Assembly (NCBI GenBank): GCA_963812155.1 | Contig: CAWETW010000003.1 | Location: 160,001-224,000, forward strand | Source of the DNA: Vulcanimicrobiota bacterium | Lineage (GTDB): Bacteria > Vulcanimicrobiota > Vulcanimicrobiia > Vulcanimicrobiales > Vulcanimicrobiaceae | Reading direction: 5' to 3' | Length of the DNA: 64,000 bases | Shown: positions 1 through 64,000 of the stretch, piece after piece | Numbering within the stretch: the first letter of the stretch is position 1 | How the letters are laid out: each line of letters opens with the position of its first letter | The notes under the pieces: model-generated | Databases searched by the model: none | Told to the model about the DNA's origin: nothing | The model's input: only the letters and a program-made list of their open reading frames with translations | Program-made: the position numbers and the translations under genes

Positions 1-615
1 CGTTCCGTCTTGGACGACGGCGGCCGGGGTCGATTCCGGCAACCCGTGCGCGAGCAGTTTCGCGGTAATCTCGCCGAGGTTTCCCGCGGCCATGAGAAAC
101 ACGAGCGTCGCGTGACGGTCGGCGAGCTTGTCCCAATCGAGGAGCGAACCCGGTTTCGACGGATCTTCACGGCCGCTCGCAACCGTGAATGCGGCGTTGT
201 GCGCGCGGTGCGTGAGCGGAATGCCGGCATACGCCGGCGCCGCGAGCGCGGAACTGATGCCGGGTACGACGTCGAACGGAATTCCGGCGGCGCGCAGTGC
301 CTGCGCTTCTTCGCCGCCGCGTCCAAAAACGAACGGATCGCCGCCCTTCAAGCGTACGACGTGCCGGCCTTTCGCCGCTTCCGCAATCATCAACGCCTCG
401 ATGTCCGTTTGCGGCATCGCCTGTGCGGCGCCGCGTTTGCCGACGTAGATGCGCGCGCAGCGCGAAGGCACGAGCGCCAGCACGGCGTTGCCGACGAGCG
501 CGTCGTAGAGCAACACGTCGGCAGTTTCGAGCGCGCGCAGCGCGCGTAACGTCAGCAGGCCCGGATCGCCCGGGCCTGCGCCGACCAACGAGACGTGCGC
601 GCCGGGTTTATTCAT
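1..615 (-). CDS. cobA: Uroporphyrinogen-III C-methyltransferase (partial, runs off the window edge)
   Basis: Hand translation from ATG 615 gives MNKPGAHVSLVGAGPGDPGLLTLRA, the typical SUMT N-terminal motif. It overlaps the hemA stop. Confidence 0.9.
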   Translation of the reverse strand, partial: MNKPGAHVSLVGAGPGDPGLLTLRALRALETADVLLYDALVGNAVLALVPSRCARIYVGKRGAAQAMPQTDIEALMIAEAAKGRHVVRLKGGDPFVFGRGGEEAQALRAAGIPFDVVPGISSALAAPAYAGIPLTHRAHNAAFTVASGREDPSKPGSLLDWDKLADRHATLVFLMAAGNLGEITAKLLAHGLPESTPAAVVQDGT

Positions 616-1933
616 CGGCCGGCGGTGCGAGCGGCGCCAGTGCGGCGATGTGGGATGCCAAGTCGAGTTCGAAAAGTTCGTCGAGCACGCGCGCGTGCGA
701 GAGCGCCTCGGCACGATCGACGGTCGCCTTCTCGCGAACTTTGACGATCACCGAATGCAGCAGTTTCGAAACGATCGTCGACGCCATGCCCGCCACCAGC
801 AACCGTTCGCGTTCGGTGAGATCCGGGCACCGCGCGAACAAGCGTTCCAACTCGGCGGCGCGCACGGCTTCGGCCTTGCGCGTGAGCGTCTCGATGACGG
901 GTACGGCAATGCGCGACCGATACCACGCGCCGAACGCGCCGGCGCACTCGGCGATGATCTCTTCGACGTCTGCAACCGCTTCGCGTCGCACGCTCAACTT
1001 GGCATCCACGACCGATTTCAATCCGTCGATGTCGACCAGCGATACGTTGGGAATCTCGGCGACGGCCGGATCGGCATCGCGCGGCACGGCGATGTCGACG
1101 ATAAACAGCGATCGCTCCGGCCGGCGCGCCATCGCTGCGCCGACGCGCTCGACGTTCAGCACGAAATGCGACGCTCCGGTCGAGGCGACGACGAGATCGG
1201 CAGCGGCCAGCGCATCCACCAATCCGGGCATTTCCATCGCTTCGCCATAACCCGCTTCGGCGACGAGTTCGCGCGCGCGGGCGGCGGTGCGGTTGGCGAC
1301 GACGACGCGCGCGGCGCCCTCTTGCCGCAGCCGCTTCACGGCCGTGCGTCCCATTTTCCCCGCGCCGATGACGACGATGGTCGCGCCCTCGAGCGTGCCG
1401 AGCCGCGCCTTCGCCGCTTCCACTGCCGCGGTCGCAATCGATCCTGATTCTTCGCCGATGCGCGTTTGAGCGCGTGCCGCTTTTCCGGCTTTCAGCGCTT
1501 CACGGAAAAGGCGGTGCAGCGACTGGCCGAGCGACTTCGCGTGCTGCGCTCGAACGTACGCGTCCTTGACTTGCCCGAGAATTTCAGCTTCGCCTACGAG
1601 CATCGAGTCGAGTCCCGTTGCGACGCGGAAAAGATGTTCGATCGCCTCGCCGCCGAGCAGCGTATACAGGTACGATTCGATGTCGTAGCCGGTGGTGCCG
1701 TGGCCGAAATTCGTTAAAAACGATTTGATCTGCGCGACGCCGGTTTCGTAGCCGTCGAGTTCGGCGTAGATTTCCAGGCGTCCGCAGGTCTGCAGCATCG
1801 CAGCTTCGCGGACCGCCTGATAATCGCGTAAGGCGACCAGCGCTTCGCTCATTCGCGACGACGGGAAGGCATGGCGTTCGCGCACTTCGACCGGCGCGGT
1901 ATGGTGGGAGAGCCCAACGCAGACGATCGGCAC
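608..1933 (-). CDS. hemA: Glutamyl-tRNA reductase
   Basis: GLSHHTAPVEVRE, TCGRLEIY, GLDSMLVGEAEILGQVK and GAGKMG motifs. Confidence 0.97.
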   Translation of the reverse strand: MPIVCVGLSHHTAPVEVRERHAFPSSRMSEALVALRDYQAVREAAMLQTCGRLEIYAELDGYETGVAQIKSFLTNFGHGTTGYDIESYLYTLLGGEAIEHLFRVATGLDSMLVGEAEILGQVKDAYVRAQHAKSLGQSLHRLFREALKAGKAARAQTRIGEESGSIATAAVEAAKARLGTLEGATIVVIGAGKMGRTAVKRLRQEGAARVVVANRTAARARELVAEAGYGEAMEMPGLVDALAAADLVVASTGASHFVLNVERVGAAMARRPERSLFIVDIAVPRDADPAVAEIPNVSLVDIDGLKSVVDAKLSVRREAVADVEEIIAECAGAFGAWYRSRIAVPVIETLTRKAEAVRAAELERLFARCPDLTERERLLVAGMASTIVSKLLHSVIVKVREKATVDRAEALSHARVLDELFELDLASHIAALAPLAPPADE

Positions 1934-1936
1934 GAT

Positions 1937-2639
1937 TCAGACGTTCCCGCGAAGGCTCTCGGCGCTCTCGAACGAGAGGCGATGGGTGAGCACCGACATT
2001 TCGCCGGCGAGATCGATGTTGCGCACGATGACCGGTGCGCGTAAGTCGAGCGCGATCGGCGCGAAATTCAGCAGCGCGCGCATGCCGAGCCCGGCGAGCC
2101 GGCGAGCGATCGCTTGCGCCGCATCGGCGGGCACGGCAATCACTCCGATGTTGCAGCCGCTTGCCGGAAGCACGCGATCGAGATCGTCGACGCTATCCAC
2201 GCGGAATGCCGTTCCACCGTTGCCCGATCACCGCGGGCGACTGATCGAAGATTGCGGCGACGCGAAAGCGTGCCTCGCGCGCGGTAATGAATGCCGCGAA
2301 GGCGTGCCCGAGATACCCGAAGCCGACGATCGCGATGCGCCAGTCATGCTCCAATCCTAGAACCCACGCGAGCTGCTCGGCAAGCGGATCGATCGCATAG
2401 CCGTGCCCGCGCCTTCCCAGCGGCCCGAGCGCGCAGAGGTCCTTGCGAATCTGCGTGCTGGCGATCGTGTGGCCGAGCAGTGCCGCCAGGCCGTGCGACG
2501 TGATCGTCGTTTTGCCCGCCTGCTGCGCTTGCCGGAGCGCGCGATGATAGGCGTAGAGACGAGGTATCGAGACTCCGACGAGCGACGTAAAGGGCGCGGA
2601 GGTCCGCGGTTCGGAACGCCGGACGGCTGGATCGATCAC
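1937..2639 (-). CDS. rex: Redox-sensing transcriptional repressor Rex (frameshift near 2201, probably an assembly error)
   Basis: N-terminal part has RLYAY...QIRKDL...GRRGHGY and IVGFGYLG. C-terminal part IGVIAVPADAAQ...LLNFAP...VRNIDL is in the adjacent frame. Confidence 0.88.
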
Positions 2640-3940
2640 GATTTCGCCACCGCAGGCAGCCGCGAAAACGCTTCATCGGCGGCGGCGAGCGTTTGCTCGA
2701 CGTGCCCCGTCGTGTGGGCGGTCGAAACGAATCCGGCTTCGAATTGGGACGGTGCGAGGTAAATGCCTTGGTCGAGCATCGCTCCAAAGTAGTTCGCGTA
2801 CGACGCGGTATCCGACTTCAGCGCGCTCTCGAGATCGGTGACCGGCCCCTCGGTGAAGAAGGTCGAGAACATCGAGCCGGCGTGCGTCGAGTAATGCGGG
2901 ATTCCGTGTTTGTTCATGATCTCGTGAAGGCCGTCCACGAGCAGTCGCGTGAGCACCTCGAGTCGCCCGAATAGGGTGGCGTCGTCGCGCACGACTTTCA
3001 GCGTGGCCGCGCCCGCGGCCATCGCAATGGGGTTTCCGGAAAGCGTTCCTGCCTGATACACGGGACCGTCGGGCGATAGGTACGCCATTACGGCCGCCCG
3101 CCCGCCGAAAGCGCCGACGGGAAGCCCGCCGCCGATGACCTTGCCGAGCGTCGTGAGATCGGGCGTGACGCCTTCGCGCTCGGCCACGCCGCCGCGTGCA
3201 ACGCGAAAGCCGGTCATGACCTCGTCGAAAATCAACAGCGAACCCTGCTGCGTGCAAAGCTCGCGCAGCCGCTGCAGATAGCCCGGATGCGGCAGCACGA
3301 GACCCATGTTTCCGGGATACGGCTCGACGACCACGGCGGCGATCTCGTCCGGATGAGCGTCGAAGGCGCGTTCGACGGCGCTTGCATCGTTGAACGGAAG
3401 CACGATCGTATCGCGCGCCGTTCCTTCGGTAACGCCCGGCGAATTCGGAACGCCGTTGGTGAGCGCGCCCGATCCGGCCGCGATCAGAAACGCGTCGGCG
3501 TGACCGTGATAGCAGCCGGCGAACTTGACGATCTTCGGCCGGTGCGTATATCCGCGCGCGAGCCGGATCGCGCTCATCGTCGCTTCGGTACCGCTCGAGA
3601 CGAAACGCAGGCGTTCGATCCAGGGAAGCATCGAGATGACGATCTCGGCGAGTTCGCTCTCGGCTTCCGTCGGCGTCCCGAACGACGTTCCGCGCGCCGC
3701 TGCCGCCGCGATGGCTTTGACGACCGCCGGATGCGCGTGCCCGAGCAACAGCGGCCCCCACGAAAGCACGTAATCGACGTATTCGTGGTCGTCGAGATCG
3801 TGCAGCATAGCACCCGCGCCGCTCTTCATGAAGACCGGCGTCAAACCAACCGCTTTGAAGGCGCGCACGGGCGAGTTTACGCCGCCGGCAACGACTCGCT
3901 TGGCGCGCGCAAATGCGGCAATCGAACGCTCGATACTCAC
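2636..3940 (-). CDS. hemL: Glutamate-1-semialdehyde 2,1-aminomutase
   Basis: [45 protein letters not shown] start at 3940 is coupled to the mobA stop. Confidence 0.97.
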
Positions 3941-4524
3941 CGCGCGAACGCCTTTTCGATGCGCGCCGCGTCCTGCGGCGTGTTGACGTTCGCGAAGTAC
4001 TCGGAGGAAACGTCGACGAATCGCGTCGCGAGCCGCGCGAGCAGTGCGTGCATCGATTCGTCGCCGCGAGCGAAGAGCTCGCCCGCTTCGCGCAAGAGCG
4101 CAGCGCGTGCATAGATCGCGGCCAGCGGCTCGGCGTGGCCGCCGTGGCGCGGAACGACGGCTTCGTCGCCGGTGCGCCATGCGGCGTCGAGCGTACGGAA
4201 CAGTGCCGGCCCGGCGCACGGTTCGTCGCCCGCGAGCACGGCGATGCGATCGTGGTCGAGCGCCTCGGCGGCCGACAGCAGCGCGCGCAGCGGACCTGCG
4301 CCCGGCCAACGGTCCTCAATCATCGGCAGGTCGAGTCGCTGCACGACTTGCGGCGAGAATTGTTTGCTGCCGCTGACGTACACGGGGAGGCCCAGTTCGA
4401 GCGCGTTGCGGCAGACCCGCTCCAGCATCGTCCGGCCGCCGATGGATCGTTCCAGTTTGCCGGGAAAGCGTGTTGCGCGGCCGCCCGCGAGCACGACGAC
4501 GGCCGCGCGGCCAGCTCCGGTCAC
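3937..4524 (-). CDS. mobA: Molybdenum cofactor guanylyltransferase-like NTP transferase
   Basis: [34 protein letters not shown]. Confidence 0.85.
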
Positions 4525-5502
4525 CGCGCGCGCTCGGCCATGCGTGCGGCATACTCTTTCGCGAAGTATGTGATGACGACGTCGGCGCCCGCGCGCACGA
4601 ACGACACGAGCATTTCGTCGATTGCCTTGTCGCCGTCGATCCAGCCGTTTGCGGCCGCCGCTTTGATCATCGCGTACTCGCCGCTGACGTTGAAAACGGC
4701 GATCGGCACGTCGAATGCCTCGCGCGCCGCGCGCACGACGTCCAGGTAGGGTAGGCCCGGGCTTGACCATCACGAGATCGGCGCCCTCGTCGAGATCGAG
4801 CGCGATTTCGCGCAGAGCTTCGCGCGCGTTGGGCGGATCCATTTGGTAGGTGCGGCGGTCGCCGGATTGCGGTGCGCACGCGGCGGCTTCACGGAACGGC
4901 CCGTAGAACGCGGACGCGTACTTGGCGCTGTACGCCATGATGGCGACGCCGCTGTGACCGCGTTCGTCCAGCGCGCGGCGAATTGCTGCGACGCGGCCGT
5001 CCATCATGTCGGAAGGGGCGACGACGTCGACGCCGGCTTCGGCATACGTCACCGCGGTGCGCGCGAGCAGTTCGACCGTCGCATCGTTGTCGACGTCGCC
5101 GTCCGCACCGAGAATGCCGCAGTGTCCGTGATCGGTGTACTCGCAGTTGCAGAGGTCGGCGACGACGAGCATCTCGGGCAACGCGGATTTGATCGAACGC
5201 GCGGTCAGTTGGACGATGCCGCCGGGATCGTAGTTGCTCGTCGCGAGCGCATCCTTGTGCTCGGGAATGCCGAACAGCAGAACGCTGCGTATTCCGAGAT
5301 CCCAGAGTTCGCGCGCCTCCGCGACCGCGCCGTCGCGCGTCAAACGCGAGATGCCGGGCATCGCGCTAATCGGCCCCGCGTCGCCGCCGCGTTGCACGAC
5401 GAAGAGCGGAGCGACGAGTTGTTCGACGGCAACCCGATGCTCGCGAACCAGCGCGCGCACGACCTCGCTGCGGCGCAGGCGACGCGGACGAACGGCGATC
5501 AC
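4521..5502 (-). CDS. hemB: Porphobilinogen synthase (frameshift near 4758)
   Basis: RPRRLRRS, Zn site [44 protein letters not shown]-terminus [14 protein letters not shown] is in another frame. Confidence 0.95.
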
Positions 5503-7405
5503 GGCGTGCCTTCGAGGCGCTCCCGGACGAGGGCGACGAAGGCGTCGACCGATGGCTCGGCGGCGACCGCGTCGGGCTCGTAGCCGGCCGACCGTGCCGC
5601 TTGGGCGGATGCCGGGCCCATCGCCAGCACCGCGGGCCGGTGCGCCGCACCGTGCAGGCGGGCAAGGTAGGGGGCGGCCGCCGCGACCGCGCCGCTGGAG
5701 GGGAAGAGGAGCATGTCGATGCTGCCTTCGGCGGGGTCGGGTCCGTCGTCCCCCGCCCGCAGCTCGATCACCTCGATACCCTCGGCGCGCAGCGCGTCGG
5801 CAATGCGGCTCGGGCGCGGCTGCGTCCGCGGCAACACCACGCGGGCGGCGCGCAGCGGCCCCAGTGCCGCCGCGACATCCGCTCCCAGCGCCGCAGCGAC
5901 ATCCGCTCCCAGTGCCTCGCCGGCCGCCACGCCGTCGCAGCGCCGGCGCATACGAAGCCGGCGAATGGGCGTGCCGTCGCCGGCGGCGTAGGCGGCGGTC
6001 ACGTCGATCGCGCCGTCTTCGAGCCGCGCGTGGATGCCGATCGGCGCGCTGCAGCCGGCGCGCAACGCGCGCAGCGCCGCTCGTTCGCAGCTCACGCAAA
6101 GTTCCGCATCGGAATCGTTGACGGCTTCGCGCAAGCTCGCGTGCGAGATGATCGTCTTCGCGGCGCGTTTCGACGGCGAGCGCTCCTTGCGCGACCGCCG
6201 GCACGATCGTCTCGACGTCGAACGGCACGGTGTGCGTCGCTTGCAGGCGCAACCGGTTCAAACCGGCCATCGCCAGGACGATCGCGTCGTAGCGCCCCGT
6301 CGCGCAGTTTGCGCAAGCGCGTGTCGACGTTACCGCGAATCGTCTCGTAGGCAAGATCGGGCCGCAGCGCGGTCAACTGCTCGCGTCGCCGCGGGCTCGA
6401 CGTCCCGACGATCGCGCCGGCCGGGAGCGCGTCGAACGACGCGTAGCGTTCGCTGCAGAACGCGTCGCGCGGATCTTCGCGTGCCGAGATCGCGGCGATG
6501 CGCATGTCCGCGGCGAGCTCGCTCGGCAGATCTTTGCACGAATGCACGGCGTAGTCGGCGCGGTCGTCGCGCAGCGCCGTCTCGAGTTCCGTGACGAAGA
6601 CGTTCACGCTGCCGAGGCGATCGATCGAACGGTCGAGGCGCCGATCGCCGGTAGTGGTGACCGTGAGGATCGTGCTGGCGATTCCACGCTCCGCCAATCG
6701 AGCCGCCACCGCACGCGTCTGCGTCATCGCCAACGGGCTGGCGCGCGAGGCGCAGACGGCCGTCGCCGTCGCCGCACGCGCGGAGGAAACGTTCGCGCGC
6801 GCGGCGTCTTCAATTGCGTGCTGCATGGCGCCGGCGTCCATCGCTGCCAGTTCGCCGGCCGGTAATGCGGACAGCGCCCGCAGGACGTCGCGGCGCCGCT
6901 CCGGCGCGATCGCCGCTTTGACGGCGTCGCGCATCGTCGCTAGCGTCCGTACCGCGTCGCCGTATTCCGGACCGATCGAATCGGCGAGTTCCTTCGCAAC
7001 GCGCTTGGAAAACGGTGGCGACGCTCCCGCAGAGTCGACGCTGATCGTGAGTTCGCCGCGGCGCACCGTCGCCGGCATGTGAAAGTCGCCGCGTTCAGGA
7101 TGGCCCGCATCGCAGGCAATCGCACCCGCCTTCCGCGCGTCGCTCACGACGCACGCGTCGACCGCGTCGTCGCCCGTCGCCGCGATGACGAGTGCCGCAC
7201 CGTCCACGTCGGTTGCGGTATACGCGCGCACCGCAACCCGATGCGGTAACGCCAACGCGTGCAAACGTTCGTCGGCAACGGCCTTCGCGACGACGAAAAC
7301 GCGATAACCGGCGGCCGCGAGCGTCTCGGCTTTGCGCGCCGCAACCGGTCCGCCGCCGACGACGAGGGCGCGCCGGCCGTCCTGACGCAATGTGATGGGA
7401 AGCAT
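5499..7405 (-). CDS. hemC: Fusion of precorrin-2 dehydrogenase/ferrochelatase (SirC/CysG-N), hydroxymethylbilane synthase and a short HemD-like domain (frameshifts near 6300 and 6135)
   Basis: [11 protein letters not shown]...[14 protein letters not shown] (SirC) is in frame with [35 protein letters not shown] (HemC). GCSAPIG is in frame with VVLPRT...LLFPSSGAV...[10 protein letters not shown] (HemD). Confidence 0.88.
5860..5916. repeat. 24-bp tandem duplication encoding LGADVAAA twice at the HemC-HemD junction
   Basis: cccagtgccgccgcgacatccgct / cccagcgccgcagcgacatccgct / cccagtgcc. Confidence 0.85.
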
Positions 7406-7410
7406 AGAAT
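7405..7410 (+). promoter_or_regulatory. Putative -10 box of a leaderless promoter
   Basis: TAGAAT, 6 nt, then ATG 7417. There is no room for a Shine-Dalgarno. Confidence 0.45.
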
Positions 7411-7416
7411 GTTCGA

Positions 7417-9132
7417 ATGACTTCCCCGTCCGCTGGCCAAAAACCGCCGCGAGTGGCCGGAGAGACGAAATCGGAAACGCCGGAGCGCCCCGCGCGCGCC
7501 GCGTTGGTCGGAGGAGCGGCGGCGGCGTTGATCACGCTGCCCGGTCTCGGCGTCGGCTCGCTCTGGGATAATAGCGAGACCGCATACGGCGAAGTCGCGC
7601 GGGAAATCCTCATCCATCACGACTGGATCGTGATGCACTTCAACTCCGTTCCGTATTTCGTGCAGCCGCCGCTCTATTTTTGGCTTGCGGCCGCATTTGC
7701 GTCGCTGCTGGGCGTGACGTCGTTCGCGCTGCGCCTGCCGTCGGCGCTCGCCACGGTGGCGCTCGCGGCCGCGACCGGATACGCCGTCGCTCGCCAAGCC
7801 GGAACGCGCGTCGGCGTGTATGCCAGCGTGATTCTTTCGAGTTGCCTGATGACGGCCGTGATCGGACGGCTCGCCATTATGGACGCGCTGCTCGATCTCG
7901 CGGTCGCGCTGACGATCTTCTGGTGGTTTCGAGGCCTCGAGACGGGCCGCGATCGCTACGTCGTCTACGGGTGGGTCGCGGCCGGGTTCGGGTTTTTGGC
8001 CAAGGGCCTCGTCGCACCGGTCGTCGCGCTGCTCGTCATCGTTCCGTTTGCGCTCTGGAACGAACGCAGCGAACCGGCGAACTTTCCGCCGGTGCGCTCG
8101 TGGCTGTGGGGCTTGGCGGCCTTCGCCGTCATCGTGGTGCCGTGGCCGGCCGCGCTGGCCGCACAATACAAACTCTTTCCGCTCGACCAGCTCTTCGGTC
8201 ACTACACCATTGCGCGCTACACGGGCGTCATCGAGAACCAAGCCGGGCCGATCTGGTATTACATCCCGGTCGTGCTGCTCGGCTTTTTTCCGTGGAGCGC
8301 GTTCCTGCCGATGGCGGCGGTCTACGGGTATCGGCAGTTGCGCGCGATGCCGCAGGACCCGAAGCTCGCGCGTCTCGTCCGGCTGGCGGCCACGTGGATC
8401 GTCGTGCCGCTCGTTTTCTTCAGCTTCGCGCGCACGAAGCTTCCGAACTATCTCGCCTTGGAGTTCCCGGCGTTTGCGCTGCTGACGGCGCTCTATTTCG
8501 AAGGCGTCGTGCGGCGCGGCGGCACGCGTTCGGCCGTCATCTCGGCGTCGGCAGTCGCGCTCACGATCGGCGCACTGGCCTTTGCGATTGCGATGTTCAT
8601 GCGCAGCAACGCGCTCGACCCGAAGGTCTCGCAAGTCGTTCCGGGACTCGTCGCCATGGGCGCCGTCATTTTTGCGGGTTCGCTGCTGACGGCGGTACTC
8701 GTCGCTCGCCCGGCCGGCGTTCGCGTCGCGCCCTACGCGCTCGCGGTGACCGCGCTGTTGGCGGTCGACGTGCTCGCGCTCGGCATCTTGCCGCACACCG
8801 AAGCCTACAAACCGATTCCCCGTCTCGCCGCAATCATCAATCGCGAGCGCCAGCCGTTCGACAACGTTGCGATTCAAAGCACGTCGGGAGGGAACGCGCT
8901 GCTATTCTACACGCGTCCCGACGTGGCCGTGCTCGCGCCGCCGCGCGGCGGCGATCCCGAAACCGGCGGCATCGATCCGCGCGTCGCCATCTGCGGCGCC
9001 CAACGCACGTGGGTCATCGCGCCGAAGAAACGTCCGGACTACGATCCGACCTATGGCCGGCACCGCCGTTTGATCGCGACGGATATGCGCGCCGCGCTGT
9101 TTTTATACGACGGCCCGTTGTGCGGAATATGA
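7417..9132 (+). CDS. ArnT/PMT-family (GT39/GT83-like) membrane glycosyltransferase
   Basis: LWDNSETAYGEVAREI, YFVQPPLYFW, LRLPSALA, GFLAKG, RTKLPNY; many TM helices. Confidence 0.88.
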   Translation: MTSPSAGQKPPRVAGETKSETPERPARAALVGGAAAALITLPGLGVGSLWDNSETAYGEVAREILIHHDWIVMHFNSVPYFVQPPLYFWLAAAFASLLGVTSFALRLPSALATVALAAATGYAVARQAGTRVGVYASVILSSCLMTAVIGRLAIMDALLDLAVALTIFWWFRGLETGRDRYVVYGWVAAGFGFLAKGLVAPVVALLVIVPFALWNERSEPANFPPVRSWLWGLAAFAVIVVPWPAALAAQYKLFPLDQLFGHYTIARYTGVIENQAGPIWYYIPVVLLGFFPWSAFLPMAAVYGYRQLRAMPQDPKLARLVRLAATWIVVPLVFFSFARTKLPNYLALEFPAFALLTALYFEGVVRRGGTRSAVISASAVALTIGALAFAIAMFMRSNALDPKVSQVVPGLVAMGAVIFAGSLLTAVLVARPAGVRVAPYALAVTALLAVDVLALGILPHTEAYKPIPRLAAIINRERQPFDNVAIQSTSGGNALLFYTRPDVAVLAPPRGGDPETGGIDPRVAICGAQRTWVIAPKKRPDYDPTYGRHRRLIATDMRAALFLYDGPLCGI

Positions 9133-9134
9133 CG

Positions 9135-10665
9135 CTACGGCTTATAGCCTGAGACTTGCGCTTCCGTGACGGCCGAGGCTTTGTTGTTGCCGAGCGAGCC
9201 GCGAATGTAGGTGATGACGTCGGCGACGTCGGCGTTGGAGAGGGTGCCTTTCCATGCCGGCATCTGCCCGTTGTACGTCGCGCCGTTGATGCTGATCGAG
9301 CCGTGCAATCCGTTGAGCACGATGCCGATGACTTTGTTCGGATCGCCGGTGACGGTCGGATTGTTGGCGAGCGGCGGGAACGCGCCGGGCAATCCTTGTC
9401 CCGTGGCGCCGTGACACGACGAACAGTTCGTTTGGAAAACCTTCGAACCGTTACCGGCACTGGCCGGCATCGCCGCTCCGCCGGACGCGGCGCCCGCTGA
9501 AGATGCGGCGCCGGTCGCACCCGCACCGGTGCTCGACGGCTCGCCCGTCATTGCGAGCACTTGCGCCTGCGTTGGCGAGGGCGGAGCCGCCGCCTGCTTC
9601 GCCATGACTTGCAGCTGCGCGAAGACCGAAAGTCCGACGATGACTAGCACCATAATCGTCGTCCCCCACAGGATGCCTTTGCGCGAACCGAAGGAGCGCG
9701 TGATGCTGCGATCGAGCCACGGAATGACCAATACGACGACGAGAAAGAGCGTCGGCACGATGATCGTCGCTATCAGTTCCATCGGCAAAGGAATCGGTCC
9801 GATTTTCAGTTCGGCCGGCACCAATCCGAGCAGGCCGAAGAGCGACAAGAAATACCACGCCGGATACGGGACGAACTGCGAGTTCGTCGGGTCGGCCTTT
9901 TGGTCTAAGAACGGCGGAAAGACGAGTGCGAGAAAGACGATCGACGATGAAGACGATGAACGAGACGGCCGCATCCATGAACATCTGATCCGGCCAGAAA
10001 CGCCCGATCTTGAGTTTGCGCGGATCGTCGACGACCGGTCCAGCCGAACCGTTGTGGCGGAAGATCGCCAAGTGCGCGCCGACCAGCGCGACGAGTGCCG
10101 CCGGCATCAGCCACACGTGCAGGCCGAAGAAGCGGTTGATCGTCGCCGTGCCCATCGTTCCGCCGCCTTGCGCGATGTTCTGCACGAGCGGTCCTGCGAT
10201 CGGCGCGAGCCCGGTGATGTTCAACGAGACTTGCGAAGCGAAATACGCGTCCATGTCCCACGGAAGCAGATATCCCGTGAGGCCGAGCACGAGCGTCACG
10301 AGCAGCAGCAGCACGCCGACCACCCATTGCAGTTCGCGCGGCGATTTGTACGCGCCCCAGATCAGCACTTGCAGCAGATGCAGAAAAACGAGCGCGATCA
10401 TCGCCGATGCGCCCCAATAGTGCACCGACAACAGGAAGTGCGTCCACGGGTTGAGATAGATCGCGCGGGTCGATTCCCATGCCGTGTCGGCCGACGGCGC
10501 GTAGAAGAACGTGAGGAAGATGCCGGTGACGATCTGAACGATCATCGCGAACAGCGTCGCGCTTCCGAAGACGTACCAATAACTCGCTCCTCCGGGGACG
10601 TCCTCGGTGAGGAAGTCGCGGGTCATCGACACGAAGCCGGTGCGCTTGTCGAGCCAGTTGAGCAT
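9135..10665 (-). CDS. qcrB: Cytochrome b (b6-like N-domain plus subunit-IV-like part) fused to a C-terminal cytochrome c (frameshift near 9942)
   Basis: Heme His residues in SVHYW, FLHLL, GLHVW, GAHL; GYLLPWD; PYPAWYF; C-terminal CSSCHG...MPAW. Confidence 0.9.
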
Positions 10666-10685
10666 CGCTGTTCTTCCTTATCCCC

Positions 10686-11363
10686 TTACGCTTGGTACGA
10701 GACGATAATGCGGTTGGGCGTATTGGGCTGGTACTGAATCCAGGTTACGTCCGCGGTACCGGTCTGCTCTCGCAAAGGAAGCGGATCGAGTCCGCGCGGC
10801 GCCGGGCCGGCGACGTGCGTGCCGTCGAAATTATATTGCGATCCGTGGCACGGGCATAGGAACTTGTTGGCGGCCGCACTCCAGTTGAAGCGGCAGCCGA
10901 GATGCGGGCAGATCGGGCTGAAAACAACGAAGCCGAAGTTGACCGCCGGGTAATCGACCTTGCCGCCCGCGACCTTGTAGATGTCGGGGCGCGCCGCCTG
11001 AAACTTCGCTTCGTCGATTTTGATGCCCCAGACGTATTCGTCGGCTTCCTTGGTGGGAAGGTAGCCGTCTTTATATTTCAGCGTGAAGGTCATCTTCACG
11101 GGTTTGGACGTCGCCTCGGCGAGCGCGTCGAGCTCGGTCTTGGTCAGCGGCGACCAACTGCCTTTTCCCTCCGTGCCGGCGGGCAAGAGCGATCCGACGA
11201 TCGGTACGGCCAGGACGATGCCGATGATTCCGCCGACCGTCATCGTCGCGTTCGCCATGAACGTGCGACGGCTCACCTCCAGCGGCGTTTCGGGCTGGTC
11301 GTAGGCACTCACGGCGTGGCGTCCGGCGCTGTGCGAAACGCCGGCGGCTCCTTCATTCGACAA
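10686..11363 (-). CDS. qcrA: Rieske 2Fe-2S subunit of menaquinol:cytochrome c reductase
   Basis: Tat-like SRRTFM, TM helix, CPHLGC and [15 protein letters not shown]. Confidence 0.93.
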
Positions 11364-11559
11364 TCTCGTTCTCCCGGGCAGGAACGGTTGACCGCCCCTT
11401 TCTCAGGATTGTAAAGCGAACCTTTAGGCAATTGCTGCGAAAAAAGTCCCGTGCGCCAAACATCCGAAGCTCCCAAGCCTGGCGGGCGGTCACGAAAGTC
11501 GCACGTGCAACGCCGTACCGGGCGCCGGCAGCGGCGCGGCGAGGCCGCCTGGCCGCGCG

Positions 11560-12444
11560 TTACATTTTGTAACTGTGGAGTCCGGATATCCAGATGTTCA
11601 CGCCGAGATAGCAGAAAATGATCGACGCGAATCCGATCATGCTGACCCAGTTCGTGCGCAAACCGCGCCACGCGTGCCGGGTGTGCAGATGCATGTATGC
11701 GAGGTAGATGATCCACGAGAAGAGCGCGGCCGTTTCTTTTGGATCCCACTGCCAATAGGCGCCCCACGCTTCTTTGGCCCACATCGCGCCGGTGATGATG
11801 CCGATCGAGATCAGCGGCAAACCGATCGCGACGGCGCGGTACACGATGGTGTCCAACTGCGCGAGACTCGGGAGCGCGTCGAGCCAGCCTCCGACGGAGC
11901 TGCCGGCGACGCTCTCGCCGGCGCCCGCGGCTGCGGTCGCAGGAACCATGCGGCTCTCTAACGCGCGCAGCGCGTAATACTTCAGCAGGTAGATGCCGGA
12001 AAAAACGAAGGCGACCAGGAACGCGGCGTACGACGAGACGACGAGCGGGACGTGGATCTTCGCCCAATACGATTGCAGCGACGGAACCGCCGGCATGGTG
12101 CCTTCGTTCCACGTCACGGCGTAGGCCAGAAAGACGGCGGCGATCGCGAGGACGAAACCGCCCGCAAACCACAGATCGTAACGGAACGCGAAGACGATGT
12201 AGATTGCGACCGCCATCGCCGCAAAGAGCGAAAGGGAACCGTACAGATTCAATAGCGGCCAGATGCCGGTGAGTTCGAAGCGCGCGATCAGCTGGGCAAA
12301 CTGCGCGACGCAGCCGATGATCGCCAGCGGCATGCCGAACAGCCGCAGCCACTCCTGGCGTGAAAAAAAGAAACCGAGCAGACCGAGGGCTGCGAGCACG
12401 TAGCACCCGAGCGCCGTGACCATGAGCACCTCGTCGAGCGACAT
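11560..12444 (-). CDS. ccsA: Cytochrome c biogenesis protein CcsA/ResC (system II)
   Basis: WWD domain GAMWAKEAWGAYWQWDPKET, IHVP, GLHSY. Confidence 0.95.
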   Translation of the reverse strand: MSLDEVLMVTALGCYVLAALGLLGFFFSRQEWLRLFGMPLAIIGCVAQFAQLIARFELTGIWPLLNLYGSLSLFAAMAVAIYIVFAFRYDLWFAGGFVLAIAAVFLAYAVTWNEGTMPAVPSLQSYWAKIHVPLVVSSYAAFLVAFVFSGIYLLKYYALRALESRMVPATAAAGAGESVAGSSVGGWLDALPSLAQLDTIVYRAVAIGLPLISIGIITGAMWAKEAWGAYWQWDPKETAALFSWIIYLAYMHLHTRHAWRGLRTNWVSMIGFASIIFCYLGVNIWISGLHSYKM

Positions 12445-12472
12445 GTCCTTCTTTCTTGCGCGCGCAGCTAGT

Positions 12473-13855
12473 CTAGGTAGCCGGACGCCATTGCGGCCGG
12501 CCGGCCGCTCCGCCGTCCGGCGGTTGCTTCAACGCTACCACCAGCCGGCCGAACTCGTTCTCGAAAACGTCGTAACCCTTGACGGTCGTGGCGGCCATGC
12601 CGACGCGCGACCGGTTCGGCCCCGATTCGTCGACGCGCACGAAGAGGCGCGCCGGTAGAAAGTAAAACGAGACGATCAATCCGGCAAGCAGCACGAAGGC
12701 GCCGATTCCGACCAGCGGCACGCCCGGGTCGTAGCGATACTGAAAGCCGCTGTAGAGCACGTAGCGCTCCGGAATGACGCGCCATCCATTGCCCGCGTCG
12801 ATCCACGTGCGCACCGGAACGAGTGCCTCGCCCAAGGAGTTTCCGTTCTGTTCGACGCCGAGAACGACGCCCGGCGCGTTCACGCGCGGATCGGCCGACG
12901 GCATGCCGCTTTGCCGGTCGACCGTCGGTACGAACCGCTCGTAGACGACGCTGCGGCCCGTTCCCGGAACGTCGAAGGCGTCGCCTTCGAGCAGCGTGCG
13001 GGGCGCGGCGCCCGGAACCGGGCGGCCCTCGTGCTCGACGCGGAAGCGCATCCCGAATCCGTAACTCGCTTGATAGTAGAGCGTGCCGTCCACGTCGATC
13101 GGATGATTCACGCGCACGGTCTCGGCGCGGGCGATGCCGTCCTTTCCGGTTACCGTCACGTGCGAAACGTAGTCGACCGGTTGGTACACCATTCCGCTTT
13201 TCGTCATGATCGGCTCGATTTTGTATTGGAACGAATCGAGACGCACGACGGCGTGCGTTTGCGGGATCTCGACCGCTTGGCCGGTCAGCACGGCGGTCTC
13301 GCCCGAGAAACCGCGCGCCCAGTACAGCGTGGTGCCGGCGGCGACGATCACGAACCCGAGATGCGCGACCAGAACGCCGCGGCGTGCCCAGTTGTGCCGG
13401 TCGGCAAAACTCCACTCGACGCCGTCGAAGAGGCGTTCGCGCACGTGCCAGCCGCGCGCCGAAAGCGCGGCCGCGACCTGCGCGCGCACCGCGCCTGCAT
13501 CTCCTTCCGCGTCGAAGGTCGCGTTGAGCGGAATCTTGTCGATCTTCACCGCATGCAGCCGCGGAAGGCGCGCGGGAATCACGCGTTTGAACGTACAGAC
13601 CGCCAGCGACAGCAGAATGAGTCCGATAATGCCCACGTACCACGGCGAGTGATAGACGTTGTCGAAGTTCAGGCGAAGGATGGCGCGGGCGATCGGCGCG
13701 GCGTAGGATGCAAAATATTGCGACGGATCCTTGCCCTGATCGACCACGACGCCGACCAGCGTGAGCAATCCCCACACGACGAAAAGGCAAACCGCGAACA
13801 GCACGTTGCCGAACGTGCGAACGAACCGACCGTAGAGATCTGAAGCGATCGTCAC
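12473..13855 (-). CDS. resB: Cytochrome c biogenesis protein ResB/CcsB
   Basis: NVYHSPWY, VAHLGF, VRVNHPI...LYYQASYG, RYDPGVPLV; adjacent to ccsA. Confidence 0.93.
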   Translation of the reverse strand: MTIASDLYGRFVRTFGNVLFAVCLFVVWGLLTLVGVVVDQGKDPSQYFASYAAPIARAILRLNFDNVYHSPWYVGIIGLILLSLAVCTFKRVIPARLPRLHAVKIDKIPLNATFDAEGDAGAVRAQVAAALSARGWHVRERLFDGVEWSFADRHNWARRGVLVAHLGFVIVAAGTTLYWARGFSGETAVLTGQAVEIPQTHAVVRLDSFQYKIEPIMTKSGMVYQPVDYVSHVTVTGKDGIARAETVRVNHPIDVDGTLYYQASYGFGMRFRVEHEGRPVPGAAPRTLLEGDAFDVPGTGRSVVYERFVPTVDRQSGMPSADPRVNAPGVVLGVEQNGNSLGEALVPVRTWIDAGNGWRVIPERYVLYSGFQYRYDPGVPLVGIGAFVLLAGLIVSFYFLPARLFVRVDESGPNRSRVGMAATTVKGYDVFENEFGRLVVALKQPPDGGAAGRPQWRPAT

Positions 13856-14628
13856 GAAGCCGCGCCGGCGCGCCGCCACGCGCGCTCGAGCGGTACGATG
13901 ATCCAAATGGAGGCTTCGTACAGCACGTACATCGGCACGGCGAGCATCGCCATCGTCAACGGATTACCATCGGGTGCGGCGATGCCGCCGGCCACGAAGA
14001 AGCCGAAAATTGCGTGACGGCGGTAACGCATCAGCGTGGCAGCGCTGACGATTCCCAAGCGCGCGAGACCGATCAGCACGATCGGCGTTTGGAAGACGAT
14101 TGCGAACAGCGCGAGCAGAATGATGACGAAGTTCAGCGTCGACGCGATGCCGAAGGTCGGCGTCGCGACCGCATCGGTGATGTGCAGCAGCGCCGCGATC
14201 ACGCGCGGGATGACGACGAAATGGGCGAATGCGAGGCCGGCCAGCGCCAGCAGCAGCGACGGGAAGACGAAGGCGTATACCATGCGCCGCGTTCGCGGAT
14301 GAATCGCCGGGACGACGAAAAGCCACAGTTGCAGGAGCAGGATCGGAAGCCCCAATACGATGCCGCCGACGATCGAGAGTTTGAACTCCGTGAAGATGAC
14401 GTCGGCCGGTCCGAACGCGTGCAGTTGGATGCCGTGAAAATATTCGTCCATCATCCAGCGGATGATGAACTGCGACGGCCAGAAGATCAGCACCGCGATC
14501 GCCCCGACGGTTGCGATCGAGATCAAGAGACGGCTACGGAGCTCCCGCAGGTGCTCCGTAAACGGCATCTCTTTCTGATCCCACGGCGATTCCTCGCCGG
14601 CGCGCGCCGGGGGATTCTGCAGCAACAC
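13852..14628 (-). CDS. tatC: Twin-arginine translocase subunit TatC
   Basis: MPFTEHLRELRSRL, QLWLFVVPAI, FQTP, LYEASI. Confidence 0.95.
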   Translation of the reverse strand: MLLQNPPARAGEESPWDQKEMPFTEHLRELRSRLLISIATVGAIAVLIFWPSQFIIRWMMDEYFHGIQLHAFGPADVIFTEFKLSIVGGIVLGLPILLLQLWLFVVPAIHPRTRRMVYAFVFPSLLLALAGLAFAHFVVIPRVIAALLHITDAVATPTFGIASTLNFVIILLALFAIVFQTPIVLIGLARLGIVSAATLMRYRRHAIFGFFVAGGIAAPDGNPLTMAMLAVPMYVLYEASIWIIVPLERAWRRAGAAS

Positions 14629-14644
14629 GTGTGAGGCGCGAATG

Positions 14645-14947
14645 CTAGGAGCTGAGCGTGCCCTTACCCGGCGTCGGCGGCGGCACGGCGTCGCCGGTCA
14701 TCGATCCGGTTTCGACGTTGTTCATGAGATCGGCGTGCTGCTCGGCGTTGCGCCTGGCAGCTTCTTCGCGCGCGCGAATGGTGGCTTCGTCGGCCTCCAT
14801 TTGTCCCATCACGAACTCTTTCTTCGCTTGGCCGGCGCTGCGGGCGAGTTTCGGCAGCTTGTCGGCGCCGAAGAGGAGCGCGGCGACGACCAGGATACCG
14901 ATGATGATCGGTGCGTCGATGATCGCGAGCAGTGGGTGAATCGTCAT
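14645..14947 (-). CDS. tatA: Twin-arginine translocase subunit TatA/E
   Basis: TM helix followed by LLFGADKLPKLARSAGQAKKEF. Confidence 0.92.
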   Translation of the reverse strand: MTIHPLLAIIDAPIIIGILVVAALLFGADKLPKLARSAGQAKKEFVMGQMEADEATIRAREEAARRNAEQHADLMNNVETGSMTGDAVPPPTPGKGTLSS

Positions 14948-14971
14948 CTCAAGAGTCTCCTTGTTGTGACC

Positions 14972-15919
14972 CTACTCGTCGAGCAGGGCGTCTGCGAGCC
15001 GCGCCAGTTCTTCCTTCGCCGCGCCGCCCGCCAGGGGCTCTAGCGCCGCTTTCGCGCGTTCCGCGAAGCGGGCGATGTGCGCCCGGGTTGCGGCCAGGCC
15101 GCCGTGGCGTTCGATTCCTCCGGCAATCGCCGGAATTCCGTCGTTGGCGCTCCCGTCGTAAAAACGACGGACCTCGGTCCGAAAGTTTCCGTTCCCCGTC
15201 GCCAGCGCCTCGATGAGCGGAATGGTGACCTTGCGCTCGGTCAAATCGTTACCGACCGGTTTGCCGAGCGAGCGTTCGTCCGCAACGAGGTCGAGCAGAT
15301 CGTCCTTCATCTGAAACGCGATGCCGAAGGCCTCGCCGTACGCACGCAAGCCGTCGATCTCGCTCGAATCCCCGCCGCCCATGATTGCGCCGCATTCGGC
15401 CGATGCCGCAAACAGCGAAGCGGTCTTCTTGCGCGCGATTTCGACGTACGCGTCGGTTGTGAGGTCCAGATCGCCAAGCGCACGCAGCTGCAGTACTTCG
15501 CCGTCGCAGATGTCGGCCAGCGTCGCGGAGAGCACGTGCGGAACCGGATGCGGATAGTTCAGCGTGACGTTTTTGAAAATCCATGCGAAGAGATAGTCGC
15601 CCGCGAGAACGCTCACGCGGTTTCCGTAGTCGACGGCCGTCGCATTCACGCCGCGCCGCGTGGACGCATTGTCGACGACGTCGTCGTGAATCAGCGTCGC
15701 GACGTGGATCAGCTCCATGTAGGCCGCGAGATGAAGATGATCGAGGGCATTTCCGCCGCAGGCGTCGACCGCGAGCAGCGTCACGCGCGGCCGCAGCCGC
15801 TTTCCTCCCGCGGCCAGCATTCGGCGCACCGCCTCGGTAATCAGCGGGTTGTCGGTCGAGAACGTCGAGGCGAAGAACGACTCGACGGTCGCGCGCAAGT
15901 CGCTTACGGCGTCGCGCAC
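14972..15919 (-). CDS. Polyprenyl diphosphate synthase (HepT/IspB-like)
   Basis: GGKRLRP, LIHDDVVD, RRG, KTASLF, FQMKDDLLD, GKPVGNDL. Confidence 0.93.
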   Translation of the reverse strand: MRDAVSDLRATVESFFASTFSTDNPLITEAVRRMLAAGGKRLRPRVTLLAVDACGGNALDHLHLAAYMELIHVATLIHDDVVDNASTRRGVNATAVDYGNRVSVLAGDYLFAWIFKNVTLNYPHPVPHVLSATLADICDGEVLQLRALGDLDLTTDAYVEIARKKTASLFAASAECGAIMGGGDSSEIDGLRAYGEAFGIAFQMKDDLLDLVADERSLGKPVGNDLTERKVTIPLIEALATGNGNFRTEVRRFYDGSANDGIPAIAGGIERHGGLAATRAHIARFAERAKAALEPLAGGAAKEELARLADALLDE

Positions 15920-16653
15920 GGTGAGGTTTCCTTGCTTCCGTAGTGAATCGCGATAGCGCCGCCCATGAGTGCGACGTACGCCGCATCGGCGAATCCGGCC
16001 CGCGCGAAGCGCTCGCGCAGTTCGACCGCGTTGGGATGGTGCGTAAGCGAACTCGGCAGGTATGAATACGCGCGGCGCGATCCGCCGACGTAACTGCCGA
16101 CCACCGGAACGATGCCGTAGAAGTAGACGTCGAACATGCGCTTCCAGAGTTTGTTCGGCGCCTTGCTGACGTCGAGGTTGACGAACCGTGCACCCGGGCG
16201 AAGCACGCGCAGAACTTCGCGGAGCACCGCATCGATGTCGACCACGTTGCGCAGGCTGAATCCCATCGTCGCGCCGTCGAAACTCGCATCCGGAAAGGGA
16301 AGTGCGATCGCGTCGGCCTCGACGAACGTCGCCGAACCCCGCGCCTGACGGGAGGCGCGTTCCTTCGCGCGTTCGAGCATCGGCGCGCAGAAGTCGGCAC
16401 CGGTGACGTTGAGGCTCGGATCTACCCGCAGAAGATGAAAGACGAGATCGCCGGTACCGCAGCAGAGATCGAGAATGCTCCCGCCGGCCGGCGGCGCCAG
16501 CAGGGTAATGGCGCGCCTTCGCCAGCGTTCGTCGAAGCCGGCGGTTAGGACGCGGTTGGCGGTATCGTAGCGCGGGGCGATCTGCGCGAACATCTCGCGC
16601 ACGAACGCTCCCTTGTCGCCGCTCGGCTCCTCGCCGATCGGGGTGGAACTCAC
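15904..16653 (-). CDS. menG: Demethylmenaquinone methyltransferase (UbiE/MenG); start uncertain
   Basis: VREMFAQIAPRYD, LDLCCGTGD, LPFPDASFD, FSLRNV, YSYLPSS. Confidence 0.92.
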   Translation of the reverse strand: MSSTPIGEEPSGDKGAFVREMFAQIAPRYDTANRVLTAGFDERWRRRAITLLAPPAGGSILDLCCGTGDLVFHLLRVDPSLNVTGADFCAPMLERAKERASRQARGSATFVEADAIALPFPDASFDGATMGFSLRNVVDIDAVLREVLRVLRPGARFVNLDVSKAPNKLWKRMFDVYFYGIVPVVGSYVGGSRRAYSYLPSSLTHHPNAVELRERFARAGFADAAYVALMGGAIAIHYGSKETSPCATP

Positions 16654-16735
16654 GGTCCCCGTGCTTTCCAGCGCCCCAAGGGCTCTCCTGGCGCACCCCT
16701 TGCCGGCCGCAGCGACGGTCGGGATTGCACGCCCG

Positions 16736-17611
16736 ATGATTCGACCGGCCACCAGCGGCGAGGTTGCGGCGGCCGTCCGCAGCGCGCGCCGGGTCGACGT
16801 GCTTGCCTACACCCTGCAGCACGGTCCGCTGCTCGACGCCCTCGAGTCGGTCGCGTTACGCGGCGCGGCCGTGCGCGTCCGCCTGGAAGGCGCGCCGTTC
16901 GGCACCACCGCCGGCAGCTTCGCCCGATACAACCGCGCCATCGTCCGCGAACTGCGGCGGTGCGGCGCCGACGCGCGCCTCGCTCGCGCGACGCCCGCCG
17001 CGCGCGACGAGCCGCCGGTGCACGCCAAAGCGCTCGTTGCCGACGGTCAACTCTTTCTCGACGATCGTAACTGGGGAAAGAACGACTTCATCGTTGCCGA
17101 TTCCGATCCGAACGCCGCGGCAGAAGTTGCCGGCGCGATCGGGGGCGGCATGCCGCGCGACTCCAGCGGCGCACCGTTTGCACTCTCGAAGTCGGGCGCG
17201 TTACGGCGCGAAGCCGAGTTGCTGCGCGCCGCGCGAACCGGCGACGCCGTCGTTGTCGAAAGCGAATCCTTCGGCGCCGGTAATCCCGTCTACGCGGCGC
17301 TCGACGAGCTCGCGCGTAAGGGCGGCAAACCGCGGCTGCTCGTGTCGGCACGTGAGGCTCGGGGCGCCTCCGAGCACGGCGCGCTGGCGAAACTCGCGCG
17401 CGACGGCGCCGTCGTGCGGGTCACGAGCGCGACGGAAAAGTTCGCACTCGCCGGCGCGAACGCGTGGCTTGGTTCGGCGAATGCATCGTTGGCGTTCGGC
17501 AAGTTCGATATGCTCGATTGGGGTGTCTGCACGAACGATGCCGCGACCGTCGCCGCTGCCCGGGCGCGCGTCGAAGGCCGCTGGTCGGCCGCTAAACCGC
17601 TTTCGCCCTGA
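16736..17611 (+). CDS. Phospholipase D superfamily protein with one intact and one degenerate HKD motif
   Basis: VHAKALVADG...DRNW and TEKFALAG...WLGSANAS; duplicated PLD-like fold. Confidence 0.7.
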   Translation: MIRPATSGEVAAAVRSARRVDVLAYTLQHGPLLDALESVALRGAAVRVRLEGAPFGTTAGSFARYNRAIVRELRRCGADARLARATPAARDEPPVHAKALVADGQLFLDDRNWGKNDFIVADSDPNAAAEVAGAIGGGMPRDSSGAPFALSKSGALRREAELLRAARTGDAVVVESESFGAGNPVYAALDELARKGGKPRLLVSAREARGASEHGALAKLARDGAVVRVTSATEKFALAGANAWLGSANASLAFGKFDMLDWGVCTNDAATVAAARARVEGRWSAAKPLSP

Positions 17612-17642
17612 TGCGCCGGCGCGACGGGAGCCTGCGCCTTCG

Positions 17643-18101
17643 CTAGTTCGCGGGGCGCGCGACGTGCCAGTGGCCGCCGGCGAAGGCAATGCCGTCGCCG
17701 TTGTTTTGATCGGCGCCCGAATCGCCCGCGAACGTATAGAGTGGATGGTTCCTATAGTCCCACTGCTCGCCGGTTCCGTCGGCACGCGTGACGACCGTGA
17801 AGTCGCCTTGCGCTTGTGCACCCGCGTTCGGCACGAGCGCAATCCATGTGTTGAGGCAGCCTCCGGTGCATTTGCTGCCCGTCGGCGTATCGACGTCAAG
17901 AAAGTAGAGCGTACGATTACTTGTCGAGGCCACGAACGCGGGGCTCCCCGCGACGCTTTGTTTTATCGGAACGTTCGACTGCGGGGCCGCCGTCGGCGGA
18001 ACTCCGCCGTAACCGCCGCCGGCCGCTCCTCCACCGCTGCCCCCGCCGCACGCGCTCAGCGTTACGATAGCGAGCATCGTTCCAAGATGTTTAACGAACA
18101 T
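17643..18101 (-). CDS. Secreted lipoprotein with Yx(FWY)xxD repeats (COG4315/Lipoprotein_15-like)
   Basis: Lipobox LSAC; TLYFLDVD...C.GGC..TW; QWDYRNHPLYTFAGD...GDGI..WHVA. Confidence 0.85.
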   Translation of the reverse strand: MFVKHLGTMLAIVTLSACGGGSGGGAAGGGYGGVPPTAAPQSNVPIKQSVAGSPAFVASTSNRTLYFLDVDTPTGSKCTGGCLNTWIALVPNAGAQAQGDFTVVTRADGTGEQWDYRNHPLYTFAGDSGADQNNGDGIAFAGGHWHVARPAN

Positions 18102-18213
18102 GTTTCGCGTTTGTCCTTCTCGGAGCAGAAAGAGCTCCGCCGGTAAACACGATACGCGGCATGCGTGAAAGAAGTCTAAACGTTTCGATTCAGAGTTTTC
18201 TTACGTTTCGCGT

Positions 18214-18984
18214 TCAGCCGGCTTGCAAATCGAAGAGTCGTTCCGCGTTGCGATCGGTGATTGCTGCAATCTCCGCGACGCCGGTTTCCAACACTTCGGC
18301 AACCTTGGCAGCGACGTGCGTAACGAAGGCAGGCTCGTTGCGCTTGCCGCGCATCGGCACCGGCGCGAGATACGGACAGTCGGTTTCGAGGACGATCCAT
18401 TCCGCGCCGGTCGAGCGCACCGCGTCTCGCAATCCGTGCGCGTTGGCGAACGTCACGACGCCGCCGATTCCCAAGAGCAAACCGAACTCGCCCGTCAATC
18501 GCCGTGCCTCATCGGCCGTTCCCGTGAAGCAGTGAACGACGCCGCGCATTTCTGGAGCAAACTCGTCTTCCAGAGCCGCGCAAAAATCCTCGAACGCATC
18601 GCGCTGATGAAAAACGACCGGCAGCTGCCGTTCGCGCGCGAGCCGGATCTGCGCGCGCAGCACCGCGGCCTGCGCGTCGCGCGGACTGTGATCGTAATAG
18701 TAATCGAGGCCCGTCTCGCCGATCGCGACCACGACCTTGCGGTCGAGCAGCGGCGCAAATGCGCTCGCGAGGTCCGCGGGCGCATCCTTCGCTTCGTGCG
18801 GATGGATGCCGGCCGTCGCGCGCAAACCGAAGCGCTCCGCGGCTGCAATCGCACGCGCGCTGTCGGCGATATCGCAGCCGACGGTCACCAGGCGCCTTAC
18901 CCCGGCGGCGGTCGCACGCGCGATCGTTTCGGCGCGGTCGGCGTCGAACGCTGCGTCGTGGACGTGGCAGTGCGTATCGGTCAC
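18214..18984 (-). CDS. tatD: TatD family hydrolase/DNase
   Basis: DTHCH, GIHPH, AIGETGLDY, VVHCFTG, LETDCPYLAP, RGKRNEP. Confidence 0.95.
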   Translation of the reverse strand: MTDTHCHVHDAAFDADRAETIARATAAGVRRLVTVGCDIADSARAIAAAERFGLRATAGIHPHEAKDAPADLASAFAPLLDRKVVVAIGETGLDYYYDHSPRDAQAAVLRAQIRLARERQLPVVFHQRDAFEDFCAALEDEFAPEMRGVVHCFTGTADEARRLTGEFGLLLGIGGVVTFANAHGLRDAVRSTGAEWIVLETDCPYLAPVPMRGKRNEPAFVTHVAAKVAEVLETGVAEIAAITDRNAERLFDLQAG

Positions 18985-20504
18985 GTCGTCGCGGCGAGTT
19001 CTATGCGCGGGAAAAGCGCGCTGCCGGTAGCAATCCGGGTTCCGGGTTCGAGGCCGCCCCACGCTCGCAGAGCGGTCGACCAGTCGTCGTTCGGATTTCC
19101 GGCGGCTCCCAAACGGCGCCACATTTCTTCCATGCGCTCGGGCATCACCGGATGCAGCAGCATGGCCAGCCAGCGTAACCCTTCGCAGAGGTCGTAAAGC
19201 AGGGCGTCGAGTTCGTCGTCGCGGCCTTCCTTGGCGAGCGTCCACGGCTTGCGTTCGTCGATCGCCCGGTTGAGCGCGGTGACGAGTTCCCACGCCGCCT
19301 CGAGCGCTTCGCGAAAACGCAGGTCCAAAATGCGCTCGCGCACGAGCCCCGGCAAGCCGGCGAACCGCCGCGCAAGATCGCTATCGCCGCTGCGCTGAGG
19401 AACGATGCCGTCGCGATACTTCTGCATCATCGAAGCGGTGCGATGGAGCAGATTGCCGAGATCGTTGCCGAGATCGCTGTTGCGGCGTTGTGCGATCTTC
19501 TCTTCGGAATACGAGAAGTCGCTGCCGAACGGCGCTTCCCGCAGCAGAAAATAGCGCAGCGAATCCGCGCCGAAACGTTCGGCCAGCGCGAACGGATCGA
19601 CCGCGTTGCCGAGACTCTTTCCCATCTTTTGGCCGTCGACGGTAATCCAGCCGTGCGCGAAAACCAGTTCCGGCGCCGCTTCGCCGATCGACCACAGCAT
19701 TGCCGGCCAGACGATCGTGTGAAAACGCGCGATCTCTTTACCGATCAGTTGCGTTTGCGCGGGCCAGTAGCGCGCGAACTGAGTTGCGTCGGTCGACCAT
19801 CCGATCGCCGAGATGTAGTTGAGCAGCGCGTCGAACCACACGTAGACGACGCCGCCGCCGCCCGGTATCGGAATTCCCCACGCTAAGTTGGTCCGCGTAA
19901 TCGAGAGATCGTCGAGCCCTTCTTCGAGCAGCGACATCATCTCGTTGTAAACGCTCTTCGGACGCACCCACTGTGGATTCGTGCGAAAGTGCTCGATCAG
20001 CCGGTCGCGATACTTCGAAAGCCGAAAAAACCAGTCTTCTTCCGAGATTCTTACCACCTCGCGCCCGCAGGTCGGGCAGCGGCCGCCGACGAGCTTCGAC
20101 TCCGGCCAGAACGTCTCGTCGGAGACGCAGTACCAGCCTTCGTAGGTTCCGAGATAGACGTCGCCGTTCTCGCGCATGCGTTCGAAGACGGCCTGCACGA
20201 CGCGCTCGTGGCGCGGCTCCGTCGTTCGAATGAAGTCGTCGTTAGCGATGTGGTATGCAGCGAAAAGCGCTTTCCAGCGCGGCACCAAATCGTCGCACCA
20301 CTCCTGCGGCGTCTTGCCCGCGGCGGCAGCGGCGTTGGCGACTTTCTGACCGTGTTCGTCGGTGCCGGTCAGAAAGCGTGCGGGACCGCTGGTTCGAGCC
20401 GTGCGCGCCAACACGTCGGCGACGATTGTCGTATAGGCGTGCCCGATGTGCGGTTCGCCGCTGATGTAATAGATCGGCGTGGTGACGTAATAGGCCCGGG
20501 TCAT
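18981..20504 (-). CDS. metG: Methionine--tRNA ligase (short form)
   Basis: YVTTPIYY...PHIGHAYTT, GTDEHGQK, YVWFDAL, KMGKS. Confidence 0.97.
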   Translation of the reverse strand: MTRAYYVTTPIYYISGEPHIGHAYTTIVADVLARTARTSGPARFLTGTDEHGQKVANAAAAAGKTPQEWCDDLVPRWKALFAAYHIANDDFIRTTEPRHERVVQAVFERMRENGDVYLGTYEGWYCVSDETFWPESKLVGGRCPTCGREVVRISEEDWFFRLSKYRDRLIEHFRTNPQWVRPKSVYNEMMSLLEEGLDDLSITRTNLAWGIPIPGGGGVVYVWFDALLNYISAIGWSTDATQFARYWPAQTQLIGKEIARFHTIVWPAMLWSIGEAAPELVFAHGWITVDGQKMGKSLGNAVDPFALAERFGADSLRYFLLREAPFGSDFSYSEEKIAQRRNSDLGNDLGNLLHRTASMMQKYRDGIVPQRSGDSDLARRFAGLPGLVRERILDLRFREALEAAWELVTALNRAIDERKPWTLAKEGRDDELDALLYDLCEGLRWLAMLLHPVMPERMEEMWRRLGAAGNPNDDWSTALRAWGGLEPGTRIATGSALFPRIELAATT

Positions 20505-21358
20505 GGCCGTCGGCTTTCGGTGGATTCCTCGCGGCCCTTTCCGGATTTGCGCTCGGTGACGCGGGCGTAGAGTTCCGGCCGGCTCCCGAAGCCCGCGCGA
20601 GCAAGCGTTTTGGCGATGTCGCCGGCACGCCGGTTCTGCGCGAGCAGGGCGTCGATTGCGGCATCCGCGTCGAGGCCGGTTTCCGCGCGCTCGGCGCGAT
20701 AGGGCGCAATTGCGAAGGCGATTTCACCGCGAACCGGATCCGCGAGTTGCGCGGCCACTTCGTCGGGCCGCCCGAGCGCGTGCTGTTCGTGCAGCTTCGT
20801 ATATTCGCGCACGAGGAAGACGCGGGCGTCGGGCGCCACGGCCGCCAGGTCGCTCAGCGTTGCGCGAATTCGCTGCGGCGATTCGAACCAGACGCAGGTC
20901 GCGCTCTCGTCGAGTGCGTCGGCGAGCGCCTCCCGCCGCGCGCGCGTGGTGCGCGGAGGGAATCCTTCGAAACGGAAGCGCCGCAGCGGAAAGCCCGAAA
21001 GGGCCGCGACGCCGAACGCGGCGGTAGGACCGGGCAGCACTTCCACGGCAACGCCGGCCGCGCGCGCCGCCGTAACGAGCTCGGCCCCCGGGTCCGAGAT
21101 GCCGGGCATGCCGGCGTCGCAGGTCACGGCGACCAGCCCGGAGCGGGCCGCCTCGAGTATCCGGCCGGTCATTGCGGCTGCGTTCTGCTCGCGATAGCCG
21201 ATCAGTTGGCGGCCCGCAATCCCAAGCGCCGCCAGCAGCCGGCGCGCCACGCGCGTATCTTCGGCGACGATCGCATCGGCTTCGCGTAAGACGTCCAGCG
21301 CGCGCAGCGTTACGTCGCGCAGATTTCCCAACGGCGTCGGCACGAGAACCAGCGGCAT
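20501..21358 (-). CDS. rsmI: 16S rRNA C1402 2'-O-methyltransferase
   Basis: VPTPLGNLRD, AEDTR, DAGMPGISDPG, FESPQR, REYTKLHE. Confidence 0.95.
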   Translation of the reverse strand: MPLVLVPTPLGNLRDVTLRALDVLREADAIVAEDTRVARRLLAALGIAGRQLIGYREQNAAAMTGRILEAARSGLVAVTCDAGMPGISDPGAELVTAARAAGVAVEVLPGPTAAFGVAALSGFPLRRFRFEGFPPRTTRARREALADALDESATCVWFESPQRIRATLSDLAAVAPDARVFLVREYTKLHEQHALGRPDEVAAQLADPVRGEIAFAIAPYRAERAETGLDADAAIDALLAQNRRAGDIAKTLARAGFGSRPELYARVTERKSGKGREESTESRRP

Positions 21359-21408
21359 CCGCGGGGCTTCGACACGGGTTTGCCTGCGCCGCCTGGAAGA
21401 CTCCGCAA

Positions 21409-21675
21409 ATGAAGATTAACGTCGAGCGCATCCCGCCCCACAGCCATGTCGACCTCTACGTTTCACCCTCATGCCCGTACTGCCGCGCCGCGATCGCGCA
21501 CTACGATGCCGCCGGCACGGATTACGTCGTGCACGACGCGCAGAACGACGCGGCCGCGCGGCGCACGATGTTCGGCTATACCAACGGCGACCCGACCGTG
21601 CCGGCAATCGTCGTCGACGGAGCGTACGTTCAGTCCGGCTGGGGCTCGCCGCCGCGCGGTTGAACCGTTCACTGA
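21409..21675 (+). CDS. Glutaredoxin-like protein, probable selenoprotein (Sec at UGA 21661; ends RG-U-TVH*)
   Basis: CPYC and TVPAIVVDG motifs. The UGA is followed by three sense codons, a second TGA and a SECIS-like hairpin. Without recoding the ORF ends at 21663. Confidence 0.8.
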
Positions 21676-21698
21676 GCGCACGGTCCGTGCGTGATGAA
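21661..21698 (+). promoter_or_regulatory. Bacterial SECIS element
   Basis: UGA, 18 nt, then GGUC at the apex of stem GCGCACG/CGTGCGT; lower stem TTCA/TGAA. Confidence 0.75.
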
Positions 21699-21770
21699 GG
21701 GAATGGCAGCCGCGGCTGCGCACTCGAGGTTCCTTAGGCTACTCCCTCTGATGAACGTGGAGGCTTTTGC

Positions 21771-22109
21771 ATGAACGCGAGCGACACCGCTGCAGCCGGC
21801 TTGGCGAGCGGTATCATCCTCTTTGCCGTAATCGTCGGGTGCGCGATTACGGTCTTCTACGTCTGGGTTTTCTGGCGCGTCTTCGCCAAAACCGGAATGA
21901 ACGGCGCCCTCGGTTTGATCTGCCTGATCCCGATCGGACCGCTGATCTGCATGTTGATTCTGGCTTTCACGCGTTGGCCGCTCGAGGACGCACTGGCCGC
22001 GCACGGCGGCAGCATGCCGCAATCCCCGTACACGCCGCCTTCGCCGCCGCCGCCCCCGCCTCCGCAGTTGGGATCGCAGCCGCCGGGCAGCACGATTACG
22101 CCGACTTAG
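21771..22109 (+). CDS. Small membrane protein with a Pro-rich C-terminus
   Basis: GGAGG RBS; TM segments with WRVFAKTG...LICLIP...LAFTRWP; poly-Pro tail. Confidence 0.75.
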   Translation: MNASDTAAAGLASGIILFAVIVGCAITVFYVWVFWRVFAKTGMNGALGLICLIPIGPLICMLILAFTRWPLEDALAAHGGSMPQSPYTPPSPPPPPPPQLGSQPPGSTITPT

Positions 22110-23551
22110 CCTTCCTCAGAGCGCACGGCGGCAATCCAGCGTTCGACGTCGGACGCCTGCGACGGCAGCGCCGCCGATAAGTTTTCGGCGCTGCCCGTCG
22201 TGACCGCGACGTCGTCTTCAATGCGCACGCCGATGCCGCGAAAGCGCTCCGGCACGGTGGCGTCGTCGGGCTGGAGGTAAATGCCCGGTTCGACGGTGAG
22301 CACCATGCCCGGTCGAAGCGTTCCGTAACGGTACGCCTCCGCGCGTGCGCGGGCGCAATCGTGCACGTCGATGCCGAGCATATGGCTGACGTTGTGCAGC
22401 GTATAGCGGCGGAAGAACTCGTTGGACGGATCGAGCGCTTCGTCGAGCGAGACGTTGAGGATGCCGAGATCGATGAGCCCTTCGGCCAGCACCCGCATCG
22501 CGCGCCGGTTCGGTTCGAGAAAATCGTTACCCGCAACGGCGGCCGCGATTCCCTCGCGTTGCGCCTGCCACACGAGGTCGTACACGGCGCGCTGCTCGGG
22601 CGAAAACGTTCCGGAAACCGGAAGCGTGCGCGTGACGTCGGCCGTGTAGAGCGAGTTCCGCTCGACCCCGGCGTCGAGAAGCAACAAGCCGTCGCCCGCG
22701 AGGGTCCCGTCGTTGCGCGTCCAGTGCAGCGTGCACGCGTGCTCGCCGGAAGCGGCGATCGTCAAGTAGCCGACGTCGTTGGCGTCGATACGGGCGCGGC
22801 TGGAAAACGCCGCCTCGATTTCTCGTTCGCTCGCGCCCGGTTTCATCACGCGGATAACCGCTTCGAAGCCGGTTTTGGTGAGCGCGCAGGCGGCTCGCAG
22901 CTCGTCGAGTTCGTAGTCGTCTTTCACCAAGCGCATCTCGGCGAGGTGGGTTGCGAGCTCGGCATCGCGGCCGGCTTGCGCCAACGCCGCGTCGACCGCG
23001 TCGTCGGCGTTGCGCACCAGCGCGTGCGCCGCCGTGGTTGCCGCGACGGCTCCGAGATACGCAGCGCGATCGCGCAGCGGACGGCACTCGTCGACGCCGT
23101 AGTACGCGGCGCTCTCTTCTACGCCGCGATGACGTCCGACCCAAAGTTCTCCGACCGCGCGGTCGGTAAAAAACGCTCGCGTGCCGCGATTGTGTTCGCG
23201 TACGAACAGCACCGTCCGGTGACCCGCGCCCTGCGGTTCGAGAACGAGCAGCGCGTCGGGTTCGCCGTCACCCATGAGGTACGCAAAATCGCTGCTGGGA
23301 CGAAAGCGGAAATACGTGTCGTTCGCGCGCACGCGCTCCCGCCCGCAGGGAATCAGGACGTACGCGCCGCGATACGCGTGCGAGAGCGCCGCCCGGCGCG
23401 CTCGATGACGCTCGAGCTGCGGATGCGGACGCAGATCCGGGGAACGATCGAGCCAGCCGCCGGCCATGAACGCCTCGAGGGCGGCGGGCGTTTCGGAGTC
23501 GTGGCCGGTCCGCTGCGGCGCGGACGGTTCGGCAATACCTTCGCTCGACAT
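22106..23551 (-). CDS. pepP: Xaa-Pro aminopeptidase (M24B)
   Basis: RANDTYFRFRPSSDFAYL, CTLHW, DAGVE, ADVTRT, HMLGIDVHD, TVEPGIY, GVRIEDD. Confidence 0.93.
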   Translation of the reverse strand: MSSEGIAEPSAPQRTGHDSETPAALEAFMAGGWLDRSPDLRPHPQLERHRARRAALSHAYRGAYVLIPCGRERVRANDTYFRFRPSSDFAYLMGDGEPDALLVLEPQGAGHRTVLFVREHNRGTRAFFTDRAVGELWVGRHRGVEESAAYYGVDECRPLRDRAAYLGAVAATTAAHALVRNADDAVDAALAQAGRDAELATHLAEMRLVKDDYELDELRAACALTKTGFEAVIRVMKPGASEREIEAAFSSRARIDANDVGYLTIAASGEHACTLHWTRNDGTLAGDGLLLLDAGVERNSLYTADVTRTLPVSGTFSPEQRAVYDLVWQAQREGIAAAVAGNDFLEPNRRAMRVLAEGLIDLGILNVSLDEALDPSNEFFRRYTLHNVSHMLGIDVHDCARARAEAYRYGTLRPGMVLTVEPGIYLQPDDATVPERFRGIGVRIEDDVAVTTGSAENLSAALPSQASDVERWIAAVRSEEG

Positions 23552-23641
23552 GATGCCTGCAGCTTCGCGCCCAGTAGAAGCCGCTCCGCTCGCGCGAGGA
23601 ACCGGCAGCGGGCGGCGAGGCGATGGTCGAAACGCCTGGCG

Positions 23642-24019
23642 ATGAGCGACTTGAAGATCGAGGTGCGGGCGAACGATACGCTCGCCAACGAACGAACGTT
23701 TCTCGCCTACGCGCGCACGGCGCTGGCGTTCATCGCGTTCGGCTTCGTCATCGCCCGCTTTGCATTGTTCGCGCGCGAGTTGTCGGTGCTGGTGCACTCG
23801 AGCCACGGCAGCGAGACCATCTCGATGGCGTTCGGAACCGGGATGGCGGTCTTCGGCATCGCCATTGCGATCTTGGGCGCGTGGCGTTATGCCGTGACCG
23901 ATCGCGGATTGCGCCGGGGCGTCGTCGAGCGGCTCTCGGTCACGGGCGGCTACGTGCTCGCGCTCGTCATCGCGGCCATCGGCGTCGTCGTAGCGATCGC
24001 GCTGCTGGGGTATCGCTAA
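23642..24019 (+). CDS. YidH/DUF202 family membrane protein
   Basis: LANERTFLAYARTALAFIAFGF. Confidence 0.9.
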   Translation: MSDLKIEVRANDTLANERTFLAYARTALAFIAFGFVIARFALFARELSVLVHSSHGSETISMAFGTGMAVFGIAIAILGAWRYAVTDRGLRRGVVERLSVTGGYVLALVIAAIGVVVAIALLGYR

Positions 24020-24894
24020 GAGCCTACGTCCAAGCCGAAATCGAGTGCCGGAGCGCTGTGCGTGAGCCAGCCGGCACTGACGACGTTCACACCGCTGTGC
24101 GCGATGGCAACGATCGTGTCGGGCGTGACGCCGCCGCTGGCTTCGGTAAGCACGCGTCCGCCGACGAGCCGTACCGCGTGGCCGAGTTGTTCGGGCGTCA
24201 TGTTGTCGAGCAGAACCGCATCGATCGGTTCGTCGAGTGCCTCGCGCAGCTGTTCGAGCGTATCCACTTCGACCTCCACCTTCACGGTGTGTCCCACGCG
24301 CGCGCGCACCGCCGCCACCGCGGCGTGAATCGATCCGGCGATCGCCAAGTGATTGTCTTTGACGAGCACCGCGTCGTCCAAGCCGAACCGGTGGTTGTCG
24401 CCGCCGCCGCAGCGCACGGCGTATTTCTCGAGCGCGCGCAAGCCGGGGGTCGTTTTGCGCGTGTCGGCCACGCGAGTGCGCGTGCCGGCGAGGAGGTCGA
24501 CGAGCGCGCGGGTCGCGGTTGCAATTCCCGAGAGCCGGCAGAGAAAATTGAGCACGGTACGTTCGCCGGTGAGAATCGTTCGCGCGCGGCCACGAATTTC
24601 CGCGACGGATTCGCCGGCCGCGACCGCGTCGCCGTCGGCGGCTGCCGGAACGCACTCGACGGCATCGTCGAGCAAGCGAAATGCGAGGAACGCCGGTTCG
24701 AGGCCGGCGACGACGCCCGCCTTGCGCGCGACGATGCGCGCGCGTGCCTGCGTGTTGCCGGGCACGATCGCGTCGGTCGTCAAATCGCCGCCGCGGCCGA
24801 TATCCTCGAGCAGCGCGGCGCGCACGAGCGGTTCGACGGCGAAGCGAACGAGTTCAGACAACGCCGGCAAACCGGGTGAACGAGCGTTTTGCAA
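24016..24894 (-). CDS. nadC: Nicotinate-nucleotide diphosphorylase (carboxylating)
   Basis: LEDIGRGGDLTT, DTRKTTPGLR, HRFGLDD, KDNH, LLDNM, EASGGV. Confidence 0.97.
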   Translation of the reverse strand: MQNARSPGLPALSELVRFAVEPLVRAALLEDIGRGGDLTTDAIVPGNTQARARIVARKAGVVAGLEPAFLAFRLLDDAVECVPAAADGDAVAAGESVAEIRGRARTILTGERTVLNFLCRLSGIATATRALVDLLAGTRTRVADTRKTTPGLRALEKYAVRCGGGDNHRFGLDDAVLVKDNHLAIAGSIHAAVAAVRARVGHTVKVEVEVDTLEQLREALDEPIDAVLLDNMTPEQLGHAVRLVGGRVLTEASGGVTPDTIVAIAHSGVNVVSAGWLTHSAPALDFGLDVGS

Positions 24895-26383
24895 GCGCCT
24901 CGTCGGCTTCGGCGAAGTCGCTGCGAAAGTGGCTGCCGCGGCTCTCGTGGCGCGCCAGCGCTGCTTCGGCGACGAGCCGTCCGACGACGAGCAGATTGCG
25001 CAGATCGCCTTCCGCGCCGGCGAACGTTTCCTCGAGTTCGCGAATGCGCGCGAGCGCTTCGCGCAGGGCGCGTTCGTGGCGGACGAGCCCGACGTTGGTG
25101 TACATCACGTTGCGCAGGTCGCTGATCGCTTGCGCGGCGCCGCCGGAAGCGCCTGCAGGCGCGTCGTAGGCGAATCGTTTCGGTCGAACGCGCGCCTCGG
25201 CATTGGCGACGTCGGACGCGACGCGCGATCCGTAGACGAGCGCCTCGAGCAGCGAATTGCTCGCGAGGCGGTTGGCGCCGTGCACGCCGGTTGCGCTCGT
25301 CTCGCCGCACGCCCACAAACGTGAAAGCGTGGTGCGTCCCCACTCGTCCACCGCGACGCCGCCCATGTGATAGTGTGCCGCCGGAGCGACCGGAATGTTC
25401 TGCACGCGCGGATCGATGCCGGCCGACATGCAAAATCCGAAGACCGTCGGAAACTCGTGGGGAAAGCGCGCGCCGATAGCGTCGCGCGCATCGAGACCGA
25501 CGGTGCGCCCGCGCTGCATTTGCTCGAAGATTGCGCGCGCAACGACGTCGCGCGGAGCCAGTTCGGCGTCCGGATGAACGTCGGTCATGAACCGTTCGCC
25601 GAGATCGTTGACGAGCATCGCACCTTCGCCGCGCACCGCCTCGGTGACGAGCGGCATTGGATCGCGTCCGATTGCCAGCGCCGTCGGATGGAACTGCACG
25701 AACTCCATGTCGGCGAGCAGCGCGCCGGCTCGCGCCGCCATCGCGATGCCGTCACCGGTCGCCTGCACCGGATTGGTCGTATAGCGGTAGAGGCGGCCGA
25801 TGCCGCCGGTCGCAAGCACCACCGCACCGGCGCTGAATGCGACGGTCGAACCCGATCGCGTCGTCGCGGCCGTAGACGCCGAGCACGGCATCGTCTTCTA
25901 CGATGAGATCGAGCGCGGTCACATTCTCGACAATCGTCGATCGACGGCTGCGCTTCGACGGCTTCGATCAGCGTGCGTGAGAATGTCGTGGCCGGTGGCG
26001 TCGCCGCCCGCCTTGACGATGCGGCGGCGCTGGTGCGCCGCTTCGCGCCCGAGCGCGAGTTCGCCGGCATCGTCTGCGATCGAATGCCGCGCCGAGTTCG
26101 AGCAATTCTTCGATCCGCGCCGGCGCGTCGTCCGTGAGAATTTCGACGATCGTCTCGTCGCTGATGCCGGCGCCGGCACGTTGCGTGTCGATCGCGTGCA
26201 GCGTCGGCGAATCGTCCTTGCCCATCGCCGCCGCGATGCCGCCCTGCGCCCAATCGGTGGCCGCGCCGATTCCGAGCCGCGTCTTGCACAGCACGGTCAC
26301 GCGCATCGGTACCAGTTTCAGCGCGGCCATCAGACCGGCGATGCCGGCGCCGACGACGATCGCGTCGCTGTGACGTCTTCCAT
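24854..26383 (-). CDS. nadB: L-aspartate oxidase (several frameshifts in the 5' half)
   Basis: IVVGAGIAGL, WAQGGIAAA, VVLATGG, MEFVQFHPT, ELAPRDVVAR, HYHMGG, GVHGANRLASNSLLE. Confidence 0.92.
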
Positions 26384-26394
26384 CAATCGAAGGA

Positions 26395-27442
26395 CTAGTC
26401 GCGCGGCTGCAGGCTGAAGCTCGAGCATGCGCTCGACCGATCGGCGCGCGCGTTCGGCAACCTCCGGCGCGATCGGTCACTTCGTACTCCATCGCTTCGA
26501 GCGAATGCAGCATCTTCGGCAGCGTGTTGCGTTTCATGTGCGGACAGAGATTGCACGGCCGCACGAACTCGACGTTCGGATAGCGCGCCGCGACGTTGTC
26601 GGCCATCGAACACTCGGTCATCAGCAGCACGCGCGATGCGCTGCTCGGCTCTGCGATGCCGCGTTCAGCGTGCCGACGTACTCGATCATGCCTTGCGTCG
26701 AGCCGATGTAGTCGGCTTCGGCGAGCACGTCGGGCGGACATTCGGGATGCGCGATCACGATCAAGCCGCGGATCGTCTTCGGCGAAAGCGGCGGATGTCG
26801 TCGCCGGTGAAGCGCTCGTGCACTTCGCAGTGGCCCTTCCACGCGACGATTTCGACGTCGGTTTTCGACGCGACGTACTTCGGCGAGATACTCGTCCGGA
26901 AGAAAGATTACGTGTCGGAACGCCGAGCGATTCGACGATCTGCACCGCGTTGCCGCTGGTGACGCAGACGTCGGATTCGGCTTTTACTTCCGCCGACGTA
27001 TTGACGTACGTAACGACCGGAACGCCGGGATACGTTTCGCGCAGCAGGCGCACGTCGGCTCCGGTGATCGACTCGGCGAGCGAACAGCCGGCTTTCAGAT
27101 CCGGGCACGAGCACGGTCTTGCCCGGATTGACGAGTTTCGCGGTTTCCGCCATGAAGTGGACGCCGCACAGCACGATAACGTCGGCGTCGGTTTCGCGCG
27201 GCCTGCATCGCCAGCGCCAGCGAGTCGCCGACGATGTCGGCGACGGTGTAGAAAATCTCCGGAACCTGATAGTTGTGCGCCAGGATGACGGCGTTGCGCT
27301 CGCGCTTGAGTCGGTTGATCGCGGCGACGTAGGGCGCGTGCAGCGGCCATTCGACTCGGGGAATGACGTGCGCGACGCGCTCGAAGATCGGATCGGTTTC
27401 GGCCGCGACGTCGGGCGTGTAGGGAAGATCGAGGACGCTCAT
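26395..27442 (-). CDS. nadA: Quinolinate synthase (several frameshifts)
   Basis: [59 protein letters not shown] spread across frames. Confidence 0.92.
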
Positions 27443-27462
27443 CGGGTGCGGTTCTGGGTTGC

Positions 27463-27524
27463 GGCAGCGCGGGCGGCGGCCCTGCTCGCAGCGAGCGGCC
27501 GCCCGTCGCGTGTTGCGGCCTGCC
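27463..27524 (-). promoter_or_regulatory. Long GC-rich hairpin in the nadA leader (candidate cis-regulatory RNA)
   Basis: GGCAG-[GCCGCAACA bulge]-CGCG...GGCGGCC-GCUCG/CGAGC-GGCCGCC...CGCG-CUGCC, ending 20 nt before the nadA ATG. Confidence 0.45.
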
Positions 27525-27580
27525 CGGAGGGTACGAGAGTTACTGGAGACACACTCGAAAGCCAATCGTAGGAGGATTTC

Positions 27581-27712
27581 ATGAGCCGATGGTTTGCCGG
27601 CCTCGCCTTGGCGGGCATGGTCGTGCTCGGCGCAAGCGCAATCGGGGCCACGGCACAGCCCTACCCGTCGCCTTCGCCCTCGCCGTCTTCAACGCCGACG
27701 ATGCAGCCGTAA
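27581..27712 (+). CDS. 43-aa secreted peptide (signal peptide plus Pro/Ser-rich tail), absent from the ORF track
   Basis: AGGAGG, 5 nt, [46 protein letters not shown]. Confidence 0.65.
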
Positions 27713-27839
27713 GGCACGCTTTCCCCGGGGATCCGCGATCGCACCGCCCAGGCGGTGCGATCTCTTTTTGTGACCCAGGTCAAAAAAAATCGTTCGAGTC
27801 GCCAGGAAAGAAGATTGCAGTCACTAATCGTGGGCCCTG

Positions 27840-27859
27840 AAGGTGACTGAAGTTACCTT
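27840..27859. promoter_or_regulatory. Palindromic operator-like site upstream of the sulfate ABC operon
   Basis: AAGGTGAC-TGAA-GTTACCTT; related copies at 31843 and 42303. Confidence 0.55.
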
Positions 27860-27902
27860 TGCCTGGCTACCGTCTCGAGCCTTTAAGGAGCCTCCCACGA
27901 CC

Positions 27903-28931
27903 ATGCACCGGCCTCGGAACATCCTCGCCCTCTTCACGGCGGCTACCCTCCTATTCGGCGCCGGCCTTCCATCGAAGACCAACGCCGCCGGGACGCTGAC
28001 GATATTGAACGTCTCGTTCGACCCGACGCGCGAACTCTACAACGACTTCAACGCACAGTTCGTCAAGTTTTGGCGTGCCAAATCGGGACAGACCGTCAAC
28101 GTCGAGCAATCCAACGGCGGCTCCGGCAAACAGGCACGGGCCGTGATCGACGGCCTTCAGGCCGACGTCGTCACGCTGGCGCTCGCCTACGACGTCGACG
28201 CCATCGCGCAGAACGCGAAACTGTTGCCGGAGAACTGGCAATCGCGTTTGCCCGACAACAGCGCTCCCTACACGTCGACGATCGTCTTTCTGGTGCGCAA
28301 AGGCAATCCGAAGAAAATCCACGACTGGAACGACCTCATCAAACCCGGCGTTTCGGTGATCATGCCCAATCCCAAAACGTCCGGCGGAGCGCGCTGGAAC
28401 TTTTTGGCGGCGTGGGCATACGCGCTGAAGCGTCCCGGCGGGAACCCAGGGCGCGCGCGCGATTTCGTCGCGAGGCTCTACAAAAACGTGCCCGTGCTCG
28501 ACTCAGGCGCGCGCGGTTCGACGACGACGTTCGTCGAGCGCGGCTTGGGCGACGTGCTCGTTGGTTGGGAAAGCGACGCCCTGCTCGCGACGCACACGCT
28601 CGGCCCGCAGAAATTTGAAATGGTCATTCCGTCGCTGAGCATTCTTGCGGAGCCGTCGGTTGCGCTCGTGGATAAAGTGGCCGACGCGAAAGGAACCCGC
28701 GCGGTGGCGCAAGCGTACCTCCAGTATCTCTACACTCCGCAAGGGCAAGAGATCATCGCTCGCCATTTCTTCCGTCCGCGGCTGGCGTCGGTGACGAAAC
28801 GCTACGCGTCGACGTTCGCAAACGTCAAAACCGTGACCGTCGACAAGACGTTCGGCGGCTGGCAGAACGCGCAAAAAACGTACTTCGCCGATGGCGGTAT
28901 CTTCGACCAAATCTATCAACCGAGTCAGTAG
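27903..28931 (+). CDS. sbp: Sulfate ABC transporter substrate-binding protein
   Basis: [50 protein letters not shown]. Confidence 0.96.
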
Positions 28932-28942
28932 AAAAAGACGTC

Positions 28943-29803
28943 ATGGCTATCACGCTGCGGCGGCGCAGCATCGTGCCCGGCTTCGGGCTGACGCTCGGAT
29001 TTACGGTGCTGTACCTCAGCCTCATGGTGTTGATTCCGCTGTCGGTGGCGTTCTGGAAAGCGTCGTCGCTCGGCGTGGGAGCGTTTTGGCACATCGTTAC
29101 GGCGCCGCGCGCGGTCGCATCCTACGAGGTGACCTTCGGATGCTCGCTCGTCGCCGCGACGATCAACATCGTCTTCGGACTGCTCACCGCGTGGGTGCTC
29201 GTTCGCTACCGGTTCCCGCTGAAACGGCTTTTCGATACGCTGGTAGACTTGCCGTTTGCTTTGCCGACGGCCGTTGCGGGCATCGCTCTGACGGCCATCT
29301 ACGCATCGAACGGTTGGCTCGGAAAGCCATTGCTGGCGCTCGGCATCCACGCCGCGTACTCGCGCATCGGCATCGTGATCGCGTTGACGTTCATCGGACT
29401 GCCCTTCGTCGTGCGAACGGTCCAACCGGTGCTCCAAGATCTCGATGCGGAGTTCGAGGAAGCGGCGGCGAGTCTCGGGGCGGGCCGCCTGCAAACGTTT
29501 GCGCGCGTGCTGCTTCCGACGATCTTCCCGGCCGCGCTGACCGGCTTTGCGCTGGCATTCGCCCGGGCGGTCGGGGAGTACGGCTCGGTGATTTTCATCG
29601 CGGGCAACATGCCGATGCGAACCGAGATCACGCCGCTGCTCATCGTCACGAAGCTCGAGCAATACGACTATGCCGGCGCGACGGCGATTGCGGTGGCGAT
29701 GCTGATCGTTTCCTTTGTGATGCTGCTCACGATCAACGTGCTGCAGCATTGGAGCACGACGCAGCGTGAGGAACGTTCGGCCGCAGAGGCGCCCAGTGGC
29801 TAA
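28943..29803 (+). CDS. cysT: Sulfate ABC transporter permease CysT
   Basis: PGFGLTLG, DLPFALPTAVAG, PFVVRTVQP, EEAAASLGA, GEYGSV. Confidence 0.96.
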   Translation: MAITLRRRSIVPGFGLTLGFTVLYLSLMVLIPLSVAFWKASSLGVGAFWHIVTAPRAVASYEVTFGCSLVAATINIVFGLLTAWVLVRYRFPLKRLFDTLVDLPFALPTAVAGIALTAIYASNGWLGKPLLALGIHAAYSRIGIVIALTFIGLPFVVRTVQPVLQDLDAEFEEAAASLGAGRLQTFARVLLPTIFPAALTGFALAFARAVGEYGSVIFIAGNMPMRTEITPLLIVTKLEQYDYAGATAIAVAMLIVSFVMLLTINVLQHWSTTQREERSAAEAPSG

Positions 29804-30674
29804 AGTGCTGACGTGGAACCAGCCGCAACCGATCGATCTTCCGGCTGCGGCGCGCGCGAGCGCGACGTCGGAGCCGGTCGCGGTGCGGTGGCTGCTGATT
29901 GCCGTCGCCGTCGCGTTCTTGTCGCTCTTTATTTTTCTCCCGCTCGCGATCGTCTTTGCGACGGCATTTCGCAGCGGCCTCGCCGGATTCGCGCACACCT
30001 TTACCGACGCCGACACGTTGGCGTCCATTCGGCTGACGTTGATCGCCGCCGCCATCGCGGTGCCGATGAACGTTGCGTTCGGCGTGACCGCGGCATGGGC
30101 CATCGGCAAATTCGAGTTCGTCGGAAAGAGCCTGCTCATCACGCTGATCGATCTGCCGTTCTCCGTTTCGCCGGTGGTGGCCGGACTCGTGTTCGTGCTG
30201 CTCTTGGGCGCTCAAGGATTGATCGGACCGTGGCTGATCGCGCACGGCATACGCATCATCTTCGCGATCCCGGGCATCGTGCTGGTCACCGCATTCGTGA
30301 CGTTCCCATTCGTGGCGCGCGAACTGCTGCCGACGATGCAGGCGCAGGGCAACGACGAAGAAGAGGCCGCGTTGGCGCTCGGTGCGAGCGGATGGAAGAC
30401 CTTTTGTCGCGTGACCCTGCCCAAAGTAAAGTGGGCGCTGCTCTACGGCGTCATCCTCTGCAACGCGCGCGCAATGGGCGAGTTCGGCGCGGTCTCGGTC
30501 GTTTCGGGCCACATCCGCGGCCTCACCGATACGATGCCCCTTCAGATCGAGTTTTTGTACAACGACTATCAATACGTGGCGGCCTTCGCGGTCGCGTCGC
30601 TGCTCGCGCTGCTCGCGCTGGTGACGCTCGTCGTGAAGACCGTCGTTGAATGGAGAACCGGCCATGAGCATTAG
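29796..30674 (+). CDS. cysW: Sulfate ABC transporter permease CysW
   Basis: [41 protein letters not shown]. Confidence 0.96.
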
Positions 30675-31716
30675 CCTGCGCGGGATCAGCAAATCGTTCG
30701 GCAGTTTCAACGCGCTTGCGGGCGTCGATCTCGACATTCCCGCTGGAAAGTTGATGGCGCTGCTCGGGCCGTCGGGCTCGGGGAAGACCACCTTATTGCG
30801 CATCGTGGCGGGCTTGGAATACGCCGACGCGGGGTCGGTGCGGTTCGACGGTACCGACGTCACGAGTCACTCGCCCGGCGAGCGCCGGGTCGGATTCGTC
30901 TTTCAGCACTACGCGCTGTTCCGCCACATGACGGTCTTCGAAAACGTCGCGTTCGGATTGCGCGTGCGTTCGCGGTCGTCGCGCCCGACCGAAGCCCGGA
31001 TTCGCGAGAAAGTCTACGATTTACTGAATCTCATCCAGCTGCGTAGTCAAGCGTCGCGTTATCCGTCGCAACTCTCGGGCGGCCAGCGTCAGCGCGTCGC
31101 GCTGGCGCGCGCGTTGGCGGTCGAGCCGAGCGTGCTGCTTCTCGACGAGCCGTTCGGTGCGCTGGATGCAAAGGTTCGGCTGGAGCTGCGGCGTTGGCTG
31201 CGTCACCTGCACGAAGAAGCGAATATCACGAGCGTTTTCGTCACCCACGATCAAGAAGAGGCGCTGGAGGTTGCCGATCGCGTTGCCGTGATGAATCACG
31301 GACGCATCGAACAAGTCGGTGCTCCCGAAGACGTGTATAACGACCCTGCGACGTCGTTCGTCTTCAACTTTCTGGGAAGCGTCAATCTTTTCCACGCGCG
31401 CCTCGAGCACGGCACCGCCTACATCCACGACAGCGCGACCGAGCATCTCGGATTCGTACGTCCGCATTTGCTCGAGATCTCGCGCCGCCGGCCCGACAAT
31501 GGAAATCACTTCCGGGCCGTCGCCAAACGCATCCATGCCGCCGGTCCTCTGGTCAAGGTCGAGGCGGTCACCGAATGGGGGACGGCCGTCCACGCCGAGC
31601 TCTCGCAGGAGCGCTTTCGCGAACTCGCACTTGCGACCGGAGAGGAGATTTTCATGGCTCCGACCGACCTGCGGGTCTTCAAGAACGGGGAAGGTAAGGC
31701 AGCGGCCCAGGCTTGA
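30664..31716 (+). CDS. cysA: Sulfate ABC transporter ATP-binding protein
   Basis: [34 protein letters not shown]. Confidence 0.96.
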
Positions 31717-31842
31717 GACCGCGGTAACGCCCCGTCTGGCTTAGGTCTCGCGGCGTATGGCCGGGTTTAGCGTAACTCCAAAGCTAACCAGGGTCATGTT
31801 GCCTCGTAGAGAAAGGTACCCCAATCACTTTCCTCAAAGGGG

Positions 31843-31862
31843 AAGGTGACCGCGGTTTACTT
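31843..31862. promoter_or_regulatory. Palindromic operator-like site upstream of the TauE pair
   Basis: AAGGTGAC-CGCG-GTTTACTT, preceded by a weaker box ending TCACTTT. Confidence 0.45.
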
Positions 31863-31922
31863 TGAGGGCATCGTCCTGCGTGATTGTAGCGCGGATATTG
31901 CCCTGAAGCGGAGAGGTACCTC

Positions 31923-32708
31923 GTGACTCTCACTATCGAGATCGTACTGGTTGGACTGGTCGTCGGGACGATCGTCGGGCTTACCGGCGTCGGCGGCGCG
32001 AGCATCATGACGCCGCTGCTCATTCTCGTTCTCAAGGTCAATCCGCTCGTCGCTGTCGGCTCCGATTTGCTGTACAGCGTTCCAACTAAGCTTTACGGCG
32101 CCTACCTGCACAACAAGCAGGGCACCGTCAACCCTGAGATCGTGAAGGCACTGCTTTTGGGCGGCCTGCCTGCGTCGCTGGTAGGCCTCGGGGTCCTCTT
32201 CTGGCTTCGGCACCACGTCGACGTCAAAGCGCTCGAGCTCACGACGCGGCACGCAATCGGATACGTCTTGTTCGTCGCCGCCGTCGTGATTCTGGTGCAG
32301 CCGTTCCTGTGGCGGCGCGCTCTCCCTACCGCGAACGCCGACTTCGAATGGCTCCCGGGACAGCGCGTTCGCGTCATCACGATCGGCGCAATCGTCGGCC
32401 TCATCGTCACGGCGACTTCGATCGGAAGCGGATCCGTGACACTGCCGTTGCTGTCGCTCTCGCTCCCGTTAGTCGGAATATCGACGCTGGTTGGCTCGGA
32501 CATCGCCTTTGCGGCGTTCTTGATTCCCGCCGCGGCGGCCGGGCGATGGAGCATGGGAGACGTGAACCTTCCGCTGGTTCTGAAGCTGCTCTGCGGATCG
32601 CTTCCCGGAGTCTATATCGGCAGCAAGCTGTGCGGCCGGCTGAGTCAGTCGTGGCTGCGGCCGATGGTTGCCGTGACGCTCGTTTTCGTCGGCACGCGTT
32701 TGATCTGA
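31923..32708 (+). CDS. Sulfite exporter TauE/SafE family protein
   Basis: GLTGVGGASIMTPLL, AVGSDL, TSIGSG, LVGSDI. Confidence 0.92.
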   Translation: MTLTIEIVLVGLVVGTIVGLTGVGGASIMTPLLILVLKVNPLVAVGSDLLYSVPTKLYGAYLHNKQGTVNPEIVKALLLGGLPASLVGLGVLFWLRHHVDVKALELTTRHAIGYVLFVAAVVILVQPFLWRRALPTANADFEWLPGQRVRVITIGAIVGLIVTATSIGSGSVTLPLLSLSLPLVGISTLVGSDIAFAAFLIPAAAAGRWSMGDVNLPLVLKLLCGSLPGVYIGSKLCGRLSQSWLRPMVAVTLVFVGTRLI

Positions 32709-32822
32709 ACGGCTCCCAGGGCTGGTAGGCGGACGGTCTGCCGGGAGACCGTTCCAACCGGCGCGAACCGTCCCAGGGCCTGAGCAGCGGCCAAAGGTCG
32801 TCGGGCGCGGCCTTGGAGTTAC

Positions 32823-33614
32823 GTGGAAGTGAAAGTCGACATCGAGCTCGTCCTCATCGGCTTAATCGTCGGGTTCCTCGTTGGTTTGACGGGTGTCGGC
32901 GGCGGAAGCATTATGACGCCGTTGCTCGTATCGGTCCTCAGAGTCAATCCGCTGACGGCAGTCGGAACCGATTTACTTTACAGCGTGCCGACGCGCCTAT
33001 ATGCCGCTTTCCTGCATCGTCAGCAGGGAACGGTGAACTCCCACATCGTGAAGGCCCTGCTTTTGGGCGGCTTGCCGTCTTCATTTGCCGGACTCGCGTT
33101 GCTCTTCTGGCTACGCCATCACGTCGACATCGTGCTCATCGAGTTATGGACGCGGCGCGCGATCGGCGTCACGCTGCTGCTGGCAGCGGCGATGATTCTT
33201 GCTCAGCCGTGGTTGAAGCGTCTCGAACTGCGCACGTGGACACCGGAGTTTGAGTGGAGGCCCCGCCAAAAGGCGAGGGTGATGACCATCGGCGCCGTCG
33301 TCGGTTTTATCGTAACGCTCACGTCCATCGGGAGCGGCGCGGTGACGCTTCCGCTTTTAGCGCTGGCGATGCCCCTCGTTGGATTGCCGGAATTAATCGG
33401 ATCCGATATTGCGTTCGCCGCATTTCTGATTCCGGCCGCGGCATTCGGCCGGTGGACGATGGGTGACGTCAACGTCGGTTTAGCCATGAGCCTGCTGATC
33501 GGATCTCTTCCGGGCGTGTATCTCGGAAGCAAACTCTGCCGGCGCCTGCACGCGCGCTGGCTGCGCCCCGCGGTCGCGGTGACGCTGCTGTTCGTCGGCG
33601 TTCGTCTTATCTAG
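32823..33614 (+). CDS. Sulfite exporter TauE/SafE family protein (tandem paralogue)
   Basis: GLTGVGGGSIMTPLL, AVGTDL, TSIGSG; colinear with the preceding gene. Confidence 0.92.
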   Translation: MEVKVDIELVLIGLIVGFLVGLTGVGGGSIMTPLLVSVLRVNPLTAVGTDLLYSVPTRLYAAFLHRQQGTVNSHIVKALLLGGLPSSFAGLALLFWLRHHVDIVLIELWTRRAIGVTLLLAAAMILAQPWLKRLELRTWTPEFEWRPRQKARVMTIGAVVGFIVTLTSIGSGAVTLPLLALAMPLVGLPELIGSDIAFAAFLIPAAAFGRWTMGDVNVGLAMSLLIGSLPGVYLGSKLCRRLHARWLRPAVAVTLLFVGVRLI

Positions 33615-33714
33615 CGAACCCCTTCTTCAGAGGTTCCGTCGCGACGTTCGAGTTTATAACGTGTGGGTAAGTACAGGTTTCTGTGGAGGCGTTGTGGAGC
33701 GTCCGTAAAGACGC

Positions 33715-33743
33715 TTGTACGCGGGTTTTTGCTTTGATACCAT
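33715..33743 (+). promoter_or_regulatory. Sigma70-type promoter
   Basis: TTGTAC, 17 nt, TACCAT with extended -10 TG. Confidence 0.65.
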
Positions 33744-33746
33744 GGT

Positions 33747-33950
33747 CGCACTTCCCGTTTCATTGGAAGTGCGGATTGTAAAGAGCCGCGGTCCACGCAC
33801 GTTAGCGGTCGGCGTGTAAAAGCGTCGATTCGGGTGCCTGGAGCGAACCGGACTCAGAAGACGTCAGTGAGAGATCGGAAACGTTCTCGCGCAGGTGGGG
33901 AAGAGCCGGAGAGGGCAAAGCCCGTAGCGCTACGCTGCGGGCTTTGTCGT
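33747..33950 (+). ncRNA. Structured ~200-nt non-coding RNA, raiA-motif-like (assignment tentative)
   Basis: Lies between a promoter and a terminator-like hairpin, with no credible ORF. Has several helices and the ordered blocks UCCACG, GAGC, AGAAG, AGUGAGAG, GAAAC, GCAGG, GUGGGG, AAGAGCC. Confidence 0.55.
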
Positions 33951-33952
33951 TC
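33914..33952 (+). terminator. Terminator-like hairpin
   Basis: ggcaaagcccgtagcg-cta-cgctgcgggctttgtc, 16-bp stem, weak U tract. Confidence 0.6.
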
Positions 33953-33972
33953 CGTGCGAAGAAGAACGTGCG

Positions 33973-35957
33973 ATGAACGGCCGGCGAAGCGTTGAACGCT
34001 CGCGGATCGAGCTTACGCTGCGCGGCCTCATACTCGGCGCAGCGATTACGCTGGTCTTTACCGCCGCAAACGTCTATCTCGGGCTGAAGGTCGGCCTCAC
34101 GTTCGCTTCAACGATTCCCGCCGCCGTCATATCGATGGGCGTGCTGCGCGCGTTCAAGAACGCGACGATCTTCGAAAATAACATCGTGCAGACGGTCGCG
34201 TCGGCAGCGGGCACGATCTCGGCCGTGATTTTCGTGTTGCCGGGATTGGTGATGGTCGGCTGGTGGAGCGGTTTTCCGTTTTGGGAATCCTTCGCGCTGT
34301 GTGCGATCGGCGGCACGCTCGGCGTCATGTACAGCGTTCCGTTGCGGCGCGCGCTCGTGACGGAGTCGGATCTTCCCTATCCCGAAGGCGTCGCCGCCGC
34401 CGAGGTGCTCAAGGTCGGCGTGGGCGGCGGCGAGGCGAGCGACTGGAGCACAACCGCCTCGGGCTGGTCGCCCTGGTGACGGGCTCGCTCGCATCCGCAG
34501 GCTTCGCAGCCATCGTTGCCACGCGGCTATTTGCGGCCGAGATTGCCGGCTACTTTCGCTCGGGTGCGGTGGCGACGGGATTCGGCTTTTCGTTTTCGCT
34601 CGCGCTCGTCGGCGCCGGTCATCTCATTGGTCTCTCCGTCGGCCTCGCAATCCTCACCGGCTTGATCGTTGCCTGGGGCATCGCGACGCCGCTGCTCACC
34701 GCGCTCCATCCGGTGGCAGGCCCGGCAGCTGCCGTCGCCACGTTCGTGTGGGCGCACCAGGTGCGATTCGTCGGCGCCGGCGCGATCGGCGTTGCGGCGC
34801 TTTGGACGTTGGGCCGCTTGGCGAAACCCGTGTGGGGCGGCGTTGCGTCGGCGATTGCCGCGTCGCGCCGCCGCTCCGGCGGCGACGAACTGCCGCGGAC
34901 CGAACGGGATTTGCCGATCGCGCTCGTGGGCATCATCGCGCTCGCGTGCCTCATTCCGCTCGCAGCCTTACTAGCGTTCTTTCTGCACGGCACTGCGCTG
35001 CAGTCGCAAGCCGTGCCGCTCGCGCTCGCTGCGGTCGCATACGTCGTCATCGTCGGTTTTCTGGTTGCGGCCGCGTGCGGGTATATGGCCGGCCTCATCG
35101 GTTCGTCGAACAGTCCGGTCTCCGGGCTGGCGATTTTGGCGGTCATCGGCGCGTCGCTCCTGCTCGTGATTTTCGGCGACCGTTCCACGCCGGCCGCGGC
35201 CTCGGCGCTCGTCGCGTTCGCGCTTTTCGTGACGGCTGTGCTCGTGTGCGTTGCAACGATCGCCAACGACAATTTGCAAGATCTCAAGACCGGCCAACTC
35301 GTCGACGCGACGCCGTGGCGTCAACAGGTCGCGCTCGTTTTCGGCGTCGGCATGGGCGCGATTGTCATTCCGCCGATTCTCGGATTGCTCAACCACGCGT
35401 ATGGATTCGCCGGCGCGCCGCATACCGGAACGGTCGCGCAGCCGCTGCCGGCGCCGCAAGCGACGCTCATTTCGGCGCTGGCCAAAGGCGTCATTCAAGG
35501 ACAGATCGATTGGCGGCTCATCGGCGCGGGAGCGCTGGTGGGGCTGGCCGCAGTCGCGCTGGACGAGCTCCTGCGCGTCACGACGCGGTTTCGTTTGCCG
35601 CCGCTGGCCATCGGTTTGGGCATTTACTTGCCGGCCTCGACGACGGCGCCGGTCGTTTTGGGCGCCGTGCTGGGCTGGTATTACAATCGCTGGTCGGATC
35701 GCAGCCGCAACGCCGCCAAAGCAAAGCAACTCGGCGTGCTGACGGCGTCGGGATTGATCGTCGGGGAGAGTCTCTTCGGAGTGCTGTTGGCCGGCTTGAT
35801 CGTCGTAACTAACCGCGCCGAGCCCCTCGGGCTAGCCGGCGACGCGTTCGCCGTGCCCGCAACCGTCATCGGAACGATTGCGTTCGTGCTGGCCGTCTTC
35901 GGTCTCTACGCCTTCACCGCCCGGCTGGGGACGGCTAACTCAAAAGCTTCGGAGTGA
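33973..35957 (+). CDS. OPT family oligopeptide transporter (frameshift near 34445)
   Basis: ELTLRG, YLGLKVGLTFASTIPAAVIS, ENNIVQT, LPYPEG; GSSNSPVSG, NDNLQDLKTG, APQATL. Confidence 0.93.
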
Positions 35958-36288
35958 TGCGAAACGCGCCGGTCGAGCAAATGTCGACGATTTCGTCGTT
36001 GCTGAGTCGCCGGAAATGGACGTTGCAGTATTCGAAGGGGTCACCGGCTTTTGTCTCATCGTAACGGGCCTGCGCCGCAGGGTTGAGCTGCGGGCGTTGC
36101 TGCACGGTCTGATTCTTGAAATTTACGCGATAAACGAGCGTCTCGCCGAAAAGAAAAATTTCGCCGCGGCCGTTGGCGTAACCGCCGTACACGGGCTCGG
36201 AGGGTTGGGGAACGAGCCGGTCCTTCGATTTCCGGCTCACGATGTCGAGCGTGGCCACGGGAGCCGCGGAAACGGTAAGTTGCGTCAT
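35935..36288 (-). CDS. Hypothetical protein (117 aa)
   Basis: Protein-like ORF with lower GC filling the gap between OPT and PPIase; no recognised motif. Confidence 0.45.
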   Translation of the reverse strand: MTQLTVSAAPVATLDIVSRKSKDRLVPQPSEPVYGGYANGRGEIFLFGETLVYRVNFKNQTVQQRPQLNPAAQARYDETKAGDPFEYCNVHFRRLSNDEIVDICSTGAFRITPKLLS

Positions 36289-36375
36289 GATGCACCCCAT
36301 ATAACGAGGGAATCGTCTCGATGGTTGCACTGGCCTCGAAAGGCTCCGAGCCCCGGGCGAAGCGAAGGGCAGTGC

Positions 36376-37047
36376 ATGTACCGCGTGTTTTTAACGAGCG
36401 TCTCGATTCTTGCGGCGCTGGCAATCCGGCCGTTGCCCGCCGCCGCCGACGCTTCTTTAACCAAACCGGCCGCGCTTACCGCCCAGGCGCCCGCACGTTA
36501 TAACGCCGTTTTCGACACGACGGCCGGTCGTTTCGTGGTGGCGGTGACCCGTTCGTGGGCACCGCGCGGTGCCGACCGTTTCTACAATCTGGTCAAACAC
36601 GGCTTCTTCAACGGAGCGGCGTTCTTCCGCGTCGTGCCGGGATTCGTCGTGCAGTTCGGCCTCAATCCGAGTCCGGCGGTCGACAAGGCGTGGAACTCGG
36701 CGAGCATCCCCGACGACCCGGTAAAACAGAGCAATCGCGCCGGGTACGTCAGCTTCGCGTCGGCCGGGCCGAACACGCGTACGACGCAAGTCTTCATCAA
36801 TTTCGGCGACAACTCGCGGCTCGATCGCATGGGGTTTGCGCCCTTCGGTAAGGTCGCTTCGGGCATGAACGTGGTCTTGAAGATTTACTCGGGGTACGGA
36901 GAACAGCCGAGCCAAGACGAGATCGGCGCCGAAGGCAAAGCCTATCTCGACAAGAGCTTCCCGAAGCTCGATCGCATCACGTCGGCGAAGATTGAGGCGG
37001 CCGCGTCCACGCCCTCGCCCCACCCCAAGCCCGCCCACACCCCGTAA
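36376..37047 (+). CDS. Secreted cyclophilin-type peptidyl-prolyl isomerase
   Basis: Signal peptide; WAPRGADRFYNL, FFRVVPGFVVQFG, AGPNTRTTQVFIN. Confidence 0.92.
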   Translation: MYRVFLTSVSILAALAIRPLPAAADASLTKPAALTAQAPARYNAVFDTTAGRFVVAVTRSWAPRGADRFYNLVKHGFFNGAAFFRVVPGFVVQFGLNPSPAVDKAWNSASIPDDPVKQSNRAGYVSFASAGPNTRTTQVFINFGDNSRLDRMGFAPFGKVASGMNVVLKIYSGYGEQPSQDEIGAEGKAYLDKSFPKLDRITSAKIEAAASTPSPHPKPAHTP

Positions 37048-37073
37048 ATGACCCAAGGAAGCAGAGCTTCCCG

Positions 37074-38417
37074 CTATTCCGTGTCGACCGGTAAATAAGA
37101 CGGGCGGCGGTGCAGGAAATACGATTTCGATCGCGCCGCCTGAATCGGCGTGAACCGTCGCGGCGGCTGGCTGAAATCGAACACGTCGACGATGCTCGTC
37201 GCTCGCTGATCGGTCGAACCGATGCGCGGCAGCTGCCAGTTGTCTTCCACGAACTTTAGGATGCTGCCGAACTCGTACTGCGTGTGCGAGACGTAGCCTT
37301 TCTTGGCGTAGGGCGAGATGACGAGCATCGGCACGCGGAATCCGAGGCCTTGAAAATCGAGCTGCGGCGGCGACACGTGGTCGTAGAATCCGCCCCAGTC
37401 GTCCCACACGACGATGATGGCACTGCTCTTCCACATCGGAGATTGGCCGATCGCGTTGACGACTTGCGCTACCCACGATGGTCCCCCGGTGACGCCGTGG
37501 CCGGGGTGGTCGGAGTTCTGGAAATCCGGAATCACCCACGACACGGCCGGAAGTTTGCCTTTCGAGATGTCCTTGAAAACGTTGGTTTCCGGGGACGAGA
37601 TGTTCGTATTCCACTCCGGGCCGTAACGGACGGCGCGGATCGCGTCGAAGGCGGTCCAAATGTCGCCGATCGTGGTGAACGGCGGCGCGTAGTATTTCCA
37701 CGAGATGGCGCCGGCGTCGAGCGAATCGCGCAGGGTCGGATAATCCAAACACGGGAACGGCCCGGCGCCTTTGAGCAAACGCCGCTGGTGCGTAAGCAGC
37801 GACGTTTTCGTATCGTGCGGCGCGTCGCAGCCCCAGGGCGTCTTCGTGGGATAGTTCGCCAGACTGCGGTAGCGGTTGATCGCCGTGCCGCCCGCGATGA
37901 GATCCTGGTGTCCGACGAAGCTTCCGCTGCTCTGCGTTTCGAACATGTGATCCGCAAGCACGTATCGTTGCGCCATCGTCCAGTACGGCTTGATGTCGGA
38001 CGGCCTGACGTACTGGTACGGGTAGAGATTCGCCTTGGGTCCCCCGCCGAGCGCGCCCATGTGAATCAAATCGAATCCGTCCATCCCGCCGTGGCGGTAT
38101 TCCTTGACGAACGCCTGCCAACGGTGATCCATGTCTTGGGCGATGAGGCCGGCTTCTTGCAGATCGACGATTTGACCGGTATGCGTCTTTCCGGTCGTGG
38201 TTCCGTCGGCACCGGGGTAGGTCGCAAAAAAATTATCGAAGCTGCGGTTCTCTTGGATCATGATGACGACGTGCTGCAACGGGCTCGCCACGTGCGGCGT
38301 CGGCGACGGACGATCGGCCGACGCAGGAACCAGAGGGGCGCCGCCTCCCGAACTGCCGCCCGAACATCCGGCGATAAAGAGCGCGAGGAGCGCTGCGCGA
38401 AGGAAACGGCGATGCAT
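37074..38417 (-). CDS. Phosphoesterase/phospholipase C family lipoprotein
   Basis: Lipobox IAGC; HVVIMIQENRSFDNFF, SDHP, WDDWGGFYDHV, GFRVPMLVISPY. Confidence 0.92.
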   Translation of the reverse strand: MHRRFLRAALLALFIAGCSGGSSGGGAPLVPASADRPSPTPHVASPLQHVVIMIQENRSFDNFFATYPGADGTTTGKTHTGQIVDLQEAGLIAQDMDHRWQAFVKEYRHGGMDGFDLIHMGALGGGPKANLYPYQYVRPSDIKPYWTMAQRYVLADHMFETQSSGSFVGHQDLIAGGTAINRYRSLANYPTKTPWGCDAPHDTKTSLLTHQRRLLKGAGPFPCLDYPTLRDSLDAGAISWKYYAPPFTTIGDIWTAFDAIRAVRYGPEWNTNISSPETNVFKDISKGKLPAVSWVIPDFQNSDHPGHGVTGGPSWVAQVVNAIGQSPMWKSSAIIVVWDDWGGFYDHVSPPQLDFQGLGFRVPMLVISPYAKKGYVSHTQYEFGSILKFVEDNWQLPRIGSTDQRATSIVDVFDFSQPPRRFTPIQAARSKSYFLHRRPSYLPVDTE

Positions 38418-38520
38418 GCGTGCGGAATACCGGCTACGCGCCGAGGCTTCCCTCCGCAAGTGAGGCAGCGCGCGGATTTCGCCGCGAATTTGTTCGGAAT
38501 AACGACTGGAGTTACTCATC

Positions 38521-39465
38521 ATGAATGCCTACGCCGAGTTTCGAAACCTGCATCGCAGCGACCACGTGTTGATGCTCCCAAACGCTTGGGATGCGGTTTC
38601 GGCGGCAATCTTCGCCGCTGCCGGCTCGAAAGCGATTGCGACGACCAGCGCCGGGCTCGCTTGGTCTCGCGGATATGCCGACGGTAATGCGTTGCCGCGC
38701 GCCAGCCTGCTATCTGCAGTGAGCGCCGTTTGCGCGGTGGCCGGTGAGAAGCCGGTGAGCGTGGATATCGAAGGCGGTTACTCCGATTCTCCCGACGACG
38801 TTGCGGATCTCGTCACGCACTTGTGCGGACTCGGCATCGCCGGCATCAATCTCGAAGACGGAAACGGCAGTCCCGAACTGCTGGCGGCAAAAATCGGCGC
38901 AATTAAACTCCGTTTGCGCCAAGCTGGTCTCGACGTTTTCGTCAACGCGCGGACCGACGTGTTCTTGCGCGAGCTCGTTTCCGGAGGCGAGGCGCTACGC
39001 GAAGCCATCTCGCGCGCAAAGCGTTACGAATCGGCCGGCGCCGACGGAATTTTCGTTCCCGATCTCAAGCAGCGCGATGCGATCCGCAGCATTGCCGAAG
39101 CGGTCGACCTCCCGCTCAACGTGCTGGCGGCGCCGAACCTGCCGCAGGCGCAGGAGCTGTACCATTTCGGCGTTCGCCGCATAAGCGCCGGCGCGTCGCT
39201 CGCCAAACTCGCGCTCGGTACCGCACGCGAAGCGGCCGAAACGTTTCTGCGCGACGGCCGCTGCGACGCGCTCTTCTCACCGGGCAGCGTCGACTACACC
39301 GAAACGAACGCGTTGCTGCGCGGCGGCCTTCCGGCGGAGTTCGCGCCCGCTTCAGCCCCGGCATTCGTTCCCGTTTCGCCGCGCACGCCGGCCCAGCCGC
39401 ACGAGCGTGCGCAGCACGACGACGTGTGGCGCGGTAACGTCTCACACGAAAACGCCTTCCGCTAG
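38521..39465 (+). CDS. Isocitrate lyase/PEP mutase family protein
   Basis: LPNAWDAVSA, ATTSAG, DIEGGY, GINLED, VNARTD, GADGIFVP. Confidence 0.92.
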   Translation: MNAYAEFRNLHRSDHVLMLPNAWDAVSAAIFAAAGSKAIATTSAGLAWSRGYADGNALPRASLLSAVSAVCAVAGEKPVSVDIEGGYSDSPDDVADLVTHLCGLGIAGINLEDGNGSPELLAAKIGAIKLRLRQAGLDVFVNARTDVFLRELVSGGEALREAISRAKRYESAGADGIFVPDLKQRDAIRSIAEAVDLPLNVLAAPNLPQAQELYHFGVRRISAGASLAKLALGTAREAAETFLRDGRCDALFSPGSVDYTETNALLRGGLPAEFAPASAPAFVPVSPRTPAQPHERAQHDDVWRGNVSHENAFR

Positions 39466-39655
39466 CGAAAGGGTTTACTTCACGACGAGTTTCATCGCGC
39501 GCATTGCTACTATAGCTCGGGGACCTACGAGCTGGACACGATCACCAATGGTCCTAAGCTCTTGCCAACTAACAAGTACAAATACGGTCAGGAGATCTGC
39601 ATTAATTCCACCTGCCAAGACTTCATCGGCGTCAACGTCCTACAGACCCATTAAA
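39407..39655 (+). pseudogene. Lower-GC 3' remnant of an unrelated, probably secreted, protein gene
   Basis: Start-less coding-like stretch ...SSGTYELDTITNGPKLLPTNKYKYGQEICINSTCQDFIGVNVLQTH* followed by a strong terminator. Confidence 0.4.
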
Positions 39656-39687
39656 CTGGCGCGCGCCCAGGCGTGCGTCTCGTTTGG

Positions 39688-39721
39688 AAAGGGGCTCGGG
39701 GAAACCCGAGCCCCTTTTTTT
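39688..39721 (+). terminator. Rho-independent terminator
   Basis: aaaggggctcggg-gaaa-cccgagcccc followed by T7. Confidence 0.9.
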
Positions 39722-39917
39722 CGTAACAAATAGGTACCGATATTCCGGCCAAACGCACCAGTCGCCGCACAACAGTAACGGCTCTAACCCGGACGCGGAC
39801 CGACAGGTGCTCGATATGTTGCCGTGAGGCGACCGCGTGCGCAGATCGTAAGTACGCTGCCGTCCGTCAAGAAAAGCGTTACATGCTCGCGCATCCGGCC
39901 ACCGGTATCTCCGGAAA

Positions 39918-40768
39918 TGACGCCACGGATAGTCTTTCCGACAATCTGCCGCGCCTCGCGGTATAACGCAGAAAACTGGTTCGGCGCCGGCTGCTTCCGA
40001 TCGCTATTGGCGACCGCGCGCCAAGCGCTTCAAGTGTCTGCTCGTTCCCACACCGGAGACGTTTCCGAGCCTTCTGCCGTCGAGAGAGCCGGCGACGTTC
40101 GCTCGCGAACTCGCGCTGCTCGCGCGACGAAAACGCGGCTTTCGCGAGGCGGTGCGCCGCTTTATCGGCGAGCCGGTCCTTACGCGTGCGGAGGTCACGG
40201 CCCGAGTGAGCGCGCGGTCGCTGGAACGCCTCCTCCGCGAAACGGCGGCGCGTGATTGCGACGACGCCTTGGCCGGCTTCTGCGATCTGCTCGACGCATT
40301 CTTCGAGCAATGCTTGGCATGGCATTGGGAGCACTTCGAGTCGGTGGCGCTACGCGATGCGCGAGCGCGCGAGCAACTGCTACAGCGCTTCGGCATCACG
40401 AAGGCGCGCCGCACGTAACGTTTCGCGTCTTGCGCACGGAGACCGTCGACGTGCGCATCGCCTATCCGAATGCGTCGCCGGCGCTCGCCGGCCATCGCAT
40501 CGATCGGCGCCAGGAAGCCGCCAAACGCCTCGCGGCGCTCTCCGATGCGACGCGCCTGCACATACTCGATCTGCTGGCCGTCCGCCGCCTCTCGACGCGG
40601 GAGTTCGCGGGAATGCTCGGCATTTCGGAATCCGGTGCCTCCCGCCACCTCTCGATTCTTCACTCGGCCGTACTCGTGTCGGCGGAGCGCGACAGCTATT
40701 TCGTGTTGTACGAACGAACGCCGCTCGCGACGAGTATGCTCGCGTTAGCGTTGTTGCAGTTCGAATAG
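39918..40768 (+). pseudogene. Disrupted ArsR-family regulator (DUF5937-like N-domain plus C-terminal HTH)
   Basis: LLDAFFEQCLAWHWEHF...RDARAR fragment ends in a stop. ALSDATRLHILDLL...GISESGASRHLSIL is in another frame. The middle region appears to be missing. Confidence 0.6.
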
Positions 40769-42100
40769 CGTACCGCAAGAACAGGCCGACGTGCCGCCGG
40801 CAGCGGCCGTCCCGTAGAGTTTCGAACCGCTGCGGACAATTGGCCCGTCGGGGCCCTTGCCGTCGGTCCCGCTAAAAACGTGCACCAGCTCCTCGACCCA
40901 CTCACTTCCCGAAGGCGTCATGTGAAAAATCGTGCCGCAGCCATCGAAACACGCGGGCGAGCCGCCGTAGACCGTTGCACCGTAGAATCCGGAGGAAGCT
41001 GCGCCCGCGATCGCACCTGGAAGTTCGCCGTCCTGCCCACCGGCAAAAGCATACCGCGTCGTCACTTTCGATTTCTTACCTTGCCCGTACGCGAACGAGT
41101 AGAAGGTTCCGCATCCGTACACTTGCGGCTCGACCTCGCACGCCGGTCTGCCGCCGCCAAACTCCGTCGTGCCATAGAGATTGCCGTCACCGCCGTCGGT
41201 GAGCGGACCTGCCCAAGCGCCGTCCGTCGACGAGCGCTCCACGTAGAACGAGTGCTGCACTCGCTCCGAAGCGGTACTTCCGGAGACCGTCAGCTTGTAG
41301 ATCGTTCCGCATCCTAGGACGGCAGGGCACAACTTGGAAGCGCCGCCGAACTCCGTCGTACCGTAAAACGATCCGGCCTTGCGAACGACGCTCGAATCCG
41401 GCCCGGCGCCATCGGGACTTCCCTGAAATGAGTGCAGGATCGACTCGCGCCACGTTCCGCTGGTCCGCGTCGGTGGTTGCAATTCGAATACCGTACCGCA
41501 TCCCGAATCGCTAAACAAACACGCCGTTCCGGAGCCGCCCATTCGCGTCGTTCCGAAGATCGCTCCACTCGCGCCGACATAAAAGAGCCCGTTCGGTTCG
41601 AAACCGTCGCCGGGCGCGCCCCTGAAGCTGTACAGCGTCGTTACGACCCAGTTGCCGCTTGCGTTCTTACTCAGCGAATAGACTGCACCCATGTCATGAA
41701 CGCCGCCGCCGGCAACACCGTAGTAGACTCCGTCGTGAATTAGTAAGCCGCTGGGGTGATAACCGGAGGGCTGCGGTTGAAAGAAATAGATCGAATGCGT
41801 CGTCGAGCCGCCGAACTCGAAAATCGTTCCGCAACCGGTCGTTTTGCAGTCGCGAGGGTGGATGTGGCCGCCCGCGTACGTCGTTCCTAGAAGCGCACCG
41901 CCCGGACTCTCAACGATTGCATCCGGTCCGGCACCATCGGCCGGTCCCCCCTGAAAGTTATACAGCACCTGGAATCCCATATCGGCACGATGTGCCGGGA
42001 ATGCCGACGGCTGCAGCGGAGTGCCTCCCCCGGCGGCACCGCATGCGGACAGTGCGGCGATCAAGACGGAGGAGCCCAAAACTTGATGAAAACGCAGCAT
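40745..42100 (-). CDS. Secreted beta-propeller-like repeat lipoprotein (GloVer-type tandem repeats)
   Basis: GGAGG RBS, lipobox LSAC; repeats of L(Y/H)SF.G..DG..P...YGTT..GG...C...GCGT(I/V)F. Confidence 0.8.
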   Translation of the reverse strand: MLRFHQVLGSSVLIAALSACGAAGGGTPLQPSAFPAHRADMGFQVLYNFQGGPADGAGPDAIVESPGGALLGTTYAGGHIHPRDCKTTGCGTIFEFGGSTTHSIYFFQPQPSGYHPSGLLIHDGVYYGVAGGGVHDMGAVYSLSKNASGNWVVTTLYSFRGAPGDGFEPNGLFYVGASGAIFGTTRMGGSGTACLFSDSGCGTVFELQPPTRTSGTWRESILHSFQGSPDGAGPDSSVVRKAGSFYGTTEFGGASKLCPAVLGCGTIYKLTVSGSTASERVQHSFYVERSSTDGAWAGPLTDGGDGNLYGTTEFGGGRPACEVEPQVYGCGTFYSFAYGQGKKSKVTTRYAFAGGQDGELPGAIAGAASSGFYGATVYGGSPACFDGCGTIFHMTPSGSEWVEELVHVFSGTDGKGPDGPIVRSGSKLYGTAAAGGTSACSCGTLFELQQR

Positions 42101-42302
42101 CGCACCACCTCCGATCGTTACTTCGACGTTTCTCGTCACGGTTTATATTCGTTTCGCTACGTTATCCTCGATAACAGACTTCGTACGCCGGATGACCGAA
42201 GAAGTTGTGGCGTCCAACACGAGACGAGCGCATAACGCGGACAAACGGCGGCGGCGATTTCCAGCGTCGAGCCGTAGGCGCAGCGCGGCGAGCACTGACT
42301 AA

Positions 42303-42322
42303 AAGGTGACTTTAGTCACTTT
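42303..42322. promoter_or_regulatory. Palindromic operator-like site upstream of mgtC-like gene
   Basis: AAGGTGAC-TTTA-GTCACTTT, 9 nt before the first ATG. Confidence 0.55.
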
Positions 42323-42331
42323 CTAGAAACA

Positions 42332-43054
42332 ATGCCTATGAACAGCTTCTTCCAGCCTACGGGTCAAGGTTGGTTTCAGATCGCCGATCTTGGTTTGGCT
42401 TTGGCGCTGTCGTCGCTGATCGGCCTCGAGCGCGAGCACCGGCAAAAAAGCGCGGGCTTGCGTACGTACACCCTCGTCGGCTTTGCAGCGGCGCTCATTA
42501 TGCTCGTTTCGAAGTACGGATTCTCGGACGTCATCGAGAACGGCCGTGTCGTACTCGATCCCTCACGTGTTGCCGCCCAGATCGTGACCGGCATAGGTTT
42601 CATCGGCGGTGGCGTCATCTTCATGAAGCGAGACGTCGTGCGCGGTCTGACGACGGCTGCCATCGTGTGGCTGACCGCAGCCGTCGGTATGGCATGTGGT
42701 GCTGGGCTACCGCTCCTCGCGATAGCCGTGACCGCCGGTCATTTCATCGTCGTTTCGGCCTTTCCGTATATTGCGCAGCTTCTTCCGGGATCGAACTACG
42801 CGACGGTTCCCGTCCGGCTCACCTATGAGGGCGGCCGCGGCACACTACGAAATGCGCTGGTCGCCTGTACGTCGAGGCATTACAGCGTTGGCGCAATTGA
42901 GGTCGAGCCGACGGGTCTTAGCGAAAATGTAGCGACGGTGATCATCACGCTCAACGGCGTCGAACGTAACGCGCCTCTCGCCTCGCTCTTGAGCGACGTT
43001 CCGGGAGCGCTGGCGGTGCGCGTGGGAAGCGAAAACGGGCAAAGCGATTCCTAG
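42332..43054 (+). CDS. MgtC/SapB family membrane protein
   Basis: IGLERE...AGLRTYTLV, DPSRVAAQIVTGIGFIGGG, GLTTAA. Confidence 0.93.
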   Translation: MPMNSFFQPTGQGWFQIADLGLALALSSLIGLEREHRQKSAGLRTYTLVGFAAALIMLVSKYGFSDVIENGRVVLDPSRVAAQIVTGIGFIGGGVIFMKRDVVRGLTTAAIVWLTAAVGMACGAGLPLLAIAVTAGHFIVVSAFPYIAQLLPGSNYATVPVRLTYEGGRGTLRNALVACTSRHYSVGAIEVEPTGLSENVATVIITLNGVERNAPLASLLSDVPGALAVRVGSENGQSDS

Positions 43055-43103
43055 CACTTTTCCGCGAAAGCGGGTTACCCCCCAAACGTGCAGGCTGCGC
43101 ACG

Positions 43104-45405
43104 CTAGGGCAGCGTGGGAACGACCGACGTGTGCGTGCCGTCTGTTTCGACGGCTATGGCGCCGCCTTCGTCGGTGCGGTAAATCGTCGCGCCGAAACGT
43201 TGCAGCGTGGCAATCGTTCCCGGCGCCGGATGACCGAAAAGATTGTGGCGCCCAACCGAGACGATCGCATAACGGGGACGAACGGCGGCGACGAATGCGG
43301 GCGTCGAGCCGTAGGCGGAGCCGTGATGCCCCACCTTGAGGATCTCGCACCGCAGGTTTACGCCCTCATTCAAAAAGCGCCGTTCGGCGGCGGCACCGGC
43401 GTCGCCGGTGAAGAGCATGCAGAAGGAGCGATAGCGTAAGACGAACGCGACCGAGTTCTCGTTGACGTCGTTGCGCGACCGCGCGATGAAGGGCAGCGAC
43501 GGACCGAGGAAATCGAGCGAAACGCCGTCGTCGAATCGCCAGCGCGCGCCGGCGCGAGGGTAGACCATCGGGACGCCTTCCGAATGTGCGGTCGCGAGCG
43601 CATCTTGATACGCATGGCCGCCGTAGCGCTGGCCACCGTCGGCGAACTCCGCAACGCGCAGGCGCCGAAGCACCGGTGCGACACCGCCCGCGTGGTCTCC
43701 GTGCGGATGGGAGAGTATGACGGCGTCGAGTGCGTGCACGCCGCCGCGCAACAGGAACGGCACCACGATCCGCTCGCCGATCGCTTCGGCAACCGAGTCG
43801 GCACCCGGTGCTCCGCGCTCGAGACGGCCGCCGGCATCCACGAGCAACGCGTGGCCGGCCGGCGTGCGCACCGCAATGGCGTCGGCTTGTCCGACGTCGA
43901 TGACGGTGATGCGCAACCGGCCGTTCGCGATCGCCGGCGGATCGAGCACGAACGCGGTCGCCAGCACCAACGCGGCTGCGGCGGGCGTGCGCGCACCGCG
44001 GCGCAGCAACGACGGCGCTGCGACGAGCGCCGCGTCGTAGGCGAGAATGCACCACGCCGGCGCCGGCGTCATCGGAATGCGGGCACCCGGAAGGCTCGAG
44101 AGCGTCCGCACCGCGCCAAGCATCAGCGCGAGCGGCCACGACTCCAGGTTCGCCGCCGCTTGCGCGAGCGGGGGCGACCACGTCAGCGCCAACTGCAGCG
44201 CGCCGAGTGCCATCGTCGCGCCGACGCACGGCACCACGGCAAGATTCGCGAGCAGCGCATACGGTGCGAACTGCAGGAATACCGCTGCGGTGAGCGGCCA
44301 CGTTCCACATTGCGTCGCCAGCGAGAGCACCAGTCCCTCGCGCACCGGTGCCGGCAAAGCACTGCGTGCGGCGATCCATCGTTCGATCGCGTTTGCGCAC
44401 GCGAAGATCGCGCCGACGCACGAGAACGACAGCGCGAAAGAAGCCGACGCGACGCTTTCCGGGCGAGCGAACGCAATCACGATCGCCGCGACGGCGAGCG
44501 CGTTCCACGAGAACGTCGCGCGACCGCAGGCGCGCGCGCAGAGCGCGGCCGTGGCCATCGTCGCGGCCCGAACCGCAGGCAGTGCATCGCCGCTGCACCA
44601 CGCGAACGCCCAAATCGCGAGCAATCGCAATGCTGCACGCGAGCCAACGGGGCAATGCAAACCACGACAGCACGCCCAGAACGAGCGCCGCGACCGCGCC
44701 GACGTGCAATCCGGCGGTGACGAGCACGTGCACGGTTCCGGTTTCTTGGAACTCCTCGCGCAAATCCGGCGGCAGCGCGGCCCGCTCGCCCCACAACTCG
44801 CCGGCGACGACCGAAGCGCCGGGTTCGCCGAGCCGCAACGCGAGTTGCGCGTGCGCCCATTCGTGCGCACGCGCCGGCCAGGCTCGCGCGTCCCATGGCG
44901 ACCCAGGCGCGGCCGACAGTACGGCTGCGCTTTCGATTTGCGCGTCGAGACCGCGGTCGCGCTGGATCGCGCGTTCGTTCGGCTCGCCCGGATTGCGCGC
45001 GTCGTCGAAGGGCGTCAACCTTCCGCGGACGACGACGTGCGAGCCGGGCGCCGGCGATTGGCCGGTGACGTGCACGAGCACGCGCACGCCACGGTCGAGT
45101 GCGGCGACGAGTCCCGCCGGTGTGCGTTCGAGCGCAACGCCGCCGTACTGCGCCGTCCGCTGCGGCGCGATCTCCACGTGGGAGCGGGCGACGCGCACTG
45201 CGTTCGCCGCGGCTGCGAATACACTCACGGCGAGCAGCGCGCGAAACCGCGGCGCCTTGCACGCGCCGGTAAACGCAAAGATCGCGAGGGCCACGAGCCC
45301 GGCGGCGACTGCGGCGCGCACGTCGAGCGAAAGCCCCTGCGCCGAAGCGGCGAGCGCTCCTAGAACGGCGGCGGCCGCGCAAAGGACGAGCGCGAAAGGC
45401 GGCAT
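43104..45405 (-). CDS. comEC: Competence protein ComEC/Rec2 (frameshift near 44625)
   Basis: OB region RNPGEP, GTVHVLVTAGLHVG, SFALSF, IDVGQAD, SHPHGDHAGG, LKVGHHGS, GHP. Confidence 0.92.
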
Positions 45406-45500
45406 CGGGCATACCCCTGCGACGGGGTGCGGCACCGGAAAGGCGGACGGGGGAAGCTCGGCGCGCGGCCGAAACCTGCACGCCACACTGGAGGTGTGGC

Positions 45501-46856
45501 ATGGCGAACAAACTGCCGTCGCTCTCGCTCAGTTTCTTTTTTTTCGCGGTTCTAGCGGGGTGCTCGTCGTCTACGACGCCGGGGGTGAATCCGATCGCAG
45601 CTCGGCCTGCGCCTGCGAAAGCCGGCGGCGGTTCGGATGCCGACCCGAGCACCAAAATCAAACACGTTATCGTCATCATTCAAGAAAACCGAAGCTTCGT
45701 AAATCTTTTTTCGGGTTTCCCCGGGGCCGATGCTCCAACGTTCGGCTACGAACACGACGGTACCCAAGTGCCGCTGACCAAGATCGACTTCAAAGGCGCG
45801 AGCATCGCGCACGGATTCACGACTTCCCTCACCGATTGGAACAACGGTGCGATGAACGGTTTCGACTTGAGCAACCCTTCGGCACCGCTGTATCCGTACT
45901 CGTACCTGGATCCGACCGTGGTGGAGCCGTACTTGAGCATGGCGAGTACGTACGTCCTCGCCGACCAGATGTTTCCGACCCAGTTCGGAGGGAGTTTTTC
46001 GGCCCACCTCAATCTCGTAGCCGGAACGGATAAGCTCAACTCAAAGCTTGCGGTGACGGATTACGCGACAAACATGCCATGGGGGTGCGACGCCCCGAGC
46101 GGCACGCGATCCTTCGTCGTCAACTCCAAGCGCGCCGAGAGCAACAAAGGCCCCTTCCCATGCTTCACGCAGTTTAAGACGATGGCCGATACGCTCGATG
46201 CGGCGGGCGTTTTGTGGAAATACTACGCGCCGCAAACCGTCGGATGCCCGAGTCAATGCGACAACGGCGGATTGGAATGGTCGGCGTTCGACGCTATCGA
46301 CAAGGTGCGAAACGGACCGGATTGGAGCAACGTCATCTATCCTCAGACGACGATTCTCCAAGACGCTCCCAACGGGAATCTTGCATCGGTTTCCTGGGTC
46401 GTTCCGGATCACAAAGATTCGGATCACCCCGACAGTCAAAGCGACACGGGTCCGTCATGGGTAGCGTCGGTCGTCAATGCGATCGGCCAATCCCAATATT
46501 GGAATTCTTCCGCCATCGTCGTCGTGTGGGACGACTGGGGCGGCTGGTACGACGACGCACCCCCGCCGCAAAAGAACTTCTTAGGGCTCGGGATCAGAGT
46601 CGGTTGCATCATCATCTCGCCGTACGCAAAGCACCAAGTCATTCACACGCAATACGAATACGGCAGCATTCTACGGTTCATCGAGCAAACGTTTAAGCTT
46701 GCGTCGCTGGGTTCTACCGACAAGCGAGCCACCAGCATCGTCGACAGCTTTAACTTTAGGCAGTCTCCGCGCCCGTTCGTACCGATCCAGGCGAAGTATC
46801 CGCCTTCGCATTTCTTGCACGAGCGGCCGTCCTTGCAGCCGCCCGACAGCGAATAG
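45501..46856 (+). CDS. Phosphoesterase/phospholipase C family lipoprotein
   Basis: Lipobox LAGC; KHVIVIIQENRSF, SDHP, WDDWGGWYD; paralogue of 37074-38417. Confidence 0.92.
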   Translation: MANKLPSLSLSFFFFAVLAGCSSSTTPGVNPIAARPAPAKAGGGSDADPSTKIKHVIVIIQENRSFVNLFSGFPGADAPTFGYEHDGTQVPLTKIDFKGASIAHGFTTSLTDWNNGAMNGFDLSNPSAPLYPYSYLDPTVVEPYLSMASTYVLADQMFPTQFGGSFSAHLNLVAGTDKLNSKLAVTDYATNMPWGCDAPSGTRSFVVNSKRAESNKGPFPCFTQFKTMADTLDAAGVLWKYYAPQTVGCPSQCDNGGLEWSAFDAIDKVRNGPDWSNVIYPQTTILQDAPNGNLASVSWVVPDHKDSDHPDSQSDTGPSWVASVVNAIGQSQYWNSSAIVVVWDDWGGWYDDAPPPQKNFLGLGIRVGCIIISPYAKHQVIHTQYEYGSILRFIEQTFKLASLGSTDKRATSIVDSFNFRQSPRPFVPIQAKYPPSHFLHERPSLQPPDSE

Positions 46857-46865
46857 AAACGTTCG

Positions 46866-47795
46866 TTGCGCATCATCGTCACCGGCGGCGCCGGCTTCAT
46901 CGGGTCGCACGTCGCCGACGCCTACGTTGCGGCCGGACACGACGTGCTCGTGCTGGATTCGCTCTGGGAGCACGGCGGCGGCCGGCGCGAGAATGTGCCG
47001 CAACGCGCGCAGTTCGTGCAGGCGGACATCTGCGACGGGGACGTCGCGCGAATATTCGACGAGTTTCGGCCGGAGATCGTCAATCACCACGCCGCGCAGC
47101 ACTCGGTCGCGATCTCCACGCGCGATCCGGTCTACGACGCGCGGGTCAACGTCACCGGATTGCTCAACGTTCTCGAAAGCGCCGTGCGAACCAAGACGCG
47201 CAAGGTGATCTTTGCGTCGAGCGGCGCGACGTTCGGCAATCCCGAGCGACTGCCGATTACCGACGATACGCCGCAGCGGCCGACGTCACCGTACGCCATC
47301 ACGAAGATGGCTGCGGAGCATTACTTGCGGTTTTATCGCGACGAAAAGGGTTTGGATTTCACCGCCTTGCGCTACGGCAACGTTTTCGGCCCGCGGCAAG
47401 ATCCCAACGGCGAAGCCGGCGTGATCGCGATTTTCGCGGCGGCGTTCGTGCGCCGCGAGGGCGTGCGCATCGACTGGGACGGCGAGCAGACGCGCGACTA
47501 CGTCTACGCCGCCGACGTCGCGCGCGCGAATCTCGCAGCGCTCGAGCGTGGATCGGGCGGCTGCTACGTCATCGGTACCGGCGTCAAAACCAGCGTGAAT
47601 GCGATCCATCGGGCGCTCGCCGAGATCGCCGGGTTCGACGCGCCGATCGTTCGTGCGCCGCGGCGGCCCGGCGACGCTCGCGACGCGCAGTTCGATGCCG
47701 CCGGTGCGCGCCGCGACCTCGGCTGGTCGCCCTCGACGCCGCTTCTCGACGGCATGCGCGCGACCTACGCATATTTCAGCGACGCGTCACGGTGA
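46866..47795 (+). CDS. NAD-dependent epimerase (UDP-glucose 4-epimerase-like)
   Basis: [34 protein letters not shown]. Confidence 0.92.
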
Positions 47796-50265
47796 TACGA
47801 CGAGGTTGAGCAGCCGGTCGGGAACGTAGATGCGTTTGCGCAGCTGTTTGCCGTCGATCTGCGCGCGCACGTTGTGCTCGGCCGCCGCCAATGCGTAGGC
47901 GTGCTCTTCGTCGAGCCCCGGCGGCACGCCGAGGCGCGCGCGAATTTTGCCGTTGACCTGAACGACGAGGGTGATTTCGTCGAGCGCCAGCGCGCGTTCG
48001 TCGGGCTGGAGGTAGGCTTCCAGATGGACCGATCGCTCGTGACCGAAGCGCTCCCACAGCTCCTCGGCGAGATGCGGTGCAAACGGCGCCAGCAGGATCG
48101 GCAACGCGTGCGCCGCGTACCGCGTGGCCGGCGATTCGGGCATGCGTTGGGCCGCCAGCGTAAGCGCGTTGACGAGTTCGTCGAGTTTCGCGATCGTCGC
48201 ATTGTAGTGAAAGCGACGAGTCGTCGTTTCGTCGAGCGCCGATTTCGCGGCGATCGCGACGGCGCGCAACAGCGCCTTCTCCTCCGCCGACGCCGCATCG
48301 GGCAGCACGCGAGTGCCGGTGCTTCGCGCCGTCTCGAAAAACGGCTCGCACGCGCGCCACGCGCGATTGACAAATCGCACGCGGCCGCTGATGCCGTCCT
48401 CGCTCCACTCGCTGGTATCTTCCGGCGGGGTCACGTACAGCACGAAGAGCCGCATCGCATCGACGCCGCTGCGCGCGGCGGTTTCGTCGATTCCGACGAC
48501 GTTGCCGTGCGATTTCGACATCTTCTGTCCGCCCCTGAGCACCATGCCCTGGTGGAAGAGGCGCTCGAACGGCTCGTCGCGACCGGCGACCCAGCCTTGG
48601 TCGGCGAAGAATTTGTAGAAGAAACGCGAGTAGAGCAAGTGCAGCACCGCGTGTTCGGCTCCGCCGAGATATTGGTCGACGTTCATCCACGCGGATGCGT
48701 CGGCGCGTTCCCACGCAGCGCGTGCGTCGTGCGGGTCGAGATAGCGCAAGTAATACCACGAGGATTCGAAAAACGTATCCATCGTGTCGCTCTCGCGGCG
48801 CGCGGGGCCGCCGCATTTCGGGCAGGTCGTCTCCACGAACGACGCGACGTGCGCGAGCGGCGATCCTTCGCCGGTCACCTGCACGCCGAGCGGCAGCACG
48901 ACCGGCAGTTGCTCGTCGGGAACCGGCACCTCGCCGCAGCCATCGCAATAGACGATCGGAATCGGCGTGCCCCAGTACCGCTGGCGCGAGACGAGCCAAT
49001 CGCGCAGACGGGTCGTCACCGTTTTTTCGCCGTCGCCAATCGCTGCGAGGCGTTGCGCGATCGCATCGCGCGCCCGCTCGCTGGTCATGCCGGTGAAGTC
49101 GCCGCTATCCACCAGCACGCCGTCGTCGACGAACGGCGCGGCGGAATCGGATGCTTCGCCGTTCGCCGGCACGATCGTGGATACGACCGGCAGTTCGTTA
49201 CGGCGCGCAAAATCGAAGTCGCGTTCGTCGTGCGCGGGCACGCCCATTACCGCGCCGGTACCGTATTCCGCCAGCACGTAGTTGGTCACCCAAATCGGGA
49301 CGCGCTGCCCCGACAGCGGATTGACGGCATACGCGCCCGTGAATAAGCCCTGTTTCTCCATGAGACTGGTGCGTTCGAGTTCGGATTTCGAACGCAGGCT
49401 GTCGGCGAACGAAGCCATCGCCGCGGCGCGCTCGGGCGCAACGATGCCGGCGATGCGAGCGGCCAGTGGATGTTCGGGCGCAATCGCGACGAACGTAGCG
49501 CCGAAGACGGTGTCGACGCGCGTCGTGAAGACGTCGAGGTTCGCATCGAGTCCTTCGATGCGAAAGGCAAATCGAACACCCTCGCTGCGGCCGATCCAAT
49601 TGCGCTGCATCGCAATCGTGCGTTCCGGCCAGTCGGGAAGGTCGTCGAGATCGGCGAGCAGGCGATCGGCGTATGCCGTGAATTTTCAAGAACCATTGCG
49701 AGAGGTTGCGACGCTCGACCAGATGGTGGCAGCGCCAGCAGCGGCCGTCCTCGACCTGCTCGTTGGCGAGCACGGTTTTATCGTGCGGGCACCAGTTGAC
49801 CGGCGCTTCGCGTTTGTACGCCAAACCGCGTTCGTAGAGGCGTAGAAAAAGCCACTGATTCCAGCGGTAATACTCGGGATCGCACGTCGCGAATTCGCGC
49901 GTCCAGTCGTAGCTCGTTCCGAGTACGCGCAACTGGCGCTCCATGTTTGCGATGTTCGACGACGTCCACTCGGCCGGGTCGATGCCGCGCGCGATCGCGG
50001 CGTTCTCCGCCGGAAGTCCGAAGGCGTCGAAGCCCATCGGGTGCAGCACGTTATAGCCGAGCATGCGCATCATGCGGGCAATCGCGTCGCCTATCGTATA
50101 GTTCTTGGCGTGACCGACGTGCAGATCGCCCGACGGGTACGGCAGCATCTCGCAGACATAGTATTTCGGGCGCGCGTCGTCCGAGCGCGCGCGATAGATG
50201 CCTTCGCGCTCCCAGCGCTCCTGCCACTTGCGCTCGACGCTTCTGAAATCGTAGGCCTCGGCCAT
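47787..50265 (-). CDS. leuS: Leucine--tRNA ligase (frameshift near 49680)
   Basis: [56 protein letters not shown]. Confidence 0.96.
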
Positions 50266-50338
50266 AGGCGCCATGGTACACGCTCGGTGCGCAAACGCGC
50301 TACCTTTCAGGTCGGCCGGACGCGCGTGATGGAATCGC

Positions 50339-50974
50339 ATGATCGTTCGCATCGGGGTTCTGGCGGGAGTGCTGGCGTTGGCCGCCGCGGCATTATGGCA
50401 TCCGGCTCCTCGCCCGGCCGTTACGACGGAGGCCGCACCGGCCGGCGGCGGTCGAAACGCCGAGCCTCACGCCGCACGCGTCGGGTCGCGGCGTACCGGC
50501 GAGCGCGGCGGTATCGTTTACGTGGCCGGCGCGGTGCGGCGCCCCGGTCTCTATCCTGCGAATTCCGGCGAACGCGCTGCCGCTGCGGTTGCGAATGCGG
50601 GCGGGTTCGCACCGGGCGCCGACCCTGCGGGCGTCAACCTGGCAGCTCCCGTCAGCGACGGCGACGAGATCTACGTGCCGCTCGCCGGTGAAGCCCCGCG
50701 TTCGGCTTCCACGAGCCGGCGGCACGCGCATCGTCGCGGTTCGCACCGCCGCGACGTCCAGGCGAACGCGCCCGAACCCTCGAGCGTCGACGTCAACGCG
50801 GCCGGCGAGGACGAGCTTGCGGGCGTCCCCGGAATCGGTGCGGCCATCGCGGCGCGAATCGTCGCCCTGCGCGCCGTCGACGGTGCGTTTACCTCGCTCG
50901 ATCAGCTGCTCGACGTCTCCGGCATGACGCAGACGCGATTGGAGCGCGCGCGTCCGTATCTGCGCGACCCATAG
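50339..50974 (+). CDS. comEA: Competence DNA receptor ComEA
   Basis: TM anchor, SLBB domain [11 protein letters not shown], HhH VDVNAA...VPGIG...GAF. Confidence 0.9.
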
Positions 50975-51025
50975 AGGTTCCTCACTCTAGGAACCTCGCA
51001 AGGCCGAGCGAAGTCGAAGTGCCTC

Positions 51026-52828
51026 ATGACCGCGGAGCTTCCGCCGAAAGAAACGCTCCCGCAACTCGTCCGCAGCGCGCTTGAGCCGCCGCGCGACGAC
51101 GTTTTGAACGAGCGCGTCGACGGTGTTTGGACGCCGATCTCGTCGGCGCGGCTGCTCGAACGCATCGAAAACGTCGCGTGCGCCATTCGAGCGTCGGGCA
51201 TCGCGCCGGGCGACCGCGTCGCACTCGCCGCCCACGACTGCATCGACTGGCTCGTCACGGATTTCGGAACGATCTTCGCCGGCTGCGTCGTCGTTCCGAT
51301 CTATCCGACGCAAGCGCTCGATCACGTCGCGTATATTTTGCGCCATTCGGAGGCGAAGTTGCTGTTCGCCGATTCCGGCGCGACGCTCGAGCGCGTGCGC
51401 GGCAGCGGCGCCGGCGTCGACCGGGCGGTCGTCTTCGATTCGGCCGGCGACGACGGCCTGGCAGCGTTCGAAGGCCGCGGCGCGGCAGCGCGTACCGGTA
51501 CGGCCGACATTCCCGCTGCATACGAAGCCGCGTTGCACCCCGACGACCTGGCCGTGTTGATCTACACCTCGGGAACCACCGGCGATCCCAAAGGCGTGAT
51601 GCTTTCGCACGACAACGTCGGATTCGATGCGCGTTCGGCGTTGAAGTGCGGCCTCGACGGACTCGTCGAGGGGAATCCGGTGCTTTCCGTGTTGCCGTTC
51701 TCGCATATCTTCGAACACACCATCGCGTACGTTTATCTGCTCGCGCGCGTGCGGTACTTCATCTGCCACGATACGGGCGAGCTGCGCGACGATATGCGCG
51801 ACGTGCGCCCGTCGGTGATGACGAGCGTGCCGCGCATCTTCGACCGCGTGCTGGCCGGCGTTTCGGGCAGGGCTATGAAGGCCGGCGGGCTGCAAGGCAA
51901 ACTCGTCCCTTGGGCGCTTGCCGCCGGACGCGCGTACGCGCGCGCGATGGCGTTCGGCGGCCGCGTCTCACCGGCTCTCGCGCTGCGCTACGCGATCGCC
52001 AACCGGCTCGTGCTGCGCAAAGTGCGCGCCGCGCTCGGCCTCGATCGCATGAAGTTCTTCGTGAGCGGCAGTGCGGCGCTGCACGTCGACACGGCGATGA
52101 CGTTCTTAGGGTTGGGCGTGCCGATCATGCAAGGCTACGGTCTCACGGAAACCTCGCCCGTGATCACGGCCAGCCGCCTCTCCGCGAACGAATACGGCGC
52201 TTCGGGAAAACCGATTCCCGGCGTCGACGTGCGCGTCGCCGAGGACGGCGAGATTCTCACGCGCGGACGGCACGTGATGCGCGGCTACTATCGCGATCCG
52301 GATGCGACGGCGGCCACCATCGTCGACGGGTGGCTGCACACGGGCGACATCGGCGAGATCGACGCGCTTGGGTTCTTGCGAATTACCGATCGCAAGCGCG
52401 AAGTTTTCAAGACCGACACCGGAAAGTGGATTTCGCCGGCGCGCATCGAGAGCGCAATCAAGCGCTCCGTCTTCGTTGCGCAGGCGATGGTCGTCGGCAG
52501 CGGGCGTCCGCACCCGGCGGCACTCGTCTGCCCCAATTGGGACTTGTTGCGCATCGAACTCACTCTTCCGGCGGAGGCGCCCCCCGAAACGCTTGCCGCC
52601 CGTGAAGACGTCAAGGCGTTCGTCTCGCGCCTCGTCGAGAAGCAGACGCGCGAACTCGCGACGTTCGAGCAAGTGCGGCGGGTCATCGTGATTCCGCACG
52701 AGTTCAGCGTCGAGGGCGGAGAGCTATCGCCCGCCATGAAGATCAAGCGCCGGGTGGTCGAAACCCGCTACGCGCCCGCAATCGATCTCGCCTATGGCGT
52801 CGATCTGCACGCTCACGCGCCGGCGTGA
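51026..52828 (+). CDS. Long-chain fatty acid--CoA ligase
   Basis: IYTSGTTGDPKG, QGYGLTE, GWLHTGDIG, ITDRK. Confidence 0.93.
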   Translation: MTAELPPKETLPQLVRSALEPPRDDVLNERVDGVWTPISSARLLERIENVACAIRASGIAPGDRVALAAHDCIDWLVTDFGTIFAGCVVVPIYPTQALDHVAYILRHSEAKLLFADSGATLERVRGSGAGVDRAVVFDSAGDDGLAAFEGRGAAARTGTADIPAAYEAALHPDDLAVLIYTSGTTGDPKGVMLSHDNVGFDARSALKCGLDGLVEGNPVLSVLPFSHIFEHTIAYVYLLARVRYFICHDTGELRDDMRDVRPSVMTSVPRIFDRVLAGVSGRAMKAGGLQGKLVPWALAAGRAYARAMAFGGRVSPALALRYAIANRLVLRKVRAALGLDRMKFFVSGSAALHVDTAMTFLGLGVPIMQGYGLTETSPVITASRLSANEYGASGKPIPGVDVRVAEDGEILTRGRHVMRGYYRDPDATAATIVDGWLHTGDIGEIDALGFLRITDRKREVFKTDTGKWISPARIESAIKRSVFVAQAMVVGSGRPHPAALVCPNWDLLRIELTLPAEAPPETLAAREDVKAFVSRLVEKQTRELATFEQVRRVIVIPHEFSVEGGELSPAMKIKRRVVETRYAPAIDLAYGVDLHAHAPA

Positions 52829-52929
52829 CGGGGCGCTTTTGACGGAACTTTGATTGAGCGCGGCTCGGTTGCGAAAGGGACGCGTGCCGTGAGCCCTAAC
52901 TTTGGGACCAATCCCCGTTGGAGGTTTCG

Positions 52930-54462
52930 TTGAGGTTACGACTTCGATCGTCGCGTACCGCATTGACGGTTGCCTTTGCCGTGCTCGGCGCGCTTCCGGT
53001 GGCCGCGGCCGCCGCCGCCCCGCCGCCGATTCCCAAGCTCACGCCCGATGCCGTCACGCACCACACGATCGTGCTCGGCGGCCGCAGCCTGGCCTATGCC
53101 GCACGTGCCGGCACGATCACGCTGCGCAATACCGACGATCAGGCGACGGCGCGCGTTTTCTACACGGCCTACACCCTCGATGGCGCCGAACCGGCACACC
53201 GCCCGGTCACGTTCCTCTATAACGGCGGTCCGGGAAGTTCGACGATTTGGCTGCGGATGGGATCCTTCGGTCCGGTGCGCGTGCAGGCCGGCAGCAACGG
53301 GACGATCACGCCGGGGCCGCCTTACAACCTCGCGTCAAACCGCTACAGCCTGCTCGATACGACCGATCTCGTGTTCATCGACATGCCGGGCAGCGGATAC
53401 GGGCGCATCATCGGCGCCGGGAAGCCGAAAGATTTTTGGGGCGTCGATCAAGATGCCGATGCGTTCGCGCAGTTCATCCAGCGCTACCTCACCAACTTCA
53501 ATCGCTGGAACTCACCGAAATTTCTGTTCGGCGAATCGTACGGCACCACGCGCTCGGCGGTGCTGTCGGGCGTCCTCGCGCAGCGCGGTATCGGATTGAA
53601 CGGCATCGTGCTGCTTTCGTCGTTCCTCAATCCGACGGTCGACTACAACGACGGAGCGCCGATCGGCGGCGGCGACTGGGCTTACGTGCTCTATCTGCCG
53701 ACCGAAACCGCCACGGCGTGGTATCACCACGCCGTTCCCGGCTCGCCGGGACTGAGCGGGCTGATCGCCGAGACGAAACGCTTTGCGCTCGGCGAATACC
53801 TCGACGGGCTGGCGGCGGGCGCGCAAATCGACCCCAATCGCTACAACGACATCGTCGCGAAACTCCATCGCTACACCGGTCTTTCGGAGCAGTACATTCG
53901 CAACTCGAACTTGCGCATTCCGTACGACCGCTTCGAAAACGAGTTGTTGCGGCAGCGCGGGATCACCGTCGGCCGTCTCGACGGACGGTTTGCGACCTAC
54001 GTGCTCGATCGTCCCGAAATATCGCCCGATTGGGACGCCACCGACGCGGCCATCGACTCGGCGTTCGTCTCTACCGGCAACTACTACATGCAGCAGGTGC
54101 TCAAGTACGATCCGCCCCTGCTCTACCGCAGCGAGATTTACGACCTTATCTACGCCGACGGCAACAGCTGGGATTTCAAACACGGCGGCAATCCGCAGAC
54201 GTTCAACGTCGCGCCCGATCTGGCGCAGACGATGACGTATAACCCACGTCTGAAGATATTCTCCGCCAACGGCTACTTCGATTTCGCCACGCCGTTCTTC
54301 GCGACGCAATACGTGCTCACGCATCTCTACATCGCGCCGTCGCTGCAGCGGAACATTACGTACGGCTTTTACGAATCGGGACACATGGTCTATCTGCACC
54401 CGGCGGCGCTGGCAAAGTTCCACGCCGATCTCGAACGCTGGTATGCGATGGTGCTGCGCTAA
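52930..54462 (+). CDS. Secreted S10 family serine carboxypeptidase
   Basis: GGAGG then TTG 52930; NGGPGSS, GESYG, GYFDFATP, YESGHM. Confidence 0.92.
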   Translation: MRLRLRSSRTALTVAFAVLGALPVAAAAAAPPPIPKLTPDAVTHHTIVLGGRSLAYAARAGTITLRNTDDQATARVFYTAYTLDGAEPAHRPVTFLYNGGPGSSTIWLRMGSFGPVRVQAGSNGTITPGPPYNLASNRYSLLDTTDLVFIDMPGSGYGRIIGAGKPKDFWGVDQDADAFAQFIQRYLTNFNRWNSPKFLFGESYGTTRSAVLSGVLAQRGIGLNGIVLLSSFLNPTVDYNDGAPIGGGDWAYVLYLPTETATAWYHHAVPGSPGLSGLIAETKRFALGEYLDGLAAGAQIDPNRYNDIVAKLHRYTGLSEQYIRNSNLRIPYDRFENELLRQRGITVGRLDGRFATYVLDRPEISPDWDATDAAIDSAFVSTGNYYMQQVLKYDPPLLYRSEIYDLIYADGNSWDFKHGGNPQTFNVAPDLAQTMTYNPRLKIFSANGYFDFATPFFATQYVLTHLYIAPSLQRNITYGFYESGHMVYLHPAALAKFHADLERWYAMVLR

Positions 54463-54479
54463 TGCTGGGAAGAGAATAC

Positions 54480-56012
54480 GTGAAGAGGATTTGGATCTCG
54501 CTCGCATCGTTCGCGGTCGTCGCGGCGCTGGCCGTCTCGGGCGCCCGCGCCGCCGATGCACCGGCAGCCGCAGCGCAAGCACCGCCGCTGCCGCCCGCCG
54601 CACCCGATGCGGTGACGCAGCACGAGTATGCGCTCAATGGCCACACCCTTCCATACACGGCGCGCGCCGGAACGATTTCGCTTCAGAATCCGCAGGGCCA
54701 GACGACCTGCCGCATGTTCTACACCGCGTTCACGCTCGACGGCGGCAACCCGAGCACGCGGCCGGTGACGTTCTTCTACAACGGCGGCCCGGGCAGTTCG
54801 ACGATTTGGCTGCGGATGGGTTCGTTTGGACCGATGCGCGTCATCACCGGCAACACGAGCGCTAACGCGCCGTTCAATCTCGTCCCCAATCAATACTCGC
54901 TGCTCGACGCGAGCGATCTGGTCTTCGTCGACGCGCCGGGGACGGGCTTCAGCCGCATAGAGCCGCCGGGCAAACCGGACGAGTTCTACGGCGTGGATCA
55001 AGACATGCGCGCGTTCACGCAGTTCGTTTCGCGCTACGTCAGCACGTTCGGCCGCTGGAATTCGCCGAAGTTTCTCTTCGGCGAATCGTACGGTACGCCG
55101 CGCACGGCGGTGCTCGTCGACAATCTGCAGCGGCAGGGCGTCGGCGTCAACGGCGTCGTGCTGCTCTCGTCGGTTCTCGACTTCAACCTCGACTGGGACG
55201 TAAACTTTACGCCGGCCGCGATCGGCGGCGGCGACTGGGCGTATCCGCTCTACCTTCCGACCGAGGCGGCCGCGTCGTGGTATCACAACGCGCTGCCCGG
55301 CCCGCAAACGACGCTGCAGAGTTTGCTGCCCCAGGTCGAGCAGTTCGCGACCGGTGAATATCTCAACGCACTGGCGCAGGGTGCGAACTTGCCGCCGTCG
55401 ACCTACAACGACGTCGTTGCGAAGCTGCATCAATACACCGGACTCTCGACGCAATATATCCGGCTCTCGAACCTGCGCGTGCCGTACTGGCGCTATCTCA
55501 CCGAGCTCATGCGCAATCAGGGTCAAACGATGGGCCGCTACGACGCGCGCTTCACGTCGTACACGCTCGATCGGGTCGCCGACCGGCCGCAGTTCGACGC
55601 GACCGATTCGGCGATCGATGCCGCGTTCGTGGGTGCCGGAAATTATTACATCCGCCAGCTCTTACGCTACAATCCGCCGCTCGAATATACGCCGCTTGCC
55701 TTCGGCATCAACCGGCAGTGGGATTGGAAGCACAACGGCAATCTGCCGACCAACACCGCGCAGGATCTCGCCGAAGCAATGACCTTCAATCCCGGTCTGC
55801 GCGTCTTCTCGGCGAACGGCTACTACGACATGGCGACGCCGTTCTACGCGACGGTCTACACGCTCAACCACCTCAACCTCGAGCCGCCGCTGCAGAAGAA
55901 CATCACCTACGGCTTCTACGAATCGGGGCACATGGTGTATCTCCATCCGGAAGCGCTCGCGCAGTTCCACACCGATTTGGAACGCTGGTACGCCGAGGTA
56001 CTCCACCACTAA
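54480..56012 (+). CDS. Secreted S10 family serine carboxypeptidase (tandem paralogue)
   Basis: NGGPGSS, GESYG, GYYDMATP, YESGHM. Confidence 0.92.
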   Translation: MKRIWISLASFAVVAALAVSGARAADAPAAAAQAPPLPPAAPDAVTQHEYALNGHTLPYTARAGTISLQNPQGQTTCRMFYTAFTLDGGNPSTRPVTFFYNGGPGSSTIWLRMGSFGPMRVITGNTSANAPFNLVPNQYSLLDASDLVFVDAPGTGFSRIEPPGKPDEFYGVDQDMRAFTQFVSRYVSTFGRWNSPKFLFGESYGTPRTAVLVDNLQRQGVGVNGVVLLSSVLDFNLDWDVNFTPAAIGGGDWAYPLYLPTEAAASWYHNALPGPQTTLQSLLPQVEQFATGEYLNALAQGANLPPSTYNDVVAKLHQYTGLSTQYIRLSNLRVPYWRYLTELMRNQGQTMGRYDARFTSYTLDRVADRPQFDATDSAIDAAFVGAGNYYIRQLLRYNPPLEYTPLAFGINRQWDWKHNGNLPTNTAQDLAEAMTFNPGLRVFSANGYYDMATPFYATVYTLNHLNLEPPLQKNITYGFYESGHMVYLHPEALAQFHTDLERWYAEVLHH

Positions 56013-56023
56013 TCGACGCCCGG

Positions 56024-56097
56024 TGTCAGGCTGAGCGCAGCGTGCCACCCGCCTGTGTCATCCTGAGCGAAGCGCCGTAGGCGCGCAGTCGAAGGAC
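56024..56097. repeat. REP-like intergenic repeat elements
   Basis: TGTCAGGCTGAGCG followed by TGTCATCCTGAGCGAAGCG...GTCGAAGGA between convergent genes. Confidence 0.6.
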
Positions 56098-56105
56098 GGC
56101 GCTAG

Positions 56106-59100
56106 TTACGGTGCGAGTTGCAGGCCTTCGAGGCGCGCGAGCGTCTTCGCGTAGATCGCTTGCAGCTTGCGGAAACCTGAAACCATATCGTGCGTCGGCG
56201 CGGAGTCGGCGCTTTCGACGGCGCTTTCGAGATAGTCGAGCGCATTCGACAGATACAGGAAGCTCGTGAAGTCGTGCGAGTAGCTGCCCTCGGAGTCGTC
56301 GGGATTCGCAGGCGGAGCTTCGCCGGCGATTTCAACGCGCAGCGCGCGCGCCTTCGCAGCCGGCAACGAGGTGCGTTCGAGTGCCTGCGCCTTGGCGCGT
56401 GAGTCCGCGACGCGCGCCTGCAGCGCTTCGATTTCTTGCGCCAGCGCATACTGCGCGCGCAGATCGGCGTCGCTGCCTTCGATGCGCGGATCGCGCACGA
56501 CGCGCAACGGACGCTCGAGCGTTTTGCCGTTTACGGTAAGCCGGACGGTGTACGCCCCCGGAGGCGCAAGCGGGCCGGTTGCGTCCTTCACGTGGAAGTC
56601 CCATACGAACCGGTGCGCGCCGCCGTCCGCCGAAGGCGGCTGCTCGAGCGCTATCCACGATGGAACGACGGTAATTTTCTTTGCGTCGACCGTCTGCGGT
56701 TTGTCGGCGCTCGACCAGCGCCGCAGCACCGAGCCGTTCGCTTCCACGATTTCAATGACGACCGGCGTGCGCGCCGGCGACGCCAGATAATAGTCGAGCA
56801 TTGCGCCGGTCTCCGGATTTTCCGCGTAGGCCTCGTCGCGCGGCAGCGGCGTGCTCTCGTCGTTGCCGGGGCGCAGCCGGTAGGCCGCATCCGGCGCGAA
56901 TAAATAATCTCCGCTCGCGGCTAAGGCGTCCGCACGTTGGCGCAGCGGCGCCACGCCGTCGAGCACCCAGAACGCGCGACCGTGCGTGGCGATGGCCACG
57001 TCGTTGCCGTGCACGACGATATCGCGTACCGATGTGACCGGAAGGTTGAGCTGCAGCGATTGCCAATGCGCGCCGTCGTCGTACGAAACGTAGACGCCTT
57101 TTTCAGTTCCGGCATACAGCAAGCCGCGCCGTTGCGGATCTTCGCGTACGACGTTGACGAAGGAGCCGTTCGGAATTCCCGACGCGATCGCCGTCCACGT
57201 CGCGCCGTCGTCGCCGGTGCGATAGATGTACGCCGCGTAGTCTTCGAGGCGATGGCGATCGATCGCGGCGTACGCGGCGTGCGTATCGAAATGCGACGCC
57301 TCGATCGTTCCCACTTTACTCCACGACGTCAGCGCCGGCGGCGTCACGTTGCGCCAGTGCGCTGCGCCGTCGCGCGTCAGCCATACCAGGCCGTCGTCGG
57401 TGCCCGCCCACACTACGCCGGCGCGCAACGGCGACGGAGCGATCGTATAGACGACGCCGTGGCGCGAAACGCCGTTCGTGTCGGCCAGCGTCACGGGATC
57501 GAGGTTTGCCGGCGTCCCTTCCGACGCGCGCGAAAGATCGGGCGAGACCACCTGCCAGCTCTTGCCGCCGTTGCGCGACCGGAAAATGCGCTGATGGCTG
57601 ACGTAGAGCGCGTGCGGATCGGCCGGTGAAAAGACGATCGGCAGCGTCCAGGTATTCCGCCACAGCGTATCGGGATAGTTGAGCGTCGGATCCACGTTCA
57701 ATTCCCAGCCGGTGTCGACGCGTTCGGCGGTGACGGTGCCTCCGTACACGAGCCCGGGATGTTTGAGATCGGGCGCGATTTCGCCGCTTTCGCCGCCGGC
57801 GTCGATGGGACGAAACTCCCAGTTCGAAATTTCCGCGTATTTGCTGCGCGTCGGCTGCATCGCGGCGCCGGAATCCTGTTGCGCACCGTAGACCCAAAAC
57901 GGAAAGTGGTCGTCGGCCGCGATGTGATAGAATTGCCCCGTCGCCTGGTTATACCACGAACTCCACGTCGCCGCGCCGTCGACGCTGACGACGACGCCTT
58001 GATCGCTGCCGAGAATCATTCGCGACGGATCGTTCGGCTCGATCCACAACGTGTGATAGTCGTCGCCGCCGGGAGCGCCTTTGAGCGCGTCAAAACTTTT
58101 GCCGCCGTCGGTCGAGCGATACGCCGACGTGTTCATGACGTAGACGGTGCCGGCGTTTTTCGGATCGGCGGTAATGCCGCCGAAGTACCAGCCGCGTTGC
58201 CAAATGCGCCGTTCCCCGTCGGTGTGGGTCCAGGTAGCCCCCGCATCGTCCGAACGATAGACGCCGCCGTGTGCGACGTCGGAGTCGACCATTGCGTACA
58301 CGCGCGCGGGATTTGCCGGCGAGATTGCAATGCCGATGTGGCCTACTTTGGCGGGCAAGCCCGCGCTCAAGCGCGTCCACGTCGCACCGGCATCGGTCGA
58401 TTTGAAGAGGCCGCTGCCCGGACCGTTCGACGGCGGATACACGTTCCAAGGCGGCCGGCGCGTTGCCCAGAGCGCCGCGTACACGACGTTCGGACTGCTC
58501 GGATCGAGTGCCAGCGAAATCGCGCCCGTGTCGGGATCTTTATAGAGTACCTTGCTCCACGACTTTCCGCCGTCGATGGTTTTGAAGACGCCGCGTTCGG
58601 CGTTGGGCCCGTATTGATGCCCGAGTGCCGCAACGTATGCGACGTCGGCATTGCGCGGATCCACGACGATGCTGCCGATTTGGCGCGTATCGTCGAGCCC
58701 GATGTGCGTCCACGTCTTTCCGGCGTCGGTCGATTTGTAGACCCCGTTGCCGTAGGCGATGTCGGACCGCATGTCGGCTTCGCCGCTGCCTACGTACACG
58801 ACGCGCGGATTGCTCGGGCGCAACCGCAATCGCGCCGATGGAACCGATTGGCTGGGAGTCGAAAATCGGCGTCCACGTCCGTCCGGCGTTACGGCTTTCC
58901 CACACGCCGCCGTCGACCGAACCGAAGTAGAAGTGCTCGGGGTCGCCGGGAACGCCCGTTACGGCGAGCGCGCGCCCGCCGCGAAACGGCCCGATGAGGC
59001 GCCAGTGCAGTCCGCCGGTAGTCGAAGCGACGTTGGAAACCTCGCCGGCGCGAGCGAGGCTGCCGCCGGAAGCGAAGACGAAAACGAGCGCGAGCGCAAA

Positions 59101-59118
59101 AACAAAGCAGCGATACAT
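56106..59118 (-). CDS. Large secreted BNR/Asp-box (VPS10/sialidase-like) glycosyl hydrolase (frameshift near 58822)
   Basis: WRLIGPFRGGR and many S.D.G.(T/S)W Asp boxes; C-terminal helical domain. Confidence 0.88.
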
Positions 59119-59165
59119 AATCGCTGCTTACGAACCCTCGCTACAAAATCACTCCTGGGGCTTCC

Positions 59166-60211
59166 CTACCAGCCGCCGCCGGAGTCGCCGCCTCCGCCTC
59201 CGCCGCCACCGAAGTCGCCTCCGCCGAAGCCGCCGGCGTCACCGCCGCCGCCGAAGCCTCCGCCGCCCCAATCTCCGGCATTGCCGGCCCCGGATTGGCC
59301 GGCGTCGCTCTGCCAGCCGCCGCCGGCATCGCCGCCGCCGCCACCCCAACCGCCGCCGGCGTCGGGAGCAGACGTCTGCCCCGCATCGGCAGGGCCGATC
59401 GCGCGCCGCCGCGATTGCCGAACATTTCGTTGCCCAGCCACGCGCCGCCGAGGCCGCCGAGCAATCCGCTCCAGAAGCTTCCGCCGCCGCCGTAACCGCC
59501 GCCGCCGAAACCACCATAGCCGGGACCGTAACCGGCGGGGGGCATTCCGCCCGGCGCTCCGGGCGTTCCCGGAGGCGCTCCCGGCGGTCCGGAGTAGCGC
59601 GGCGTGGACAGCGCGCGCATCACCGAACGCAGAATCAAGAAGCCGACGACGATGATGATGATCCACCAGAACATTGAAAGGTGTACTCCCGTGCGCGTCG
59701 CTACGGCGGATCGCGTCGCCGGCACGCCGGTCGACGAGCCGGATTGACGCAGGCTTCCGGCGTGCGCGCGATAGACGTTGAGCACGCCGCCGACCGCGCT
59801 CGTGATTCCGGGGTCGAAGTCCCCGCTGCGGAACTGCGATTCCATCGTCGTGCGAATCGACTGCAGCACGTCGGGCGTGAACCAGCCTGCTTGTGAGCCC
59901 GCACGGTCGGGGACGATGATGTCGCGGCGGTCGTCGCGCGCGATGAAGATGAGGACCCCGTTGACCGCCTGCTGCGAGAAGGCGGTGTTCGCCGCGTCCT
60001 GCAGCGTCGCGCTGCCCAGCGACGGGACCGTCATGACGACGACTTCCTTGCCGGTTTGCGCGTTGAAGTTTCCGATGCGCTCGTTCAACGACGAGACGGT
60101 CGAAGCCGAAAACATGCCGGCCTGATCCTGCACGAAGTCGCGGGCAGCCGCCGGCAGAGCCGCCAGCGTCACGGCGAGAACGAGGCCTGCGAGGGCAAAC
60201 GAGCGCTTCAT
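59166..60211 (-). CDS. TPM domain protein with Gly-rich C-terminus (frameshift near 59405)
   Basis: Signal peptide, FVQDQAGMFS...EVVVMTV...GVLIFIA, TM helix, GGGDFGGGGGGGGDSGGGW tail. Confidence 0.85.
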
Positions 60212-60927
60212 CGAGTCGAGATCCTCCGGGCGTTTCTACCTTTGGGCCTCTGCGAAGTTTCGCCGCGGCGCACCTCCCCCGTGGCGCTTCCTTCCTCGTC
60301 GAAACCGTGGCGGACGTGAGCGTCGAGCACCGCGCGCGCCGCCGGAAAATCGCCGCGTTCGGCCGCATCGAGCATCGCGTCGTGCTCTTCGGCGAGTTCC
60401 TCCGCGCGACGGTAGCGGGCGCTGGTCACCCGAATGTAGAGCCGAATTTGCGCGAGCAGACTTTCATAGGCGCGATCCAGCATGGTGTTGCCCGCCGAGG
60501 CGACGAGCGCACGGTGCATGTCGAGATCGGCGCCGGCGATGCGCGCCCGGTCGCGCGTCCGCAACGCGCGCCGAAGCGCCGCGACCTGCGCGCGCAGTGC
60601 CGGCAGTGCCGCGGCGTCGTCGCGCTCGATCAAGCGTTCGAGCGCGAACCGTTCGAGTGCCAGCCGGAACTCGGTGAGTTCGACGAAACGCCGGCGCTGC
60701 AGCGGCACGACGATCGCACCCCGATAGGGCAGGATCGCGATAAGGCCTTCTTCCGAAAGCCGCAGCAGCGCTTCGCGCACGGGGCTGCGGCTGACGCCGA
60801 ATTCGCGGGCGACCTCGAGTTCGACGATGCGCGAACCGGGCGCGGCGGCGCCGCCGGCGATGCGCTCGCGCAGCAAATCGGCGACGCGCGTTGCGGTCGA
60901 CGTCCGTTCCAGGACACCGGCGCTCAT
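60208..60927 (-). CDS. GntR family (FCD) transcriptional regulator
   Basis: LRERI...PGSRIVE...GVSRSPVREAL..L.EEGL; D..MH and EH motifs. Confidence 0.92.
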   Translation of the reverse strand: MSAGVLERTSTATRVADLLRERIAGGAAAPGSRIVELEVAREFGVSRSPVREALLRLSEEGLIAILPYRGAIVVPLQRRRFVELTEFRLALERFALERLIERDDAAALPALRAQVAALRRALRTRDRARIAGADLDMHRALVASAGNTMLDRAYESLLAQIRLYIRVTSARYRRAEELAEEHDAMLDAAERGDFPAARAVLDAHVRHGFDEEGSATGEVRRGETSQRPKGRNARRISTR

Positions 60928-62273
60928 CGCACGCCCGCCGCGCGGCGGCCGGCCGCAAACCACGCCCATCCTAACGCTAAGAAGGCGAGAAAGTAGTAGA
61001 CGAACCATCGCTGCGGCGCGGCCGGCACCGAGTAGAACAGCATGACCGCAGGAACGAGCAGCAGCACCACGGCGAGCACCGAAATGGCGAAGTCGGCCGA
61101 GCGGAGCTCGCCGCGCCGCTTCACGTAGACGCCGGCAGCGATCGAGATCAACGCGTAGATCACGACGAAGCCGAACGAACTCAACGTGCCGCAGTTGTTG
61201 AAGATGTCGATCGGCGCTACGCCGCCGAGCAGCGACGCGCCGGTGACGATGAAGGTCAGCACGGTGACGACGGTGACCGCGACGTTCGGCGTGTCGTGAC
61301 GCGGCTCGATGCGCGCGAAGGCCGCGGGCAGTAAACCGGAGTTCGCCATCGCATAGGCTACGCGGCCGCCGGTCGTGATGCACGCCAGGCAGACGGAAAA
61401 GGCGCTGCAAAGCGCGCCGATGGCGATCGGCACGAGGAAGTATCCGGCATGGAAGATGCCGGCGAGCGTGCCGAGCGGAAACGTTTCTTTGTCGAGCGGC
61501 GGCGCGGCGTGGCGCAAGCCGAGAATTTCGGCGTACGTCGCGATGATGAAGAAGATGCTCGCGAAGATGACGCTGCCGAGAACGGCGCGCGGAATCGTCA
61601 CCAACGGATTCTTGGCCTCGGCGCCAAAGGCCGTCGCGCTTTCGAAGCCGACGAAACTGAAAACGGCGAACATGATGGCCAAGCCGATGCCGCCGGGAAA
61701 TCCGCCTTGAATCTTCAGCTGTGCGACGTCGATGGACGGCCCGTGCTTGACGAGCACGATCGCGACGAGCACCGTAATGACGGCCACCGAGATGGCTTCG
61801 AGCACGAGCATCACAATGGCGGAAACCTGCACGCCGCGATACGCGAGCAGCCACGCGACGAGCGCCATGACGGCGGCGATGGCAATTGCAGGCACGTGCA
61901 TGCCTCCCAAGCCGAGCAAAATTTGCACGAAGAGCGCCATCGCGCCGAGCGTCGCCGCCGCAACGAATCCGTAGGCCCACAGCAGCGACCAGCCCGCCAT
62001 CGCGCCGGCGGTCGAGCCCAGATTTTCGGCGACGTAGCCGTAGAGCGATCCGGCGGCGCTCGACCGCCGTGCGAACTGATTGATGTTCAGCGCGACGAAG
62101 ACGAGCATTATACCGCCGAAGAGGTACGCGAGCCACGTTCCGTTGCCGGCGTTTGCGTACATGTACGGTGCGATGAGAATCGGCGTCATGCTCGGCCCGA
62201 TGAGCGCGATCGACGTGGCGAGCACCTCGAGAAACGTCAGCGAGCCTGCGCGGAGTGCGGCCGGTTCGGTCAT
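60924..62273 (-). CDS. APC family amino acid permease
   Basis: About 12 TM helices; SFVGFESATAFGAEAKNP. Confidence 0.92.
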   Translation of the reverse strand: MTEPAALRAGSLTFLEVLATSIALIGPSMTPILIAPYMYANAGNGTWLAYLFGGIMLVFVALNINQFARRSSAAGSLYGYVAENLGSTAGAMAGWSLLWAYGFVAAATLGAMALFVQILLGLGGMHVPAIAIAAVMALVAWLLAYRGVQVSAIVMLVLEAISVAVITVLVAIVLVKHGPSIDVAQLKIQGGFPGGIGLAIMFAVFSFVGFESATAFGAEAKNPLVTIPRAVLGSVIFASIFFIIATYAEILGLRHAAPPLDKETFPLGTLAGIFHAGYFLVPIAIGALCSAFSVCLACITTGGRVAYAMANSGLLPAAFARIEPRHDTPNVAVTVVTVLTFIVTGASLLGGVAPIDIFNNCGTLSSFGFVVIYALISIAAGVYVKRRGELRSADFAISVLAVVLLLVPAVMLFYSVPAAPQRWFVYYFLAFLALGWAWFAAGRRAAGVR

Positions 62274-63670
62274 CGCGATTCCGGCCAGCGGCTGATGACG
62301 ACGCGCTGCTGGGTGTAGAATGCCACCGCATCTTTTCCGTGGCAGCGCAGATCGCCGAAGATCGAATCCTTCACCCCGCCGAAGGGAAAGAATGCCATCG
62401 GCGCGGCGACGCCGACGTTGACGCCGACCATGCCCACTTCGATGCGCGACGCGAACGTGCGCGCCGCGCCCCCGTCGGCGGTGAAGATCGAGGAGGCGTT
62501 GCCGTAACGCGATGCGTTCGCCACCGCAAGTGCGTCGTCGAGCGAAGCGACGCGCACGATTGCCAGCACCGGCCCGAAAATCTCTTCACGCGCAAGTTCG
62601 CTCGATGCGTCGACGCGATCGAAGATGACCGGCGAGAGAAAGGATCCGTCGCGCGGCGCCGGCTTCGGCCCCAGCAGCAGACGCGCGCCGCTCGCGAGCG
62701 CTCGCTCGACATAAGCGCTGATGCGCGTCATGGCGTCGTCGCTGACGACCGGCCCCATATCCACGGATCCGTCGGTACCGTGCCCGAGCCGCAGATTCGT
62801 CGCAGCCTCGACCAGCAGCGGCGCGAGCCGATCGCCGGCGTCACCGACGGCGACGACGACCGATCCGGCGAGACAACGTTGCCCGGCGCCGCCGAAGGCC
62901 GACGCGACGATTCCCGAGATCGTCGCCGGCGTAACGCCGTCGGGCATCACGACGAGGTAATTCTTTGCGCCGCCGAGAGCCTGCACGCGTTTGTGCGCGC
63001 GGGAAGCCTGCTCGTGCACGCTGCGCGCCACCGCCGACGATCCGACGAACGACACCGCTGCGATGCCGGGATGGGCGACGAGCGCTTGCGCGGTTTGCGT
63101 TCCGCCGTGCACGACGGTGAGCAGGTGCGGCGGGAAACCGCACGCTTCGGCCGCGCTTGCGATCAGGTCGGCGGTGAGCGGAGTCTGCGGGGACGGCTTG
63201 AGGACGAACGTATTTCCGGCGGCGATCGCGATGGGCGCCATCCACAGCGGAATCATCGCCGGAAAGTTAAACGGCGTGATGCCGGCGCAGACGCCGAGCG
63301 GATAGCGCACGGAAATCGAGTCGATGCCGCGCGCTACGTCGGGAAGCGCATCGCCCATCATCAGCGACGGCATGCCGCACGCGAACTCCACGGCTTCGAT
63401 GCCGCGCCGCACTTCGGCGCGCGCATCGGCGATCGTCTTGCCGTTCTCGCGGGCGACCGAGACCGAGAGTTCTTCGTGCCGCCGTTCGAGTGCGTCGGCA
63501 AAACGGAACATCAGCCGCGCGCGCTCCACGACCGGAACGCGCGACCACGTTTCGAACGCCTCGCGCGCGTGTGACACCACGCGATCGATCTCGGCGGTAC
63601 CGCTCTCGGGAACCGTTCCGATCACCTCGCGCGTCGCGGGATCGAGAACCGGCAGTTGCGCGGATGTCAT
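62270..63670 (-). CDS. mmsA: CoA-acylating (methyl)malonate-semialdehyde dehydrogenase
   Basis: GITPFNFPAMIPLW, SFVGSS, QALGGAKN, AFGGAGQRCLA, EEIFGPV. Confidence 0.93.
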   Translation of the reverse strand: MTSAQLPVLDPATREVIGTVPESGTAEIDRVVSHAREAFETWSRVPVVERARLMFRFADALERRHEELSVSVARENGKTIADARAEVRRGIEAVEFACGMPSLMMGDALPDVARGIDSISVRYPLGVCAGITPFNFPAMIPLWMAPIAIAAGNTFVLKPSPQTPLTADLIASAAEACGFPPHLLTVVHGGTQTAQALVAHPGIAAVSFVGSSAVARSVHEQASRAHKRVQALGGAKNYLVVMPDGVTPATISGIVASAFGGAGQRCLAGSVVVAVGDAGDRLAPLLVEAATNLRLGHGTDGSVDMGPVVSDDAMTRISAYVERALASGARLLLGPKPAPRDGSFLSPVIFDRVDASSELAREEIFGPVLAIVRVASLDDALAVANASRYGNASSIFTADGGAARTFASRIEVGMVGVNVGVAAPMAFFPFGGVKDSIFGDLRCHGKDAVAFYTQQRVVISRWPESR

Positions 63671-64000
63671 GCTGCCTCCAATTTCGTCAGCGACGCGTCG
63701 AGCAGTTCGGCCGCTTCGTCGAGTTCGGCGTCGCCGGCGATCAACGGCGGCGCAATCACGACCGCGTTATACCGGCCGAAGACGTAGAGTCCGCGGGCGA
63801 GCGCGTCGGCGAAAAATGCGTTGAGCGACTCTTTTCCTTGCCACGCGACCAACGGCTCGCGCGATTCCCGATCGCGCACGAGTTCCAATCCGAAGAAGGC
63901 GCCGACGCCCCGCACCTCGCCGATCGTGCGGTGGCGCCGCTGCAGTTCGTCGAGGCGCGCGCGCAGCGGCCGTTCCATTTCTCTCGCACGTTCGAAGATG
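63667..64000 (-). CDS. Class III aminotransferase (C-terminal part only)
   Basis: IGEVRGVGAFFGLELVRDR...VIAPPLI. Confidence 0.85.
   Translation of the reverse strand, partial: IFERAREMERPLRARLDELQRRHRTIGEVRGVGAFFGLELVRDRESREPLVAWQGKESLNAFFADALARGLYVFGRYNAVVIAPPLIAGDAELDEAAELLDASLTKLEAA

Follow-up and report, generated by a model that had tools for sequence, protein, structure and literature searches.

A multi-copy structured RNA family with DnaA-like promoter boxes, predicted from genomes of one order of Vulcanimicrobiota

The window, a 64,000-nt stretch of a Vulcanimicrobiota contig, carries one copy of a predicted RNA gene that belongs, judging from comparative sequence analysis, to a structured RNA family that is new but of a general kind already known. 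The best explanation of its features is that it is probably a trans-acting, protein-binding RNA gene, activated by DnaA and transcribed on its own. Action in trans is very likely; binding of a protein through the shape of the RNA is predicted with less assurance, although we favour it. No Rfam family and no publication describing the RNA were found in the open-access literature searched. With the family, a phylum for which no RNA motif paper was found in that literature would gain a structured RNA class that is complex and spans an order; for the window itself, it corrects a tempting assignment to raiA or a riboswitch.

The element lies in a 358-nt gap with a TauE gene on one side and an OPT transporter gene on the other, and its parts are listed in Table 1. 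A preliminary description of this DNA had recognized a TTGTAC-17-TACCAT promoter in the gap, followed by a 5′ hairpin, a nested arm, a GAAAC-capped stem and a terminator hairpin. All of these are present in the sequence, the hexamer core of the promoter is conserved in homologues, and the claim of an undescribed, self-contained structured RNA of ~200 nt with its own promoter and terminator is supported. Overlooked were three DnaA-like boxes (33662-33701), hairpin P2, the family pseudoknot and a second copy in the genome. A consensus-based scan flagged neither the promoter (0 found) nor the terminator, whose U tract is weak. TTG and TA..T of the promoter are invariant in 44/44 rows of alignment A7, the −10 element could be placed in 89 of 91 copies, and all 89 copies examined finish in a hairpin followed by a mostly U-rich tail. 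The fold of the 211-nt window stretch, terminator included, has a z-score of −3.91, and 0/200 shuffles were as low.

Table 1. Predicted parts of the RNA gene in the window and its two neighbouring genes (positions in the window)
Feature	Position	Strand	Basis and remarks
TauE/SafE membrane protein	32823..33614	+	Pfam TauE; upstream neighbour, outside the element
DnaA-like box at about −88, TGTGGGTAA	33662..33670	+	Position kept across 75 promoters; similar boxes precede dnaA
DnaA-like box at about −67	33682..33690	+	TG.G invariant in 44/44 rows
DnaA-like box at about −56	33693..33701	+	Positional conservation; lost in one subtype
Predicted sigma70-type promoter	33715..33743	+	TTGTAC 33715-33720, 17 nt, TG-extended TACCAT 33738-33743
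Predicted noncoding RNA, ~205 nt including terminator	33748..33952	+	Covariance models R1-R3; covariation
P1, 5′-terminal hairpin, ACUUC/GAAG core	33749..33771	+	98.2% of cells paired, mostly by conservation
P2 hairpin; its loop supplies the 5′ pseudoknot strand in the family	33771..33789	+	96.2% paired; 2/4 pairs with two-sided changes; pseudoknot test
P3 arm with K-turn-type internal loop	33790..33844	+	GA/GA in 55/66 homologues; altered in the window copy; arm optional in the family
P4 domain: outer helix, CGUC-A-GU/AC-A-GGCG-type conserved helix, purine-rich loop, apical stem	33845..33909	+	Covariation; partner-swap test
3′ pseudoknot strand position	33908..33917	+	Degenerate in the window copy, best helix 3 bp
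Intrinsic-terminator-like hairpin, weak U tract	33914..33953	+	Fold; hairpin common to homologues
OPT family oligopeptide transporter	33973..35957	+	TIGR00733; neighbour; frame broken near 34444, where 1 nt is missing by comparison with G001

Directly 5′ of the RNA, positions 27843-33614 hold sulfate ABC transporter genes and then two tandem TauE paralogues, ~69% identical to each other; nad biosynthesis genes lie divergently further upstream. The OPT frame is split at ~34444, where the window has one base fewer than G001, either through an assembly error or through a recent break.

BLAST gave matches in 17 of 61 related genomes (E ≤ 0.1), with long matches in eight genomes of the genus, including this genome. 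The covariance model R1, made from those eight OPT-side copies, matched 68 of 151 genomes, with 93 matches across 75 loci; three matches (L088, L089 and L091) were dropped as lying inside coding regions. Model R2, built from 66 rows, matched 53/71 family genomes and, weakly, 2/79 others. Inspection of 23 further loci showed diverged copies in the DNA behind the WYL gene, one of them in another family of the order. Model R3, which covers the promoter and P1-P2 and comprises 44 rows (eight chosen for WYL adjacency), gave full-length strong matches in 66 of 151 phylum genomes, 114 copies altogether. The carriers are this genome and 63 of 71 family relatives, plus single genomes from a second and a third family. 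These counts are lower bounds because the search pre-filter drops copies; R1, for example, missed the second copy in this genome (G000, C1:636477-636649). That copy is better preserved, scoring 104.7 bits with R2 versus 89.2 for the window copy, and lies between a WYL-WCX gene and genes for a secreted-looking 170-aa protein and an aromatic amino acid lyase.

A GTDB pattern scan yielded at least 118 loci. Among the matches listed, those scoring with R2 included records titled Vulcanimicrobiota/Eremiobacteraeota, Baltobacteraceae, Ca. Cybelea and Ca. Tumulicola, as well as two titled Verrucomicrobiia and Acidiferrales; loci from other phyla, again among the matches listed, had no R2 score apart from one 19-bit match. 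The named carrier records are Vulcanimicrobiota/Eremiobacterota, and the RNA recurs in one order of uncultured soil bacteria. The 80 metagenome matches listed are all on contigs over 1 kb, and two pattern matches on viral contigs did not score with R2. The match in G047 and short R3 matches in other families (L298-L301) were set aside as promoter-only or chance matches. L297:1586-1726 (G043), from a third family of the class, may be a minimal copy with boxes, P1 and P2, and is a single case. At G068:C6:325635-327605, the RNA and the WYL gene form an exact inverted duplicate near a contig end, probably an assembly artefact.

The fold was evaluated on A6, a MAFFT alignment made from sequence only and not fitted to structure, which holds 66 of 75 de-duplicated copies; near-duplicates and rows with large deletions or insertions were left out, and two rows come from G169 (L032), also the source of one tandem example. 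G066, G033, G156 and G035 contribute to tallies only, and none of the conclusions depends solely on these genomes. The P1-P2-P3-P4 model paired 93.5% of 2039 cells, compared with 32-43% for slid controls, and 20 of 31 pairs change on both sides. The conservation and covariation in relatives that the preliminary description had proposed as a check were thus found. Two long-range pairings put forward at the same time did not hold up: all four CCAC/GTGG pairs form in only 1/66 homologues, and CTTCCC/GGGAAG pairs in 28.4% of cells versus 28.1% after shuffling.

In a K-turn, two stems flank a 3-nt bulge, after which come tandem GA/AG pairs. GA/GA occurs at the corresponding internal loop of P3 in 55 of 66 family rows, and the flanking helices covary, so that the family has a predicted K-turn, altered in the window copy itself. 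The P3 arm is shortened in L042, L046 and L086, and P4 is absent from one copy. For the pseudoknot, in which the P2 loop pairs with the 3′ tail, own partners gave −4.93 kcal/mol versus −3.73 ± 0.19 kcal/mol for swapped partners (0/5000 permutations), six control pairings gave p values of 0.02-0.45, and the outer P4 helix gave −7.87 versus −5.23 kcal/mol; as the permutations ignore kinship and kin are not independent, these figures overstate the effect. In one genus with arrays of 2-4 copies, both pseudoknot strands have been replaced together (loop GCGAGAA, tail UUCUCG). The 3′ strand touches the 5′ base of the terminator. Covariation supports four predicted helical domains, the K-turn of the optional arm and the pseudoknot. 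The natural minimal and swapped variants delimit a core (P1, P2 and pseudoknot) for structure work.

Invariant and near-invariant columns sit in P1, P2, the K-turn, GAA and P4. Because the best-conserved bases are thus helices and internal loops, the RNA would act by shape, as a decoy or scaffold, rather than by pairing to mRNAs. Sibling copies, a shared regulator site and terminators do resemble base-pairing regulatory sRNA families, in which sibling sRNAs stand under one transcription factor; such a family is nevertheless improbable here, given these conserved columns, among which no conserved unpaired seed stands out, and the occupation of the sole conserved loop by the pseudoknot.

The window copy appears to be a drifting, diverging paralogue of this multi-copy gene, since it has lost the pseudoknot (best helix 3 bp), has altered GA pairs in the K-turn and, with a branch length of 0.39, sits on the longest branch in its clade.

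With a simple gene caller, and after removal of three false loci, 72 loci were classed: 42 have the next gene on the opposite strand, 29 have it on the same strand and one has none; the RNA is therefore not consistently 5′ of a same-strand gene, as a riboswitch would be. Same-strand neighbours vary and include OPT, MFS, tannase-like, YqeY, MutS, SpoIIE and pyrophosphatase genes. Among 66 downstream proteins scanned (of 74; near-duplicates left out, three from false loci), 33 were WYL-WCX and seven OPT proteins, and the rest were varied. Tandem arrays contain 2-4 copies, each with its own promoter and terminator. This layout is that of a predicted independent gene, with OPT as the neighbour of a moved paralogue.

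OPT is directly next in 13/72 loci and in 19/31 further loci, mostly of one genus (the two sets overlap), and one gene further away in 2/31; homologues do not always precede OPT, as had been asked at the outset. The OPT-side copies form one clade together with other moved copies. The move of the window copy to its place beside OPT would date to an ancestor shared by a few genera, with the pseudoknot lost later. Only ~25 nt separate its terminator from the OPT start codon, leaving no room for a separate promoter, so OPT may be expressed there by read-through from the RNA gene. A role in cis at OPT-side loci may exist, as OPT directly follows in 19 of the 31 further loci.

The preliminary description had offered a terminator-controlling leader for OPT as one reading. 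The lack of room for an OPT promoter in the window agrees with this; the preponderance of loci facing an opposite-strand gene and the complete promoter-terminator units of tandem copies mostly speak against it. In its general form, this reading is a ligand- or protein-responsive attenuator (riboswitch) setting read-through into OPT or other downstream genes. Attenuation is conceivable because the 3′ pseudoknot strand abuts the terminator base, and the short distance to OPT, the weak U tract in the window and the recurrence of OPT as the next gene would fit. We nevertheless regard it as unlikely: 42/72 loci have no same-strand gene to control, every arrayed copy has a promoter, the neighbours share no metabolic theme, the OPT-side copies fall in a single clade with other moved copies, and the window copy has lost the very pseudoknot that would contact the terminator.

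In 61 of 66 genomes, this one included through its second copy, the RNA lies no more than 8 kb from the gene for a DriD-like WYL regulator; in 60 of them it does so on the opposite strand, 3′ of the WYL gene and convergent with it. The count is inflated by the 8/44 R3 rows picked for WYL adjacency. R1, built on eight OPT-side copies alone, led to 33 WYL-side loci. Seven genomes have the WYL gene without a strong RNA match, and one genome keeps the RNA 312 kb away. The linkage could be plain synteny. The best PDB matches of the WYL protein are WYL-domain proteins (E about 3e-15), which we take to be DriD entries. As the leading candidate for a protein partner of the RNA, this neighbouring regulator is put forward tentatively.

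The far side of the main locus usually holds the secreted-looking 170-aa protein, which has no Pfam family, and the aromatic amino acid lyase. The 170-aa protein (L079:2757-3272) is conserved, with a signal-peptide-like start and several His-rich motifs (a possible metal site); its only Atlas look-alikes are 'hypothetical', and a paralogue is found in this genome at C1:792289-792792.

Same-strand DnaA-like boxes, matched to the DnaA-box consensus (≤2 mismatches), are present upstream of the RNA at least once in 75/75 regions and at least twice in 62/75. They peak at −88, −67 and −56, with weaker peaks at −99, −109 and −118. A reverse-strand box occurs in 1/75 regions, and two boxes were seen in 4/5000 random genome windows, a background of mostly coding DNA unmatched to intergenic regions. 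The same box variants stand upstream of dnaA in 5/5 genomes. In a naive genome-wide scan for box clusters, the two RNA promoters ranked only 7th and 18th of 53, amid repeats, so clustering is not distinctive by itself; the distinctive feature is the fixed box position. Fixed placement and likeness to the lineage's own dnaA boxes are what a DnaA-controlled promoter would present. Boxes upstream of the −35 element suit activation, and activation of the RNA promoter by DnaA is likely. An interpretation as MraZ boxes was rejected, as no such boxes precede mraZ in this genome. The sole other R3 promoter match in this genome precedes minC (C2:410410-410468; L289:1501-1559), which thus also has DnaA-like boxes upstream. 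Short R3 matches of similar length occur in other family genomes, and minC may be a conserved member of the DnaA regulon.

The boxes are conserved as well as the RNA is and multiply with copy number, and at the main locus the unit separates genes that otherwise run on one strand, its own end falling at the WYL stop. These features would also fit a unit acting mainly as DNA, with the RNA secondary: a datA-like DnaA sink, or a DnaA-controlled antisense/terminator unit that uncouples WYL from the secreted-protein and hutH-like genes downstream. We consider this improbable, since selection on RNA shape is needed to explain both the compensatory changes, which involve 20 pairs, and the swapped pseudoknot, and since moved copies retain boxes and fold away from WYL.

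For the DnaA-activated RNA gene, the following course is proposed. DnaA, bound just upstream of the −35 element, would switch the gene on, so that the RNA level would follow initiator activity. In the transcript, P1 and P2 would form, and the 3′ tail beside the terminator would hold the P2 loop fast; the result would be a closed, compact molecule on which the P3 (K-turn) and P4 arms are optional. If DnaA control is true, the RNA would be an RNA-level output of the replication initiator, and a free RNA would link DNA-replication status to a protein partner instead of switching the adjoining transporter. Two handles that are rare among orphan RNAs are available, namely phased DnaA-like boxes with every copy and a candidate WYL partner.

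ACGAC is present in the promoter spacer of 18/56 WYL-side copies and 0/33 others. It resembles half of the DriD site, ATACGAC-N7-GTCGTAT, as given in PMC10853764. Kinship may account for the split between WYL-side and other copies. A more specific and rather speculative version of the proposal, which we think improbable as a whole, sees here a new class of replication-checkpoint RNA. DnaA would drive its synthesis, and the pseudoknotted RNA would bind the Sm-fold WYL domain of the adjacent DriD-like regulator, where it would serve as an ssDNA decoy. An SOS-independent DNA-damage response would in this way be coupled to initiator status, and the DriD-type half-site ACGAC would provide feedback. 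DriD and PafBC are described as sensing ssDNA. According to PMC11804915, PafBC, a relative, was not activated by a 12-nt single-stranded RNA. This result counts against an activating role and leaves a decoy role possible.

The raiA motif blocks to which parts of the window had been compared are confirmed by the Rfam consensus for raiA; the matching blocks in the window are accidents of the window copy. In the 66 homologues, TCCACG occurs in 2, AGTGAGAG in 1, AAGAGCC in 2, AGAAG in 6, GCAGG in 9, GTGGGG in 12, GAAAC in 34 and GAGC in 37. The suggested reduced raiA variant also failed in both directions of model search. RF03072 had no match in this genome at E ≤ 10 and matched 0/41 genomes, with 135.2 bits in 1/5 control genomes as a positive control; in the reverse test, R2 scored at most 2.9 bits on the control raiA locus.

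The raiA RNA is described, in PMC10861870 and PMC12968392, as single-copy, occurring in Bacillota and Actinomycetota near comFC/raiA. Its defining features, a P1 closing the 5′ and 3′ ends and a P3-P4-PK1-PK2 core, were taken from PMC12968392, PMC10861870, PMC5737381 and the Rfam consensus. A closing P1 is absent from the new RNA, whose 5′ end is a local hairpin and whose 5′/3′ pairing is at shuffle level. The CCAC/GUGG helix of raiA P4 is complete in 1/66 rows only, P3a-P3b with its A-rich loop, PK1 and PK2 have no counterpart in A6 on comparison by eye with the raiA consensus, and comFC/raiA is absent among the neighbours identified. Both RNAs are lineage-stable, independent genes of ~200 nt, structured and pseudoknotted with optional peripheral arms. 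Unlike raiA, the new RNA opens with two local hairpins, has a single pseudoknot to the 3′ tail, and is multi-copy, DnaA-boxed and WYL-linked. On this sequence evidence, we conclude that the window RNA is not a raiA member. Highly diverged descent from raiA, to which the similar size, the independent-gene layout and the words CAGGCGAG and AGUAG, locally like raiA P6/P8, might point, is very improbable in view of the failed reciprocal searches and the missing P1, core, helix and gene neighbours. The RNA may resemble raiA in mode, as an abundant trans-acting RNA.

No other Rfam family matched the window at gathering score, the 6S family (RF00013) named earlier as a possible alternative included; at E ≤ 10, only terminator-type chance matches appeared, and 16 other loci (10 + 6) gave nothing over the RNA at E ≤ 1. 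Likenesses to T-box, TPP, SAM-I, cobalamin and c-di-AMP RNAs were dropped, as none had an Rfam match. The only 6S candidate of this genome (C3:57585-57773, L095) is full-length and scores 38.2 bits, below gathering score. A substitute for a missing housekeeping RNA was rejected, as RNase P, tmRNA and SRP, in addition to the 6S candidate, are present elsewhere. The tmRNA, at C3:921658-922012 of this genome, scores 122 bits with Rfam and was missed by ARAGORN.

Among K-turn and pseudoknot riboswitches, SAM-I, lysine, c-di-GMP-II and T-box were compared. The new RNA shares with them a K-turn-type loop, a terminator-adjacent pseudoknot and, in the window, a leader-like place; unlike them, it has no Rfam match, most copies lack a same-strand gene downstream, and the K-turn arm is dispensable. 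No L7Ae-family K-turn binder was found in 26 genomes. Y RNA/Ro60 loci contain tandem structured RNAs next to nucleic-acid stress regulators, an arrangement like the present one, but the new RNA has no tRNA-like domain; a Y-RNA-like reading is not supported, with TROVE/Ro60 in 1/26 family genomes.

CsrB/RsmY/RsmZ and 6S are protein-sequestering RNAs acting in trans. CsrA is present in 22/26 genomes; a CsrB-like RNA for CsrA is not supported, because GGA words are below shuffled level (3.6 versus 4.5 after letter shuffling; ANGGA/AGGA 0.83 versus 2.03). The new RNA differs from CsrB/Rsm in this depletion and from 6S in having no 6S-type rod. Like both, it is multi-copy, with its own promoter, an upstream activator site and its own terminator, and action in trans through a protein is the mode that we propose for it.
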